A stretch of DNA of 64,000 nt from Rhodanobacteraceae bacterium. GTDB taxonomy: Bacteria; Pseudomonadota; Gammaproteobacteria; Xanthomonadales; SZUA-5. A model generated the notes under the pieces. That model was not told the origin of the DNA. It ran no database searches and saw nothing but the letters and a program-made list of their open reading frames with translations. The stretch covers positions 4,697-68,696 of the forward strand of contig JANNYA010000199.1 of assembly GCA_031409855.1 (NCBI GenBank). The letters run 5' to 3'. Positions within the stretch are counted from its first letter, which is position 1. The number at the start of each line of letters is the position of its first letter. Below are positions 1 through 64,000 of this stretch, piece after piece. A program made the translations under genes and the position numbers.

Positions 1-967
1 TCGAACCGCTGAATGGGTTGTTGGTTTGCGCTAAAAACGTAGCGCCCGTTTGCGTTTGATTGGTAGCGCCGACAACCGCTCCAGAACCGGAAGCGGCCGA
101 GCCTGGCAAGCGGCAAGTGGGCGCGTCGAAGTTCCAGTAGACAAACAGTGATGGGGCATTTGCCGCAGTCACTCCGCAGTGCGTTGCGGTGATGTAGAGC
201 ATGCTGCGATCGTTGCTGGTGTTGTTCAACAGCGAGCCAGTGCAGACGCGGCTACCGCCGGTGCCTTGCGCGGCGACGGACCGGCGGTTGTTTTGCCACG
301 GGTCGTTCGCGCCTAGGCAAGCGACATCCATATTGCAGCTGCCTGAGGTTGGGGCGTTAACACTTTTGTCGCCGCCAGGCTTGCAACCGGGGCGGGGCGT
401 CAGATCTTTTGCACCAAAACCCCGATAACCCTGACCGATTTGTGTCAAGTGCAGTCGAAAATTATTGCGTTCGGATGCCGGTAGGCTAAGTTCAACGACG
501 GCGTCATTGCCTATAACCACCGGTGTCCAAAGTTGCCGATGTTCGTGATTGTTGGCGTCGGTATAAGGGCCAAAACGTGAGCTAAAGTCGGGCGAATACA
601 CCCAAAGCTCCGCACCCTTGGGCATGAAGTAATCGGTAAAACCAAAATTAAACGATGACGCTACATCAGAGCGCACACGGTAGCGCCAGACTTGTCGGCC
701 ATCAGCGGCAATTTCCCAAGTGCCCGCATTGTTCGGTGCGACGTCAACCGCTACGGGTAGGGCAAATCGCGGGGAAACGTCGTTCAAAACATCGCTCACG
801 TCTTGTGCCTGAATTTCAGTCAGATCCAGTGCTGGCAGTTGCCGCGCTGAAATTTTTTCAAGCGTTTTGAGTTCATATCTTGCTGCAAACGGTTGATCTG
901 AGGCAAAAAGATTAGCGCTCAACAACCCCATGAAGGCAAATTGCAGTCCTATTATTGACTTTGACAT
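1..967 (-). CDS. Secreted lysyl-endopeptidase-like S1 serine protease (N-terminal part; 3' end lies beyond the left window edge)
   Basis: Edge-open ORF that is absent from the supplied track. My minus-strand translation from ATG 967 gives MSKSIIGLQFAFMGLLSANLFA (signal peptide), then a propeptide, then TSGSCNMDVACLG..VCTGSLLNNTSNDRSMLYITATHCG..LFVYWNFDAPTCR..QTQTG. The GSCN-DV-C / CTGSL-NNT-NDR / TA-HCG / VYWN..TCR string parallels the mature N-terminus of Achromobacter protease I (Lys-C), including the catalytic His. Confidence 0.8.
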   Translation of the reverse strand, partial: MSKSIIGLQFAFMGLLSANLFASDQPFAARYELKTLEKISARQLPALDLTEIQAQDVSDVLNDVSPRFALPVAVDVAPNNAGTWEIAADGRQVWRYRVRSDVASSFNFGFTDYFMPKGAELWVYSPDFSSRFGPYTDANNHEHRQLWTPVVIGNDAVVELSLPASERNNFRLHLTQIGQGYRGFGAKDLTPRPGCKPGGDKSVNAPTSGSCNMDVACLGANDPWQNNRRSVAAQGTGGSRVCTGSLLNNTSNDRSMLYITATHCGVTAANAPSLFVYWNFDAPTCRLPGSAASGSGAVVGATNQTQTGATFLAQTNNPFSGS

Positions 968-1132
968 TGTTAACACCGCTCCGCTTTTAGAGGCGCGGAG
1001 TTTAGCGGCTTTCAGAGTGTAAAAAATGTATTTCCCAAAAAAAACACGAAGCGATCGCCGCTAGGCACCGAGCCGACATTTTTCAAAAACCGCGCAAAGT
1101 TAAGGCCAAGCTACCCACGGCACATTGTTCGC

Positions 1133-1357
1133 TTAGTCCTTCAAAATATATAACGCACCACAGTAAGGACACTTCTCGGTGCCCGTCGCTTCAATAGCCA
1201 ACATCACGCGCGGGTGCGAATTCCACAGCGTCATGCCCGGCATGGGGCAACTTAGCGGCAAGTCAGCGCGGGTAACGTGGTAAATGTTTTTTTCGTTCGC
1301 GGGAGTCTCGCCGATAAGGCGAGTCATTTTTTGCTCAAGCGTATTGGCACGGGGCAT
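1133..1357 (-). CDS. Small zinc-ribbon (zf-CHCC-like) protein
   Basis: 74-aa ORF with paired Cys motifs (LSCPMPG ... KCPYCG), the pattern of small COG4391-type zinc-finger proteins. Divergent from tmk. Confidence 0.6.
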   Translation of the reverse strand: MPRANTLEQKMTRLIGETPANEKNIYHVTRADLPLSCPMPGMTLWNSHPRVMLAIEATGTEKCPYCGALYILKD

Positions 1358-1439
1358 GGTGCAACCTTTAGGTTTTTGGCGGGCTAAAGTGTACGCTGCG
1401 CATCTTATTTACGCACCGTCATTGGCTGGCCCAGTTGCA

Positions 1440-2090
1440 ATGTCAAACGTACCCTTGTTCAAAAAGGCCATGAAAGCAAAATTGATCGTCATTGAAGGCC
1501 CGGACGGCGCTGGCAAATCCACCCTGCAACGCGGCTTAGCCGCCAAGTTGTCGGCCCAGGGCATGACTGTTGTGCAAAGTCGCGAACCTACGAACGGCCC
1601 ACACGGCACCGCCTTGCGACTAGCGGCGCTGAGCAAGCGCTTAGCGCCTGAGCTAGAGCTTGAGCTGTTGCTAAAAGATCGACGTGCGCATGTGGATACT
1701 GTGATCGCACCGGCGTTGGCGCGGGGCGATTGGGTGATTTTGGATCGCTATTATTTTTCCACGATTGCCTATCAAGGTGCGGCCGGGTTGGATTTAGCGA
1801 TGTTGCAAGCAGTCAACGAGGAATTTGCGCCGCCACCCGATGTGCTGTTGCTGCTGGATTTACCTGTTGCGGAGTCGCTCGAACGCATCAAAGCTCGTGG
1901 CTTGGTGAGTGATGAATTTGAGCGCCCAAGTACGCTCAAACGCGTACGGGAAATTTTTCTAAGCTTTGCAAACCTGCCCTACGCAATGGTTTTGGATGCG
2001 TGCCTGCCACCCGAGCTGTTATTGGATGCGGCGTGCAGGGTGATAACGCATGAATTGAGACTGGGCGCGGGCGCTAGCCCAACAAATTAG
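1440..2090 (+). CDS. tmk: Thymidylate kinase
   Basis: P-loop IEGPDGAGKST and ILDRYYFSTIAYQGA motif, with typical length. The track ORF starts at 1284, but that extension overlaps the divergent gene. ATG 1440 (MSNVPLF) or ATG 1470 (MKAKLIVIEG) are the realistic starts. Confidence 0.9.
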   Translation: MSNVPLFKKAMKAKLIVIEGPDGAGKSTLQRGLAAKLSAQGMTVVQSREPTNGPHGTALRLAALSKRLAPELELELLLKDRRAHVDTVIAPALARGDWVILDRYYFSTIAYQGAAGLDLAMLQAVNEEFAPPPDVLLLLDLPVAESLERIKARGLVSDEFERPSTLKRVREIFLSFANLPYAMVLDACLPPELLLDAACRVITHELRLGAGASPTN

Positions 2091-2127
2091 CGTGTACCCC
2101 TTTTGGACACACACTAAACCCATAAAA

Positions 2128-2149
2128 AAACCCGCTGTTATGCGGGTTT
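2128..2149. terminator. Hairpin after tmk (weak intrinsic terminator)
   Basis: Stem aaacccgc / gcgggttt with a 6-nt loop (tgttat). There is an A-run on the left and a short T-run on the right. It lies 38 nt after the tmk stop. Confidence 0.5.
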
Positions 2150-2182
2150 GTGGACTTGCTTGGATGCTTTTGAATCGGTTTT

Positions 2183-2239
2183 TGGTGCCCCGAGCAGGAA
2201 TCCGAATCGAACCTGCGGCCTTCCCCTTAGAGAGGGGGC
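2183..2239 (-). repeat. Degenerate partial copy of the 3' half of tRNA-Arg (att-like direct repeat, non-functional)
   Basis: tggtgccccgagcaggaat[ccgaat]cgaacctgcggccttccccttag[a]gaggggg matches 3207-3255 of the intact tRNA except for a 6-nt insertion in the T-arm and a 1-nt insertion. There is no 5' acceptor strand or D-arm upstream. Same orientation as the real tRNA. Confidence 0.8.
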
Positions 2240-2341
2240 AGACTGACCGCCATTTTTAAGCTTAAAACCTTGGCGTGTGCAATTACGTGTTTCTCGCGTC
2301 AATTGCGACTTTTGCGCTGAACAATAAAGGGCCAAAAGCCG

Positions 2342-2764
2342 CTAGGCCATTGCCACAACTAGGCGTTTTCCCAATGCAGCCGCCGCGCGCTCAAGCTGTT
2401 TGAGCGTTGGGTTGCTCCTAGCCTGTTCGAGCCTTTGTGCGGCTGGCCAGGATGTGTGTAAGGCGCGGGCAAGATCAGCTAAAGATTTGCCCTGAGCCTC
2501 CCGCACGCCGCGTACCAACAAGGCTGCCTGCACCGAGGCCGCAGGCTCAATCCACTCACCCCCCTTTACTTTGCTGGCGGCGGGGATCGCCTCGCCGTCT
2601 TCCATGCGTTGCTCTAAACACAAAGTCAGAACCTCGGCAGCATTGAACAAGGCTGCATCGCGATCATCGCCTTCGGTGATGGCTTCAGGGATGTCGGGAA
2701 AGGTGACGGTAAACCCGCCTTCAGGCTGGGCGGCCAGCACGGCGGCAAATCGAATATTGTTCAT
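2342..2764 (-). CDS. hicB: HicB-family antitoxin (N-terminal HicB fold + C-terminal HTH)
   Basis: 140 aa. Contains FTVTFPDIPEAITEGDD (HicB-like N-domain) and KSLADLARALHTSWPAAQRLE (HTH). It has a 4-nt ATGA overlap with the upstream hicA. Confidence 0.85.
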   Translation of the reverse strand: MNNIRFAAVLAAQPEGGFTVTFPDIPEAITEGDDRDAALFNAAEVLTLCLEQRMEDGEAIPAASKVKGGEWIEPAASVQAALLVRGVREAQGKSLADLARALHTSWPAAQRLEQARSNPTLKQLERAAAALGKRLVVAMA

Positions 2765-2946
2765 TTAAGTTTGACTCCAGCCTGTTTCTCAATGCTCTTG
2801 AACGTGCCAATTTTCACGTCAGCAGAACCATGCACGGGAACCGTCACCTTGCACTGGCCATTGGAAAGGATGTGGTGACTGCCGCTGATGCGGATCAGTT
2901 TGAACCCATTGGCTACCAGCGCTTTGATGATTTGTTTACCGTTCAC
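2761..2946 (-). CDS. hicA: HicA mRNA-interferase toxin
   Basis: 61 aa with a GTG start. GKQIIKALVANGFKLIRISGSHHIL..VTVPVHGSADVKIGTFKSIEKQAGV is the canonical HicA pattern. Confidence 0.85.
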   Translation of the reverse strand: MNGKQIIKALVANGFKLIRISGSHHILSNGQCKVTVPVHGSADVKIGTFKSIEKQAGVKLK

Positions 2947-2950
2947 GGTT

Positions 2951-2983
2951 TCTAGTACATATCATAAAAGATACATTACTAGA
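2951..2983. promoter_or_regulatory. Palindrome just upstream of hicA (candidate HicB operator)
   Basis: tctagta-N19-tactaga: perfect 7-bp arms located 5-37 nt upstream of the hicA start codon. The function is inferred only. Confidence 0.3.
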
Positions 2984-3206
2984 CTGTAAAGGAGCAGGAG
3001 TTTGCACAAATTAGCAACTTGCGAAATTCGTTAGAATGGACTTCATGCTTGAGTAAATCGCTCTACCTGCGTCAGTTCGCGCCGGTGACTGAAATCAAAG
3101 CGCTGGTTGCCAGATAGGCCGTGTGCAATTGTGCAATTCAGTCTGTAATTTGATAGCAAACCATAGAGAACGATTGTTTTCCATGGCGCTGTAAGTGCTT
3201 GATTAT

Positions 3207-3282
3207 TGGTGCCCCGAGCAGGAATCGAACCTGCGGCCTTCCCCTTAGGAGGGGGACGCTCTATCCACTGGGCTACCGGGGC
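3207..3282 (-). tRNA. tRNA-Arg (anticodon CCU)
   Basis: The reverse complement reads GCCCCGGTAGCCCAGTGGATAGAGCGTCCCCCTCCTAAGGGGAAGGCCGCAGGTTCGATTCCTGCTCGGGGCACCA. It has a 7-bp acceptor stem (one G-U), anticodon loop CU-CCU-AA, GGTTCGATTCC T-loop and an encoded CCA. Confidence 0.95.
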
Positions 3283-3340
3283 GAATACGGGAGTGTACGA
3301 GAAAGTGCCCCAATTTCGCTTTTCGATGCAACTTTTTTAT

Positions 3341-3946
3341 TTAGTTGAAGCGGAATTCGGCGACAATGGAGAGCGCTGGAAAGTCTACTTCAAGCGTGCG
3401 ACTGGCGGCGCCTACTGAACCGGAAAAAACTTGCTCAGCTTGGTAGCGCGAATAATTGACCGCCATGCTGAAGTCCTTAGTCATATCATAGCCCGCACCT
3501 AAGCTGAAAAACGGTCGTGTACCCGATGCAGTGAATGGCCGAGTCGCGGTACCAAATGTTTCCTTGCCTTCGACATCGAAATTGGCAATGCCAAATCGAC
3601 CCTCAAGATAAAATCCCTGAACTTGATCGGGTTGCAAATTGGTGCGGCCGCTCAAGGCAACGGTTAGCGCATCAGCGTTCAATTCGGTGGGTACAGAAAC
3701 CGTGCCGGCAAACGATCCAAGGTCGCGAAACCCGAGTTCAGCACCAAAATTTTCGGTAAAGCGCCAGCCGACGTCGATGCCTACTAGGCTGCTGGAGTCT
3801 TTGATATTTTGCTCATCGACATCGGAACGCCCAATTTCGCCACGAACATAAAGCCCTTCGCGCGCTTGCGCTGCATTGGCTAAGGAGATTGCGAGCACGA
3901 TGGCAAGTGCTGATTTCAATCTAATGCGGGGTGACGCTGTTTTCAT
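3341..3946 (-). CDS. Small outer-membrane beta-barrel protein (OmpA-like/OMP_b-brl type)
   Basis: Start moved to ATG 3946 (AAGGA Shine-Dalgarno (SD) sequence upstream). Signal peptide MKTASPRIRLKSALAIVLAISLANAAQA, alternating hydrophobic beta-strand pattern, and a C-terminal aromatic strand ..IVAEFRFN. Confidence 0.75.
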   Translation of the reverse strand: MKTASPRIRLKSALAIVLAISLANAAQAREGLYVRGEIGRSDVDEQNIKDSSSLVGIDVGWRFTENFGAELGFRDLGSFAGTVSVPTELNADALTVALSGRTNLQPDQVQGFYLEGRFGIANFDVEGKETFGTATRPFTASGTRPFFSLGAGYDMTKDFSMAVNYSRYQAEQVFSGSVGAASRTLEVDFPALSIVAEFRFN

Positions 3947-4055
3947 GCTTGTCCTTTGAATAAGTTTGGTTTCATTGTTGCAATAATCGGCGTCGCTGAT
4001 ACCAGCTAAAGTTGAAGTAATACGTGGAGAGTAACTTGAGCCAACACAGAGCAAG

Positions 4056-4622
4056 TTAAAAGCCATAAGTTCCTATTGCTGCCATTTGGATCAATTTTGC
4101 GAGTTTGCTGGCATCTGCGCAAAGCTCGACGGGGAATCCATTCTCGCCCGCTTTCAGTACGCGCAGTTGAAAATTAAAAGCACCGGCGCTGAACTCAAAG
4201 CGGGTGCGCCGAACGCCTCCTTTAAGTGTTTCAACTTGCTGTGCAGGAATATTGAGTTCAAACAGCCGTGTTTGCAGTCGCTCGGCATGTTCGCAGCGGC
4301 ATTCAAACTGAATAGCGCTACCCGCTGGCGCACTGCCATCCACAATGCCGCCCACTGCACGCGGCTGAAACTCGCTGAAAAACGCGATGGCTTCGAGCGC
4401 AGCAAGGCGCATTGATGCAATTCTGCCGGCTCGATCTGGGTCAAATAGCTCCAATCGAGCCAATAGCGCTAAGCGTACTTGTTCAGGCTTGGGCCAGCGC
4501 GTTGGCGACAAATCTAAGCGCTTCGCCGCGCGACGCAATGCATCATTTACGTCTTCAATGCGCTCTAACTGCATTAGCGTTGCTGCGCATTCGACTAGGG
4601 CGGCGGTTTTATCGCTAGACAT
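4056..4622 (-). CDS. Conserved-looking hypothetical protein (188 aa)
   Basis: Clean ORF with balanced composition. No motif that I recognise. Confidence 0.5.
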   Translation of the reverse strand: MSSDKTAALVECAATLMQLERIEDVNDALRRAAKRLDLSPTRWPKPEQVRLALLARLELFDPDRAGRIASMRLAALEAIAFFSEFQPRAVGGIVDGSAPAGSAIQFECRCEHAERLQTRLFELNIPAQQVETLKGGVRRTRFEFSAGAFNFQLRVLKAGENGFPVELCADASKLAKLIQMAAIGTYGF

Positions 4623-4668
4623 TTTATGCGCTTACAAAAAAACTTTCTAAAACAGCTTACTAAAATAA

Positions 4669-7164
4669 CTAAAATAATTCATAAGGGTCGCTTTCGCTTT
4701 GCGTGTTGGTCGCGCCAAGTGAGCTGCCTAGCTTGCTTAAGTCCTCCGTGCGAAAAACTTCCATAATCCCCGAGGGGTCAGCAGCGCTAGTCAGCAGGCC
4801 ATTATTGCCATTGATGCGCGCTGTGGTTACGCCGCTCGGTTGTTCAAGGATTTCTTCAGGTTTGCCTTCAACTGCGGCGCGCATAAAATCCATCCACATC
4901 GGTAGCGCCGCTTTACCACCAAACTCGCCATCGCCAAGTGAGCTAAAATCATCGAAGCCCACCCAGGCACTCGCAACCATGTGCGCGCTAAATCCAGAGA
5001 ACCAAGCGTCACGGTGGTCATTCGTCGTGCCAGTTTTGCCGGCCAAATCATTGCGACCAAGCGCCATGGCTTTCATGCCCGTGCCACGCTTAATGACGTC
5101 ACGCATCATCGTGGTGATGATGTAAGCGTTGCGCTCATCAATGGCACGTGGCGCAAGCACAATCCCACTTGCTACCTTGATAGGTTGGGTTTCGCTGGCT
5201 GCAAGTTCGCCGCTGTCGTTTTGTTGCTCAGTTTCGCTTTCCAAGGACTGTTCAGCGGCTGCGCGCGCAAGATCTTGGCGATCAAGCTCAACTTCAAGGC
5301 GCTCTGGGCATAGTCTGCAGGCGCGCGGCGCGTTGGCATCAAAAATCACCTTGCCAGTATTGTCTTCGATTTGCGAAATGAGATGCGGTGTTACTAAAAA
5401 GCCAGAGTTGGCGAATACGGCATAGCCGCGCGACATGGCAATGGGGGGCGCAGAGCTTGTGCCCAGTGCCATTGACAGATTTTCCGGCAAAGATTGCGCA
5501 GAGAAGCCGAATTTTTGTATGAAGCGGCGCGCATATTTTACGCCAATGGCGTCTAACAGCCGCACCGACACCAAGTTCCGTGACGTCACCATGGCTTCGC
5601 GCATGCGTGTTGGGCCACCGAATTTTTCATCGGAATTTTGTGGCTTCCAAACTTTGTCGACCGAAGCGTCTTCATACACTAGGGGCGCATCGTTGATGAT
5701 GGAGGCGGTAGTAAAACCTTTTTCTAACGCCGCAGAATAGACAAACGGCTTAAAGCTCGATCCCGGTTGACGCAGGCTTTGTGTGGCGCGGTTGAACTTA
5801 CTCAAGCCAAACGAGTAACCGCCAACGAGCGCGCGAATGGCACCGTTCTCCGGGTCCATTGCTGTAAATGCGCCTTGCACTAATGGAATTTGCGCGAGTT
5901 GCCAGTTGCCCTCCGGCGTACGCGAAACCCGAACGATATCCCCAGGCTGCACCACCTCTGTAAAACTTTTCGGCTCAGCCCCGACATAGCCTTCAGATTT
6001 ATACCGCCGCGCCCATTTGGCGCTGGAAAATGGCACCGTTACATCTTGGCCATCGTTTAGATGTAGCGTTAATTCTTGCGCGCCGACGGCAGTGGCGACG
6101 CCCGCTGTAAGCCCGTTGACCGTCCAGAAGGGCTCTAATGCGCGATCTAGCTCGACTGGCGAGGACAATAGTGCTGGATCGATTTTTGCCTCGGCGCCAC
6201 GCCAGCCATGGCGGCGATCATAACTTTCCAATGCACTAGCGACAGATGCTGAAGCGGCGTTCTGCATCGTTGCCTCAACCGTGGTGATAACCCGATAGCC
6301 ACCCGTTTGGGCTTTTTCGGAACCAAGAGTTTTTTCGACTTCAAGACGCGCCATCTCAGCGATGTAGGGTGCTTCCAACTCCACTGGCGGGCTGTGCAGC
6401 GTTGCAAGATCAGGCTCCGCGAGCGCTGACTTCAGCTGTGCTGCGTTCACATAGCGTTCTTCAAACATACGCTGCAGCACGTAATTTCGACGTTCGATTG
6501 CCGCGGTGGGGTTGTGGATAGGGTTGAGTTCGCTCGGTGCTTTCGGTAGTGCAGCCAGCATGGCGCATTCCGAAACACTGAGTTGATCTAAAGTTTTGCC
6601 GTAATACACTTCCGCCGCTGCCGCGACGCCATAGGCGCGCTGGCCAAGGAAAATTTTATTGAGATATAGCTCCAAAATTTCATCTTTACTCATCGATCGC
6701 TCCAAGCGAATCGCGGTAAAGATCTCAATTATTTTGCGCTTAAATGTCTTTTCGTTACTCAAGTACAGGCCACGCGCCAGTTGCTGGGTTATGGTGCTGC
6801 CACCTACGCCTTTTTCGCCTGTGGTCACAATTTCCCACAGGGCGCGCGCAATTCCTTTGGGATCTATGCCGTAGTGCTTGTAAAAACTGCCGTCTTCGAC
6901 AGCAATAAAGGCGTGGCGTAAACCACTGGGTATACGCTCAATCGGCATGGGATTGCGCCGTGTTTCGCCAAAACTCGCAATCAGCAAGCCCTCAGACGAA
7001 ACGATTTTTAGAGGCACTTGTAGTTCAATGTGCCTAGCACTTGCCACGTCAGGCAGGTCTTTGGATACATACCAATAGGTGCCCGCCACGCCGAGTACTG
7101 CGATGACCACACCTGCGAGCGACACATAAAAAAATAATTTCAACAATTTTTTGAGCTTTGGCAT
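4669..7164 (-). CDS. mrcA: Penicillin-binding protein 1A (bifunctional transglycosylase/transpeptidase)
   Basis: Start set at MPKLKKLLKLFF (7164), followed by a TM helix. GT51 motifs AVEDGSFYKHYGID, GGSTITQQLAR and RKIIE; transpeptidase motifs SSFKP and KTGTT. Divergent from pilM as in Pseudomonas. Confidence 0.95.
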   Translation of the reverse strand: MPKLKKLLKLFFYVSLAGVVIAVLGVAGTYWYVSKDLPDVASARHIELQVPLKIVSSEGLLIASFGETRRNPMPIERIPSGLRHAFIAVEDGSFYKHYGIDPKGIARALWEIVTTGEKGVGGSTITQQLARGLYLSNEKTFKRKIIEIFTAIRLERSMSKDEILELYLNKIFLGQRAYGVAAAAEVYYGKTLDQLSVSECAMLAALPKAPSELNPIHNPTAAIERRNYVLQRMFEERYVNAAQLKSALAEPDLATLHSPPVELEAPYIAEMARLEVEKTLGSEKAQTGGYRVITTVEATMQNAASASVASALESYDRRHGWRGAEAKIDPALLSSPVELDRALEPFWTVNGLTAGVATAVGAQELTLHLNDGQDVTVPFSSAKWARRYKSEGYVGAEPKSFTEVVQPGDIVRVSRTPEGNWQLAQIPLVQGAFTAMDPENGAIRALVGGYSFGLSKFNRATQSLRQPGSSFKPFVYSAALEKGFTTASIINDAPLVYEDASVDKVWKPQNSDEKFGGPTRMREAMVTSRNLVSVRLLDAIGVKYARRFIQKFGFSAQSLPENLSMALGTSSAPPIAMSRGYAVFANSGFLVTPHLISQIEDNTGKVIFDANAPRACRLCPERLEVELDRQDLARAAAEQSLESETEQQNDSGELAASETQPIKVASGIVLAPRAIDERNAYIITTMMRDVIKRGTGMKAMALGRNDLAGKTGTTNDHRDAWFSGFSAHMVASAWVGFDDFSSLGDGEFGGKAALPMWMDFMRAAVEGKPEEILEQPSGVTTARINGNNGLLTSAADPSGIMEVFRTEDLSKLGSSLGATNTQSESDPYELF

Positions 7165-7574
7165 GTGTGCACGATCTGTCCAGAAGCCGCTTAGTATAGG
7201 CAACATCTCTGAATAGACCTGTGGCAGCATGCAGGCAAATCTTTGCCAGTGGCCACTTATAAAAAACGGATAAACAGCGCGTGTTAGATCACCTTACAAA
7301 AACGTTTTAACTCTTTGAAAACAATGTCTTTATTGCTATGCAGGTGGGTCGTTCTACGTGTGAAATTTCGTGGTTAAATGTAAACATGCAGCGTGTGCAA
7401 ATTGATCACAATCGTTAAGTTTACCTTCGGCGAAAAGCCACGAATCAGTGCCCACTGTTGCACGCAGTAGCGAGTATGCCCGTAAGTTCTTTTTGCATAT
7501 CAATGGCATGGCGCACACTCTTTGAGTAAATTCTTAGTTGCCAGCGGCGCAACTTTGGTATTTAATGCGGTTAA

Positions 7575-9402
<1,828 letters not shown>

Positions 9403-9406
<4 letters not shown>

Positions 9407-10059
9407 ACGTTGTTCAAGAATTGCAGCGCGTAAATTGGCAAAATCCCGGGACACTATCGAGTGCTGCCCGAATAACGGTTGCGTTAGGTGCGTTGATATT
9501 GATTTGTGTCTTGGGTTGGTATTTTATGATCCAAGATAAAATCACTAACCACGATGCGCTTGAAGCAAATGAGCTTACTTTGCGAGCTGACTTTGCTACT
9601 CGCCAGAAGAAGGCGGCAAATCTTGAGCCTTTGAAAGAGCAGCTTATCACCATGAACGCAATGCTCGAGCAAATGCTGAAGCAGCTGCCAAGCAAGACTC
9701 AGTTAGCGGATTTGCTCGTAAATGTTTCTGAGCAAGCATTGTCCGCAGGAATACAGGTGAGATTGTTTCAACCGCAGACAGAGTCGGTCAAAGAGTTTTA
9801 TGCGGAAAAGCCGATACTTTTGCGGATGGTTGGCAACTACAACCAATTCGGGAACTTTGTTAGCGGTGTGGCAACCCTGCCCCGCGTAGTTATACTGACC
9901 ATGCATGATATCGCGATTAAACCAGCGACAGATCAAATGGATTTAGCGCCAGGATCTCTTATATTGGAAGGTACAGTAAAAACTTACCGATACTTGGATG
10001 AGGACGAAGCGGCCGCACAAGCGGCAGCTGAAGCCGGTGTTGTTGCGCCCGTGCGCTAG
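9403..10059 (+). CDS. pilO: Type IV pilus assembly protein PilO
   Basis: ATGA overlap with pilN. TM helix, coiled-coil and a C-terminal ferredoxin-like part; also supported by position in the operon. Confidence 0.9.
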
Positions 10060-10071
10060 GAGTATAGCCAA

Positions 10072-10617
10072 ATGAACAAAACAGAAGCGATTTGGAAAGC
10101 GTTGGGGCTTTGTATTTCGATCACCGCATTAGGCGCGTGCACAAAGCCGTTTTCTGACGTGCAGAAATACGTTGACGATACTCTGAAGTTAGATCCACCG
10201 TTACTCGAACAAATTCCTGCAATTAAGATATTTCCAATCCGAGAATATCCAATCGGTGGCTTGCGTGATCCGTTTGCTACCGAGTCGGACTTGTTAACGG
10301 AAGAAAGTCAAATTGAAACTCTCGCGAATGATCCTGATTGCCCAGACTTAACTCGGATACCAGAAACGCTGGAGGGTTTTCCATTGGACGCGCTGGACAT
10401 GGTTGGGACGATGGGGCAGGGCGTTGACTACTTCGGCCTTATCAAAGATCCAGAAGGTATCGTGCATCGGGTTCAAGTAAATAATTACATCGGCCAGAGT
10501 TATGGCCAGATCTTGTCAATCGCGGAAGACAAGATTGAGCTAGAAGAGCGCGTAAAAGACGGAAATGGTTGTGAGCGTAAGACGCAATCCATTTCCCTCG
10601 CTGACAATAATAACTAA
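10072..10617 (+). CDS. pilP: Type IV pilus assembly lipoprotein PilP
   Basis: Lipobox ITALGAC. Size and position between pilO and pilQ fit PilP. Confidence 0.85.
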   Translation: MNKTEAIWKALGLCISITALGACTKPFSDVQKYVDDTLKLDPPLLEQIPAIKIFPIREYPIGGLRDPFATESDLLTEESQIETLANDPDCPDLTRIPETLEGFPLDALDMVGTMGQGVDYFGLIKDPEGIVHRVQVNNYIGQSYGQILSIAEDKIELEERVKDGNGCERKTQSISLADNNN

Positions 10618-10630
10618 GGTAGGGCTTGAG

Positions 10631-12874
10631 ATGACTCGGCAACAACGGATAGCGACTATGACAACGAGAAAAATCCAAAGCACGCGCCGACCGCTATTTT
10701 TCGGTCTTGCGTTCGGTTTATTGCTCAGTACTGAGCTGCTAGCAGGAAGTATTCAAGGCATTGGCTTTACGCCTCTGCCGGGCGGAGAGGTGGAGGTTGC
10801 AATTAAACTTGACGGCCCGGCTGACCCCCAAATATTTTCAACTGAGAATCCGGCACGTATTGCACTGGATTTTGCTGACACGAAATTAGCTGTCAAAAAT
10901 CGTGCTGTGAACGTGGGAATGGGTGCGACTAAAACAATAACGGCAGTTGAAGCGGGGAATCGTTCGAGAGTCGTGATTGATCTATTTCGCGCATCTGGAT
11001 ACGAAACCCGAATGGAAGGCGACACACTCGTTGTAAGGGTTAGTAATGGCTTTTCAGGGGAAAGAGCTTCCAGTGGGCGCGCTACCAGCCAAACTCCCCC
11101 AGGCGTTACTCTGGCATCCGCAGCATCCGTGTTGGCGGTGAAAAACGTCGATTTTCGTCGAGGTAAGCAGGGCGAAGGCCGTATATTGATCGATTTTACC
11201 GGCGACGGTGCGACTGCTGACTTAAAGTCCGAAGGCGGCAAGTTGGTTGTTGATGTCTACAATGCTAAAGTGCCGCCCAACATCGCTCAGCGTATGGATG
11301 TCATTGACTTTGCAACCCCTGTGCAGTCCGTTGATGTGATGGCCCGTAGCAACGGTGCCCGTATTGAGATTGGCACGATTGGTGAGTTTGAACAACTGGC
11401 CTATCAAGCAGGGAATCAGTTTGTAGTCGAGATTTCACCAAAGCGCGCGGAGGAAAATAAGAAGAAGAACGCAAATGACCCTCCAGTTTATGCAGGTGCG
11501 CGTGCCACCTACAATTTCCAAGATATTCCTGTGCGATCAGTGCTCCAGTTAATTGCAGATGTGTCCGATTTGAACATTGTCGTTGCTGACACCGTGCAGG
11601 GAAGCGTGACCGTACGCATGATCAATGTGCCATGGGATCAAGCACTTGACATCGTGCTGCAATCGAAGGGTTTAGACAAACGTAGGAATGGAAATATCAT
11701 CTACGTTGCGCCAACCAAGGAAATCGCCGACCGTGAGCAAGCGCTAGAGCGCGCTCGACAGGCGCTTGAGAGCCGCACTTCCCTGGTAACCGATTTTATT
11801 CCAATTGGGTATGGTAAAGCCGAGGAAATCGCACAGTTGCTAACGGCAAAGGCCCTTACTAGTAATGCCGGAAAAGATCAAGGTTCTAATAGTGGCGCTG
11901 AAAAGGGTTTCCTGTCTGCGCGCGGGAGTATCTCGTTCGATGTTCGAACGAATACGCTTTTGGTTGTGGACGTTCCCTCCAAGGTGGCCGCAATCCGTGA
12001 ACTGGTGTTACGTCTTGACAAGCCCATTCAGCAAGTTCTGATTGAATCACGGATTGTTGTAGCTAATGATACTTATTCCAAAGAACTCGGAGTTCGTTTT
12101 GGTTTGTCGGGTGCCAAGGAAGATAGAAATGGCAATGTGCTAAGCGTCGGAGGCAATCTGTTCGCAACCGATGCAATGAGTAACGTCGCCATCGGAAATC
12201 GGTTCGCAGGAAATCCCTCTTCGCTTCCAGTAGGCGTCCAGGGGAGCCTCGGTTCAGGAATTGGTGTGCCAAGTTTAGTAGATCGACTTGGCGTCAATTT
12301 GGCGGTTGGAAATCCGGCTGGCTCTTTCGGTTTCACGCTCTTAGGTAATGATTTTCTATTAGACATGGAATTATCCGCCTTGGAGAACGAGGGACGCGGT
12401 GAAGTTATATCCAGCCCGCGGGTCATTACTGCGAGTTCACGGGAGGCGGTAATTAAGCAAACTAATGAGCTCCCCTATGCTGTGCTTACGCGAAATGATG
12501 ACGGTAGCGTAACGACCACAGCAGCCTTTAAGGAATTTAATTTACTATTGAAGGTTACCCCAACGATTTCGCCAGACCAAAGAATTTTTATGAATCTTGA
12601 AGTGACTCAAGAAACAGTCACTGGGTTTGGTCCTGGTGGCGCGCCAAGTGCACTGAGGCGGCTGATTACTACGGCGATATTGGTTGATAACGGACAAACT
12701 GTAGTCTTGGGGGGGATTCTTGAAAAACAGAGTAGAAACGACAAAACGCAAGTCCCATTTCTAGGCGATCTTCCGGGTTTGGGTACATTGTTTAAAACGA
12801 AAGCGCGTCGTGAATCACGCACCGAGTTGCTGATCTTCGTGACTCCCAAAATATTGCAAGATAGCTTGCGTTAA
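10631..12874 (+). CDS. pilQ: Type IV pilus secretin PilQ
   Basis: Start set at ATG 10631. Signal peptide; two AMIN-like repeats (ARIALDF.., GRILIDF..); secretin N-domain YNFQDIPVRSVLQLIADVSDLNIV; C-terminal secretin core VPFLGDLPGLGTLFK..ELLIFVTPKIL. Confidence 0.95.
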   Translation: MTRQQRIATMTTRKIQSTRRPLFFGLAFGLLLSTELLAGSIQGIGFTPLPGGEVEVAIKLDGPADPQIFSTENPARIALDFADTKLAVKNRAVNVGMGATKTITAVEAGNRSRVVIDLFRASGYETRMEGDTLVVRVSNGFSGERASSGRATSQTPPGVTLASAASVLAVKNVDFRRGKQGEGRILIDFTGDGATADLKSEGGKLVVDVYNAKVPPNIAQRMDVIDFATPVQSVDVMARSNGARIEIGTIGEFEQLAYQAGNQFVVEISPKRAEENKKKNANDPPVYAGARATYNFQDIPVRSVLQLIADVSDLNIVVADTVQGSVTVRMINVPWDQALDIVLQSKGLDKRRNGNIIYVAPTKEIADREQALERARQALESRTSLVTDFIPIGYGKAEEIAQLLTAKALTSNAGKDQGSNSGAEKGFLSARGSISFDVRTNTLLVVDVPSKVAAIRELVLRLDKPIQQVLIESRIVVANDTYSKELGVRFGLSGAKEDRNGNVLSVGGNLFATDAMSNVAIGNRFAGNPSSLPVGVQGSLGSGIGVPSLVDRLGVNLAVGNPAGSFGFTLLGNDFLLDMELSALENEGRGEVISSPRVITASSREAVIKQTNELPYAVLTRNDDGSVTTTAAFKEFNLLLKVTPTISPDQRIFMNLEVTQETVTGFGPGGAPSALRRLITTAILVDNGQTVVLGGILEKQSRNDKTQVPFLGDLPGLGTLFKTKARRESRTELLIFVTPKILQDSLR

Positions 12875-12901
12875 CGTTATTGAGTATTGGAGCAAAATTA
12901 T

Positions 12902-15900
12902 ATGAATAACATGACAAAATCAGCGGCAGGTCTTATTGCCTGTATTATTTTAGCGGGATGCGGAGGTGGCGGATCTGCTGGTTCAAATGACGCACCTGCG
13001 TTCGGCGTAACTGTTCCTAATCCATTGATTGAATTTTTCCCTCTAAAGCCCAGTCTGCTTTCCAACAGAAGTGGGTTCCCGATCGATTTGAATTCGCCCT
13101 ACTTCGCGCAACTGAATGTTAAAATTTCCAACGGTAACGGTGCGATAGCGCCTCCTCTGACTATTGTAGATCTGAGGGTAATTGATCTAAATATTGCGTC
13201 TATAGGTCTGCCGGGTTTTACTGGTCGCTTCGTTTCTGCCTGTAATGGCACCGCATCAGGGATAGCGACCTATTTTATACAGTCGGGGGTGAATGCCGGA
13301 ACTGCACAGTTTGTTGCCAGTGTCGCCGCACCGCTTACTTCTGGCACGGTTAGCGTCGCTGACGGAAGCTGCAGAACCTCATTACCTGAAGGGTTTCGTA
13401 CCATCTCCAAGACTCTAGATTATCCAATCTTAGTCGGACCAGCACCCTTTGTTCGTCTAGAGGCGGTAGCGGGGCGAACCACGCTTCCAGTAAACACATT
13501 TGATGTGCCGGCAACGCCTGGCTCTTCTTTTTTGACGCCGGTTGAGGTTACACAGCGATTCGCAACAGGTGTACTTGCGACTGCGGGAACAATAGTCGCT
13601 ACCGTCGCGCGTCCAGATATAATCCAACTCTCACCTGCGGATGATCCATTGACTCTCGACAACCCGTTGACGTCGGTTATCGAGAACTACGAACTTGATC
13701 AAAAGGCGGCGCGTGTTGAAATCGACGTAGTTGCCGGTAAGGTACTGTTTTATGTGCATTCTAAGCAACGCCCGGGAACGGCGGTTGTTAAAATAACAGG
13801 GAAGGAATGTCCGGATTGTGTTCCTTTCAGTATTGACCTAAATGTGACTGTTAGTTCCACCGTAGCCGGAATTGCGCAAGTGATTATAACTTCAGACACG
13901 CGCGCGGTTTATGTTGCCAATTCCAGCGCCAATACAGTCTTGCCACTTCAAGCGCGCGCTGTCGACGATGCGGGCGAAGGTGCGCCAGACCCAACAATAG
14001 GTGTCAACAATGTATTGCTGGAAATCGTAAATCCTAGTGGGGAAACGTTGGTCGCAACGGCTGCGTCCGGTGCAGGTGTTGAGGGCACAAGCATCCGCAC
14101 CCGCACGACGCAAAGCATCGCTTCCGCTGTGTTCCGCAGTGCTGCGCGCCAGGGCTTAGTTCAAATCCGAGCAACAACGGATCGATTCGATAACAATGTT
14201 GATAACGGGATACAAACGCCTATTTCTGCGACCAAAGGTGTCACCGTATCGGACGGTAAGCTTTTCGACATTAAACTTACGGGTTCTGTGCAAGAGGTGC
14301 TGATCGAGCGACGCTTTATAACCACTGAGTTTCCAGGAACTACCCCCGGATCTGGTGCGCAAAATGGCACGTACGGTGTAGTAATTGGCGCCAGTGCAAC
14401 CGATCGTCAGGGTAATCCAGTGCTGCCTGGAACGGCGATCGAATTTGGCATGGTTGATGCGCCAACTGTGGGTTACCCGAGTGAAGGCCCCGGATTGTTT
14501 GAAATTGCAGGACTCGACGGCGACCCATTGGAAGGCGGGCAACGTTTCACGGCCCCATCGGGTAGTTTCACTACCGCTGGCGGCGGAGCAGGTCCAAACG
14601 ACACGTTAATTCTGTTTGGCGAGGAATCAAACCCGATCCGAGATCTTGAAAGCGCAAGAAAAGTGGCTCGAATTAATGGCCCTGGTAGTTTGGACATCAT
14701 TTCGTCGACCCGTTTTAATCTCAATGACGATACCACCACCGGAATTGCTGTTGATCGTGGTCCCGTGGTTCCCTATGTGATTGGTCGCGCGACGATTGGT
14801 AACGTGACGAACTCCGCCCTAACGAACCAATTTGGTGCCGTTAACACAACGATTAATTATCCAGTTAGTCGTATTGGACATGTATTTGTTCTTTGGGCAC
14901 GAGGAATTGGTGACACGCCAGTCGGCCAAACAACTGCTGAGCTCGTGACCGATGCCGACGCAGGTGTATTCCCTGCTGCTGCCGATGCAAAGATGACCGT
15001 TGGACCCAATTCAATTACTGCCGGTACAGGCAGTCTGGTGCAAATTTGTTTGCGAGACGGCTTCGACAACCCAATTCCTGCGGTTTTTGTACGCTATGGG
15101 TTTAGTAAGGCCATCGGTACAGTGGACGGCGCGACTAACGGAGTAGTGCGCAGTGCAACTGGGCTTAGTGGCTGCACGGTTGCGCTGGTTCGTGCAACTT
15201 TGACCGAAAATTCTGACGGTACGATCATTTTTTCGGCAATCGGGTTAAGTCAGAATGTAACGATCACGAAGGGCGGTGCTTCTGCACAACTGTTCGCCAT
15301 TCCTGGAACCTTAGGTGGCAACGGCGGCAGTGTCACGCTGCGCTTAGTTGATGGCACAGGTGCACCGATTCCCAACGTTCAAATCGCAGGAAAGTGTGAT
15401 GACAAGGCTGGGTTGTCTGTTCCGCCTGGTGCTACCAATGCACAAGGTGAGACGAGCGCAACGATCAGCGCGAATCTAAATGCCGCAGGAACAGCAGGAA
15501 CAGCAAAGTGCGAGTTTTCAGCATTTGGTTCGATCGCCATCGTAACTTTGAATGGTGTTGATATCTGCACGCAGGGCTTCTCACCGCCTCCGGTTGGCTG
15601 CACTGTCCCAACGCCGGTGGTTTTGCCAAGCACCACTTTAACTGTGCTGCTTCAGAGAGCTACTGGGTTACCTTATGTCGCAGCGACCGGTCCGCAGGTG
15701 CAGGTGATTGGTAACGCCGGGGGGGTTAACTGTGTATCAACGGCACCTACCAACGGTGTATGTCCAAGTCTGTCACCAATTCCGAATGGCACCGTGGTTG
15801 CACTGACTGCATCGACAGGGATCAATGGTTTACCAAATGCGGCTAGCTTCTGCCGTTGGACTGGTGCACCGGGTTGTTTCGGTTCGCAACCGACGGTTCA

Positions 15901-15976
15901 GGTCACAATGACCGGGAACTTGACGTGTGTTGCGGTATTCTCGGAAACCGGCCCAGCTGGTTGCCCAACGTTCTAG
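12902..15976 (+). CDS. Large lipoprotein with invasin/Big_1-like Ig repeats and a Cys-rich InlB-B-repeat-like C-terminus; apparently co-transcribed with pilQ
   Basis: ATG 12902 lies 9 nt after GGAG (12889-12892). Lipobox ILAGC followed by GGGGS. Repeated strings of the type ATDRQGNPVLPGTAIEF / LRLVDGTGAPIPNVQIAG..TNAQGETSATISA. C-terminus FCRWTGAPGCFGSQPTVQVTMTGNLTCVAVF. No terminator separates it from pilQ. Confidence 0.8.
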   Translation: MNNMTKSAAGLIACIILAGCGGGGSAGSNDAPAFGVTVPNPLIEFFPLKPSLLSNRSGFPIDLNSPYFAQLNVKISNGNGAIAPPLTIVDLRVIDLNIASIGLPGFTGRFVSACNGTASGIATYFIQSGVNAGTAQFVASVAAPLTSGTVSVADGSCRTSLPEGFRTISKTLDYPILVGPAPFVRLEAVAGRTTLPVNTFDVPATPGSSFLTPVEVTQRFATGVLATAGTIVATVARPDIIQLSPADDPLTLDNPLTSVIENYELDQKAARVEIDVVAGKVLFYVHSKQRPGTAVVKITGKECPDCVPFSIDLNVTVSSTVAGIAQVIITSDTRAVYVANSSANTVLPLQARAVDDAGEGAPDPTIGVNNVLLEIVNPSGETLVATAASGAGVEGTSIRTRTTQSIASAVFRSAARQGLVQIRATTDRFDNNVDNGIQTPISATKGVTVSDGKLFDIKLTGSVQEVLIERRFITTEFPGTTPGSGAQNGTYGVVIGASATDRQGNPVLPGTAIEFGMVDAPTVGYPSEGPGLFEIAGLDGDPLEGGQRFTAPSGSFTTAGGGAGPNDTLILFGEESNPIRDLESARKVARINGPGSLDIISSTRFNLNDDTTTGIAVDRGPVVPYVIGRATIGNVTNSALTNQFGAVNTTINYPVSRIGHVFVLWARGIGDTPVGQTTAELVTDADAGVFPAAADAKMTVGPNSITAGTGSLVQICLRDGFDNPIPAVFVRYGFSKAIGTVDGATNGVVRSATGLSGCTVALVRATLTENSDGTIIFSAIGLSQNVTITKGGASAQLFAIPGTLGGNGGSVTLRLVDGTGAPIPNVQIAGKCDDKAGLSVPPGATNAQGETSATISANLNAAGTAGTAKCEFSAFGSIAIVTLNGVDICTQGFSPPPVGCTVPTPVVLPSTTLTVLLQRATGLPYVAATGPQVQVIGNAGGVNCVSTAPTNGVCPSLSPIPNGTVVALTASTGINGLPNAASFCRWTGAPGCFGSQPTVQVTMTGNLTCVAVFSETGPAGCPTF

Positions 15977-15995
15977 ACAATATCCTATTGCGTTC

Positions 15996-16030
15996 AAAAA
16001 CAAACCCCGCCTTGTGCGGGGTTTGTTTTT
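15996..16030. terminator. Bidirectional rho-independent terminator
   Basis: Perfect 15-bp stem aaaaacaaaccccgc / gcggggtttgttttt with loop cttgt. It lies between the convergent lipoprotein gene (+) and the reductase gene (-). Confidence 0.9.
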
Positions 16031-16084
16031 GGGGCCAACGCTCCACTTTAAAAGTTGTGAGACGTGGTGCAGCCCGTACAGCTG

Positions 16085-16828
16085 CTACCAACCCATGTAA
16101 TGCCCGCCGTTGATTGATAGATTTGCGCCAGTAATCCAGGCCGCTTGTTCATCTACTAAGAAACCCACCGCATAGGCTATTTCATCCGGGCGGCCTAAGC
16201 GCCCGGTTGGTATTTGTGCTTCAATTTTAGCGCGTACTTCTTCAGGTACGGCCATCACCATTTCAGTCGCGACGTATCCCGGCGAAACCGTGTTTACGGT
16301 GATACCGAACTTGGCGTTTTCTTGTGCCAAAGAAATGGTGAATCCATGCATGCCCGCTTTTGACGCGGCATAGTTCGCTTGACCGTATTGGCCCTTTTGG
16401 CCGTTGATTGAAGCGATTTGAATGATGCGGCCCCATTTGCGGCTGCGCATTGAATCAATGAGTGGCTTGGTGACGTTAAAACACGAATTCAAATTGGTAT
16501 TGATGACTTCTTGCCATTGCAGCGCACTCATGCGGTGAAAAGTCGAGTCTCGCGTGATGCCTGCATTGTTGATCAAGATATCGATCGGTCCCAATTCTTT
16601 CTCAACTTGACGCACCATCGCCTCGGCTTGATCCACATGGGCCACATCACCGTGGGCAATAGTGAAATCGAAACCTAGTGCCTTTTGCTGCGCTTGCCAT
16701 TCCTGCGCGCGCGCTAAATCACGATAATTGGTCGCGACTTTATGGCCCAACTGCGCCATTTTTTGACAAAGCGCGGTGCCAATGCCACCAGTTCCACCGG
16801 TGACCAATGCTACTTTTGGATTACTCAT
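16085..16828 (-). CDS. phbB: Acetoacetyl-CoA reductase (PhbB-type SDR)
   Basis: TGGTGGIG, NNAGITRD and YAASKAG motifs. Long collinear similarity to Cupriavidus (Ralstonia) PhbB as I recall it (QQKALGFDF.., NTNL.S.FNVTK, NTVSPGY). Confidence 0.85.
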   Translation of the reverse strand: MSNPKVALVTGGTGGIGTALCQKMAQLGHKVATNYRDLARAQEWQAQQKALGFDFTIAHGDVAHVDQAEAMVRQVEKELGPIDILINNAGITRDSTFHRMSALQWQEVINTNLNSCFNVTKPLIDSMRSRKWGRIIQIASINGQKGQYGQANYAASKAGMHGFTISLAQENAKFGITVNTVSPGYVATEMVMAVPEEVRAKIEAQIPTGRLGRPDEIAYAVGFLVDEQAAWITGANLSINGGHYMGW

Positions 16829-17011
16829 ATTCGCTCTCCCTTAGGTGAATTTGAAATTACACAACATAAAAAATAGGTAGCCAGTGTGCGCATCACCTGC
16901 TTTGCACATTTAGCCACGCGAGTGTAACGACACGCCGTGCCTGATGTGCGTTCAAATTGAGCGAAAGCTCTAGGAGTCTAAGTTTTTTTGCTTACTGGCT
17001 GCGAAGTTGGG

Positions 17012-18439
17012 TTAGCCCTGCATCGCTTCCAACTCTTTCCCCTTGGTTTCATGCACGTATTTGAGAATGAAAACTATCGAAACCAAGGCGGCAATGGCGT
17101 AGAGCGTGTAAGTGCTGGCGAGGCCGATTTTGATCAATAGGATCGGGAAGGTCATTGTGATTAGAAAGTTCGCCAGCCATTGAAATAGCCCGGCGACCGC
17201 AAGCCCAGAGCCGCGAATCTGATTCGGAAACATTTCACCTAGCATGACCCACATCACCGGGCCCCAGGAAAAATTGAAAAACATCACATAGGCGTTCGCC
17301 GCGATCAGCGCCGTGGTGCCCATGCCGCCGGAAAGCTGAAGTTTGCCTGCGCCGTCCAATGCGCCGGTTGCAAATGCAGCGGTCATCAGTGCGAGGGTTA
17401 TCGCCATGCCGAGCGAGCCGATCAGCAGCAGCGGGCGGCGGCCAATGCGATCAATCAGCGTCATCGATAACAAGCAAGCCCCAACGCTGAGCGCGCCGGA
17501 AAGCACGTTGATCAGCATCGCGTCGTTTTCAGAAAACCCGACCGCTTGCCACAGCACCGCGCCGTAGTAAAACACGACATTGATGCCGACTAACTGTTGG
17601 AACGTTGCCAAGCCTATGCCCACCCAAACAATCGGGCGAATTTTGCCGGTGCTGCGTTGAATCAAATCAGAAAGGCGGGGCGCATGGTCGTGTTCCAGCG
17701 ATTTAGTAATTTCGTCCAACTTAATTTTTGCTTGGCATACGCCGTATAGGCGCGTCAGCACCGCTAAACCTAATTCTTTGCGGCCCTGCGCCACTAAAAA
17801 GCGTGGGCTTTCGGGAATAAACATCAGCGTGATCAAAAACAAGGTGGCGGGAATAATCTGAATCCAAAACATCCAGCGCCAAGCCTCAAAACCCCACCAA
17901 AATAGCTGGGTAGACGAGCCGGCGTATTTAGCCAATAAGTAGTTGCTGACGAACGCGGAAAATAGCCCGGCGATAATGGCAATTTGTTGCACCGAACTCA
18001 GCCTGCCGCGATAGCGCGCCAATGAAACTTCGCTGATATAGGCCGGGGAAATCACACTGGCAGCACCTACGGCTAGCCCACCGAGCACCCGATACAGCAC
18101 GAATTCTAGTGATGAGGCAGAGATTCCTGCGCCCCAGGCGGACACCAGAAAAAATATCGCCGCCACAATCAGCACCCAGCGGCGGCCATAAACATCAGAA
18201 AGCCGACCGGCGAAAAATGCGCCAACCGCGCAACCCAGCAGCATCGAAGAAACGTTGAAACCGGTGCCCATTGAATCCGAGTTGAATGCCAGTTTTAAGC
18301 CATCAACGGTTCCATTGATCACGCCGCTGTCAAAGCCAAATAAAAAGCCGCCGATGGTGGCGACACAGCTAATCAAAATAATAAAGAAGTTGTTGGCTGC
18401 GCCATCGCCGTGGCTGTGCGCTTTCGTTGCTGTGGTCAT
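17012..18439 (-). CDS. MFS sugar-porter family transporter (sugar:H+ symporter)
   Basis: Start set at MTTATKAH (18439). Contains GFLFGFDSGVI, GRR, PESPRFL and HETKGKELE, the sugar-porter signatures. 12 predicted TM helices. Confidence 0.9.
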   Translation of the reverse strand: MTTATKAHSHGDGAANNFFIILISCVATIGGFLFGFDSGVINGTVDGLKLAFNSDSMGTGFNVSSMLLGCAVGAFFAGRLSDVYGRRWVLIVAAIFFLVSAWGAGISASSLEFVLYRVLGGLAVGAASVISPAYISEVSLARYRGRLSSVQQIAIIAGLFSAFVSNYLLAKYAGSSTQLFWWGFEAWRWMFWIQIIPATLFLITLMFIPESPRFLVAQGRKELGLAVLTRLYGVCQAKIKLDEITKSLEHDHAPRLSDLIQRSTGKIRPIVWVGIGLATFQQLVGINVVFYYGAVLWQAVGFSENDAMLINVLSGALSVGACLLSMTLIDRIGRRPLLLIGSLGMAITLALMTAAFATGALDGAGKLQLSGGMGTTALIAANAYVMFFNFSWGPVMWVMLGEMFPNQIRGSGLAVAGLFQWLANFLITMTFPILLIKIGLASTYTLYAIAALVSIVFILKYVHETKGKELEAMQG

Positions 18440-18647
18440 GGGATGCCTTGAATTTGGGATCGGTATGTATTTTGTGCCCAACTGAAATGGCAGCAAGATT
18501 TCTGCATTCTGACGCAGCTGTCTGTGCAATTAAGAAATTCGCACTCCGCTGCATTCGTATTCATAGCGCAAAAATCGTCAGCTTCGATTTCACACTCCGC
18601 GATTTTTGCGACACACTTGGCGCTTCCGTGGCCGCCTGTGACTGCTT

Positions 18648-21431
18648 GTGAATCAACCCAATAATCGTCATGAAGAACTAATACATGCGCAGCCGCGTCA
18701 AGTAGATTTTGCGCCGGTGGATGCGCCGCTGCGCGAAGATGTCAGTCGACTCGGGCAGCTGATTGGCGAAGTGCTTATCGATCAAGATGGCCCGGAGTTG
18801 CTAGCGCGCGTGGAGCGCGTGCGTAAATTGGCGATTGCGCGGCGCGAGGGCAGGGTGGATTTGGCACAGCTACAGCAGGTTTTGAGCGAGCTTTCATTGA
18901 CCGAAATTGAGCCGCTGGTGCGCGCTTTTGGCGTGTATTTCCAAAGCGTCAATGTCGCCGAACGTTTGCACCGGGTGCGTCGGCGTCTAGACTATCAGCG
19001 TGCTGGCGCAGCGCCACAGCCGGGCGGTTTGCACGCCACCTTGCTCGCGCTGAAGGAGGCAGGTGTCAGCGTCACTGAGCTGGGTGGTTTGCTCGGCCAG
19101 CTGTTGATTGAGCCGGTGTTTACCGCGCACCCGACCGAAGCCACGCGCCGCACGATGCTAGAGAAAGAACACGCGGTTGTGCGCGCGTTGATGGTCGCGG
19201 TGGAAAAACGTTTGACACCGAGGGAAGCAGCATCACTGACCGAGCGTCTGCGCTTAAATTTGACCACGGCTTGGCAAACTGCTGAGCATTCTGCCGAACG
19301 TCCAACCGTCGCTGACGAACTCAACCACGTTAGTTTCTATTTGACCGATGTGTTGTATCGGGTGGTGCCGAACTATTTTGCGGAGTTCGAGTACGCCTTG
19401 AGCGCGGTTTATGGCGCTGAAAGTGCGGCGCTGTTGCCATTGGCGGCACATCTGCAGTTTGCGCTGTGGGTCGGCGGCGATATGGATGGCAACCCGAATG
19501 TGGGTGCGGCGACGATTGCAGCCAGTTTGGCGCATCTGCGTGGCCTAATTTTGGAGCGCTACCGCGCGGAAGTGCTGACGTTGGCGCGGATTTTGAGCCA
19601 ATCGAGCGAGCGCGTCGAGGTCGATCCGGCCTTGCTTGCGCGCGTTGCGCACTATCGTGTACTGCTGCCGCGCGCCTCGGTGAATTTGAACACGCGCTAT
19701 GGCGATATGCCGTATCGGCAACTGCTGCTCTTGATCGCGGCGCGGCTACATAACTCGCAAAAGGCGCGCTTGCCGGGCTATTTGAACGCGGAAGAATTTG
19801 GCGATGACTTGCGCTTGATTGAAGCCAGCCTGCGTCGGCATCACGGCGCACATGCCGGTTTGTATCCGCTGGCGCAATTGCAGCGGCGGCTAGATTGCTT
19901 TGGTTTTCACTTTGCTAGGCTGGATCAACGGCAAGACTCGCGCGTGCACGCGCGCGCCCTTGCGGAGCTGTTGACTGATCCCGATTGGCCGACGCGCAGC
20001 GCTGCGGAACGCACAGTCGTGTTAAACGCGGTGCTGGCAGGCAAACGCAGTCTACGTCGGCCGGTCGCAGAACCTGCGCGTGGCGTGGTGGCGGTGTTTA
20101 AAAGCTTGAGCCAGCAGCGCAAACAATTTGGCGCGGCGGCGCTTGGCCCCTACATTATTAGTATGACGCGCAATGTCAGCGATGTGCTGAGCGTGCTGGC
20201 GCTGGCCGAATGTGGCGCACGCGGCAGCGCCGGTGCAATTGATGTGGTGCCGCTGTTTGAAACGGTGGACGACTTACGTAACGCCAGTGATGTGCTTGGG
20301 CAACTGTTCGATGACGCGCACTATCGCCGCCACTTAGCGGCGCGTGGCGATCAGCAAATGGTGATGTTAGGTTATTCCGATAGCAGTAAAGACGGCGGCT
20401 TGATGGCCTCGCGCTGGGCGCTGCAGCGCGCGCAGGTGGAGTTAATGGAGTTGGCGCAGCGTGCGGGCATCGCGCTAACGTTTTTTCATGGACGCGGCGG
20501 TTCCGTCAGCCGTGGCGGTGGCAAAACCGAGCGCGCGGTAAACGCGGCACCCCGAGGTTCGGTGCAGGGCCGATTGCGCTTGACTGAGCAAGGCGAGGTG
20601 ATCCATCGAAAGTACGGCATGCGCGCCCTGGCGGTGCGTAATTTAGAACAGGCAACCTCGGCGGTAGTACGTGCGACTTTGCGTCCACGCCCGCCCGAAC
20701 CTAGGGAAAACAAATGGCGCGAAATGATCGCGTTTATGAGCGATGCCAGCAGTGCCAGCTATCGCGCCCTGGTTTATGGCGAAACAGCTGCGGCGCTACC
20801 CGCGCAAATTGCGCTTGAACGGGCAAATTTTGTTGACTATTTTCGGCTAGCCACACCCATTGATGTGATTGAACGCATGCGCATCGGATCGCGGCCGGCG
20901 CGGCGTGGCGGCGGTGGCCTGGAAAATCTGCGCGCGATTCCCTGGGTGTTTGGCTGGGCGCAAACGCGCTGCGGTTTGAGTGCGTGGTACGGTGTTGGTG
21001 CCGGGTTGCAGGCTGGAATCGCGCAATTTGGCCTGCCCGCCGTGCGCGAAATGGCGCGTGATTGGGCGTTTTTTGACACCTTGATTGACGATGTCGAAAT
21101 GGTTTTGGCGAAGGCAGACATCGACATTGCGCGCGTTTACTCAGAGCTTTCCGGGAAACTACATGAGCAGTTTTTTCCACGCATCGCTGGAGAATTTGAG
21201 CTGACTTTGCGCAGCGTTTTGGCAATCAAGGACGCCAGTGAAGTGCTAAGCGCCGATCGCCGTTTGGCCCTTTCGATCCGCTTGCGCAACCCTTATGTCG
21301 ACCCGCTCAGCCTGATGCAGGTGGATTTACTGAAGCGCTGGCGCGCCGCTGGGCGCCCTGAGGACGAATTGTTTCGGGGTTTGTTGAGTACCGTCAACGG
21401 CATTGCGCAGGGTTTGCAGAATACGGGTTGA
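18648..21431 (+). CDS. ppc: Phosphoenolpyruvate carboxylase
   Basis: VFTAHPTEATRRT, GYSDSSKDGG and FHGRGGSVSRGGG motifs, plus the canonical C-terminus ..QNTG. GTG start. Confidence 0.97.
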   Translation: MNQPNNRHEELIHAQPRQVDFAPVDAPLREDVSRLGQLIGEVLIDQDGPELLARVERVRKLAIARREGRVDLAQLQQVLSELSLTEIEPLVRAFGVYFQSVNVAERLHRVRRRLDYQRAGAAPQPGGLHATLLALKEAGVSVTELGGLLGQLLIEPVFTAHPTEATRRTMLEKEHAVVRALMVAVEKRLTPREAASLTERLRLNLTTAWQTAEHSAERPTVADELNHVSFYLTDVLYRVVPNYFAEFEYALSAVYGAESAALLPLAAHLQFALWVGGDMDGNPNVGAATIAASLAHLRGLILERYRAEVLTLARILSQSSERVEVDPALLARVAHYRVLLPRASVNLNTRYGDMPYRQLLLLIAARLHNSQKARLPGYLNAEEFGDDLRLIEASLRRHHGAHAGLYPLAQLQRRLDCFGFHFARLDQRQDSRVHARALAELLTDPDWPTRSAAERTVVLNAVLAGKRSLRRPVAEPARGVVAVFKSLSQQRKQFGAAALGPYIISMTRNVSDVLSVLALAECGARGSAGAIDVVPLFETVDDLRNASDVLGQLFDDAHYRRHLAARGDQQMVMLGYSDSSKDGGLMASRWALQRAQVELMELAQRAGIALTFFHGRGGSVSRGGGKTERAVNAAPRGSVQGRLRLTEQGEVIHRKYGMRALAVRNLEQATSAVVRATLRPRPPEPRENKWREMIAFMSDASSASYRALVYGETAAALPAQIALERANFVDYFRLATPIDVIERMRIGSRPARRGGGGLENLRAIPWVFGWAQTRCGLSAWYGVGAGLQAGIAQFGLPAVREMARDWAFFDTLIDDVEMVLAKADIDIARVYSELSGKLHEQFFPRIAGEFELTLRSVLAIKDASEVLSADRRLALSIRLRNPYVDPLSLMQVDLLKRWRAAGRPEDELFRGLLSTVNGIAQGLQNTG

Positions 21432-21455
21432 GGGCGTTTTGGTGCTTAAAAAATG

Positions 21456-21487
21456 AAAAAAGCCCGGAATAACCCGGGCTTTTTTTT
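21456..21487. terminator. Bidirectional rho-independent terminator
   Basis: aaaaaagcccgg-aataac-ccgggctttttt, between the convergent ppc (+) and S8 peptidase (-) genes. Confidence 0.9.
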
Positions 21488-21490
21488 CAA

Positions 21491-24406
21491 TTACTCGCCG
21501 AAACCGTCACTAAATATCGTGCCGTTTGGATCCGCTGTAGTAAAGGATCCACCGCTCACGACGGCACCATTTGCACAGGCGTTTTCTGCACGCACACGCC
21601 AGTGGTAAACCGCATTGGCGCGCAGCGCGCGCGTTGGGGTAAAGCTTGCGGCGGACTGATTGACGCTGTTCCAAAGCGTGGCGAAACTCGCGTCGCGCGT
21701 GTATTCCAAGCGGTAGCTGCGCACATTTGCCGCGGCCGTCCAGCTGAATTGCGGTATCAGCGCTACCCCCGTCACAGCGGCGGCCGGTGTAGTCGTTGTG
21801 AAACTTCCCGGTACTGCTGCGTAAACATTCATTGACACTGGCAGCTGCACGGAAAAATCAGCACCGGTGGTTAGCACCGTTAACGCGAGCGGTCCCGCCG
21901 CTGTTCCCGCAGCTAATGTGCCGCTGAGAGCACTTGGTGCGCCTACTGCGGTAGGAGTTACAGCGCTTGGTGTGAACAGAATATTGCTGAGCGCTGTTGG
22001 CGGGTTCATAAGCGCCATCGTCGCGGTTTGATCGGCATCCAAGGTGCCGCGCACCGTTATTGGATAAGGGCCAAAATTACTGCCAGCGCAAGCGTCGAGA
22101 GTGGCGACCGGCACGCTGAGCGTTACGCTCGGCGCATTGCGGCAGTTGGTGCAAACTAGGGCGTAATCCTGGCGCGGATTGCCGGGCGTGCCGTTGCCGC
22201 TGAGGGCATCGCCATTCAGTGCGCTGGCGGTAACGGTGATGGTGTGAACTGCGGTGCCAGGTGCGGCGATATAAACGTTTTCTAAGTTTGCCAGCGTATC
22301 AGCGAGCCCGCCCGTTGCGGAGCTGCCTGCGGCGAACACGTTACCCAGGTAGCTGTTTGCCGAGGTCGTTACGGCAAGATCTAAATTATTGACCAAGGCC
22401 GGGTTAGCACTAACCGCTCCGGGTGCGTCTGACCAGCTGAGCGTAATTTTTAGCGGCTTGTTCGGATCGACGGCAATCACGCGTTTCATACGCACACTTC
22501 CGACCGTGCTCAAAACCTCTTGCTGATCGAAATACAGGCCGTTCACCGTGGTTGCCAGGGTATCCACCAGATTTATCAAGCCCCAGCCCTCATCATTATT
22601 AGGGATTGGGCGCGAGCCATCAATGTTGTTTGGATCGCCTGGAACGCTGCCCGGAATATCGCGCGCACCGTTGACCAGAACCGATTTGACCATCGCTGGG
22701 CTTGGGTTGCTGCCGAGGTTGTTGCGCCGCCACCATTGCACAGTCAGCGCCGCTGCGCCCGAAGCGCGCGGCGTCGACATACTTGTGCCGCTGCAAAGCG
22801 CGTAGAGATCCGCTGTGCCAGCGATGGCAGTAGAGCAGCTGCCGCCTAATGCGTTGCGCGTTGATGCGGTATTGCTGCCAACGCCGGTCAAGACCGGCAA
22901 GATTCGCCCATCAACCGCTGGCCCGCGACTCGAACCGCTGTTGAGCAAATTTGGGCCAGTGCCGCTGCGGGTCGAGCCCGAATTCGCGACTGACACAATG
23001 TTTTTGGCCTCGTGCGGTGCGGTTAGGCCGGTGCTGCCTGCGTTGCCAGCGGAGAAAAAGACATTGAAAGCTTCTGTGACGTTGGTGGTGGCAAAATCGG
23101 CATCGCGCACCAGCACATCGTATTCGCGGGCGCTGGCGGTATAACCACTGCGCGCGGCACCGTTGTTCCAGCTGTTATTGCTGCCCGAAGCGCCGACTGC
23201 AAGTGCGCTGGTAATTACGGCGGCGTTGCTCAAGGTATTACCCGAGCACACAATGCGCGCGGCCCACAGTTGCGTTCCTGGGGCAACGCCCTGACCGTAC
23301 AAAAAGCCAGCCCCGTCTGTTTCAGCAGCGGGGCCACTGCCATCGCCTATTCCGCGCCCTAAAATCGCGCCTGCGACGTGGGTGCCATGGCCGCCACCTG
23401 CAGCATCATCGCCTGGACTTGAACCCAAGGTGCAGCCTTCAGTCATTCCACCAACCCATGCGGGCGCCAAATCCGGGTGCTCGCGGTCGGCACCCGTGTC
23501 GACAACCGCCCAGGTCACGCCAGCGCCGGTCAAACCGTTCAGTGGCCCGGCTAAAAATGCCGAATAGCCCGGCATCAATGCTGCGGGCGTGGTGAACGGC
23601 TGTGCCATAATTTGATTCGCAGCCTCATCGTCAATCTGCGCTTCAGGCTCGAAGCTGACGTTGATGACTTGCGGTATTAACAACAGGCGCTCGATGATGC
23701 TGGCATCAGCGGATACGCGCGCATAGCGCAATTTCTGATCCGGCTGCGCGGCACGCTCTTCTAGCGGTGTGGCCCCTAGACTTTGCATTTGTTTCAGGAT
23801 GCTATTTTGCACGCCGTTGGCGTGAAACATCACAATAATCCGGTCCGAGCGCCCTGCGGCCAGCGCGTTCAAGCTGCGATCGCGCTTAAAGTCGAGATCG
23901 AACGCTGCGATTGCGCGCACTTCAGGTGCACTGCCAGCTTGGCTAAGCGGCGCGCCATAAAGCAAGACTGCGTTATGCGGCAAGTATTGCAGCGCCAAGG
24001 CTCCTTGAGTTTCCAGCGCCGTAATCCACGGTTGTTTTGCTGGGCCAAAAAACTGCACCACCTGCAAGCCCCGGCCCGCACTGTCCAACACCGGCAGGGA
24101 CGAACTTGCAGTCAGGTCGCGCTCTATGTCACCGATGCGAACCGTTTTCCCTTGCGCCAACTGCGCGCTTATTCCGGCGGCGCGTGCTGCGCTTTCCTCC
24201 ATCCAAACCCAATGAAAACTGCCGTAGTCAATGGCGTGCTCTGTGCCGGATAACGAACGCGCTTGCTGCGCGTCAATACGATACGGTGCCGAGGCGGCAA
24301 TGGCTGTAGTGCAAATTAGGCTGCAAGCTAGGCTAAGTAGAGTAGGGGCAATGCGCACGGTGACACCGAAATCGGGATGGGAGCCTGATACTACTAAATG
24401 CGGCAT
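21491..24406 (-). CDS. Secreted subtilisin-like (S8) serine peptidase with large C-terminal beta-rich/Fn3-like extension
   Basis: Catalytic triad context VVDTGAD, HGTHVAG and GTSMSTP. Hydrophobic signal ..RIAPTLLSLACSLICTTAIAASA. C-terminal FSWTAAANVRSYRLEY..YHWRVRAEN (Fn3-like). The start is uncertain: ATG 24406 or GTG 24358. Confidence 0.9.
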   Translation of the reverse strand: MPHLVVSGSHPDFGVTVRIAPTLLSLACSLICTTAIAASAPYRIDAQQARSLSGTEHAIDYGSFHWVWMEESAARAAGISAQLAQGKTVRIGDIERDLTASSSLPVLDSAGRGLQVVQFFGPAKQPWITALETQGALALQYLPHNAVLLYGAPLSQAGSAPEVRAIAAFDLDFKRDRSLNALAAGRSDRIIVMFHANGVQNSILKQMQSLGATPLEERAAQPDQKLRYARVSADASIIERLLLIPQVINVSFEPEAQIDDEAANQIMAQPFTTPAALMPGYSAFLAGPLNGLTGAGVTWAVVDTGADREHPDLAPAWVGGMTEGCTLGSSPGDDAAGGGHGTHVAGAILGRGIGDGSGPAAETDGAGFLYGQGVAPGTQLWAARIVCSGNTLSNAAVITSALAVGASGSNNSWNNGAARSGYTASAREYDVLVRDADFATTNVTEAFNVFFSAGNAGSTGLTAPHEAKNIVSVANSGSTRSGTGPNLLNSGSSRGPAVDGRILPVLTGVGSNTASTRNALGGSCSTAIAGTADLYALCSGTSMSTPRASGAAALTVQWWRRNNLGSNPSPAMVKSVLVNGARDIPGSVPGDPNNIDGSRPIPNNDEGWGLINLVDTLATTVNGLYFDQQEVLSTVGSVRMKRVIAVDPNKPLKITLSWSDAPGAVSANPALVNNLDLAVTTSANSYLGNVFAAGSSATGGLADTLANLENVYIAAPGTAVHTITVTASALNGDALSGNGTPGNPRQDYALVCTNCRNAPSVTLSVPVATLDACAGSNFGPYPITVRGTLDADQTATMALMNPPTALSNILFTPSAVTPTAVGAPSALSGTLAAGTAAGPLALTVLTTGADFSVQLPVSMNVYAAVPGSFTTTTPAAAVTGVALIPQFSWTAAANVRSYRLEYTRDASFATLWNSVNQSAASFTPTRALRANAVYHWRVRAENACANGAVVSGGSFTTADPNGTIFSDGFGE

Positions 24407-24449
24407 CGATTGCGTGTCAAATTTCCCCGATTTACGGTTAAAATTGCAT

Positions 24450-24473
24450 AAAAAAGCCCGGAATCATCCGGGC
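24450..24473 (-). terminator. Rho-independent terminator of the membrane-protein gene
   Basis: Stem gcccgga / tccgggc with loop atca, followed on the minus strand by a T6 run. It lies 30 nt after the stop at 24503. Confidence 0.8.
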
Positions 24474-24502
24474 CTAGGTTTACAACATGTCAAAGCAAAA
24501 CC

Positions 24503-25267
24503 TCACCAACCCGGTGCACCTGGAGGCGGTGGTGGCGCTGACATTTGACCAAGCTTGGCAACATCAGGTTGGAACACATCGAGGTAGGCGCGGTAAGCAG
24601 CTACGGAAATGACCGGGTAAATTAAGGTCATAAACAAGATCTGCCCAATAAGAGGAATGAACATAAGCACAAAACCGACAAGCCAGATTGCAAGGCCGCA
24701 GGCAAGAAATACCAGCATCGCACCTATATTTTTCATAGATGCCGCCAAAGATTCTTTCAATGCATCAATTGCGTTAACGTTGTCAAACATGATGCGCGAT
24801 ACCGCAAAGAACATCATTGCAAACAGCGCCAGGCCCACTGGAATTGCAATTAAAAATACCAAGCCTATTGTGCCCATCAAGCCGGCAAAAGCAGCTGGAC
24901 TTATGTTGCCACTACCGCCCGCGGATCCAATGGCTGCCAAGATCGCGCCACCACCGAGCACAAAAGCCAGAATCAACATGACGATGCCAAAAACTAACGG
25001 CAGTAAACAAAGAATAATCAATGGCCCGGCGCGTGTCTGCAGCCCAGAAAATAAATCGCCTACTTCTGGCATTTGCCCAGCATCTAACTTACGAACGGCC
25101 TGCTGTACACCTGCTTGCAGCGCAGGATTGAGTAAAGTGGTGATAAAGTTGAGTATCGGTATCCCCCACGCCAAACCCATCACTAAAAATACGGCGGGTG
25201 CTTTGAATACGGTCTCAAAGCCACTTTTCCACCATTCAAAACCGCGACTTGCTTCCACTGATCTCAC
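24503..25267 (-). CDS. Multi-pass inner-membrane protein with Pro-rich C-terminus (unknown function)
   Basis: 254 aa with about 5-6 hydrophobic helices. N-terminal EASRGFEWWKSGFE and C-terminal SAPPPPPGAPGW. Has its own terminator. Confidence 0.65.
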   Translation of the reverse strand: MRSVEASRGFEWWKSGFETVFKAPAVFLVMGLAWGIPILNFITTLLNPALQAGVQQAVRKLDAGQMPEVGDLFSGLQTRAGPLIILCLLPLVFGIVMLILAFVLGGGAILAAIGSAGGSGNISPAAFAGLMGTIGLVFLIAIPVGLALFAMMFFAVSRIMFDNVNAIDALKESLAASMKNIGAMLVFLACGLAIWLVGFVLMFIPLIGQILFMTLIYPVISVAAYRAYLDVFQPDVAKLGQMSAPPPPPGAPGW

Positions 25268-25510
25268 TGGACGTTCTCCTTCGTTGGTCGATTAACTACG
25301 TTTTGTTGATTTGGATTTGCCTATGCAAACCAAAGCCTACGCCTGAGATTACTCTGCAAAGGCGTTCAGTAGAAAGGTGTTCCCCAAAATTTATGCGTTT
25401 TTTGATGCGGCTTGCTTAAACAAGAGCTTGCGTGGCCCCGGTTCACATTGTGTGTTCAGCAAATACTCGTTACGTTCGCCGCCTTCGATTGCATTTTAAA
25501 GACTCTCACC

Positions 25511-27223
25511 ATGCGCCTGAGCCAATTTCACTTAAATACCTATAAAGAAAGCCCAAGCGACGCGGAAGTGATGAGCCAAAAGCTGATGCTGCGTACCGGC
25601 ATGATTCGCAAACTTTCCGGCGGTATTTATACCTGGTCACCGTTGGGCTTGCGGGTATTGCGCAAAGTCGAGGGCATCGTGCGCGAGGAGATGGACCGCG
25701 CTGGTGCGCTGGAAATCTTGATGCCGGCAGTGGCGCCGAAAGAGCTGTGGGAGGAAACCGGGCGCTGGGATCAGTTTGGCGCGCAGCTACTAAAAATGAC
25801 GGACCGCGCGGGCCGCGAGTTTTGCTTTGGCCCGACACACGAAGAAGTCGTGACTGATTTCGCCCGTAATGAGCTGAAAAGCTACAAACAGCTGCCGAAA
25901 AATTTCTATCAAATCCAAATGAAGTTTCGCGATGAAATTCGCCCACGATTTGGCGTGATGCGCGGCCGCGAATTTTTAATGAAAGACGCTTATTCCTTCC
26001 ATTTGGACGAAGCGGGCCTGGTGCGCGAGTACCAAAACATGTTCGACACCTACAGCCGCATCTTCACGCGTTTGGGGCTGAAATTTCGGGCGGTGCAGGC
26101 CGACACCGGTGCCATCGGCGGCAGCGGCAGCCATGAATTTCACGTGATGGCAAGCTCCGGTGAGGACGCGTTAGCCTATTGCGAGGATTCTGATTTTGCC
26201 GCGAACGTGGAAATGGCGGAAGCGATTTGCGCCGATACACGCTTAGCCGCCACCCAAACGATGGAGAAAGTCAGCACACCAAAACAAACTACGTGCAGCG
26301 ATGTCGCGGCACTCCTGGGCATTGATATCAAACGCACGGTAAAAGCGGTCGCCGTGGTGCGCACCGACAACAAATTTGCCCTGGTGCTGGTGCGTGGCGA
26401 TCACACTGTCAATGACATTAAGTTGAGTAAGCTCAGCGGTATGGCGGATTTCCGCTTGGCGACTGAGGCTGAAATACGTGAAACCATGGGCTGTGTGCCG
26501 GGCTTTATCGGGCCGGTCAAAAGCAAACTGCCGATCATGGTGATTAGTGACCGCACCGTGGCTGCGATGAGCGATTTTGTCTGTGGCGCGAACGAGGCCA
26601 AGTTCCATTTGCAGGGCGTGAATTTTGGCCGGGATTTGCCCGAAGCGGATCTGATTGCGGACGTGCGCAATGTCATTGACGGCGATCTTTCCCCAGATGG
26701 CAAAGGTGTGTTGAGTATCGCGCGCGGTATTGAAGTCGGACATGTGTTTCAGCTCGGACAAAAGTATGCGCAGGCGATGAATGCGACGGTGTTGGACGAT
26801 CAGCAAAAAGCAGCGGTGATGTACATGGGCTGCTACGGCATTGGCGTGTCACGCATAGTCGGTGCCGCAATTGAGCAAAATTTTGACGAGCGCGGCATGA
26901 TTTGGCCGGCCGCCATCGCGCCGTTTTATATTTCGGTTTTGCCGATGAATGCGCACACGAGCGAATCGGTAAAAGTGGCGGCTGAAGCGCTGTATCAAGA
27001 ACTAAGTGCCGCAGGTTTTGATGTGCTGCTGGATGATCGCAACGCGCGCGCGGGCGTGATGTTCGCGGATCAGGAATTGGTGGGCATTCCGCATCGCGTG
27101 GTGGTCGGTGAAAAAGGTTTGGATGCGGGCACAGTGGAATACAAAGGCCGTCGCGATGCTGAGTCTAAGAATATTCCGCGCGCAGAGTTCGTAGCGTGGC
27201 TCAAGGCATTGCGCGGCGCATGA
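25511..27223 (+). CDS. proS: Prolyl-tRNA synthetase (bacterial type with insertion/editing domain)
   Basis: Start set at [13 protein letters not shown] (25511). Class II motifs [25 protein letters not shown] and GCYGIGVSR. Confidence 0.97.
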
Positions 27224-27663
27224 AGCAGCCTGAAGCCGCGCAAGCCCTTGTTCAATCGGACGATGTTCAGCAAGAAATCGTCGATGATTTCGCGATGTTT
27301 TCCGACTGGTCAGAACGCTATCAATATCTGATTGATCTGGCGAAAGCCTTGCCCGTGTTTCCAGAAGCCTTAAAAACTGAGGCGAATTTGCTCAAAGGTT
27401 GCCAAAGCCAAGTATTTGTCCACTTTGGGCCTGGGCAAGAACGCTTAGAAATTCAGGCGATTAGCGATTCCAGCATTGTCTCGGGGCTGATTTCACTCGT
27501 GCTGCGGGTTTACAGCGGCCACAGCCCACTGGAAATTCTGGCGACAGAGCCGCGCTTTATCGATGGCATCGGTTTGAGCAAAAATTTGTCGATTACGCGT
27601 AAAAATGGGCTGGCGGCGTTGATCGCTAAAATTAAGGCGGAGGCGGCGCTGCGCGTGGCTTAA
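27220..27663 (+). CDS. SufE-like cysteine-desulfuration (sulfur acceptor) protein
   Basis: ATGA overlap with the proS stop. Contains ERYQYLIDL and [11 protein letters not shown], which carries the SufE/CsdE active-site Cys context. Confidence 0.8.
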
Positions 27664-27762
27664 TTGTGGCTGTAATTGCATGCGATCTAAGCACGGCGCG
27701 CTTCGTTTGGTTGTTTTGGGTATCAGGTTGGTTCGTGCCGCCATTCAAACTATAATCCAACC

Positions 27763-28431
27763 ATGCTGATCTTCTTTCTAATTTTGTTGTTCGCAATTAT
27801 TTTTGCGCCCCAGCTTTGGGTCAAACACACCCTAAAAAAGTATCACCAGCCGCCAGATCGCTATCGTGGCAGCGGCGCTGAACTTGCGCGCATGCTGCTG
27901 GATCAGGAAAACTTAGCGCACGTCAGCGTGGAAAAAACGGATCGCGGCGATCACTACGATCCGATCAAAAAAGCGGTGCGGCTTTCACCTGAGTGTTTTG
28001 ATGCGCGTTCGCTCACGGCAATTACGGTAGCAGCGCACGAAGTTGGGCATGCGCTGCAGGATCGGGACGCCGACCCGCGTCTGCGTGTGCGAACCTCGCT
28101 TGCGGTGGTGATGGGCAAACTGCAACCGCTTAATGTTGGTTTTTTACTGGTGGGCTCAGTTTTGGCGACGGTTTTGGGTAGCCCGCGGCTGATCGCGCTG
28201 ATCGTCATTGCAGCGCTGGCTATTCAAATGCTGGGCACCGTGCTTAATCTGATAACGCTGCCAATGGAGTGGAACGCGAGTTTTGGCCGCGCTTTGCCCA
28301 TGCTGCAAGCGCACAAAATTTTGATTGAAGGCGACCAGCGCCACGCTCGTCGTATTCTGAGGGCAGCGGCGCTAACTTATGTCGCTGCCAGCCTGATCTC
28401 GCTGTTGTTTTTACTGCGCTGGGTGCGTTGA
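27763..28431 (+). CDS. Membrane zinc metallopeptidase (YugP/Zn_peptidase_2-like)
   Basis: N-terminal TM helix, HEXXH motif (AAHEVGHALQD) and C-terminal TM helices. The 222-aa size is typical of the family. Confidence 0.8.
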   Translation: MLIFFLILLFAIIFAPQLWVKHTLKKYHQPPDRYRGSGAELARMLLDQENLAHVSVEKTDRGDHYDPIKKAVRLSPECFDARSLTAITVAAHEVGHALQDRDADPRLRVRTSLAVVMGKLQPLNVGFLLVGSVLATVLGSPRLIALIVIAALAIQMLGTVLNLITLPMEWNASFGRALPMLQAHKILIEGDQRHARRILRAAALTYVAASLISLLFLLRWVR

Positions 28432-28436
28432 GCGCA

Positions 28437-29363
28437 TTAGGCCAGGATCTTTGTATACAGCGGTATTCCTACAATGACATTGAACGGGAACGTGATGGCT
28501 AGGGCCAAGGTGATAGAGAGGTGATGCCGTGCCTCGGGTATTGCAATGCGCATGGCCGCTGGCACCGCAATGTAGGAAGCGCTGGCTCCTAACGTTGCAA
28601 TAATCACGACACCGCCTGAAGAAAGCCCTGCCGCCATGCCAGCAAGCGCACCCAGTGCCGCACCAAACAGTGGCATGAGCGTGCCAAACGCCAACAGGAA
28701 GAAACCAACTTCGCGCAACTCCTTAATGCGCGATGCCGCGATAAAGCCCATTTCAACAAGGAATAGTGCCAAGGCCCCTTTGAATAGATCAATGAATACC
28801 GGGGCGATTGGCGCTACTCCTGAGGGCCCAGCCAGAAAGCCGATTAGCAAACCGCCGCCCATCAGCAATATTCCCTTATTCAAGAACACCTCATGCGCCA
28901 AACTGGCGCCGCCACCTTGGCCGACACCGGCTCTACGTGCCAGCCAGATTCCTATGCCGATGGCGGGCATTTCCAATAGCACAACGAAAACTGGCAGATA
29001 AGCCTCATAAGAAATTTCGAGGCTATCGAGGTGTGCGATGCCAACCGCAAACGTAGCAACACTGACGGAGCCGTAATGCGCCGCTATGCTCGCTGCGTCA
29101 GCCGCAGGCAAACCGCCTAGCTTGCGAAGCACCGGGTAGGCCACAAATGGCAACACGAATCCCAAAGCAACCACAGGTATCGCTTGCAGCAGCACATCTC
29201 CGAGTGGAAAGCGCGCCAACTCAATGCCGCCTTTCAATCCCAATGCAATCAACAAATACAGGGTTAAGGTTTCATACAAATCGGCGGGCAATCGAAAATC
29301 GGCGCGCACCAGTCCAGCAAAGGCACCGAGCCCGAAGAACAAGATAATCACGTCAATATTCAA
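28437..29363 (-). CDS. SbtA-like (sodium-dependent bicarbonate transport family) permease
   Basis: 308 aa, about 10 TM helices. The N-terminal string ILFFGLGAFAGLVRADFRLP..LYLLIALGLKGG matches the Sbt_1/DUF897 family as I recall it. Confidence 0.6.
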   Translation of the reverse strand: MNIDVIILFFGLGAFAGLVRADFRLPADLYETLTLYLLIALGLKGGIELARFPLGDVLLQAIPVVALGFVLPFVAYPVLRKLGGLPAADAASIAAHYGSVSVATFAVGIAHLDSLEISYEAYLPVFVVLLEMPAIGIGIWLARRAGVGQGGGASLAHEVFLNKGILLMGGGLLIGFLAGPSGVAPIAPVFIDLFKGALALFLVEMGFIAASRIKELREVGFFLLAFGTLMPLFGAALGALAGMAAGLSSGGVVIIATLGASASYIAVPAAMRIAIPEARHHLSITLALAITFPFNVIVGIPLYTKILA

Positions 29364-29436
29364 GCAGTCTGCCTCGCGAACGCATCAAATTCAGGGTGGG
29401 CGGCTAAAAATAATTGGCGTCATCAACCACCATAGC

Positions 29437-30177
29437 CTAGAAACTAATAAACATACCGCCATTGACTGGGATATTCGCGCCAGTGATGAACCCGGCCTCT
29501 TCGGCGACCAAAAATTCGACGGTGCGCGCTATTTCTGCGGGCTCACCGATGCGACCGACGGGAATCGTGGCGATAATTTGCTCACGCACGGCTTCGGGAA
29601 TGGACATTACCATCGCGGTACGGCAATAACCGGGGGAAACGCTGTTGACCGTGACGCCTTTGCGCGCCACTTCTTTTGCCAGCGCCATGGTGAAGCCGTG
29701 GATCCCGGCTTTGCTGGCGGAATAGTTGGTCTGCCCAAACTGGCCGGTGGAGCCATTGACCGAGCTGATATTGACGATGCGGCCAAAGCCACGTTCGCAC
29801 ATGCCATCAATAAACTGGCGGGTGACGTTAAATGCGCCGTCCAAATTGACCTTCAGCACATCCATCCAAGCCTGCGCGGGCATTTTGCGAAAGGTCATGT
29901 CTTTGGTGATGCCGGCGGAGTTGACGACGATATCGACTGCACCATGCGCCGCGTGCACGCGCGCGGCAAATTCGGCGCAGGCGTCAAAATCGGCGACATT
30001 GATTGCTTCAAAACTAATTCTGTCGCCAAACTCCGCGACCTCGGCCTTAAATTGTTCAACGCGCTCGGCACGCGCGGCCAAATCGGCGGCGATGACCTTC
30101 ATACCCCGGGCTGCAAGCGCCTTGCAGATAGCACTCCCTAAGCCACCAATTCCACCTGTAACGACTGCTGTGCGCAT
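29437..30177 (-). CDS. Second PhbB-like acetoacetyl-CoA/3-oxoacyl reductase (SDR)
   Basis: TGGIGGLG, NSAGITKD, NISSVNG and YSASKAG motifs, collinear with the 16085-16828 paralog and with PhbB (GVTVNSVSPGY). Confidence 0.8.
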   Translation of the reverse strand: MRTAVVTGGIGGLGSAICKALAARGMKVIAADLAARAERVEQFKAEVAEFGDRISFEAINVADFDACAEFAARVHAAHGAVDIVVNSAGITKDMTFRKMPAQAWMDVLKVNLDGAFNVTRQFIDGMCERGFGRIVNISSVNGSTGQFGQTNYSASKAGIHGFTMALAKEVARKGVTVNSVSPGYCRTAMVMSIPEAVREQIIATIPVGRIGEPAEIARTVEFLVAEEAGFITGANIPVNGGMFISF

Positions 30178-30470
30178 AAATTGCCTTTAACTAAACTGTA
30201 AAGGCCAGAACCTTACACAAAATTGTGCGGTGCGTCATAGCTGAAAGTCACTAAAAATGGCTTTTTTCGTAAATTGTTGCGGCAGCGCGGCATAATTGCT
30301 TTCGTTTGGCTCAGGCAAGAACATTAAATTGCGCCAACAAAGTTTCATGACCCTGATTCACTTTTCTCCCTGCCTTAATTTTCTTAGGTGTTTTCACTCA
30401 AGCATTCAACAGAGAAGCACGGCAGCAAAGTAAGCTCAGCGTTTTTATGCGCGGCAATAAAGGAAGCACC

Positions 30471-31409
30471 ATGACTCGAACGTATCATCTGTACTCCACG
30501 CTTGCCATCGCGCTGCTTTTAGCGGGTTGCCAAAACGCAGCGACACGCATTGCACCTGCTGCCACTGCGACCAAACCCGTGCCTGAAGTCGCGTATTACT
30601 GCGCCAACTGTGCGCTATTAGCCAGCCGTGAATCAGCGCCGCTACAGATATACGCTGCGGTGTTTAAATATACCTTCGATGTAGCTTCTGGCACCCTCCA
30701 AGGCATGAGCGCGTCGCAAGAGCCCTTGGATGCTGAGCGCACCGAGGACACAGCCTGTGCCGTGTCTGGCTCAAAAACTAATGACAGCGCGATGGATTTC
30801 CGACGTACCGGGATCTTCATCGTCGGCGGAACGCTGGTGTCGGTGGATTCGCCGAGCGTTGGCAAGATCGCGATAGAGCAGCTCCAGCCGGAGAGCGGTG
30901 CGGTACTCTTTGCCGGCAGCAAAAGCGATGCCGATGAATTTCAGCCTTGCGTCGGCGCAACGTTGGCCGACTCGCCAAGTTATGAAGCTGCGATGCACTT
31001 GCCACGCGATGCCGTTATTTCAATCCGGGTGGCGTCGCAATCGCGTCCGATCAAGCTGACATTGCCAGCGCAATTTAGCCCCTTCACCTATTTGCGCTAT
31101 CGTGCCGGCGCCGTGATACCGGTACCGGCGCGGCTAGCGACGCTCAGCTACGACATACAAAAGCAGCGTGTGGTGTTGAGCTATCGCAGCGTTTTTGCCA
31201 AGGATTCAGCCGTCAGAAAACTAGATTTGCGTGCAGTTTTTCCTGCGTCTTTGGGTGGCGCGCCGGGCGAATATGAATCTGTGGCACGTTTCACGGAGCG
31301 CTCGCAGGCCATTTTGGCCGATCTGGATCAATGCCCGCCATTTTTGGTGACAGGCGAACCCTGCGCCGATCCGAACCGTAAACCCAACCCAGGTATTTTT
31401 GCGCAGTAG
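30471..31409 (+). CDS. Hypothetical lipoprotein
   Basis: ATG 30471 is preceded by an AGGAAG SD sequence. Lipobox LLLAGC. Several Cys residues and no motif I can name. Confidence 0.6.
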   Translation: MTRTYHLYSTLAIALLLAGCQNAATRIAPAATATKPVPEVAYYCANCALLASRESAPLQIYAAVFKYTFDVASGTLQGMSASQEPLDAERTEDTACAVSGSKTNDSAMDFRRTGIFIVGGTLVSVDSPSVGKIAIEQLQPESGAVLFAGSKSDADEFQPCVGATLADSPSYEAAMHLPRDAVISIRVASQSRPIKLTLPAQFSPFTYLRYRAGAVIPVPARLATLSYDIQKQRVVLSYRSVFAKDSAVRKLDLRAVFPASLGGAPGEYESVARFTERSQAILADLDQCPPFLVTGEPCADPNRKPNPGIFAQ

Positions 31410-31460
31410 TGTTGAATTGTTGGGGCCATCATTTTGGGCCACCATTTCTTTGGTCAACTT

Positions 31461-31683
31461 GGGGTGCCATTCAAACTGAAGGGGAATCTCGGTAGTTTTC
31501 GCTGATTGGAATTTATTGGGGCGACAGCGCACTGAGTTCGTCATTCCCGCGTGCTTTTGGCGGGAATCCAGGGAGCCTGTTCTGGCGTTGCACCATTGCA
31601 ATTCGCTGTACTTTGCGCAAGTGCAGGCTGGATCCCCGACTAAAACATTCGGGGATGACGATCCTTCAGTTTAAATGGCACCC
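31461..31683. mobile_element. Nested MITE: 21-bp terminal inverted repeats with 8-bp target-site duplication, carrying an inner double-hairpin repeat (31539-31660)
   Basis: Inverted repeat (IR) gggtgccatt[c/t]aaactgaagg at 31462-31482 and, reverse-complemented, at 31663-31683 (1 mismatch). It is flanked by gtcaactt at 31453-31460 and 31684-31691. The inner element cgtcattcccgc..ggggatgacg recurs at 57240-57327. Confidence 0.8.
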
Positions 31684-31789
31684 GTCAACTTACAAAAACT
31701 TGCTTTGGCGCGCAGATTATTCGAGTAGCGCGCACCCGAATAGCCCGATAGACTCTTAAGCACGAAATCACTCTCGCTTTTATTCGCCT

Positions 31790-34138
31790 ATGGCCGCTCC
31801 GCCCGTCGAAATTCCCGGTTACCAACTGCACCGAGCGCTAGGCGAGGGCGGCATGGCCACGGTATTTTTGGCGACACAGCTATCCCTTGATCGCAAAGTT
31901 GCGATCAAGATTTTGCGTACTGAAAATGATGACGACCCGGAACGCACCGAGCGGCGTTTTTTGCGTGAAGGCCGAATCCTAGCGAAGATCACGCATCGCA
32001 ATGTTTGCGGTATTTATGACATCGCCAAAGTCGGCAATGTCGCCTACATCGCGATGGAGTTTTTAGATGGCGGTACGTTAGTAGACCGCCAACGCGATGG
32101 CATTGCCGTCGGCGAATCCATTGCGATTGTGGTGCAGGTGGCCAGCGCGCTGCAAGAAGCGCACAACCAGGGCATTGTGCACCGGGATTTGAAGCCTGCA
32201 AACGTGATGATGCGCGGCGGCAAAGTGCCGGTGCTGACCGATTTTGGTATCGCGCGCGAACTGGCTAGCCACCAAACCCGGATCACCACCGAAAACATGA
32301 TTGTCGGTACGCCGGTGTATATGAGCCCCGAGCAAGTCACGGGCGGTGAGATCGATGTGCGCAGCGATATTTATTCGCTCGGCATTATGTTTTATGAGCT
32401 GCTGGTCGGTAAAGCGCCGTATTTGGGCGATAACCCGATCCAAGTCTGCATGCAGCATTTGACCTCGCCGGTGCCGACGCTACCGCCTGAGTTAGACGAG
32501 ATCAACCCGGTATTGTCGCGCATGTTGGCGAAAAAGGCTGAGGATCGCTACGCCACGATGGCTGAATTCACGCACGCGCTGCGCGATGTGTTCGTGCATT
32601 CCATGCAGCTGCGCGCCAAGGCTGAGCTGGCGCCGAACCAACCTTGGACCGAACAGCTGCGGCAAATGGGGTTTTCTTTTGACACCATGCGCGATGGCGA
32701 GCTTAATGCCAAGCTGCGCCAACAGCAGGCGGCGCTGAATGCCAATCGGGAAGCGGATCGGGAAGTGGATCGGCGAGTTACCCCCTTACCCGCCGCTGCT
32801 GTCGAATTTGCTGCGCCGTCCAGCCGAAACGCAGCGGCTAACAAAAAGCCATGGCTGGCGATTGCGGCAGCGGCAGCGCTTGGTATCGGCGCGATTGGCT
32901 ACTTCGCATTGCGCGATAGCAGTGGCGGCAAGGCCGGGCGCTATCAACTGCAAGGCATGGCAGCGACCTTTGATGAACAAATCGCGCGCGACGCGCTGTT
33001 TGAACCCATTGACGACAACGCCGCGCAAACCATCACTGATATGCGTGATGTTAGCGATAAAAGCGCGATCACCAAAGCCCGTGTTGATAAGTTGCTTGAG
33101 GTCGTGAATCAAAAGTTAGACGCGTTGATCGTGGCGGAAAAATTTGATGACGCGCAAACGCTTTATACGCTGGCATTGAATGCGGAACTGTTTAGTCAAA
33201 AGCAAGCTGAAGCGCTGCAATTGCGCATTAGTAATAGCCGCAGTTTGATTGCCAACAAAGCCCTGATTGACGCGCAGCTGGCAACAGTTGCCGCCGCACT
33301 CAAGCAAAACTCAACGCCAACTGAGCTATTCACCGAGCTTGAGGCGCTACGCAAGCTGGTGGCAGCGGACGATGCACGCTTGGGCGCGATGGAGCGCGAT
33401 GTCGGTGTGAAAATTCTTGGACAGTACGAAATCGCGTTGCAAAATAATGATTTGGACGGTGCGCAAGTGATTTTGGCGGCGATGCTGGAAAAGCTGCCGC
33501 GTTTTCCCGAGCTGGCGCGCTATCAAAGTGAGCTGCGCGAACGACAAGCCAAATTAGGTGTGGCAAGCCGCATGGCGCGGATTAGATCTTTGATTGCCAG
33601 CACGCCGTTGAAACTCGATTCGATCACATTGGCCGCGACCGGCATTAGCGCGTTGGCGTTGAGCAATCCCTCGGATGAACTAGCCGCGTTGAAAGTGCAG
33701 CTTTTAACTGTCGCCAATGCCTCTGCATTGCGCAGCTTGGAACAAAACAACGATATCAAAGCGGCGCAGGCAACGATAAGTGCGCTGGGCGAATTTGCGC
33801 GTGATGATGCAGTCCGGCCGGCGCGCATGCGCATTTTGGCGGCTGTGGATGCCGCGCAATTCACGGAACGCAGCGGCACCGTTGTGATCGACACCGCGCC
33901 GTACAGCAAAGTGCTTGCAATTACCGATGCCAGCGGGAAAGCGATCCCGATTCCGGCACCGGGCGTCACGCCGCTGAGCCTGGTGTTGCTCGAAGGCCAA
34001 TACCGGGTCGAGCTAAGCAACGCCTTGGGTGAAAGTAAAAATGTCCAGGTATCGGTCGCCCGCAAAGTGACCACGGAATCGCCGCACATCTTGTACGCCT
34101 CAAAAAGCGATGACTACCTGCGCGAGGCTGGCTACTGA
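31790..34138 (+). CDS. Hanks-type Ser/Thr protein kinase, single-pass membrane, with helical-repeat + PEGA-like extracytoplasmic domain
   Basis: Contains GEGGMATVFLA, VAIK, HRDLKPAN (32180-32203), DFGIAR and SPEQ. TM helix PWLAIAAAAALGIGAIGYFAL. The C-terminus GTVVIDTAPYSKVLAI..LLEGQYRVELSN resembles a PEGA domain. Confidence 0.9.
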   Translation: MAAPPVEIPGYQLHRALGEGGMATVFLATQLSLDRKVAIKILRTENDDDPERTERRFLREGRILAKITHRNVCGIYDIAKVGNVAYIAMEFLDGGTLVDRQRDGIAVGESIAIVVQVASALQEAHNQGIVHRDLKPANVMMRGGKVPVLTDFGIARELASHQTRITTENMIVGTPVYMSPEQVTGGEIDVRSDIYSLGIMFYELLVGKAPYLGDNPIQVCMQHLTSPVPTLPPELDEINPVLSRMLAKKAEDRYATMAEFTHALRDVFVHSMQLRAKAELAPNQPWTEQLRQMGFSFDTMRDGELNAKLRQQQAALNANREADREVDRRVTPLPAAAVEFAAPSSRNAAANKKPWLAIAAAAALGIGAIGYFALRDSSGGKAGRYQLQGMAATFDEQIARDALFEPIDDNAAQTITDMRDVSDKSAITKARVDKLLEVVNQKLDALIVAEKFDDAQTLYTLALNAELFSQKQAEALQLRISNSRSLIANKALIDAQLATVAAALKQNSTPTELFTELEALRKLVAADDARLGAMERDVGVKILGQYEIALQNNDLDGAQVILAAMLEKLPRFPELARYQSELRERQAKLGVASRMARIRSLIASTPLKLDSITLAATGISALALSNPSDELAALKVQLLTVANASALRSLEQNNDIKAAQATISALGEFARDDAVRPARMRILAAVDAAQFTERSGTVVIDTAPYSKVLAITDASGKAIPIPAPGVTPLSLVLLEGQYRVELSNALGESKNVQVSVARKVTTESPHILYASKSDDYLREAGY

Positions 34139-35295
34139 TGCAGGTCTTGCTTATCATGTCGAGAAATTTAAGTTTTAGGAGCGGCTGTTTGCTGTTCGCG
34201 CTGCTAATCGCGCCACTGAGTTACGCCGACTTCAAAGACGCCTATAAAGATGGCGTAAGCGCCTACGAGGATCAAAATTGGGCGTTGGTAGAAAGCAAAA
34301 TGCGCGAAGCTCTGAGCGGGGAACCCACGCCGCAAGCCAAGGTTCGCCTGTATGGCATGCGTTTTGAGCCCTATATTCCGCATCACTACCTAGCACTTGC
34401 CGCCAGCGCCAGAAATAATTGTGCAGCCGCACTTGCTGCGCTGAGTAGCGCCGGTCATCAATCCGCATTGGCAGCCGCGCGCGACGCCGCCGCGTTGCTT
34501 GCGGTGGAACAGCAGATTAAAAAGCGCTGTCAAAATGCCGCCCCCAGCGTTCCACCGCCCGCGTTGCCAGTGCCAACGCAGCCCATTGCACTGCCGCCCG
34601 TTACCGCACCCGTCGTAAAACCGCCCGTCGCCGTGCAGACGCCAATTCAAACGCCAGTTCAAACGGCGGCGCCTACACCGGTGACGCCCGCTGCAGCGGC
34701 ACCAACCCTAGCTAGTGATGAGATAGCTCGCGTACGCAACGCCGTGCAGGCACTCAAGCGCGAACTTAGTGCGGCGCGCAGCACCTTTGCGAAGCCTGAG
34801 CTTGCCGCCGCCGCCGGTGCTAAAACCGCAGAGCTAAATGCGCTGGAATCAGACGCGCTGCGCTTAGGGCAAGACCTGGAACGCGCAATAGCCAACGTCG
34901 ATGCGGCGCTATTAGGCCGCACCGGCAGTGCCGCAAACGCCGCCAGTGCACGCGCAACCGCGTTGAAGCTTGCTGCCAACGCTGCGCTTGCAGCAGCAGC
35001 ACCGCTTGCGCGCGCGGCGGCACCCGCTGTGTTGGCACAAATCGCCAAGTCCTTCTTCGGTGGTGACTTCAAAGCTGCCGCGCAAACCAACGTTGAAAGC
35101 CTTCAGGGCAAAGCGCTGGCGCACGCGCTGCTGGTGCGCGCCGCCGCCCGCTATTCCATGTATGTAGCGCAGGGCGAAAGCAAAGCCGAGCAGCTAAACG
35201 CCGTCAAAGCCGATTTGAGCCGCGCCAAAAGTGTGGATGCGACGGTGCGGCCCAGTGCGAAATATTTTTCACCGCGTTTGCTTGCGCTGTATTGA
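34138..35295 (+). CDS. Secreted Ala/Pro-rich protein translationally coupled to the kinase
   Basis: Its ATG overlaps the kinase stop by 1 nt (TGATG). Signal peptide ..CLLFALLIAPLSYA. Pro-rich linker PPPALPVPTQPIALPPVTAPVVKPPVAVQTPIQTPVQT followed by an Ala-rich helical region. Confidence 0.7.
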   Translation: MQVLLIMSRNLSFRSGCLLFALLIAPLSYADFKDAYKDGVSAYEDQNWALVESKMREALSGEPTPQAKVRLYGMRFEPYIPHHYLALAASARNNCAAALAALSSAGHQSALAAARDAAALLAVEQQIKKRCQNAAPSVPPPALPVPTQPIALPPVTAPVVKPPVAVQTPIQTPVQTAAPTPVTPAAAAPTLASDEIARVRNAVQALKRELSAARSTFAKPELAAAAGAKTAELNALESDALRLGQDLERAIANVDAALLGRTGSAANAASARATALKLAANAALAAAAPLARAAAPAVLAQIAKSFFGGDFKAAAQTNVESLQGKALAHALLVRAAARYSMYVAQGESKAEQLNAVKADLSRAKSVDATVRPSAKYFSPRLLALY

Positions 35296-35387
35296 AAATT
35301 GTATTCGCCTAGCGTAAGTGAATTTTGGTGTCTGACGCTGTGCGCTTACTGCGCTAAACTAGCTCAAGTGCAACAGCAGGAACTGCA

Positions 35388-35960
35388 ATGTCGAGCGCCT
35401 TAAAAAACCCCCATGTCAGCGAAGCTGACTACCTAAGCGCCGAGCTAAGCAGCCGGGACAAACATGAATATGTCAGCGGGCAGGTATTTGCGATGTCGGG
35501 TACGTCGATTCGACACAATCAAATTGCCGTGAATATTTTGTTCGCTCTACGCTCAAGCGCATCAAATCAATGTCGGGTTTCAATTGCTGATGTCAAATTC
35601 AAAGCCAAACAGCTGTATTACTATCCTGACGTGATGGTGTCGTGTGCACCGCAGTCGGACGAGTATTGCGAATCTCAGCCTTGTTTGATTGTTGAAGTAT
35701 TAAGCGAATCAACCGAAAGCGTAGATCGTGGCGAAAAGCTGCATAACTACCAAAAAGCGCCCGAACTTGACGCTTATTTGCTGGTGTCGCAAAAAGAGCG
35801 CCGGGTGGATGTATTCAAACGCAGCGGCGCATTTTGGCGCTTTGAAAGCGTGACGGATGGCGGTGAAATTGAGCTGAGCTGCCCAGAAATGACGCTTACG
35901 CTGGATGCAATTTATCTAGGCGTCGAGGTTGGCGCCGAGGGCGCATTGCGTGCAGGCTGA
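35388..35960 (+). CDS. Uma2-family (DUF820) PD-(D/E)xK endonuclease-like protein
   Basis: Contains EYVSGQVFAMSG, YYPDVMV and LIVEVLSESTESVDRGEKLHNYQ, which together give the Uma2 E..D..E-x-K pattern. Confidence 0.8.
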   Translation: MSSALKNPHVSEADYLSAELSSRDKHEYVSGQVFAMSGTSIRHNQIAVNILFALRSSASNQCRVSIADVKFKAKQLYYYPDVMVSCAPQSDEYCESQPCLIVEVLSESTESVDRGEKLHNYQKAPELDAYLLVSQKERRVDVFKRSGAFWRFESVTDGGEIELSCPEMTLTLDAIYLGVEVGAEGALRAG

Positions 35961-36009
35961 GGCTGTCAAGCTTTACTAGAATACCAAGTCAAGCGCACTG
36001 AGCGTCGCG

Positions 36010-36396
36010 TTATTGCCCGGCAGGCGGTTGCCAAAGCTCAACTTTATTGCCCTCTGGATCAATGACCCAGGCGAACTTGCCGTATTCGGAATCGTCGATT
36101 TTGTCTAGAACATTGCAGCCTTCTTCACGTAAGACTTTAACCAGCGCGTGTAGATCATCGACCCGATAATTGACCATAAACGTTGCAGTGCTGGGCGCAA
36201 ACTGCTCACCCTGTGCTGCGCCTATCGACCAGATCGTGGTGCCAGCGCATGGTTTGCCGTCACTATCCGCCCAAGTGAACGCAGTACCACCCCAGGCTTG
36301 GACATCAATTCCAAGATGGCGCTTGTACCAAGCCTGCAGCGCCGGTGCGTCTTTGGCTTTAAAGAAAATGCCGCCAATACCTGTGACTCGTTTCAT
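36010..36396 (-). CDS. VOC/glyoxalase-family protein
   Basis: Start set at MKRVTGIGGIFFKAKD (36396, AAGGAAT SD sequence). Ends ..FAWVIDPEGNKVELWQP. Typical single-VOC-domain size. Confidence 0.8.
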   Translation of the reverse strand: MKRVTGIGGIFFKAKDAPALQAWYKRHLGIDVQAWGGTAFTWADSDGKPCAGTTIWSIGAAQGEQFAPSTATFMVNYRVDDLHALVKVLREEGCNVLDKIDDSEYGKFAWVIDPEGNKVELWQPPAGQ

Positions 36397-36448
36397 GGAA
36401 ATTCCTTGGTAGGGTGGTGAGTGCGCATTCTGCGACTCAATTTTCGAG

Positions 36449-36709
36449 CTAGCTAAGCAACTTATCGTAGTCTGCATGGCTGCCTATCCAAAACCACTGC
36501 ACGCCTTCTGACACGGGGACGCCAAGTGCGCGATAGCCTAGATTCACGCGAACACTTCGAAATGCACCGTTTTTGACTGGTTTGAAATGCAACGATGGAT
36601 GCGTTGGGTCTTGTTTAAGTAATTCGTGGCTTTCGCGTGCAATTTTCTGAACGTCGGCGGGAAGTGCATTGAAACAGTGCCAGAACTTTGCTGAAGCAAG
36701 ATGTTTCAA
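36449..36709 (-). CDS. RelE/ParE-superfamily toxin
   Basis: 86 aa. Contains FW..F..LP..VQ.., DPTHPSLHFKPV, SVRVNLGYRALG and WFWIGSHADYDKLL, which fit RelE/ParE-like toxins. 4-nt overlap with the upstream small ORF. Confidence 0.7.
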   Translation of the reverse strand: MKHLASAKFWHCFNALPADVQKIARESHELLKQDPTHPSLHFKPVKNGAFRSVRVNLGYRALGVPVSEGVQWFWIGSHADYDKLLS

Positions 36710-36906
36710 AGTTCAGTAGCTTTGCCATTTTGGTAGTCCGCTAACGCTTCAGCGGCAAGCGCGTCCAGTTTTCCTGTCACAGCATCCCGTTCAATCTGAG
36801 CATCCCAGGCTGATTCATTAAACTGTGCAAACCAGCGACGGAACTCAGCAAGCTCGGCATAAGGAAGCCTTTCAACGGCTTGTTCTATGGCGTAAACGGT
36901 GGTCAT
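36706..36906 (-). CDS. Cognate antitoxin (addiction-module component)
   Basis: 66 aa from MTTVYAIEQAVERLPYAELAEFRRWF. Acidic C-terminus. Overlaps the toxin start. Confidence 0.6.
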   Translation of the reverse strand: MTTVYAIEQAVERLPYAELAEFRRWFAQFNESAWDAQIERDAVTGKLDALAAEALADYQNGKATEL

Positions 36907-36998
36907 GGCTATGCCTCTAAGAAATTCCCTACAGATCATACTTCAACTGCATTTATCCGCTAGCTAAAATGCCGCAATTGGCAGATTTCTAAACCGGT

Positions 36999-37400
36999 CT
37001 ACGGGACATAAACGAGGTAAACCCTGAAGCTATAGTCACAAGCGCATTCCACGACTTTAACCTCAAGTACTAGATCACTCCGGCCTTCCTCTTGCGTCCA
37101 GAGATCAACTAGCACATTCCAATGTTCACCCATCCACTGCGCACAAGACGTTTCCCAAGTCGCGCCAGGGAGTTCTATCAATGTTGCACCGTAGTCTAAA
37201 ACGTTTGCCTTAATTTGCTCAGCAAGCTCGTTCGTTATGGCCGAAACGCCCGAAACGGGAGCGGTAAGTGCGTAGTCGCCTCGAACGAAAGCGCGAACGA
37301 TATCGCTAAGAACGCCGCGCCAAGATGTAGCTACGGGATGTGCGGTGCGCTCGTCTTTTATTGCGCGGGGAACTGATTCATTTTTGTTGTCAACTGGCAT
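36999..37400 (-). CDS. Hypothetical protein (133 aa)
   Basis: Clean ORF in the AT-richer block downstream of the PLP enzyme gene. No recognisable motif. Confidence 0.5.
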   Translation of the reverse strand: MPVDNKNESVPRAIKDERTAHPVATSWRGVLSDIVRAFVRGDYALTAPVSGVSAITNELAEQIKANVLDYGATLIELPGATWETSCAQWMGEHWNVLVDLWTQEEGRSDLVLEVKVVECACDYSFRVYLVYVP

Positions 37401-37413
37401 TTAGCTTGTAACT

Positions 37414-37956
37414 CTAAAGTGCACATTCCGTTTGAGTGACGCCGGGATTTTTCTCTAAATATCCTGGGCGCGTTTTTGCATACGCTTCATGTATCAGGCT
37501 TATATTGCGCTTGAAAAACCAAAGCACTCGTGAGTTTCGGGTTATGTGCCTTGAATCTGAGCGCTTAGGGCTTTCAAACACCGCAGACCAACCCGATGGC
37601 AGCGGCAAATAGTGTCCCCAACCGGCTTCGAGAACTGAGTGAAGCCCGCCTGCTTGATCAACTTGCTTGAGTGTTGATCCAACGGCAATACCTTCCGGTG
37701 ATCGAAAGCTCGGATCGGCGGTTTCAATATATGCAACGCGATTCAAAGCATCAAATCCCAGAACAAAAATCTGCCCGTTCTCCTTGAATCGTTTAGACGG
37801 TAATGACTCCGAAGGCGACACTAAAACACGTCCGAGCGGTTCAAAACCAACGACCTTTGGACAAGGTGAATTGAAATAAGAGCCAAGTTCTGGCAGCGCG
37901 GAAGCCTTTTGACAACTCAATACAAAAATAATCAATAAAGCTGCGTAGCGCATCAT
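37414..37956 (-). CDS. Hypothetical secreted protein/possible lipoprotein (180 aa)
   Basis: MMRYAALLIIFVLSC signal/lipobox-like N-terminus. Its ATGATG start overlaps the TGA of the upstream PLP enzyme gene. Confidence 0.55.
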   Translation of the reverse strand: MMRYAALLIIFVLSCQKASALPELGSYFNSPCPKVVGFEPLGRVLVSPSESLPSKRFKENGQIFVLGFDALNRVAYIETADPSFRSPEGIAVGSTLKQVDQAGGLHSVLEAGWGHYLPLPSGWSAVFESPKRSDSRHITRNSRVLWFFKRNISLIHEAYAKTRPGYLEKNPGVTQTECAL

Positions 37957-39125
37957 GGCCCTGACAAAGCCTGCGCCAAATCCGCAATCAAATCATCGAC
38001 ATGCTCCAAGCCCACGGACAGTCGAAGCAAATTATCTGGCGTGGTGCTGGTTGGCCCTTCAACCGATTGCCGGTGCTCGACCAAGCTTTCGGTGCTGCCT
38101 AAACTAGTGGCATTGGTGAAAAGTTTTAAGCGACTGGCAACTTCAATTGCGCGGGCTCGATCGCCTTTGACCTGCAAGCTCAACATTCCGCCAAAGCGCC
38201 GCATTTGCTGCACAGCGATTTGATGCCCGGCATGGCTAGCTAAACCTGGGTAATGCGTTTTTTCGACGTTGGGATGCTTTTCCAAAAATGCGGCGATTTT
38301 TTCAGCGCTGTCACAATGCCATGCCAGCCTGCAGGGCAGGGTGCGGATGCCGCGTAACGTCAGCCACGCCGCGAACGGTGATGCGGTACCGCCGAGCAAT
38401 TTGCGCAGCTCAAACAAGCGTGCGCGCAGTGCGCCGTCGCGGGTGATCAAGCTGCCGCCCATGTTATCGCTGTGGCCGGATAGGTATTTTGTCGTCGAAT
38501 GCAGCACCACGTCGGCACCCAAATCCAGCGGTTTTAATAAAATAGGCGTGGCAAAGGTCGCGTCCACCACGCTTTTGGCGCCAGCGGCTTTTGCCATACC
38601 TGCGACGAATGCGACATCGGTGACTTTAATCAGCGGGTTCGACGGCGTTTCCATCCAAACCAATGCGGTCGGCTGCGTTAACGCAGCTTGCACGGCGGCG
38701 CGGTCGGTTAAATCCACCAGCACACAACGCAAGCCCATGCGCCCACCTTCATCGACAAAGAGTTTGCGGATGGCAAAGTAGGTATCGTCGGCTAAAATGA
38801 CCCGATCACCCGGCTTTAGGGTGTGCAGCATGGCCGCCGCTGCCGCTAAACCAGTGGCAAAAAACAGCGCTTCACCGCCGCCTTCCAGTACGGCTAGGGC
38901 TGTTTCAAGCTGTTCTTGCGTCGGGTTGGTGTAACGCTGATATAAATACCCATCATTGAGCGCGCTATCGGCCGGGTGCTCGAACGTCGTCGCCATGTGG
39001 ATTGGCTGACTCAGGCTTTTGGTTTGTGGGTCAACATGAAAGCCCGCGTGCACGGCTAGGGTTTCGATTTGGAGATTTGCGGATGGGCTTGCTGCTTTTG
39101 GATTAAGTAATTCAGTCATGGTCAA
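37953..39125 (-). CDS. PLP-dependent transsulfuration enzyme (cystathionine gamma-synthase/beta-lyase family)
   Basis: 390 aa. STTKYLSGHSD carries the PLP lysine, and the motifs are collinear with the Cys/Met-metabolism PLP family. Substrate specificity cannot be decided by eye. Confidence 0.9.
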   Translation of the reverse strand: MTMTELLNPKAASPSANLQIETLAVHAGFHVDPQTKSLSQPIHMATTFEHPADSALNDGYLYQRYTNPTQEQLETALAVLEGGGEALFFATGLAAAAAMLHTLKPGDRVILADDTYFAIRKLFVDEGGRMGLRCVLVDLTDRAAVQAALTQPTALVWMETPSNPLIKVTDVAFVAGMAKAAGAKSVVDATFATPILLKPLDLGADVVLHSTTKYLSGHSDNMGGSLITRDGALRARLFELRKLLGGTASPFAAWLTLRGIRTLPCRLAWHCDSAEKIAAFLEKHPNVEKTHYPGLASHAGHQIAVQQMRRFGGMLSLQVKGDRARAIEVASRLKLFTNATSLGSTESLVEHRQSVEGPTSTTPDNLLRLSVGLEHVDDLIADLAQALSGP

Positions 39126-39126
39126 A

Positions 39127-39426
39127 TCAGGCAGCTAATTTTAGGGTCAATTTTGGTTCCAGACCTGCGCGGGCAGCAAGGCGCACTAATAGGTCTAGGC
39201 TGAAGTGTTTAATCTTGCCGCGTTTCATTTCGCTGACACGAGCTTGAGTCAAGCCAAGCAAATTTGCGGCGGCTTCTTGGGTCAAGCCACTGCGGGCAAA
39301 CCACTCTTGTAATCCGATCAACGCATCCGAACGCACCGTCATTTCAGCTGCTTTGTCAGTATCAAAAATGTCGTACATCACTCCGCGCGTATCGCCTTGG
39401 GTGCAGATGGGCATTTCTGTGGTCAT
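39127..39426 (-). CDS. XRE-family HTH antitoxin (HigA-like)
   Basis: 99 aa. HTH LTQEAAANLLGLTQARVSEMKRGK. Lies downstream of a Gp49/HigB-like toxin. Confidence 0.75.
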   Translation of the reverse strand: MTTEMPICTQGDTRGVMYDIFDTDKAAEMTVRSDALIGLQEWFARSGLTQEAAANLLGLTQARVSEMKRGKIKHFSLDLLVRLAARAGLEPKLTLKLAA

Positions 39427-39446
39427 TGTTGTCTCCTCAATTTTGC

Positions 39447-39764
39447 TTAATCATCAATTTCACGCAATCGACGGCAGGCCAATTGCAGATCACGCAGCGA
39501 AGTATGCTGCGTCTTTTTTTGGAACACGTGCAGCACATAAACGGCTTCGGCACGCCTTGCCAAATAGATCACCCGAAAGGCACCGCTTTCGTCGCGAATC
39601 CTAATTTCTTCAACACCCGACCCTATGCTGGTCATTGGTTTCCAATCGCTCGGCTGCAAACCATTTTGAACCCGCCGCAGTTCGTGCCCTGCTTCGTCTT
39701 TGACATCATCTGGAAACGCTTGAATATCCGCGCGACTTGTCCCGAGCCATTTAACCACTTTCAT
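39447..39764 (-). CDS. Gp49/HigB-like RelE-superfamily toxin
   Basis: 105 aa. The strings KWLGTSRADIQAFPDDVKDEAGHELRRVQNG, FRVIYLA and VYVLHVFQKKTQ match phage-derived Gp49-like toxins. Confidence 0.75.
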   Translation of the reverse strand: MKVVKWLGTSRADIQAFPDDVKDEAGHELRRVQNGLQPSDWKPMTSIGSGVEEIRIRDESGAFRVIYLARRAEAVYVLHVFQKKTQHTSLRDLQLACRRLREIDD

Positions 39765-39878
39765 TGCCCATTGTATGCATGATCTTGCATGCGAGCAAGG
39801 ATTTGTACTTGCCCCTTGCGTGCTCGATAAACCCTGAACACACTTGGCGACCCAGCTTTATCGAACACGGATTTAGTA

Positions 39879-42512
39879 ATGCCTTTGCTGCCAACGTTGC
39901 CCGAAGAAGCCGTGCCTGTGAATGCGCAGGAATTGGCCTGGATCATTCTGAAATTTGGCGGCACCAGCGTGTCGAGCAAATCACGTTGGGACACGATTGT
40001 TGCGTTGGCGGGGAAACGGATCGCAGCAAATCAACGCGTGGTGATTGTGGTGAGTGCGCTCAGTGGCGTGACCGATCAACTCAAAGCGCTTTGCGAGGCA
40101 TTTGGCGATGACGCACGCACGGAAGTTCTGCGCGTTAGCCTACGCACGCGGCATTTAGAAATGGCGCAAAATTTGGGCTTAAGCGACGCCATGCTCACGC
40201 GCGTAGCGCAAACGCTGGAGCTGCTAGATCGGCTGTGTTTGGATACCCGAAGGCCTGCGAATCATTTTGCCTGGCAGGCCAGTGTTTTAGCGCTGGGCGA
40301 GCTGTTGAGTTCAAGTTTGGGCGAAGCGTATTTGTTGAAATCTGGGCTTGATGCCGGCTGGTTGGATGCGCGCGAATATTTGTTGAGCGTTGCAGCCCCC
40401 AATGACGGCGACTGGGGCAAATATATGTCAGCCAATTGCGCACCCAGGCCATCAGCCGAGACACGTTCCGCATTGGCGGCGCTGGCGCCCTGTTTAATCA
40501 CGCAGGGCTTTATTGCGCGTAATTTAGCGGGTGAAACGGTGATCTTGGGGCGCGGCGGTTCGGATACTTCTGCGGCCTATTTTGGCGCGCTGTTGCAGGC
40601 GCAAGCGGTGGAGATTTGGACCGATGTGCCCGGCATGTTTAGCGCCAATCCGCGCAAAGTGCCGAACGCGCGGCTGTTAAAAAAGCTAGATTTTGACGAG
40701 GCGCAAGAAATTGCGACCACCGGCGCAAAAGTGCTGCACCCGCGCTGTTTGGGCCCGGTGCGCGAGTTTTCGGTGCCGATGTGGATCAAAGACACCACGC
40801 GCCCGCATTTTTCCGGCACCTCCATTGGTGCACGGGATTTAGCGCAAAGCGCCAGCGTGAAAGCCGTTTCGGTGCGCACTGGCCTGACATTGGTCAGCAT
40901 GGAATCGCTTGGCATGTGGCAACAGGTTGGCTTTTTGGCGGACGTTTTCGTGGCCTTTAAGCGCCATGGTTTGAGTATTGATTTGATTGGTAGCTCGGAA
41001 ACCAACGTCACGATCTCGTTGGATCCGAGCAGCAATTTAATCAATGCCGACACGCTGGAATTGTTGTGCGGTGATTTGGCCTCGGTTTGCCGCGTCAAGG
41101 TCATTGCGCCGTGTGCCGCGATCACCTTGGTGGGCCGTGGAATTCGCAGCTTGATGCAGCAATTGAGTGGCGTGTGGGCCGAAATTGGCGCGGAACGCGT
41201 GCATCTGGTTACGCAGTCCTCGAACGATCTCAACATAACCTTTGTCGTCGACGAAGGCCGCGCCGAGCATTTGTTGCCCGCAGTGCACGAGGCCTTGCTG
41301 AAGGCGCGCGTGCTGCCTTTGGATGATAGCGAGGTGCTCGGGCCGGCTTGGAACGAGTTGGACGGCATATCTAGCACCGCGCATCCGCCCTGGTGGAGTG
41401 TTGCCGCAACCGAGTTAATCGAGATTGCGCAGCGGGGGCCGCGCTACGTCTATGCACGCGCCGAGATTGCGCTGCGTTTGCATGAACTCAAAGCCATGCA
41501 AGCCGTTGATGAGTGGTTTTACGCCTGCAAAGCGAATAACCACGTGGACGTTCTACGCCAGATTTTTGCTGCAGGCTTTGGCATCGAATGTGTATCAGCG
41601 GCTGAGCTTGCGCACGTGCGCGCTTCGGTGCCAGATATTGGCGCTGAACAGTTGCTATTCACGCCCAATTTTGCACCGCGCCATGAGTTTGAGAGCGCTT
41701 TCCAGCAGGGCGTACAGGTGACTTTGGACTCCAGCTACTTGTTGGAACACGCGCCAGATTTACTGCGTGGGAAAAGAATCCACTTGCGGCTCGATTTAGG
41801 ATTTGGCGATGGCCATCACGCCAAGGTCAATACCGGCGGCGAACGCTCCAAATTTGGCTTGAGCCTAGCCGAGCTGCCGAAATTTAAGGCGCTCGCGAAA
41901 GCGCTGGATGTGAAGGTCGTCGGGCTACATTCGCACTTAGGCAGCGGCATTACCGACGGTGCGCATTGGCCGCAGGTATTTTCCGAATTGGCCTCGATTG
42001 CGGAGGGTTTCCCGGGCGTGCGTGTCGTCAATTTAGGCGGTGGTTTAGGCGTGCCGTCGCGCGCGCATGAGGCGCGCTTGGATTTGGCCGCGCTCGATGC
42101 GCGCCTGGCTGAGCTAAAGCTGATGTATCCGCAGCTGAAAATTCGTATGGAACCGGGGCGTTATCCAGTCGCCGAGGCGGGTGTGCTGCTGGCACGGGTG
42201 ACGCAGGTGAAAAACAAGGGCAGGGGCACCTATATTGGCATTGACACGGGGATGAATAGCTTGATTCGCCCGGCGCTGTACGACGCTTACCACGAGATCG
42301 TCAATCTAAGCCGTTTGGGTCAGGATTTAAGTTTGAAAAACTGCACCATTGTTGGGCCAATTTGTGAGACTGGCGATGTGTTGGGCGCCTCGCGCGCGAT
42401 GACCGAGTGCTTTGAGGGTGATGTAATTTTGATTGCCGAAGCGGGCGCTTACGGCGCGGTGATGGCAAGTTCTTACAATTGCCGCTTGCCCGCAACGGAG
42501 GTGATGTTATGA
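39879..42512 (+). CDS. lysA: Bifunctional aspartate kinase / diaminopimelate decarboxylase
   Basis: N-terminal aspartokinase (AK) half (ILKFGGTSV, GRGGSDTSA, ACT-like region). C-terminal DAP-decarboxylase half (YACKANNH with the PLP Lys, GGGLGV, EPGRY, CETGD). The start is uncertain: ATG 39879 or GTG 39918. Confidence 0.92.
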   Translation: MPLLPTLPEEAVPVNAQELAWIILKFGGTSVSSKSRWDTIVALAGKRIAANQRVVIVVSALSGVTDQLKALCEAFGDDARTEVLRVSLRTRHLEMAQNLGLSDAMLTRVAQTLELLDRLCLDTRRPANHFAWQASVLALGELLSSSLGEAYLLKSGLDAGWLDAREYLLSVAAPNDGDWGKYMSANCAPRPSAETRSALAALAPCLITQGFIARNLAGETVILGRGGSDTSAAYFGALLQAQAVEIWTDVPGMFSANPRKVPNARLLKKLDFDEAQEIATTGAKVLHPRCLGPVREFSVPMWIKDTTRPHFSGTSIGARDLAQSASVKAVSVRTGLTLVSMESLGMWQQVGFLADVFVAFKRHGLSIDLIGSSETNVTISLDPSSNLINADTLELLCGDLASVCRVKVIAPCAAITLVGRGIRSLMQQLSGVWAEIGAERVHLVTQSSNDLNITFVVDEGRAEHLLPAVHEALLKARVLPLDDSEVLGPAWNELDGISSTAHPPWWSVAATELIEIAQRGPRYVYARAEIALRLHELKAMQAVDEWFYACKANNHVDVLRQIFAAGFGIECVSAAELAHVRASVPDIGAEQLLFTPNFAPRHEFESAFQQGVQVTLDSSYLLEHAPDLLRGKRIHLRLDLGFGDGHHAKVNTGGERSKFGLSLAELPKFKALAKALDVKVVGLHSHLGSGITDGAHWPQVFSELASIAEGFPGVRVVNLGGGLGVPSRAHEARLDLAALDARLAELKLMYPQLKIRMEPGRYPVAEAGVLLARVTQVKNKGRGTYIGIDTGMNSLIRPALYDAYHEIVNLSRLGQDLSLKNCTIVGPICETGDVLGASRAMTECFEGDVILIAEAGAYGAVMASSYNCRLPATEVML

Positions 42513-43894
42513 GTGCGCACGCATCGGAGCTATCAGCGATTGGGCGCGGCGTATTTCGTTTCGTTAACGCGCAATTCGTCGCGGACCCAGATTTTGCCGG
42601 CCGAACCGTGGCGCTGCACTATCAGATTTTGACAGACGATTTCGAGCGCAGCTTTGTCGAGACGGTGCAGTTCCCAGGCGCGCCCAATCCAGATGAATTT
42701 TCACCCGCTCGAAAAGCCGCGCTGGCGCGTGCGCTGCAAATTTTGCACGTGATCGCTGGTGTGAGTTATTTCAAGGCAACCAATGCGCCGACGCTAGAGT
42801 TTGCTAATCCTGGCAAGCTGGATGTTGCGCTCGCTGAGCTTGCCAATGCGGTTTATACGCAAGGTTTGGCGGAATTTTGCTACCAAAACCAAACGGAAGT
42901 TCGAGCGCGCTTTGCCCCTGATGCGCCGGAGCTGCCAAGCGCCGAATCGTTGAATTTGGAGGCGCGCGCGTTAGTGGCGATTGGCGGTGGCAAAGATTCC
43001 TTGGTCAGTATTGAGGCGCTAAAAAAAGGCCAGGTTCCCGCCTGCGCGGTATGGATAGGCAATTCGGAGCTGATTCAAAGCGTGGTCAAGGTTTCCGGCT
43101 TAGCCACGCTCAATATCAAGCGCAGCGTATCGCCCGTGCTTTTTGCGTTAAACAGCGAAGGTGCATTGAACGGCCACGTACCGGTGACCGCGATCAATTC
43201 GGCGATTTTGCTGGTGGCGGCGGTGCTTTATGGCTATCAACACATCGTTTTTAGCAATGAGGCCTCAGCCAATGCCGCCACCCTAGTGCATCAGGGTCTA
43301 GCGGTGAATCACCAGTGGAGTAAAAGCGCCGCTTTTGAGCACGCATTTGCACAGCTGGTGCATGATTCCGTCGCGGCAGATTTGCACTATTTCTCGCTGC
43401 TGCGGCCGTATCGCGAATTAGCGATCACCGCCAAATTCGCTAAATTTCAACAATACGACGCGGTGTTTTCTAGCTGCAATCGTAACTTCAAGATTTTGGC
43501 GGCAAAGCCCACGGCGCGCTGGTGCGGGCAGTGTCCAAAGTGCCACTTTGTGTTTTTGGCGTTGGCACCGTTTGTACCCAAGCCGCGCCTCCTGGCAATT
43601 TTCGGGCGCAATTTATTGGATGAGTTGGCACTCGCAGCTAATTTTGATGCCCTGATCGAATGGCAAGGGGCGCATAAGCCTTTTGAGTGTGTGGGCGAAG
43701 CGCAAGAGTCGACAGCTGCATTTGTGGCGCTTAGCGCACGCGCGGATTGGCAAGAAGATGCGTTAGTGCAGCGCTTTGCGTTGGAAATTAGGCCGCACTT
43801 ACTCAACGACTTACCGAGCTTGAGCGAACTATGCCTGCCGGATGCTCAGGTAATTCTGCCAGAGGCGTTTGCACATTTGGTGGGGGCGCTTTGA
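42509..43894 (+). CDS. PP-loop-like (GGGKDS) ATP-utilising protein of unknown function; possibly MurL-type UDP-MurNAc-L-Ala-L-Glu epimerase (hypothesis)
   Basis: ATGA overlap with the lysA-fusion stop. LVAIGGGKDSLVS resembles the SGGxDS PP-loop. There is a CxxC (CGQCPKC) in the C-terminal half. The MurL assignment comes from my memory of annotation context only. Confidence 0.5.
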   Translation: MSAHASELSAIGRGVFRFVNAQFVADPDFAGRTVALHYQILTDDFERSFVETVQFPGAPNPDEFSPARKAALARALQILHVIAGVSYFKATNAPTLEFANPGKLDVALAELANAVYTQGLAEFCYQNQTEVRARFAPDAPELPSAESLNLEARALVAIGGGKDSLVSIEALKKGQVPACAVWIGNSELIQSVVKVSGLATLNIKRSVSPVLFALNSEGALNGHVPVTAINSAILLVAAVLYGYQHIVFSNEASANAATLVHQGLAVNHQWSKSAAFEHAFAQLVHDSVAADLHYFSLLRPYRELAITAKFAKFQQYDAVFSSCNRNFKILAAKPTARWCGQCPKCHFVFLALAPFVPKPRLLAIFGRNLLDELALAANFDALIEWQGAHKPFECVGEAQESTAAFVALSARADWQEDALVQRFALEIRPHLLNDLPSLSELCLPDAQVILPEAFAHLVGAL

Positions 43895-43942
43895 ATATTG
43901 AACCATTAAACCAGGGAACGTTTGAAGTTTTCTCGAAAAAAA

Positions 43943-44054
43943 CCGTTCGCACTGAGCTTGTCGAAGTGCAGAGCCGAGACACCTCTAACGGAGTTACAGC
44001 CCCCTTCGTTAGACATTGTGCGGCTCTGCCCTTCGACAGGCTCAGGGCGAACGG
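43943..44054. repeat. REP-like long imperfect palindrome
   Basis: Arms 43943-43976 and 44021-44054 pair over 34 bp (2 mismatches, 1 G-U) around a 44-nt loop. The arm core is ccgttcgc.ctgagc.tgtcgaag. Confidence 0.8.
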
Positions 44055-44085
44055 TTCCAGTGATTTTGGGATTCGCAAAATTCTA

Positions 44086-44697
44086 ATGGCTGTTGTCGTT
44101 TTGCTTGCGTTTGCCGCGAACAGTTTTGCTGCCGGGCCGTTAAAGCCCACAAAAACAAGCGTTTTGATTTTTGGCGACTCGCTCAGCGCCGCTTATGGCT
44201 TGCGCCCCGAACAGGGCTGGCCTGCGATTGCGGCTGCGGAGTTGGCAAAGCGAAACATTACGGTGATTAATGCCAGTGTCGGGGGTGAAACCAGCGCGGG
44301 CGGGCTCAGTCGTTTACCAGAAATATTGAAGCGGCGCCGGCCCAACGTGGTGGTGCTTGCACTGGGCGCAAATGATGGCTTGCGTGGCTTGGATCCAAGT
44401 GCGATGCAGCGAAATCTAGTGGCAATGACCAAACTGGCGCAAGCCAGCAAAGCGCGCGTACTGATTGTCGGCATCCGTTTGCCACCGAATTTTGGCCCGG
44501 AATATAACCAATTGTTTGAGCAGAGCTTTGTTGAGGTTTCGCTGAAGCAAAAAACCGCGTTACTAAAGTTTCTACTTGAACCGATTGCCGGGGATCGCAG
44601 CGCATTTCAAGCCGATCAGCTGCACCCCACTGCGGGCGCACAGCCTAAAATTTGGGCGCATGTGCGGGCGGCGCTGCTGCCTTTGATTAAGAATTAG
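44086..44697 (+). CDS. tesA: SGNH/GDSL arylesterase-thioesterase (TesA-like), secreted
   Basis: Start set at MAVVVLLAFAANSFAA (signal peptide). Contains FGDSLSAAYG (the GDSL Ser), GANDG and DQLHPT (D-x-x-H). Confidence 0.88.
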   Translation: MAVVVLLAFAANSFAAGPLKPTKTSVLIFGDSLSAAYGLRPEQGWPAIAAAELAKRNITVINASVGGETSAGGLSRLPEILKRRRPNVVVLALGANDGLRGLDPSAMQRNLVAMTKLAQASKARVLIVGIRLPPNFGPEYNQLFEQSFVEVSLKQKTALLKFLLEPIAGDRSAFQADQLHPTAGAQPKIWAHVRAALLPLIKN

Positions 44698-44733
44698 CTT
44701 GTTTGCAGCGTGGTATCATATACAATACCAAAC

Positions 44734-45153
44734 ATGTCGAAGCCTGCTCTCATTTTAGATACCAATGTTCTAGTAGCAGGCTTGAAGTCGCGTCGCGGCG
44801 CATCATTCAAGCTTTTGTCCCTAATTGACAGTGGGTTGTTTACTTTGCATCTGTCAGTGCCTTTGGCCTTCGAGTACGAGGATGTACTAAATCGCTCGGA
44901 TCTAGGTATCTCAGTTCCAGACAGTGAAGCGCTATTAGATTTTATTTGCAGTATCGCTATCCATCAGCCAATTTTTTATCTATGGCGACCGTATTTGAAA
45001 GATGCAAAAGACGATATGGTTTTAGAAGCGGCAGTGGCAGCACAGGCAAGCCATATTGTTACGTTTAATACCAAAGACTTTGCGGGAATCGGGCGTTTTG
45101 GTATCCAAGCGCTCTGGCCTGCGGATTTTTTAATTCAACTCGGAGTCTCGTGA
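44734..45153 (+). CDS. PIN-domain toxin
   Basis: LILDTNVLVAG carries the first acidic residue; MVLEAAVAA and ..IVTFNTKDF follow. The size is typical of stand-alone PIN toxins. Confidence 0.75.
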   Translation: MSKPALILDTNVLVAGLKSRRGASFKLLSLIDSGLFTLHLSVPLAFEYEDVLNRSDLGISVPDSEALLDFICSIAIHQPIFYLWRPYLKDAKDDMVLEAAVAAQASHIVTFNTKDFAGIGRFGIQALWPADFLIQLGVS

Positions 45154-45181
45154 TAAGCGAGCAGTCAAATAAGGCGGATCA

Positions 45182-45433
45182 ATGAGCACCATGAGCTTGC
45201 GCTTACCAGAGTCAATTCATCAGCGTCTAAAAGAGTGGGCGCAAAAAGACGACACATCGATTAATCAATTTATAACTACCGCAGTCGCAGAAAAATTGGC
45301 CGCGCTATCCACGCTGGATTACCTGGCATCAAGGGCACAACGGGCGAATAAAGAAAATTTTGACGCCATTTTGGCGCGCGTCCCTGATGTCGAAGTGCCA
45401 CTAGAAGATGTTTGGCCAGCACTGCGACGGTAA
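45182..45433 (+). CDS. Ribbon-helix-helix antitoxin (Arc/CopG/HicB-like)
   Basis: MSLRLPESIHQRLKEWAQKDDTSINQFITTAVAEKL is a classic RHH N-terminus. It starts 28 nt after the PIN gene. Confidence 0.7.
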   Translation: MSTMSLRLPESIHQRLKEWAQKDDTSINQFITTAVAEKLAALSTLDYLASRAQRANKENFDAILARVPDVEVPLEDVWPALRR

Positions 45434-45559
45434 CATTTCTAGTTATTGCAATAGCTGCGAAGTTTGGGTTAGGAACCCGTGAAATATTATCTGAATCATT
45501 GTATCTAGCGCGCTTATCAGCGATCTTAGCGAATACGGTTTTTTCGAAGGGGCAAAATC

Positions 45560-46873
45560 ATGAGCCAGTGGCATTACCTCAACGCACAGCGCCAAACCAT
45601 GGGCCCCTACGAAAGCGCGCAAATTGCCGAGCTCCTCCAGCGTGGGCAAATTGATGGTGATACCCAAATTTGGTACCCAGGCTGGCCGAATTGGGCGCCG
45701 CTTTCTTTGGCGTGGCAATCGATTGGCTTGGCCAGCGCACCGCCGATGCGCGCAAATATGCCGTTGCCTAATTCACCAAGCGGAGCCCCTGGCGGCGCGG
45801 TGCTGGCGCCTGGGCAAAATCCATGGTCTTTGGGCGGCTTTGCCGGGCGCGTGACTGATTTCGTCGGCTTGGATCGCATCGAAGGCTTCAGCTTTAAGGA
45901 TATGTCGTCCTCGGTATTTAAAAAGTATGGCGATGAAACCATCGAGGCGTATTTTTCGGTTGGCTTAAAGGAAACGACGCCGCCCTTGGAACAAGTCACC
46001 ACCAAGTGGCCGAAGCCCTGGATGTTTGCGCGTATGTTGGCGCTTTCACTCATTTTGTATGTTGGGTTTTATGTGTCGGTCGAAGTCATGGGCGCGATAG
46101 TGGCTTTACCTGCGTTGATTATTACCGGCTCGTTTGCGGTGCCGCTGGCAACCTTGATTTTCTTTTTTGAGATGAATGCACCGCAAAACGTTTCACTGTA
46201 TCAAGTGATGAAGCTGGTGACTTTGGGCGGTGTGCTGTCGATTTTATTTTCGTTGATTTTGTTTAGCACCACGCAATTGGATCAAATCATTGGCGCGCCC
46301 GCAGCGGGCTTGATCGAGGAAGCCGGAAAGTTGGCGGCGGTAATCGTATTGACGCGCAAGCTTGATCCGCAGCGCTACCCGTATGTCACCAATGGCCTGT
46401 TGTTTGGTGCCGCCGTGGGTACTGGGTTTGCCGCGTTCGAGTCGGCGGGCTATGCCATGAACGCGGTATTGGAAACCCAAAGCACGGCTTCGGCAAATTT
46501 CAGCATAATCTTGCGCGGTTTGCTCGCACCGTTTGGCCATATTGCCTGGACCGCGATCACTGCGGGTGCGCTGTGGTCGGTGAAAGGGCCGAATAAATTT
46601 AGCATTTCGATGCTGTTCCACAAGCGCGTGATGACCTTGGTTGCTTGTTCGATGGCGCTACATTTCACCTGGAATACCAATTTTACCGGGCCGTTTCTAC
46701 TGAAATTTTGGGTGCTGGGCTTCATTGCCTGGGTGCTAGTTTTCGCGCTGCTGCAGCAGGGGCTAAAGCAAGTTCGCTCAGCGCGCACCGTGACCCACAC
46801 GATGACGCGTGGGCTTTCGGTGGCAGAAGTGCAGGAAGCGCTAAGGGCTCGGGTGGGGCAGATTGGGCGGTAG
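45560..46873 (+). CDS. GYF_2-domain / PrsW-family intramembrane protease fusion
   Basis: N-terminus QWHYLNAQRQTMGPYESAQIAELLQRGQIDGDTQIWYPGWPNWAPL (GYF_2/DUF4339 pattern). Membrane domain with the PrsW motifs LIEEAGKLAAV, GFAAFESAGY and FGHIAWTAIT. Confidence 0.8.
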   Translation: MSQWHYLNAQRQTMGPYESAQIAELLQRGQIDGDTQIWYPGWPNWAPLSLAWQSIGLASAPPMRANMPLPNSPSGAPGGAVLAPGQNPWSLGGFAGRVTDFVGLDRIEGFSFKDMSSSVFKKYGDETIEAYFSVGLKETTPPLEQVTTKWPKPWMFARMLALSLILYVGFYVSVEVMGAIVALPALIITGSFAVPLATLIFFFEMNAPQNVSLYQVMKLVTLGGVLSILFSLILFSTTQLDQIIGAPAAGLIEEAGKLAAVIVLTRKLDPQRYPYVTNGLLFGAAVGTGFAAFESAGYAMNAVLETQSTASANFSIILRGLLAPFGHIAWTAITAGALWSVKGPNKFSISMLFHKRVMTLVACSMALHFTWNTNFTGPFLLKFWVLGFIAWVLVFALLQQGLKQVRSARTVTHTMTRGLSVAEVQEALRARVGQIGR

Positions 46874-46894
46874 CTCTCAGGAGACACGGAAAGC

Positions 46895-47320
46895 ATGAGC
46901 AGTATTCTTCGAATTTCTGGTGAGTCATTGGACATAGATGCTCTGCTGTCCGTGTTTTCACTTCCATTTGACCGCATCTGGAGGAAGGGTGAGCCTCGTG
47001 TTCTCAAAGGCAAGCTCCATTCCAATTCAGGCGCCAACTTTCTGGCTAGTGACGCAGACCTTGATGAGTTTGATCGTCAGGTTTCGGATGCCACCGATTA
47101 TTTGGAGCTACATTCGCCAATAATAGCGAAAATGGTTGAATTTCCAGGAGTGCAAAATGCCGTTCTTGATTTCGGATTTTCACTCTACGAAGGCAATGTT
47201 ACTCAATTTTCATTTCTTCCACCAAAGCTAGTCCGGCTTTCGGCAAGCGCAGGTATTGGGCTGGAAATCTCCCATTACGCGTGCAACAAAGTCGATGAAG
47301 ACATGTTGCCTAACGAATAA
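46895..47320 (+). CDS. DUF4279-like small cytoplasmic protein
   Basis: AGGAGA SD sequence; starts 21 nt after the PrsW gene. LRISGESLDIDALLSVFSLPFDRIWRKGEP ... IGLEISHY resembles the DUF4279 pattern (recollection, moderate confidence). Confidence 0.55.
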   Translation: MSSILRISGESLDIDALLSVFSLPFDRIWRKGEPRVLKGKLHSNSGANFLASDADLDEFDRQVSDATDYLELHSPIIAKMVEFPGVQNAVLDFGFSLYEGNVTQFSFLPPKLVRLSASAGIGLEISHYACNKVDEDMLPNE

Positions 47321-47347
47321 AGATAGCTCGCGCGCAGCCGCAGCAGC

Positions 47348-49363
47348 CTATCCGCCCCGCATTTGTTTCAACAATGCCTGTGTGGCCTTGGCAAAAGCTT
47401 CGGCCTCTAACGCTGATGCATTGGCTAAATCGTCTGCATAACTCAGGGCAATATAGCGTTGTGTCAGTTCGTCAAACGCATCAAACCATGGCTTTTGTGC
47501 AGCCGCGAGTTGCACGCGAACTAGAAAATCGCGCGGCCCTTCGGCGCTTTCGCGCTCGAAACCCAGTTGCGCAAGCCGCTTGAGCACGCGCAAATAGTGA
47601 ATTTGCACAGGGTTTTCCGATCTGCGGTCGCGATACCACACGATCAGCGCCCAGAGGCCGCCTAGGCCTGCAAGTACACCCGCTAGCGTGCCGACCAGTT
47701 GTTCCCAACCGGCGTTAGCTACACCGAATGACTTAAACAAATCAGCCTGGCGCGCGGCGTTGAAATTTAGCACCGTGCGATTCCACCAGTCCGCTATTTG
47801 ATCGCGGCGTTCGCGCAGTGCGCGCATGAAATCCGACTGATTTTCGCCGAACGCTTCGCGGGCAGCGGCGTCAACCCGTTCTGGCGGCACTTGTCCGGTC
47901 GGATCGATGCGTTGCCACACATTATCAATAAGCACTTCATTCCATGCGTGCGCGCGGGCTTTGGTGACTAAAAAATAACCGGCATTATCGCGATATTCGC
48001 CGCCGGCAAAGCCGGTTGTCACCCGCGTCGGCACGCCCGCTGCGCGCATCAAAGTGGCGAAACTGCTGGAAAAATGTTGGCAAAAGCCCGCGCGGGTATC
48101 AAACAAAAATTCATCGGTGGTATGAATTCCTAAAAACTCGGGCGGCGCAAGCGTGTAGCGAAACGGTTGCTCGCGATACATCGCTAATGCTGCAGCGACA
48201 ATGGCCGCCGGGTCTTTTTGATACTGCTGCGCAAACTGCTGGCCGAGTGCAATGGTGCGCGGGTTGCGATCGGGTGGTAGGCGCAGCGCCCAAAGGCGCT
48301 CTTGTGGCACGTATCGCCCCGGCGGCACCGTTGAGCTTAAGGCTGAGCTGGCCCGATAGCGCAAAAGGTCGCTAATTGGCGTGGTGCGAAAAAAGCGCTG
48401 CTCTGAGTTATAAAACACCGAGCTTTCGCCGACTGAAATTGCTTGATCTGCCACGAACAGCATGCGCTGATCCGTGGGTTCCAGAATTACCTCGTAGTTC
48501 AAATCTTGCGGCGACGCGGCGCTCGGGCGCATCAGATGGCTGCGTATTTCGCCGGTGCTCCAGGTGCCGTCCCCACCCAGATCCCACAGCACCGGGCCGC
48601 GAAAATACAGGCTGTTTCGATCCGGGCGAACGCCGTTGTCGAAACGAATGCGCATCAAGGGGCTGTCATCAATCAATAGCTCCGCCATGCTGCCCGGCGT
48701 CATCGTGTTCGACAAACCACTGCGGCCATTGTCGCTCTCGGTAGTGCCCCACAAAGGCGTCGATAAGCGTGGAAATAGCAGCCATAGCGCCAAGGTCACC
48801 GGGATCGCTAAGCTCAACAACGTCAGCACTTCTTTCGTGCCCAAGCGCCCGAATGGCGATCCGCTTGGACCGCCGACGGCGGGGCGTGAAAGCACTTCTA
48901 ATGCGCCAAAGCAAAAAATCGTGGCTATGGCACTCAGAATCAAGGCCATGAAGCTTTGCGACATTAAAAAACTGGCTACCAATAAGAAAAACGAGGTGCA
49001 CACCATCAGTCGCGCATCCCGCGTGCTGGCGCTTTCGGTGGACTTCAGTGCCAGCATCAGCAGCAATAGTGCGCCGCCCGGGCCACGCCCATAAAAACTG
49101 CCATAGTTGGTAACGACCAAGCTAACAAAGGCGGCAATGAGCACGACGCGCAACCACATCGGCCACGCTTGCGGATGACGTCGTGCGGTGCTGGCACGAA
49201 TGCCCAAAATCACGACCAAACAGAGACTGATCGACCACTCTAGCCACAGCAGCGCCGGTAAGCTAGCCGCAGCAAGCGCCATCACCGAGTATTGAAACTG
49301 CATCGGTGACAGCAGGGGTTTGCCGGGCTTGTTGCTTGGCGTGTTGCTTGGCACCTTACTCAT
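47348..49363 (-). CDS. tgpA: Transglutaminase-like membrane protein (DUF3488 + TGase core), TgpA-type
   Basis: N-terminal multi-TM region. The TGase triad context is GFCQHFSSSF (Cys), AHAWNEV (His) and IDPTG (Asp). A C-terminal TM helix follows. Confidence 0.9.
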   Translation of the reverse strand: MSKVPSNTPSNKPGKPLLSPMQFQYSVMALAAASLPALLWLEWSISLCLVVILGIRASTARRHPQAWPMWLRVVLIAAFVSLVVTNYGSFYGRGPGGALLLLMLALKSTESASTRDARLMVCTSFFLLVASFLMSQSFMALILSAIATIFCFGALEVLSRPAVGGPSGSPFGRLGTKEVLTLLSLAIPVTLALWLLFPRLSTPLWGTTESDNGRSGLSNTMTPGSMAELLIDDSPLMRIRFDNGVRPDRNSLYFRGPVLWDLGGDGTWSTGEIRSHLMRPSAASPQDLNYEVILEPTDQRMLFVADQAISVGESSVFYNSEQRFFRTTPISDLLRYRASSALSSTVPPGRYVPQERLWALRLPPDRNPRTIALGQQFAQQYQKDPAAIVAAALAMYREQPFRYTLAPPEFLGIHTTDEFLFDTRAGFCQHFSSSFATLMRAAGVPTRVTTGFAGGEYRDNAGYFLVTKARAHAWNEVLIDNVWQRIDPTGQVPPERVDAAAREAFGENQSDFMRALRERRDQIADWWNRTVLNFNAARQADLFKSFGVANAGWEQLVGTLAGVLAGLGGLWALIVWYRDRRSENPVQIHYLRVLKRLAQLGFERESAEGPRDFLVRVQLAAAQKPWFDAFDELTQRYIALSYADDLANASALEAEAFAKATQALLKQMRGG

Positions 49364-50346
49364 GGCGTTAATGCCAGTTGTTTTAAGCAGCTAAGCAAGT
49401 GTGCGGCACCCTGGCCAGAAGCTGATGCTTGATTCGGTAGGCGCAGCTCAAAATTTGCCTGCTCGGCGGCGGCGCGCACGCACCAGGCGGCAAGCCGACT
49501 GAGCTTGGCTTCGTGCGCCAAGCCCTGAATGTGCTGGTAGTCCAAAACCAATTCGGACGAAGTCGGCGTTTCCAGCTCACGCGTGCGCAGCTCGCCCGCA
49601 CGCGCAGAAGCGCGCCAAGCAATTTGGCGCGGCGCATCGCCCGGGCGATAAGCGCGTAAATTGCGCAAATCTTCATCGCCCGCATGACTCGCTCGCCCCA
49701 GCCCATGCGATGAATCAACCGGTAAATTCGGTGGTTTGGCTTCGAGCATGGGATAGATCAACGCCTGGGTTTCAGGCCAAACATGCGCCCAAACGGTAAA
49801 AAGGCCGAACGGCCACTGCGTAGAAATCGTCAATGGTGGTAATTCCTGCCAGCCGCGTTTCACAGCGGGCAAGGCGAACTGGATGGCGCTGGCACCCGGC
49901 AGCTCGAACTCAACGCGCGTGCCAAATTCAAATTCACCATTGAGGCAGGTGCGTGCCCGGGCGTCGTGCGGATTGATCCCGACCTCGACCGCTAAGTCGC
50001 CACCCGCAAATGCTGGCTGCGCTAACACATGGCTAAACTCTAAGCGGATCAAGTTTCGATGCGCAACGTGCACTGATAAAAACGCCAGCGCACAAAACAA
50101 AAACGCAAATCCTAGCGCTAAATTGTTGTTGTAGTTCAGCGCGCCCAGTGTGCAAACAAACAGCACCAGGGCGGTAAAGCAGCCAAAGCCAGTCGGCAAC
50201 ACATAAAGTCTTTTCTGATTTAGCAAAATCGGTAAGCTGCGGCCGGCGCGCTTGCCCAGTATTCTCGAAAAGCGACTATTTAGGCGCGCTTTTATGCGCT
50301 GCAGCCAGCCAATCAAGCCTATAAATTCGAGCAATTGGCGAATCAA
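49360..50346 (-). CDS. DUF58-domain protein
   Basis: Sits between the MoxR and TGase genes with 4-nt overlaps on both sides. N-terminal TM pair and the motif ..GDEDLRNLRAYRPGD. TTG is the only start candidate at 50346. Confidence 0.85.
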   Translation of the reverse strand: MIRQLLEFIGLIGWLQRIKARLNSRFSRILGKRAGRSLPILLNQKRLYVLPTGFGCFTALVLFVCTLGALNYNNNLALGFAFLFCALAFLSVHVAHRNLIRLEFSHVLAQPAFAGGDLAVEVGINPHDARARTCLNGEFEFGTRVEFELPGASAIQFALPAVKRGWQELPPLTISTQWPFGLFTVWAHVWPETQALIYPMLEAKPPNLPVDSSHGLGRASHAGDEDLRNLRAYRPGDAPRQIAWRASARAGELRTRELETPTSSELVLDYQHIQGLAHEAKLSRLAAWCVRAAAEQANFELRLPNQASASGQGAAHLLSCLKQLALTP

Positions 50347-51293
50347 ATCGCCGCCGTCTTCTTCAAAATCTGAGTTGCTACCGCACGTGCGTTCAAGCCC
50401 GCATCACGTACCGTCAAGCGGTGCGCGGCGACTGCGACAAAGACATGTTGCACATCTTCTGGCAGCACGAAGCCACGGCCGTTCAAAAATGCGATGGCGC
50501 GCGCGCAATTCAGCAGCGCCAAACCTGCGCGCGGACTTAAGCCAAAGCGCAGCTCGGGCGCGGTTCGCGTTGCCGCAATCAGGCGTTGCAGATAGTCCAG
50601 CAAGTTCGCAGATGCCTGTATGTGCTTCAAATTTTGCTGCAGCGTCAGTAATTCCGCTTTAGTAACACACGGCTGCAAGGCTTGCACCATTGCGCGCCGG
50701 TCGGTGCCGGAAAGCAACATGCGCTCGTGCGCGGGGTCAGGGTAGCCGATCGACAGCGTCAGCATAAAACGATCCAGCTGGGATTCCGGCAGCACAAAGG
50801 TACCGGCCTGCTCGGTTGGGTTTTGCGTTGCGATTACGAAAAATGGCTGATTCAGCGGCCGCGTCGTGCCATCCACCGTGATTTGCGATTCCGCCATCGC
50901 TTCGAGCAGCGCCGACTGCGTTTTTGGCGACCCGCGATTCAACTCGTCAGCTAGTAATAGCTCAGTAAATAATGGGCCGGGAATGAACTCGAAACGTTCT
51001 AAATCGCGCCGGTAAATTGAAACGCCGGTCAAATCGGCGGGTAATAGGTCACTGGTGAACTGCACGCGCTGAAATTTCAGCGCAAACGACTGCGCCAGCG
51101 CGTGTGCCAGCGTGGTTTTCCCCACGCCGGGCAAGTCTTCCAATAAAACATGACCGTTCGCTAACAGCGCCGCTAACACGAGGCGCACAACCTCGGGTTT
51201 GCCGACAATGACTTGGTTGATTTGCGCTTCCGCGCTAAGCAAAGCCGCGCGCGCGGAGTGGGTGGCCGTGGAAGAATTCTGCGAGGCATCCAT
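50343..51293 (-). CDS. MoxR-family AAA+ ATPase
   Basis: Start set at MDASQNSS (51293); the longer ORF would run into the upstream terminator. Walker A LPGVGKT, Walker B LLADELNR and VIATQNP. Confidence 0.92.
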   Translation of the reverse strand: MDASQNSSTATHSARAALLSAEAQINQVIVGKPEVVRLVLAALLANGHVLLEDLPGVGKTTLAHALAQSFALKFQRVQFTSDLLPADLTGVSIYRRDLERFEFIPGPLFTELLLADELNRGSPKTQSALLEAMAESQITVDGTTRPLNQPFFVIATQNPTEQAGTFVLPESQLDRFMLTLSIGYPDPAHERMLLSGTDRRAMVQALQPCVTKAELLTLQQNLKHIQASANLLDYLQRLIAATRTAPELRFGLSPRAGLALLNCARAIAFLNGRGFVLPEDVQHVFVAVAAHRLTVRDAGLNARAVATQILKKTAAI

Positions 51294-51405
51294 AAGCGTA
51301 GGGCGATTGAGTGAAGAGTGTTGAGCATACGTGAGCAAGGGGTGATCAGGATGCGAATTCGTGTACAGCGTGGCGATGGCGCGCATTACAATGAATAGCG
51401 CCCAC

Positions 51406-51433
51406 AAAAAACCCCGCAGCAGCGGGGTTTTTT
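51406..51433. terminator. Bidirectional rho-independent terminator
   Basis: aaaaaaccccgc-agca-gcggggtttttt. It follows the stop of the 51453-52040 gene and insulates the MoxR operon. Confidence 0.9.
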
Positions 51434-51452
51434 TGCGGTGAAAAAACTCTCT

Positions 51453-52040
51453 CTAGCTAGCGCGAGCAGTACGCAAAACCCGATCAGGAACGCTGGCAGC
51501 ATCTTTCAAGCTACCAAGCAAAGCCATCACTTGTTTTTCCAAGGGCGCAAAATCGCCGCGTAAGCCACGAATTTCGTGATACACCACCGCCAGCCAAAGG
51601 GAAACGCCACGCACCTTCATCTGTACGTTTTCATCTTTCAAGCGCTTAAACGCGATTTCGGTGCCATTGCCCCAGGGCGCATAGCGATCTACATTTTCGC
51701 TGCCATATAAATGCGGTATCGATGCCAGCGCTGCGTTGTTCAATTCACGCATTACTAGGCCCAAAAGCTCGCGCCGCTGTAAGGACGTGAACTCGTCGAC
51801 GACTTTGTTGACTTCTTTGAACTGGCGTTTGAGCGCGAAACAGCGCCCCATGGTCAGCGCGCGGATTACAAATTTCATCATCGAACTCCGGGATTTGGTA
51901 GGGGTTAAAACAGCGGTCTGCGAAAAAGTGGCTGCGTCTAAATTGGGCGGCACGGATGCGTTGTTGTTAGTCATTGCTTGCGTAAACATTTTGAACCTCA
52001 CAGACCCCTGCTTGGTAGGGCTATGTTGAAGTATTCGCAA
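51453..52040 (-). CDS. Hypothetical protein (start uncertain)
   Basis: 195-aa ORF followed by its own strong terminator. No recognisable motif. Internal ATGs (MFTQ.., MMKFVIRAL..) are alternative starts. Confidence 0.5.
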   Translation of the reverse strand: MRILQHSPTKQGSVRFKMFTQAMTNNNASVPPNLDAATFSQTAVLTPTKSRSSMMKFVIRALTMGRCFALKRQFKEVNKVVDEFTSLQRRELLGLVMRELNNAALASIPHLYGSENVDRYAPWGNGTEIAFKRLKDENVQMKVRGVSLWLAVVYHEIRGLRGDFAPLEKQVMALLGSLKDAASVPDRVLRTARAS

Positions 52041-52331
52041 ACGTTGGGGATTGACTTACGTCACATTTTGACACACCGCGTCAAATGAGGCGCAATAACA
52101 ACAGAAACAGCGCAACAGTACAAGTATTTTCACGCGTGCTTGACACCTGCCTTTCAGTTGAGTCAAAACTATTCGCGCTTAAAGCCTTAGTATCGCCAGA
52201 AGTTGGCCGCAATCGCGCCGAATTTGCCCTAAATAACGTTTATTTAACGCTTGTAATGATCATGCTTAAAAACGGCTGCGCAGTCTGGAGCGCATTTGAA
52301 ATCACCGAACACCGATCAACCTAGGATTTTT

Positions 52332-55300
52332 ATGCCGCGTCACTCGCTTTTTGGACTTTCGCCTACCTCGCTTTTGCCTGCCTTGCTTTTATCGGTCGGT
52401 CTGCTCAGTTTTGGCCTTTCTGGTTGCTCCAAAGAGGGCGTTAATTCCGCGCCCGCTGCTATTGAGGCGAAAGCCGCAACGGCACAAGTACAGTCGGGTT
52501 TTTATGTGGCATTGATTAACTCGGCGGTCGTCGACGCTGAGCCTGCTATTGAGCTTTCCACCAGCGAGCCGCTGGCCAGCGAGCAAGATTTCAACAAGGT
52601 GATCACAGTGACCGATGCTGCGGGCAAAGCGGTCGATGGCGGTTGGAGCTTGGACTACAACGACAACCGTGTAGTGCGCTTTAGCCCCGTTAAATCGGGC
52701 GAGGATTACAAAATTGTGGTCAGCAAAGAGCTGCTGAGCAAATCCGGCGCCCAGTTTGCGAATGATTATGTCGAAACGCTTAAAGGCGTCGAGCAACCGC
52801 CCACGATCGGCTTTTCTGGCCAGGGCAGTGTCTTGCCTGCGCGCGCGACTGAGGGTTTGCCGATACGCACCGTTAACGTTAGCGAAGTAGACGTGCAGTT
52901 TTTACGCGTTAAGGACGCAAATATCTCGGAGGCTATACGTGACCGCGCCTTTCGCGGTGCCCAAGGCGGCTGGCAGCTGAATTATTTGAAGAAAATTACC
53001 GAGAACGTTTACGGCAACCGCTTTCAGATCACTGACACGCACCGCAATAAGCAAATTCTGAGCTTTCTGCCGATCCAAACCATCGCTGAGTTAAAGCGCC
53101 CAGGGCTGTATTACGCGATCATGCGCCGACCAAGTGACTTTGATGAGCAGTTTGAAGTCACGCATTACGTCGTCAGCGATGTCGGCGTACACCTGCGCCG
53201 CTACCAAAACCGCGCCTTGGTTTTAGCGCGCAGTTTGTCCAGCGGTGCCGCGCTTAGTGACGTGCAGATAACGTTGTTGAATAGCTATGGTCAACCCATT
53301 TTGGCGGGCAAAACCAACGCTGATGGACAGGCCAGTTTTGAGCAAGCGCCGAATAATGAAATGGTGCTGTTGGCGCAGGCAGGCGATGACTTGAGCGTGC
53401 TGCCGTTTAATCAACCGGCGCTGGACTTATCCGAGTTTGAAATCACCGGCGGCACTGCGGATGCCAACACCATCCATATTTGGAGCGGCCGAGATTTATA
53501 TCGCCCAGGTGAGGAACTGAAATTTTCGGCGCTGCTGCGTGACTTTGACGGCAAGCCAGTCGCGGCTCAGCCAGTGTTTGCAAATTTGCGCCAGCCGGAT
53601 GGCAAGCTTTACGCCGCCAGCGAATTGAAGGTCAGTGAACTCGGCTATTTAGAATTCAAACGTGCGATGCCGAGCGATGTGCCGACCGGGCGCTGGAAGC
53701 TAGAAATGGGCACGGACCCTGAAGGCAAGGGCCGCCTTCATACCTTTAATTTCCGCATTGAAGAATTTTTGCCAGAACGCCTCAAGCTTGAGCTGGCAAG
53801 TAGGCAAGCGCGGCTTGCACCCGCAGAAGCCTTGAACCTTGATGTGACCGGTGCCTATTTGTACGGCGCGCCAGCAGGTGGTAATCGCTTCACCGCGAAA
53901 TACGTTTTAAGCGCAGATGCCGCTGCCGTGCCGAGCTTGAAAGGCTATATTTTCGGCGATCAAATCAATAAGCCCAAATCTGAGCAAGTCGATGCGATTG
54001 ACGAAACTTTAGGTGCGGATGGCAAGTTGAGCAGTGCGATTGCGATTCCCGGCGATCAAATCAACGGCCCAATCAGTGTCGCGGTCATTGGTGAGCTATT
54101 TGAAACGGGTGGCCGCGCAGTGACGCGTGTGCTTAAGCGTAGTGTCTGGCCCGCCGAGCAATTGGTCGGCGTGCGGCCACTGTTTACTGATAACGATGCC
54201 GGCGGAAATTCGCGCGCGGCGTTTGAAGTCATGCGCGTTGCTGCTGATGGCACGCCAACAGCAGCAAAGGTGCAGGTAAAGTTGGTGCGGGAGCGTCGTG
54301 ATTACCGCTGGAGCTATAAATCCGGCCTAGGCTGGGTGAGTGATTACACCGAATCCTTAAGCGACGGGGAATCACAAGCTTTGGCACTGGACGGCAAAAT
54401 CGCGGGCCGAGTCGAATTCCCGGTGGAATGGGGCAACTATCGCTTAGAAATTACCGATCCAGAAACCAAATTGGTCACGCGCTATCCCTTTTATGCAGGC
54501 TGGAGCTGGGGTAGTGACAATACTGGGCCAGATTCACGCCCGGACAAGGTCAAACTGGCTTTGGATAAGTCCGCCTATAAAGTCGGCGACACACTTAAAC
54601 TTACGATCACTCCGCCCGAGGAAGGCGTCGGTTTGCTGCTGGTGGAATCTGACAAGTTGCTGCAAACGCAAGAATTTAGCGCCGGTAAAACCACGACATT
54701 GGAGCTGAAAATAGCGCCCGAGTGGGATCGCCACGATGTTTATATTTCGGCGATGGTGTTCAAGCCGGGCGATAACTCAAACCACATTACGCCTAAGCGT
54801 GCGATTGGCATGATCCACTTGCCGATGGATCGCGCCGCACGTCAGCTCAAAGTTGTGCTGAGTGCACCGGCAAAAATGCTGCCATCACAAGCCCTAAGCG
54901 CGCAGGTGTCGGTGCCGGAACTGAAATCGCAAACCGCTTACGTCACGGTGCACGCGGTCGATCAGGGCATCACCAATATCACCAATTTCACCGTGCCCGA
55001 CCCGTTCAAGCACTTCTTTGCGCAACGCGCGTTTGCGATTGATTTGTTTGACGTGTATGGCCGAATTATTGAGTCCTTACCCGGCACGTTGGCGAAATTG
55101 CGCTTTGGTGGTGATGGCATGCTCGGCGCATTGCCGCAGGCGAATCGCAGCACTGCAAAGGTGCTGACGGTCGACTTATTTAGCGGCGCCGTCGCACTGG
55201 ATGCGAAAGGAAATGCTACCGTGCCGCTGAGTGTGCCGGATTTTAATGGCAGCCTGAAAGTGTCGGCCGTGGTGTTTTCAGATCAGCGATACGGCTTCGC

Positions 55301-57227
55301 GCAGAGCGAAACCATTGTGCGTGCGCCGGTCGTCGTTGAAGTCAGCATGCCGCGTGTTTTTGCCCCGGGCGACAGCGGCAAGCTGACCGTCGACGTGCAA
55401 AATTTCACCGATAAGCCGGGCGAATTTACCCTGCAGCTAAAGTCGGGCGATGGCCTTAAATTCTCCAGTAATCAGGCCAACATATCGTTAGCGGATCAAG
55501 AAAAGAAAACTTTGAGCTTTGATGTGGCCGCCACCGCCGCGATTGGTATCGCCAAGTATTCGGTGGGCGTCAGTGGAAACGGTGCTAAGTTTGAGCGCAA
55601 GTTTGAATCAGTAGTTCGCCCGGCATGGAATGAAACACGGCGCGTGCGTTTTGAGACGCTGAGCGCACCAGGCTCAGTAGACCTAAACGTCGGCACCAGC
55701 GATTTTTACCCAGGCACCGTGCGCTCACGATTTAGTTTGAGCGGGCGTGCGCCGATCCCAGTGGCGGATGCTGCGAAAGGCTTGTTCGAATATCCTTATG
55801 GCTGCATCGAGCAAACCACCAGCAAGTTGATGCCGTATCTAACGCTTGATGACGCCGCATTGGCAAAACTGGGCTTGCCGCAATCCAGCGTTAAAAGCCG
55901 CGCCGAAAACATCAGTTTTGGTCTTGGGCGAATTGCCTCCATGCAGGCCGAATCCGGGCACTTTAACTATTGGCCGGAAGGCGATTATGCCGAGCCCACT
56001 TTAACGCCCTTTATTGCCGACGTGCTGGTTGACGCGCAAATGCAGGGCTATGCCATGCCGCCGCAAGTATTGCAAAAGGCGTTGGAGCGCTTGAAAGAAA
56101 GCCTGCTGTCGGGTGGCGAGTTGAATTATGACCGCGTCTACAACGATAACTCCGAGCATTTGCGCCTGAGCTACAACGCCTATGCCGGCTATGTGCTGGC
56201 GCGCGTCAATCAAGCGCCGTTGGGCAGTTTGCGGTCAATTTTTGATGCTGGGGCCACAAAGGCGCTATCGCCGTTGCCACTAGTACGTTTGGCGATTGCG
56301 TTAAAAACAGCGGGCGATAATAAGCGTGCTGAGGAAGCACTCAAACTCGCGTTTGGCGAAAAATGGGCGATGCAGCAAGATCGTTGGCTAGGTGATTACG
56401 GTAGTGTATTGCGTGACCAAGCTTTGTCATTAGCCTTGGTTATTGAAACCAAAATGTCGCCACCAGATTTGGATGCGCGGCTGTTGGAAGTGACCTATTT
56501 GGTGCGTGAAAATCCGTATATGTCCACGCAAGATCGCGTCGGTTTGGTGCGATTAGCCAAAGCGCTGAGCGCAAGTAAAGGCCAGCTTGAAGGCGCGCTG
56601 GTCTTGAACGGCAGCCCGCAACCGTTTAGCACCAGCGGTATTTTTGCGGCGGATTTATCCTACGCGGAGTTAAATTCCGGTGCCAAGATTGAGACGAAAT
56701 CCGACGGCCCGCTGTATTTAATGCAGCAAACCGCCGGCATCACCCGCATCGCACCGCAGCCTAGCTCCGATGTGCTGCAAGTGGCGCGCAAGTACTTCAA
56801 TATGGACGGTACGACGTTCGACGGCGACAGCATTCGCGAAGGCGAGCGCCTAATTGTCGGCTTGACCATTCAATCGAAGATTTGGGCCAACGATTTGCTG
56901 CTGGTGGATTTGTTGCCGGGTGGCTTTGAAGCAGAAAACCTCAATCTCTTGCCGGCCGAACAGCTCAGCGGTTTGAAAGCCGGTGAGCTTAGCGTCAGTG
57001 ATATCCGAGCCCAAGTCAGCGTACGCTTTGAGGAATTCCGCGATGATCGCTACGTACTTGCGATGCCGATTAGTGAAGGCGAAACGCGCTATTTTTATGT
57101 CGTGCGTGCGGTCTCACCGGGTACGTTCGTGGTGCCTCCGACGCAGCTTGAAGATATGTATCGGCCGACAATGAGCACCGTTGGGGTTTCGATTCCGGCG
57201 CGGGTGACGGTGTTAGAGGGGAATTAG
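52332..57227 (+). CDS. Bacterial alpha-2-macroglobulin family lipoprotein (YfhM/ECAM type) with thioester
   Basis: Start at ATG 52332. Lipobox GLSGC. About 1630 aa of MG-domain-type beta sequence. Thioester motif GCIEQ (CIEQ codons at 55803-55814). Followed by pbpC. Confidence 0.93.
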   Translation: MPRHSLFGLSPTSLLPALLLSVGLLSFGLSGCSKEGVNSAPAAIEAKAATAQVQSGFYVALINSAVVDAEPAIELSTSEPLASEQDFNKVITVTDAAGKAVDGGWSLDYNDNRVVRFSPVKSGEDYKIVVSKELLSKSGAQFANDYVETLKGVEQPPTIGFSGQGSVLPARATEGLPIRTVNVSEVDVQFLRVKDANISEAIRDRAFRGAQGGWQLNYLKKITENVYGNRFQITDTHRNKQILSFLPIQTIAELKRPGLYYAIMRRPSDFDEQFEVTHYVVSDVGVHLRRYQNRALVLARSLSSGAALSDVQITLLNSYGQPILAGKTNADGQASFEQAPNNEMVLLAQAGDDLSVLPFNQPALDLSEFEITGGTADANTIHIWSGRDLYRPGEELKFSALLRDFDGKPVAAQPVFANLRQPDGKLYAASELKVSELGYLEFKRAMPSDVPTGRWKLEMGTDPEGKGRLHTFNFRIEEFLPERLKLELASRQARLAPAEALNLDVTGAYLYGAPAGGNRFTAKYVLSADAAAVPSLKGYIFGDQINKPKSEQVDAIDETLGADGKLSSAIAIPGDQINGPISVAVIGELFETGGRAVTRVLKRSVWPAEQLVGVRPLFTDNDAGGNSRAAFEVMRVAADGTPTAAKVQVKLVRERRDYRWSYKSGLGWVSDYTESLSDGESQALALDGKIAGRVEFPVEWGNYRLEITDPETKLVTRYPFYAGWSWGSDNTGPDSRPDKVKLALDKSAYKVGDTLKLTITPPEEGVGLLLVESDKLLQTQEFSAGKTTTLELKIAPEWDRHDVYISAMVFKPGDNSNHITPKRAIGMIHLPMDRAARQLKVVLSAPAKMLPSQALSAQVSVPELKSQTAYVTVHAVDQGITNITNFTVPDPFKHFFAQRAFAIDLFDVYGRIIESLPGTLAKLRFGGDGMLGALPQANRSTAKVLTVDLFSGAVALDAKGNATVPLSVPDFNGSLKVSAVVFSDQRYGFAQSETIVRAPVVVEVSMPRVFAPGDSGKLTVDVQNFTDKPGEFTLQLKSGDGLKFSSNQANISLADQEKKTLSFDVAATAAIGIAKYSVGVSGNGAKFERKFESVVRPAWNETRRVRFETLSAPGSVDLNVGTSDFYPGTVRSRFSLSGRAPIPVADAAKGLFEYPYGCIEQTTSKLMPYLTLDDAALAKLGLPQSSVKSRAENISFGLGRIASMQAESGHFNYWPEGDYAEPTLTPFIADVLVDAQMQGYAMPPQVLQKALERLKESLLSGGELNYDRVYNDNSEHLRLSYNAYAGYVLARVNQAPLGSLRSIFDAGATKALSPLPLVRLAIALKTAGDNKRAEEALKLAFGEKWAMQQDRWLGDYGSVLRDQALSLALVIETKMSPPDLDARLLEVTYLVRENPYMSTQDRVGLVRLAKALSASKGQLEGALVLNGSPQPFSTSGIFAADLSYAELNSGAKIETKSDGPLYLMQQTAGITRIAPQPSSDVLQVARKYFNMDGTTFDGDSIREGERLIVGLTIQSKIWANDLLLVDLLPGGFEAENLNLLPAEQLSGLKAGELSVSDIRAQVSVRFEEFRDDRYVLAMPISEGETRYFYVVRAVSPGTFVVPPTQLEDMYRPTMSTVGVSIPARVTVLEGN

Positions 57228-57239
57228 CTCTACTCTATT

Positions 57240-57327
57240 CGTCATTCCCGCATGCTTTTAGCGGGAATCCAGTTTGTTCAAAGCTTTATAGTCACTGGAT
57301 CCCCGATAAAAACACTCGGGGATGACG
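57240..57327. repeat. Double-hairpin MITE-like repeat (second copy of the 31539-31660 element)
   Basis: The left module cgtcattcccgcatgcttttagcgggaatccag and the right module ctggatccccgataaaaacactcggggatgacg match the first copy with 2 and 3 mismatches respectively. The central spacer differs (23 vs 56 nt). Confidence 0.85.
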
Positions 57328-57347
57328 AGTTGCTGGGTGGGTGGTAG

Positions 57348-59717
57348 GTGATGACTCAATCCGTTTTCAAAATAACGTTTTCCAAACTGGCGTCAATCGC
57401 TGTCGCCCTCGTCGCGCTTGTGCTTGCCCTTGATTATTTCTACCCGCCACCGCTGGAAAAATTTCTAGCGCAACGCTCCGCACAGCTGATTTTGGCGGCT
57501 GACGGCGCACCATTGCGGGCTTTTCCCGATGCGCGGGGTGTCTGGCGCTACCCAGTTAGCGCCAAGGATGTCGCCCCCGCCTATTTGCACGTCTTGTTGA
57601 ACTATGAAGACCGCTGGTTTTATCGCCATCCTGGCGTCAACCCGCTGGCGCTGGTGCGCGCGGTGGCACAAGCGGCGTTTTATCGGCGGCCAGTTTCCGG
57701 CGGTTCGACCATCACCATGCAGGTGGCGCGCATTATTGAAGGGATTCCGCACAGCACCGTCGGCAAACTGCACCAAATCGTGCGCGCCCTGCAGTTGGAG
57801 CGGCGTTTGAGCAAGGCGCAGATACTAGATTTGTATTTACGATTTGCGCCCTATGGCGGCACGATTGAGGGCGTCGAAACCGCATCGCGGGCTTATTTAG
57901 GCAAATCCAGCCACGATTTGAGCGACGCAGAATCCGCACTTTTGGTAGTTTTACCGCAGCGCCCGAGCGCACTGCGCCCGGATCGCAGCAGCGCGGCCGC
58001 GCAGCGCGCGCGTGACAAGGTGTTGCTGCGTATGCAGGGTTTAGGCGTGTGGACTGCCGCGCGCGTAGCGGATGCCCAGCTTGAACAGGTTTTTGCAAAG
58101 CGCTTGCGTGTGCCAATGTTGGCGCCGCTATTTGCGCAGCGGCTGCATGCAGAGAACCCGGACGCGGATCAAATCCAAACCGGCATTGATACGCGCTGGC
58201 AGCAAATGGCGGAAGCGCGCGTGGTAAACCATATCAAGCGCTTTGCGCCCGCAACCTCGGCAGCGGTGTTGATTGTGGACAATGAAACGATGCTGGCGCG
58301 TGCTTATGTGGGCTCGGCGCTATTTGGCGAGGCGAAAAGTTACGGCCACATCGACATGGTGCAAGCCAGTCGTTCGCCCGGATCCACGCTGAAACCCACA
58401 CTCTATGCCCTGGCACTCGACGCTGGGCTGATCCATTCGGAAAGCCTATTGCTAGATGCGCCTCAAGAGTTTGCAGGCTATCGCCCGGCGAATTTTTCCG
58501 AAAGCTTCAACGGCCCGGTATCGGCCGCGTCCGCCCTGCGTTTGAGCCTGAATATTCCCGCCGTGGATTTGCTTGATCGCATTGGTCCCGGTAAGTTTTA
58601 TTCAGCGCTTGAACACGCCGGATTAAAACTTCAGCTGCCTGAAGGTGCCGAACCGAATTTAAGTTTGATCCTGGGCGGGGCGGGGGTACGCTTGGAAGAT
58701 CTAGTAGGAATGCACGCAGCGTTAGCGCGCGGTGGGTTCGCCGCCCGAGTACGTTGGACAGCGGGCGATGCCAGCTCGAACCGCCGTCTGATGAGTCCCG
58801 GTGCCGCATGGATCACCTACCAAATGCTAAGCGATGGCGGGCGCTTAGGCGCTGGCGACAGCGTCATGTTTGATCGTGGCAATCGCCGACGCATTGCTTT
58901 CAAAACTGGCACTAGCTTTGGCTTTCGCGATGCCTGGGCGCTCGGCACCACGCCCAAAGTCACGATCGGCGTTTGGATTGGCAGGCCCGATGGCACGCCG
59001 AACCCGGGTAGCTTTGGTGCGGTCAGCGCCTTGCCACTGTTGTTTGAGCTATTTGACGGCATTTCGCAGGCTAGTTTAGGCACCGAAGCCGGGCCACCGG
59101 CCAGCGTGAGTAAAGCCGACATTTGCTGGCCACTAGGTTTGCGCTTTGATGCTGCGCTGCCGGAGCTGTGTCATAAAAAAATGCAGGCGTATGTATTGGA
59201 CGAAACCTCGCCCGCGACTTTGCCCGAGCGCAGCGCGAAACTTTGGCAGGCGGGCGTCACCGAATATTTCGCCGATCCGAATACCGGCCTGCGGCGCAAT
59301 GCCAGCTGTTTGGATGCAACAGTGCAGGTCAAACAAATAGCACGCTGGCCAGCGCTGGCTTATCCCTGGTTAAGTAGCCGAATGCGCACGCTCGCGAGCC
59401 TGCCAGGCTTAAGTAAAGGTTGCACACCTGATGCGATGCGCCCCGAAGCGCTGGTCATCGAAGGTGTGCTGGACGGCGCGATCCTAAAGCCGCCCAGCAA
59501 TCGTGATACGAACGCGGCCACCCGCGCCGTGCCGGTTGGCGTGCGCGCAATCGGCAGCGATTCGGTGATTAGCTGGCTGCTGGATGGCGCGCTGTTGGCC
59601 CGTATGCAAGGCGGTGAAAGTTTGAAAATGGATCTGCCGAGCGTCGGGAAACATCGCTTGGTGGCGCTGGATAGCGAGGGCCGCTATGCAGCGATTGAAT
59701 TTTCGGTGATTTTGTAG
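57348..59717 (+). CDS. pbpC: Penicillin-binding protein 1C
   Basis: GT51 motifs YEDRWFYRHPGVN and GGSTITMQVAR; transpeptidase motifs SPGSTLKP and KTGTS; C-terminal PBP1C-specific domain. Start is GTG 57348 or ATG 57351. Confidence 0.93.
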   Translation: MMTQSVFKITFSKLASIAVALVALVLALDYFYPPPLEKFLAQRSAQLILAADGAPLRAFPDARGVWRYPVSAKDVAPAYLHVLLNYEDRWFYRHPGVNPLALVRAVAQAAFYRRPVSGGSTITMQVARIIEGIPHSTVGKLHQIVRALQLERRLSKAQILDLYLRFAPYGGTIEGVETASRAYLGKSSHDLSDAESALLVVLPQRPSALRPDRSSAAAQRARDKVLLRMQGLGVWTAARVADAQLEQVFAKRLRVPMLAPLFAQRLHAENPDADQIQTGIDTRWQQMAEARVVNHIKRFAPATSAAVLIVDNETMLARAYVGSALFGEAKSYGHIDMVQASRSPGSTLKPTLYALALDAGLIHSESLLLDAPQEFAGYRPANFSESFNGPVSAASALRLSLNIPAVDLLDRIGPGKFYSALEHAGLKLQLPEGAEPNLSLILGGAGVRLEDLVGMHAALARGGFAARVRWTAGDASSNRRLMSPGAAWITYQMLSDGGRLGAGDSVMFDRGNRRRIAFKTGTSFGFRDAWALGTTPKVTIGVWIGRPDGTPNPGSFGAVSALPLLFELFDGISQASLGTEAGPPASVSKADICWPLGLRFDAALPELCHKKMQAYVLDETSPATLPERSAKLWQAGVTEYFADPNTGLRRNASCLDATVQVKQIARWPALAYPWLSSRMRTLASLPGLSKGCTPDAMRPEALVIEGVLDGAILKPPSNRDTNAATRAVPVGVRAIGSDSVISWLLDGALLARMQGGESLKMDLPSVGKHRLVALDSEGRYAAIEFSVIL

Positions 59718-60055
59718 GGTTCACCGGCGCGCCAACGCGCTGAATGGTTTCGGTGCAAACCGTTGGCGTTGCATTTCTGAACAACTTTCATAGGGTGCGT
59801 TTCGCGGTGAAACAGCATCACCTACTGATCGCAAAGCTGATCAATCGGATGACTGCAAATCTCTTCGCAACCCATCAATAAATCCTAAATCCAATGGCAA
59901 GCCCTCCAGCGCGTGCAACGGCACAATGCCAGTAGCGCGCGCAATCTCGGGTGCATCAAACTCGTTGTGCGACTAGTTTAGCCTGGGTCGCTATTACCTG
60001 CAGCTTTTCGCCGCTTGCTATGCTCGCCCCCTAAATCACCCAATCCGAGCACAAC

Positions 60056-61087
60056 ATGGCCCAAACCGGAAGAAACGAGCGCTGCCCGTGCGGCAGTGGC
60101 AAAAAATTTAAGCACTGCTGCTTGCTTGAGCAAATCAAGCCCACTCAGGAGTCCGTGACATCGCGCCGACTTGCGCGTTTGGCGGATTGGGTTGCGGCGA
60201 AATTTCGCAGTCAAATTCCAGCGCAAGCGGATGAGTTCTTCTTTGAATTCGATGCCGACGAGCGCGAAATCCTCAATTCAGGCACGCACGCGGGCGCAAA
60301 TGGCGTGGCCACGCTGGTCACCGACTTTATTTGTGTGGACGGCCTATTTGAGCTGCGCGGCGAGATGCAGACCGGTTTAGATTGGTTTTTAGAACTCGGC
60401 GGGCCGTTTTCGCTTGAGGATCGGGAATTTTATCAAGCGCTCAGTCTTTCCGGGCTGCGCGCCTATCAGGTGCTATCGGTTGAGCCCGGCGTGGGCATGG
60501 ACCTACTCGACTTGTTTGCGCCAGAAATGGAAAGTGGCTTTATTCATGAAAAATTGGGTTCAACGCAAATCGCGGTCGGTGATGTCATTGGTGGGCGCTT
60601 GATCGCTAGTGACGGTGTCATGCAAATTGCCGCGATGGTGCCGTTTCAAGCAAGCGATGCCGATACACTGCTGGAAAATTACATCGAAGATTTGGCGTTT
60701 GCGCGCGCCCAAGCCGGGTTTTCGGACGACGACGCTGACGACGACGACGAAGCCGAAAACGCTGACGAGATGGAAAATATCGCGGCGTTTGACGCCGCAA
60801 TTGACCGCTACGCTTTGACGCATACGCCTGACAGCGAGGTGCCAGCAGATTCTGTAAGTGCGGTTAGGATCTATGGTGACGAGGATCAGATTGTTGCGCA
60901 ATTAGCCGAGGATTCTGAAGATCGAGCTGACGAAGATCAAGGCGATGACGATGACGATGACGTCGAGTTCGACGAGGACAGCATGCGTAATATTGCCGAA
61001 GAAATGATGTTAGAAGATATCGTCGCAGCGAAGGTTGTCGCTACATTTTGGCTGGAGTCGGTGTTGAATAGCCTCGTGCAAGATTGA
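60056..61087 (+). CDS. SEC-C metal-binding-motif protein with poly-acidic C-terminal half
   Basis: The N-terminus GRNERCPCGSGKKFKHCC is the SEC-C Zn motif. Acidic tracts include SDDDADDDDEAEN and DQGDDDDDDVEFDED. Confidence 0.7.
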   Translation: MAQTGRNERCPCGSGKKFKHCCLLEQIKPTQESVTSRRLARLADWVAAKFRSQIPAQADEFFFEFDADEREILNSGTHAGANGVATLVTDFICVDGLFELRGEMQTGLDWFLELGGPFSLEDREFYQALSLSGLRAYQVLSVEPGVGMDLLDLFAPEMESGFIHEKLGSTQIAVGDVIGGRLIASDGVMQIAAMVPFQASDADTLLENYIEDLAFARAQAGFSDDDADDDDEAENADEMENIAAFDAAIDRYALTHTPDSEVPADSVSAVRIYGDEDQIVAQLAEDSEDRADEDQGDDDDDDVEFDEDSMRNIAEEMMLEDIVAAKVVATFWLESVLNSLVQD

Positions 61088-61090
61088 AAT

Positions 61091-62477
61091 TTAAGCGAAC
61101 TCGCCGGGCGCAAGCAAACGCGACGGAATCTCGACCACCGAAGCAAAACCACCACCCGGTGTACGGAAGTTCGTGGTTTGCCCCTGATACAAGCGCGCGG
61201 CGTACAGCAAAACCTCGCTAGCATAGCTATAGGCACGCAGGTCGCTTTTTAGCTGCACCTCCGTGCCATCGACATTTTGTACCCGCAGGCTGGGGGCAAC
61301 GATGCGTTGCGCGACGTAATGGCCGCGCAAGATTTCCTCGAATACCCGCCGCGTTAGCTTATCCCCGCGATAGGTAGCCTTGCCGCCAAAGCCGTCTGCA
61401 GGCTTGAAAAACCATTCGCGGCGGCTTTGCCAGAGTGCGTCAGCTTTGGCGGTTGTGACTAATTGCGTAGGCGGCACGCGCGCTATGCATCGCGCAATAT
61501 CTTCAGCATTTGCGCCTATTGATTGCAAAAATGCGGTATCACTTAGACGTATCAACAGGCGTTTGTCGGCAAATAGGGCGTGCGCTTGCGGATGCGGCGT
61601 GATCACTGCCAAATCCTCTAGCCAGGCCGTGCGTAAGTTCGCGCTCGCAGTGGTGTTAAACGCGAAATCAGTGCTGCGGTTATAAACTAGATCGACCACG
61701 ACGCCATCCAATTGCAGCGAATTTTCGACAATGCTCAACGCGCGCGGGTCACAAATGCTGGCGCGGATGCCGGCGCGTTCAAACAGGCGTTGAAACAAAA
61801 GGAATTCAGGCAGCAAATACTGTTGCGTCGGTGACTCGTCGACGATAGCGATGTGGCGCAACGGCGCATCACCCTTGACGGCGCGCCATTCGCGATTAAA
61901 CATGGCCAACAGTTTGGCGGCGTCGTCCGCTTGCGTTTGTACTGCATCAGCAACACCGCAGCACGCCCGCTGCGCGCGCTAGCGTCATATTAAGCAATGC
62001 GCCGCCGGCATTGGTGTTGATTTCAATCAGCTGCGGCCCGCGCGCGCTTAAATGAAAATCGTAGCCCATCAAAACCCCCTGCGCAGCACTGGCGTGTTGG
62101 GCGATTTCGGGCGCGTCGCTCAGCGCCGCCAAGCGCCAGCCGGGCAGGGCGGTGATGCGTTGATGTGCGGCAATGAATTGCTTAATCAGATCGAGATCAG
62201 CCGTGCTAACGAACACGGTGGTGTTTGAAAATAAAGTTTCTGGGCACTCTGCAACCGCAGGCGCAAAGGCTTCAAATTCACGCGCCAACTCATTTTTGAG
62301 TTTTGCGCGATCAAGCGTGATACAGGCGCAGTGTTCATTTAGGGCTTGCGCCAAGGTGGCTCGGGTGGCTTGGGTGGACAGGCTCGCTAAGTCAGGCAAT
62401 GTGTTGCTGGATTGAACCGAAGTTATTGGCACGGCGTTTGCTCCTGAGATGTGCAATCCGACTTTGCATGAATACAC
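61091..62477 (-). pseudogene. ATP-grasp / glutathionylspermidine-synthase-like amidoligase gene split by a frameshift (or two-ORF arrangement)
   Basis: ORF 61947-62477 (..GYDFHLSARGPQLIEINTNAGG..) and ORF 61091-61909 (..FFKPADGFGGKATYRGD.., ..TNFRTPGGGFASV) lie in frames offset by 1. Both frames are open across 61947-61978. The downstream part has no ATG (TTG only). Confidence 0.6.
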
Positions 62478-62572
62478 ATTTCCGTGTCACCCCAAGATCA
62501 ACCCGGACACTAGCGATTTCCGTGCTGGCATTGCACCATCAGGCTATCCATTCGATGCAGGGTACTAGCCAG

Positions 62573-62971
62573 ATGACTCAAGCCGCCCAATCAAATATTT
62601 CAAGTGCGCTGGCACTATTGCTAGCCTCTGCGCTTAGCCTTGGCCAAATCGAGTTGGCATGTGCGGCCACAGCAGTGCCGGATCGCGTGAAAATTGGCAA
62701 TGAAACTAAAAATACCAGCGGTGTTTTGGTCGGCTTACAAAGTGGTGATGTGGCTTGCTATTTGACGCTTAAAGATCAAAAGGGCCAAGAATTCACTGAG
62801 CTTGCGATTTTTGAAATCTGCGAAATGACCCAGTTGGTGGGCAAACGCTTGCGCTTGAGCTATCGCATCGAAAGCGTCCTCGCCGATTCCTGTCAGGGCG
62901 ACCCAGAGTGCAAAGACACGCAGAAAGTGGCATTAGTCAATTCGATCAAAGTGCTTAAACCGGGAAAATAA
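62573..62971 (+). CDS. Small hypothetical secreted protein (start uncertain)
   Basis: Hydrophobic N-terminus SSALALLLASALSLGQIELACA, then 4 Cys. Alternative starts are at 62468 and 62555. Confidence 0.5.
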   Translation: MTQAAQSNISSALALLLASALSLGQIELACAATAVPDRVKIGNETKNTSGVLVGLQSGDVACYLTLKDQKGQEFTELAIFEICEMTQLVGKRLRLSYRIESVLADSCQGDPECKDTQKVALVNSIKVLKPGK

Positions 62972-63062
62972 CCCTGTAAGCGCGCTATTGTGGAAACTGC
63001 CAAGTCCGGGATCTCAAGCAACTTGATGCGCTCAAACCCACACCCTTCCCACGGTGTGAAAT

Positions 63063-64000
63063 TCAGGCGCGCAGTTTGCTCGAACTGCGTTCTGGTAGGG
63101 GCAAGGTCAACTTATATTCGGCCAGTGTTTGCGCCAAGCCATCGCGCCAATCGGGCAGGCGAATATCAAATTCGCGGGCAATTTTAGAGTTGCTCAACAA
63201 TGAATACCGTGGTCGTGGCGCTTTTGCCGCAAACACTTTGCTCGAAACTGGCGTGGTTTTGGGTGCTTCAGGCAACAAGCCAAGCACGAATGCTTGATGA
63301 AAAATTTCGTTGGCGAACTCAAACCAGTTGGTATGGCCGCCTGCAGTCAAGTGATAAGTTCCGGTGCGCGATTGGCCGGGCAAGGTCAGGTCTTGCAGCC
63401 AGCGCGAAATCATCGATGCAACCGCACCGGCGATCCAGCGAACCGGCGTTGGCGCGCCAATTTGATCGTTGACGATATTGATTGGCATTGGCTCGTCGCC
63501 ATTCGCACGCGCCTCAAGTTGTGCACCACCCAAGCGCAGCATGGTGCGCATAAAGTTGTTGCCGCGTGCGGCATACAGCCATTGGGTACGAAGAATCCAA
63601 TGTGCGCACTCACTATCAATAATTGCCAGGTCACCGCGCAATTTGCTACTGCCGTAAACCGATTGCGGCGCAGTCGGATCGCGCTCGGTCCAGGGGATTT
63701 GATTTTCCCCGGAATAGACGTAATCGGTGGAAAAATGCACCAGCATCGCGCTGAGTTCGCGGGCTTTGCGGCCTAGCATTGCGACGGCATTGGTATTGAT
63801 CGCTTGTGCGCGCACAGGCTCCGATTGCGCCTGATCCACTGCGGTGTAGGCGGCGGCGTTGACGATCACATGCGGGCGAATTTGCTCAAGCAGGGTCGAG
63901 GCGGCATCTGCATCATTTAAATCCAAGTGCAAACAGGGATAACCCGCCGGGCATTTGCTGTTGCGCGTAGTGATGCTGACATCACCAAAAATCGACAGCG
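63063..64000 (-). CDS. rfbD: dTDP-4-dehydrorhamnose reductase (5' end beyond the right window edge)
   Basis: Contains IVNAAAYTAVDQAQSEP, FSTDYVYSG and YGSSKLRGD (YxxxK). The reading frame stays open upstream of the track's TTG start to position 64000 (..LSIFGDVSITTRNSKCPAGYPCLHLDLND..). Confidence 0.9.
   Translation of the reverse strand, partial: LSIFGDVSITTRNSKCPAGYPCLHLDLNDADAASTLLEQIRPHVIVNAAAYTAVDQAQSEPVRAQAINTNAVAMLGRKARELSAMLVHFSTDYVYSGENQIPWTERDPTAPQSVYGSSKLRGDLAIIDSECAHWILRTQWLYAARGNNFMRTMLRLGGAQLEARANGDEPMPINIVNDQIGAPTPVRWIAGAVASMISRWLQDLTLPGQSRTGTYHLTAGGHTNWFEFANEIFHQAFVLGLLPEAPKTTPVSSKVFAAKAPRPRYSLLSNSKIAREFDIRLPDWRDGLAQTLAEYKLTLPLPERSSSKLRA

Follow-up and report, generated by a model that had tools for sequence, protein, structure and literature searches.

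Organization of the lipoprotein–kinase interval

The window, by which we mean the whole 64,000-nucleotide stretch of DNA that was analyzed, contains a Ser/Thr protein kinase gene preceded by an orphan lipoprotein gene that is transcribed in the same direction, and between the two lies a composite of two inverted-repeat structures, one set inside the other. The composite begins 43 nt past the lipoprotein stop codon, and its outer right inverted repeat ends 106 nt before the kinase ATG (31790), which is the distance given in the initial annotation of this region. The composite is small and non-coding, with junk ORFs only, and its 239 nt fold at -111 kcal/mol (z = -7.6). A search of Rfam returned nothing relevant. 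The features discussed here are as follows, with NTS and SRM denoting the Neisseria Transformation Sequence and the Ssn-related motif, respectively.

30318–31699 (boundaries ±10 nt), unstranded: strain-specific block of about 1.38 kb comprising the orphan lipoprotein gene and the composite, from alignment with relatives
30471–31409, plus strand: orphan lipoprotein gene with lipobox LLAGC; no Pfam family
31453–31460, unstranded: left octamer GTCAACTT, a putative target-site duplication, from a direct-repeat search
31462–31482, plus strand: IR-L, outer left terminal inverted repeat GGGTGCCATTCAAACTGAAGG, whose only partner in the window is IR-R
31483–31537, unstranded: internal segment of the outer element, 55 nt, z = -0.84
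31538–31571, plus strand: L-subtype NTS/SRM-type hairpin (T-CGTCAT, TCCCGC stem, 9-nt loop, GCGGGAAT, CCAG), matching the published SRM motif
31572–31627, unstranded: variable spacer between the hairpin modules, 56 nt, unrelated to that of the doublet at 57239–57328 (22 nt)
31628–31661, minus strand: R-subtype NTS/SRM-like hairpin (CGTCAT-CCCCGA ... TCGGGGAT-CCAG), which fails the strict SRM regular expression
31663–31683, minus strand: IR-R, outer right terminal inverted repeat, GGGTGCCATTTAAACTGAAGG as minus strand, from an inverted-repeat search
31684–31691, unstranded: right octamer GTCAACTT, identical to the left copy
31790–34138, plus strand: Ser/Thr protein kinase gene, downstream of the composite
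57239–57328, unstranded: a further SRM doublet, also head-outward, with its L and R modules set 22 nt apart, between an alpha-2-macroglobulin-like gene and pbpC

The outer inverted repeats and flanking octamers

The outer inverted repeat is formed by GGGTGCCATTCAAACTGAAGG at 31462–31482 and its complement at 31663–31683, with 20 of the 21 positions paired, and the 21-bp arms with a single mismatch that had been reported are thus present. Both arms were also said to be abutted by identical octamers. The two octamers are indeed identical and the right copy touches IR-R directly, but on the left a single base (G31461) intervenes between the octamer and IR-L. The duplication can be taken as 8 bp long with a stray base beside it or, as GTCAACTTG / GTCAACTTA, 9 bp long with a single mismatch. 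The chance of finding an identical 8-mer beside both arms, when offsets of ±1 are permitted on each side, is estimated analytically at about 6e-5.

Without the doublet of hairpins that it contains, the outer element would be about 99 bp long (31461/2–31537 plus 31662–31683), and with it the length is 223 bp. The 55-nt segment at 31483–31537 has no structure of its own when folded, and no homolog of it was detected. The reconstructed empty site would read ...CATTTCTTTGGTCAACTTACAAAAACTTGC. We also note that tandem GGGCCAYCATTT repeats located just 5' of IR-L resemble the IR-L terminus.

Several traits of miniature inverted-repeat elements (MITEs) are present in the outer element, namely the terminal inverted repeats, the flanking duplication (with its left copy 1 nt off) and the small, non-coding size. 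Like bacterial MITEs derived from insertion sequences with DDE transposases, it has terminal inverted repeats that start GG(G) and span about 20 bp, together with a direct duplication of 8 bp, a length below 250 bp, no coding capacity and an intergenic location; it differs from these in the 1-nt asymmetry at the left junction, and in that no second copy or autonomous partner was found. Insertion sequence families that duplicate 8–9 bp of target include IS1, IS6, IS256, ISL3, IS1595 and IS66 derivatives. An integron attC cassette (RYYYAAC ... GTTRRRY) was also considered and rejected, as the octamers are direct rather than inverted and there is no integrase in the window.

Searches for further copies and a partner transposase

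The outer 21-mer has no match with up to 3 mismatches in the 64-kb window beyond its own pair (0 expected in shuffled sequences), and no degenerate copies with up to 5 edits rise above the shuffle background there. Beyond the window, the inverted-repeat 19-mer matches only singletons, 17 unrelated ones in GTDB representative genomes (596 Gb) and 31 in JGI metagenomes, and an 18-mer has four matches in IMG/VR with similarity confined to the seed stretch; all of these numbers are at chance level, and the scans used exact 18- or 19-mers such that diverged ends would be missed. None of the GTDB or JGI matches has an inverted partner nearby, and none reaches past the seed. The longest outer-repeat match (contigs L045 and L031, 22–25 nt) is taken as fortuitous, as it lies within overlapping ORFs of 135–146 aa and is without an inverted partner. 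No locus among the GTDB representatives carries both outer arms, and the source genome is not among the collections scanned. A blastn search of a plasmid collection with the outer element gave no match, and nothing relevant to the outer repeat string was found in the literature.

No autonomous element with matching ends was found in the exact 18/19-mer scans of GTDB, JGI and IMG/VR or in the blastn search of plasmids. Likewise, there are no transposase, RAYT or GIY-YIG domains in the 36 window ORFs scanned with Pfam; some of the remaining large ORFs were identified only by their synteny with annotated relatives. The initial annotation stated that the window contains no transposase, and this holds among those 36 ORFs. 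Because neither a partner transposase nor a second copy was found, the outer element remains an orphan, which we describe as MITE-like and leave unclassified; its candidate MITE status rests on one copy.

The inner double hairpin and a second doublet

The inner element is a 124-nt double hairpin (31538–31661) whose arms, 31538–31571 and 31628–31661, are complementary at 27 of 34 positions. Each arm also contains a perfect 8-bp stem of its own, ATTCCCGC/GCGGGAAT in the left (L) and ATCCCCGA/TCGGGGAT in the right (R), and both differences between the stems are compensatory. The mutually inverted modules with covarying stems described previously are therefore evident, as is their asymmetric placement toward the right inverted repeat: only 1 nt separates the inner element from IR-R, compared with 55 nt on the IR-L side. 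The doublet constitutes 55% of the 223-bp element and has no target-site duplication of its own.

A scan of the window with the pattern CGTCATYCCCG...CGGGRAT identifies four modules, arranged as two head-outward doublets (31538–31661 and 57239–57328), both of which are intergenic. The L modules (31538–31571 and 57239–57272) are identical at 32 of 34 positions and the R modules (31628–31661 and 57295–57328) at 31 of 34, compared with 27–28 of 34 for L versus R. In each of the four, a CGTCAT head and a CCAG tail flank an 8-bp stem whose T-rich loop is 9 nt long, and all are predicted to fold as single-stranded DNA hairpins (-7.6 to -8.1 kcal/mol; z = -2.6 to -4.6). Relatives have variant doublets or triplets at the same site as the 57239–57328 doublet. 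Spurious ORFs in the region, with translations containing ...AGMT or ...RGNDE-type peptides, are explained by the hairpin repeats.

Relationship to the NTS/SRM repeats

The Neisseria Transformation Sequence, CGTCATTCCCGCGMAVGCGGGAATCYRG, encompasses the dRS3 repeat, and a degenerate form, the SRM, has been defined across many bacteria (Nat Commun 2025;16:2388, PMC11893778). The published SRM motif consists of an HGTCWY head, a palindromic stem and a C-containing tail, and the hairpin is a target of the GIY-YIG nuclease SsnA, which binds it, and cleaves immediately upstream, only in single-stranded DNA; transposition of NTS/SRM repeats was raised in the same study only as a hypothesis (PMC11893778).

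The L modules (31539–31571 and 57240–57272) match the published SRM regular expression and are its sole matches in the window, although two matches do not exceed the level in shuffled sequence (about 0.9 expected in each, with two or more in 8 of 30 shuffles). They agree with the NTS as well, at the head, stem and tail (CGTCATTCCCGC...GCGGGAATCCAG). In the R modules, head, tail and geometry are those of the SRM, but the strict expression is not matched. In IMG/VR, at least 120 DNA stretches match the core pattern, and the 80 that were profiled range from 35 to 72% GC, some of them with Neisseria DNA uptake sequences. The head-outward configuration is the commonest arrangement of neighbours, accounting for 48 of 109 adjacent pairs among the 120 IMG/VR matches listed, and doublets with the same 9-nt-loop modules are present in L144, L185 and L186. 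A typical genome with NTS/SRM repeats encodes a cd10448 GIY-YIG Ssn nuclease, frequently with the repeats on either side of its gene, and the repeats seldom lie outside intergenic DNA. No GIY-YIG (ssn) gene was found in the window, either by a six-frame motif scan of its whole length or by Pfam analysis of small ORFs.

The inner modules thus share with the NTS and with Neisseria dRS3 their orientation, the CGTCAT head, the ATTCCCGC/GCGGGAAT stem and the C-CAG tail, and like NTS/SRM repeats they are intergenic, multi-copy and present as inverted pairs flanking a variable segment, as those often are. There are four differences. First, the NTS has a 4-nt GMAV loop whereas the loop here is 9 nt and T-rich (RTGYTTTWR). 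Second, the R modules with their covaried stem (ATCCCCGA/TCGGGGAT) fall outside the strict SRM expression. Third, the NTS host is Neisseria, whereas this DNA comes from an uncultured lineage, to which the closest named organisms are Xanthomonadales/Lysobacterales. Fourth, the window contains no visible ssn gene. The strict Neisseria dRS3 consensus (ATTCCC-N8-GGGAAT) does not describe these modules, which have ATTCCC-N13-GGGAAT.

The neisserial NIMEs, in which RS segments are flanked by dRS3 (PMC1797815, PMC11893778), likewise have an inverted hairpin pair with a variable spacer of 20–60 nt. Contigs with Neisseria uptake sequences contain the same head-outward doublets, with spacers of about 56–57 nt. 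The inner element differs from NIMEs in occurring as isolated doublets rather than arrays and in departing from the strict dRS3 consensus. There are also parallels with REPIN and BIME elements, REP doublets that RAYT Y1 transposases mobilize and that PMC11893778 also discusses: an inverted doublet with two hairpin subtypes, analogous to Y and Z REPs, located extragenically at the 3' ends of genes, with no target duplication and retained at orthologous sites in relatives. REPINs and BIMEs differ in having a GTAG head and an RAYT Y1 transposase, as opposed to a CGTCAT head and the GIY-YIG nuclease class. Membership of the REP/REPIN-RAYT system was rejected for the inner element, which has CGTCAT rather than GTAG, with no Y1 transposase domain among the window ORFs tested.

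Judged by its sequence, the inner element is a 9-nt-loop variant of the published dispersed NTS/SRM family of hairpin repeats, found here outside Neisseria, and by analogy its architecture is approximately that of a minimal NIME or REPIN. The 9-nt loop and the covarying L and R subtypes are minor extensions of that family. The initial annotation treated the inner element as an anonymous MITE, and this designation should be replaced by NTS/SRM family membership, with no target-site duplication. The main value of the analysis is a cleaner annotation, with a striking double hairpin assigned to a recently defined family.

The distribution of the doublets also bears on whether the composite is one element or two. 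It could be a member of a single 223-bp MITE family whose founder already contained the doublet, for example an insertion sequence that was hit by, or captured, an SRM doublet. No doublet-free outer copy has come to light, and a doublet that makes up more than half of the element and sits 1 nt from IR-R would suit such an origin. However, doublets without the outer repeats are present at 57239–57328 and in contigs L053, L054, L144, L185 and L186, and placement so far off centre fits a secondary insertion better than a designed core. We regard the single-element explanation as unlikely.

Comparison with related loci

The lipoprotein gene and the composite lie together in the strain-specific block. 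A search of 5.8e9 proteins recovered only the lipoprotein itself and two distant homologs, and the distant-homolog loci (L181–L183) are unrelated in context, with no outer repeat and no SRM. The exact kinase protein has no match on record. Its closest homologs are in uncultured metagenome contigs, and remoter homologs of the kinase and PbpC are labelled Xanthomonadales, Lysobacterales and Dokdonella. In three relatives with kinases 97%, 91% and 87% identical, a dehydrogenase (SDR) gene adjoins the kinase gene with a gap of 220–280 bp, and this gap contains no lipoprotein gene, outer repeat or SRM module. Homology with these relatives appears to resume at about 31700 and is unambiguous from AGCCCGATAGACT at 31741, and the conserved sequence just 5' of the kinase gene is intact, downstream of the element. 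Short stretches (tttgcgca and gttctggcg) that seemed to be shared by the doublet spacer and the intergenic DNA of the relatives were dismissed, since they came from an alignment permissive of gaps; homology that resumes after about 31700 explains them better. In the comparison with relatives that had been proposed, the element is absent from the orthologous loci, but the whole block is missing with it, leaving no clean empty site.

This comparison addresses the idea that the composite is a conserved structured RNA or DNA element acting in cis to control the kinase, for which its very stable fold and its location 5' of the kinase gene could be cited. However, the repeat arms fully account for that stability, and no Rfam family matches. 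None of the three orthologous loci examined has the element, including the one with the 97% identical kinase, and the conserved regulatory reading is ruled out on that ground; we consider it effectively refuted. Within the element there is no promoter or terminator consensus on the kinase strand, with nothing above shuffle expectation; one promoter-like match nearby overlaps the left octamer on the minus strand, and such matches are no more numerous than chance would give. The description of this site as the kinase promoter region is thus misleading, as the composite belongs to a strain-specific block downstream of the lipoprotein gene and the conserved kinase-proximal sequence is intact. The comparison shows a kinase upstream region remodelled by that block and not by a conserved regulatory element.

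The block itself could be mobile, with the outer repeats representing the right terminus of a larger unit carrying the lipoprotein gene and spanning about 1.38 kb. Its right edge (approximately 31692–31699) does coincide with the right octamer. But the left edge, near 30318, has neither a repeat nor a duplication to match, even when five errors are allowed, the direct repeats bracket the 223-bp unit only, and no recombinase or transposase is encoded in the block, which together make a larger unit very improbable.

Contig ends at the left inverted repeat

Two Logan contigs terminate close to the start of the outer element. Contig L052 (SRR20217180) is identical to the window from 30254 to 31489, ending 28 nt into IR-L, and an independent contig, L184 (SRR20217185), ends at window position 31491, so that both ends lie 28–30 nt inside IR-L, counted from its first base. 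L184 represents a variant of the locus with 92% identity over the lipoprotein gene, and at its end 59 of 59 nt match window positions 31433–31491. A further contig, L180 (SRR20217180), starts at 57245, within an SRM module known to be repeated. With a k of 31, which we take to be the value used for the Logan assemblies, the L052 and L184 ends correspond either to a branch into the assembly graph at 31460–31462, the start of IR-L, or to a branch out of it just past 31489/31491. Such ends suggest repetition or structural polymorphism of the element in the populations concerned; a drop in coverage at the hairpin would also fit.

These ends bear upon a further possibility, in which there is no transposon and the outer repeat is a locus-specific stem of the lipoprotein block, perhaps a 3' stabilizer or terminator-like structure, with the SRM doublet arriving later in its loop and the octamers arising by chance, slippage or repair. 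In favour of such a stem, the outer repeat is single-copy in all of the collections searched, and it lies just past the lipoprotein stop codon, where 3' hairpins are common. The similarity of the tandem GGGCCAYCATTT sequence just upstream to the IR-L terminus is also compatible with it, and the perfect identity of the left junction in L184, in spite of 8% divergence in the lipoprotein gene, points to constraint or recent exchange. Such a stem does not, however, account for an identical 8-mer just outside both arms, given the chance expectation noted above, and a 55-nt loop on a 21-bp stem without a T-tract is not terminator-like, with no terminator called. The ends of both L052 and L184 at the start of the repeat also speak for repetition or instability. 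On balance, we think it improbable that the outer repeat is a stem of this kind.

A probable nested origin for the composite

We favour the interpretation that the composite consists of two unrelated repeats, a small non-autonomous outer insertion and an SRM doublet that came to lie inside it later, and consider this the probable origin. The outer element would have been pasted in downstream of the lipoprotein gene by a transposase acting in trans, with staggered cuts of 8–9 bp, within the 1.38-kb strain-specific block that splits the ancestral dehydrogenase–kinase intergenic region. The SRM doublet would then have landed inside it, 1 nt from its right end, as one of a dispersed and presumably self-spreading class of repeats that are comparable to NIME or REPIN units and make no target duplication. 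We infer the order, outer element first and doublet second, noting that no outer copy without the doublet has been seen.

The earlier proposal that one non-autonomous element had inserted into another is thus supported in part. There are two unrelated repeat systems, the inner one is an independent dispersed repeat, and the outer one has the footprint of terminal inverted repeats and a duplication; the inner element is not an uncharacterized MITE, however, and the outer element is known from a single copy.

It is possible, if doubtful, that the locus records the insertion of an SRM doublet into a datable frame, with the outer terminal repeats and duplication serving as a natural insertion trap. 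Should this be so, and should outer copies without the doublet exist, the locus would provide direct evidence that NTS/SRM doublets transpose as discrete units without target duplication, in a REPIN-like manner and presumably driven by Ssn; the outer element would also define a new MITE or insertion sequence family in an uncultured Xanthomonadales-like lineage. Such a natural record of doublet insertion would bear on how Ssn-associated repeats spread.

The composite is a real but fairly ordinary genomic repeat, and its present effect is probably near-neutral. By analogy with REP and BIME elements, a long foldback between the lipoprotein and kinase genes could hinder transcription from reading through and shield the lipoprotein mRNA at its 3' end. 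If an Ssn-type nuclease is encoded in the genome, the modules would also make the locus a target for it when the DNA is single-stranded. Elsewhere, the window encodes PilMNOP pilus-assembly proteins, as identified by Pfam, and a 769-aa ORF beside them is, by position only, a putative PilQ. The presence of these Pil proteins is consistent with DNA uptake but is not evidence for it.

The strain-specific block and its surroundings

Upstream of the kinase gene the window carries a segment that contains an orphan lipoprotein gene and the hairpin-bearing composite, with these features at and beside it:
30210-30226 (about 9806-9822 in the relative's locus L018; also in the relatives' loci L019 and L020), intergenic palindrome TTACACAA(A/T)ATTGTG followed by GGTGCGTCATAG, beside the dehydrogenase gene
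30318-31699, strain-specific block of about 1.38 kb
30471-31409, lipoprotein gene within the block
31422-31448 (about 1195-1250 in L184, a Logan contig carrying a variant of the locus), tandem 12-14-nt repeats GGGGCCATCATTTT and GGGCCACCATTTC, directly upstream of the left octamer

The predicted lipoprotein has the lipobox LLAGC, and only two homologues, both distant (38-40% identity), were found among 5.8e9 proteins; the surroundings of these homologues (L181-L183) are unrelated and high in GC. The GC content of the block (0.538) is the same as the window average, and there is therefore no sign of foreign origin in its composition. The palindrome and the adjacent GGTGCGTCATAG are conserved in all four genomes (the window, L018, L019 and L020), and the palindrome probably serves the divergent promoters as their operator. 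The 1.38-kb block has come to stand between this palindrome and the kinase gene in the window.

The tandem repeats are similar to the terminus of the left outer inverted repeat, GGGGTGCCATTC, and are present in two copies in the window versus three in L184. Over the final 59 nt of L184, which take in the flank and the beginning of the repeat, identity to the window is 100%, compared with only 92% in the neighbouring gene.

Four spurious open reading frames cross the hairpin modules:
31221-31601, minus strand
31513-31620, minus strand
31516-31674, plus strand
31613-31759, plus strand

Their translations include the peptides LDSRQKHAGMT, PPKARGNDE and LDPRLKHSGMT, the junk-protein signature that recurs in automated annotations of the NTS/SRM repeat family.

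The doublet next to pbpC

Hairpin elements of the form CGTCAT...ATGACG also lie between an alpha-2-macroglobulin-like gene and pbpC, and this intergenic placement is common to the window and two relatives whose PbpC proteins are 88-89% identical:
57239-57328, window, stems ATTCCCGC/ATCCCCGA
2533-2670, L053, three modules of the ATCCCCGC type
5985-6063, L054, stems ATTGCGAGC/GCGAAGCAAT

As both module number and stem sequence vary among the three, comparison of the sequences points to either long-term persistence with covariation or a hot spot with repeated replacement.

Contig ends

The repeat edges are break points of short-read Logan contigs from SRR20217180 (L052 and L180) and SRR20217185 (L184). 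L052, covering 30254-31489, and L184, which reaches the equivalent of 31491, both stop 28-30 nt past the start of the outer left repeat. L180 starts at 57245, within an SRM module of the second doublet. Because L052 and L180 are both 100% identical to the window, the source population is probably present in sample SRR20217180.

Other genes in the window

A type IV pilus assembly cluster in the window is relevant only because of the role that NTS/Ssn systems play in modulating the natural transformation of Neisseria:
7617-12874, pilus cluster with PilM, PilN, PilO and PilP by Pfam
10565-12874, adjoining 769-aa open reading frame, presumed by position only to be PilQ

The window also contains several toxin-antitoxin-like pairs:
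2342-2946, HicA (2761-2946) with a HicB-like/HTH protein (2342-2764)
36449-36939, ParE-like toxin (36449-36709) with a small adjoining open reading frame
44710-45433, PIN_3 protein (44710-45153) beside a HicB/RHH-like open reading frame (45182-45433)
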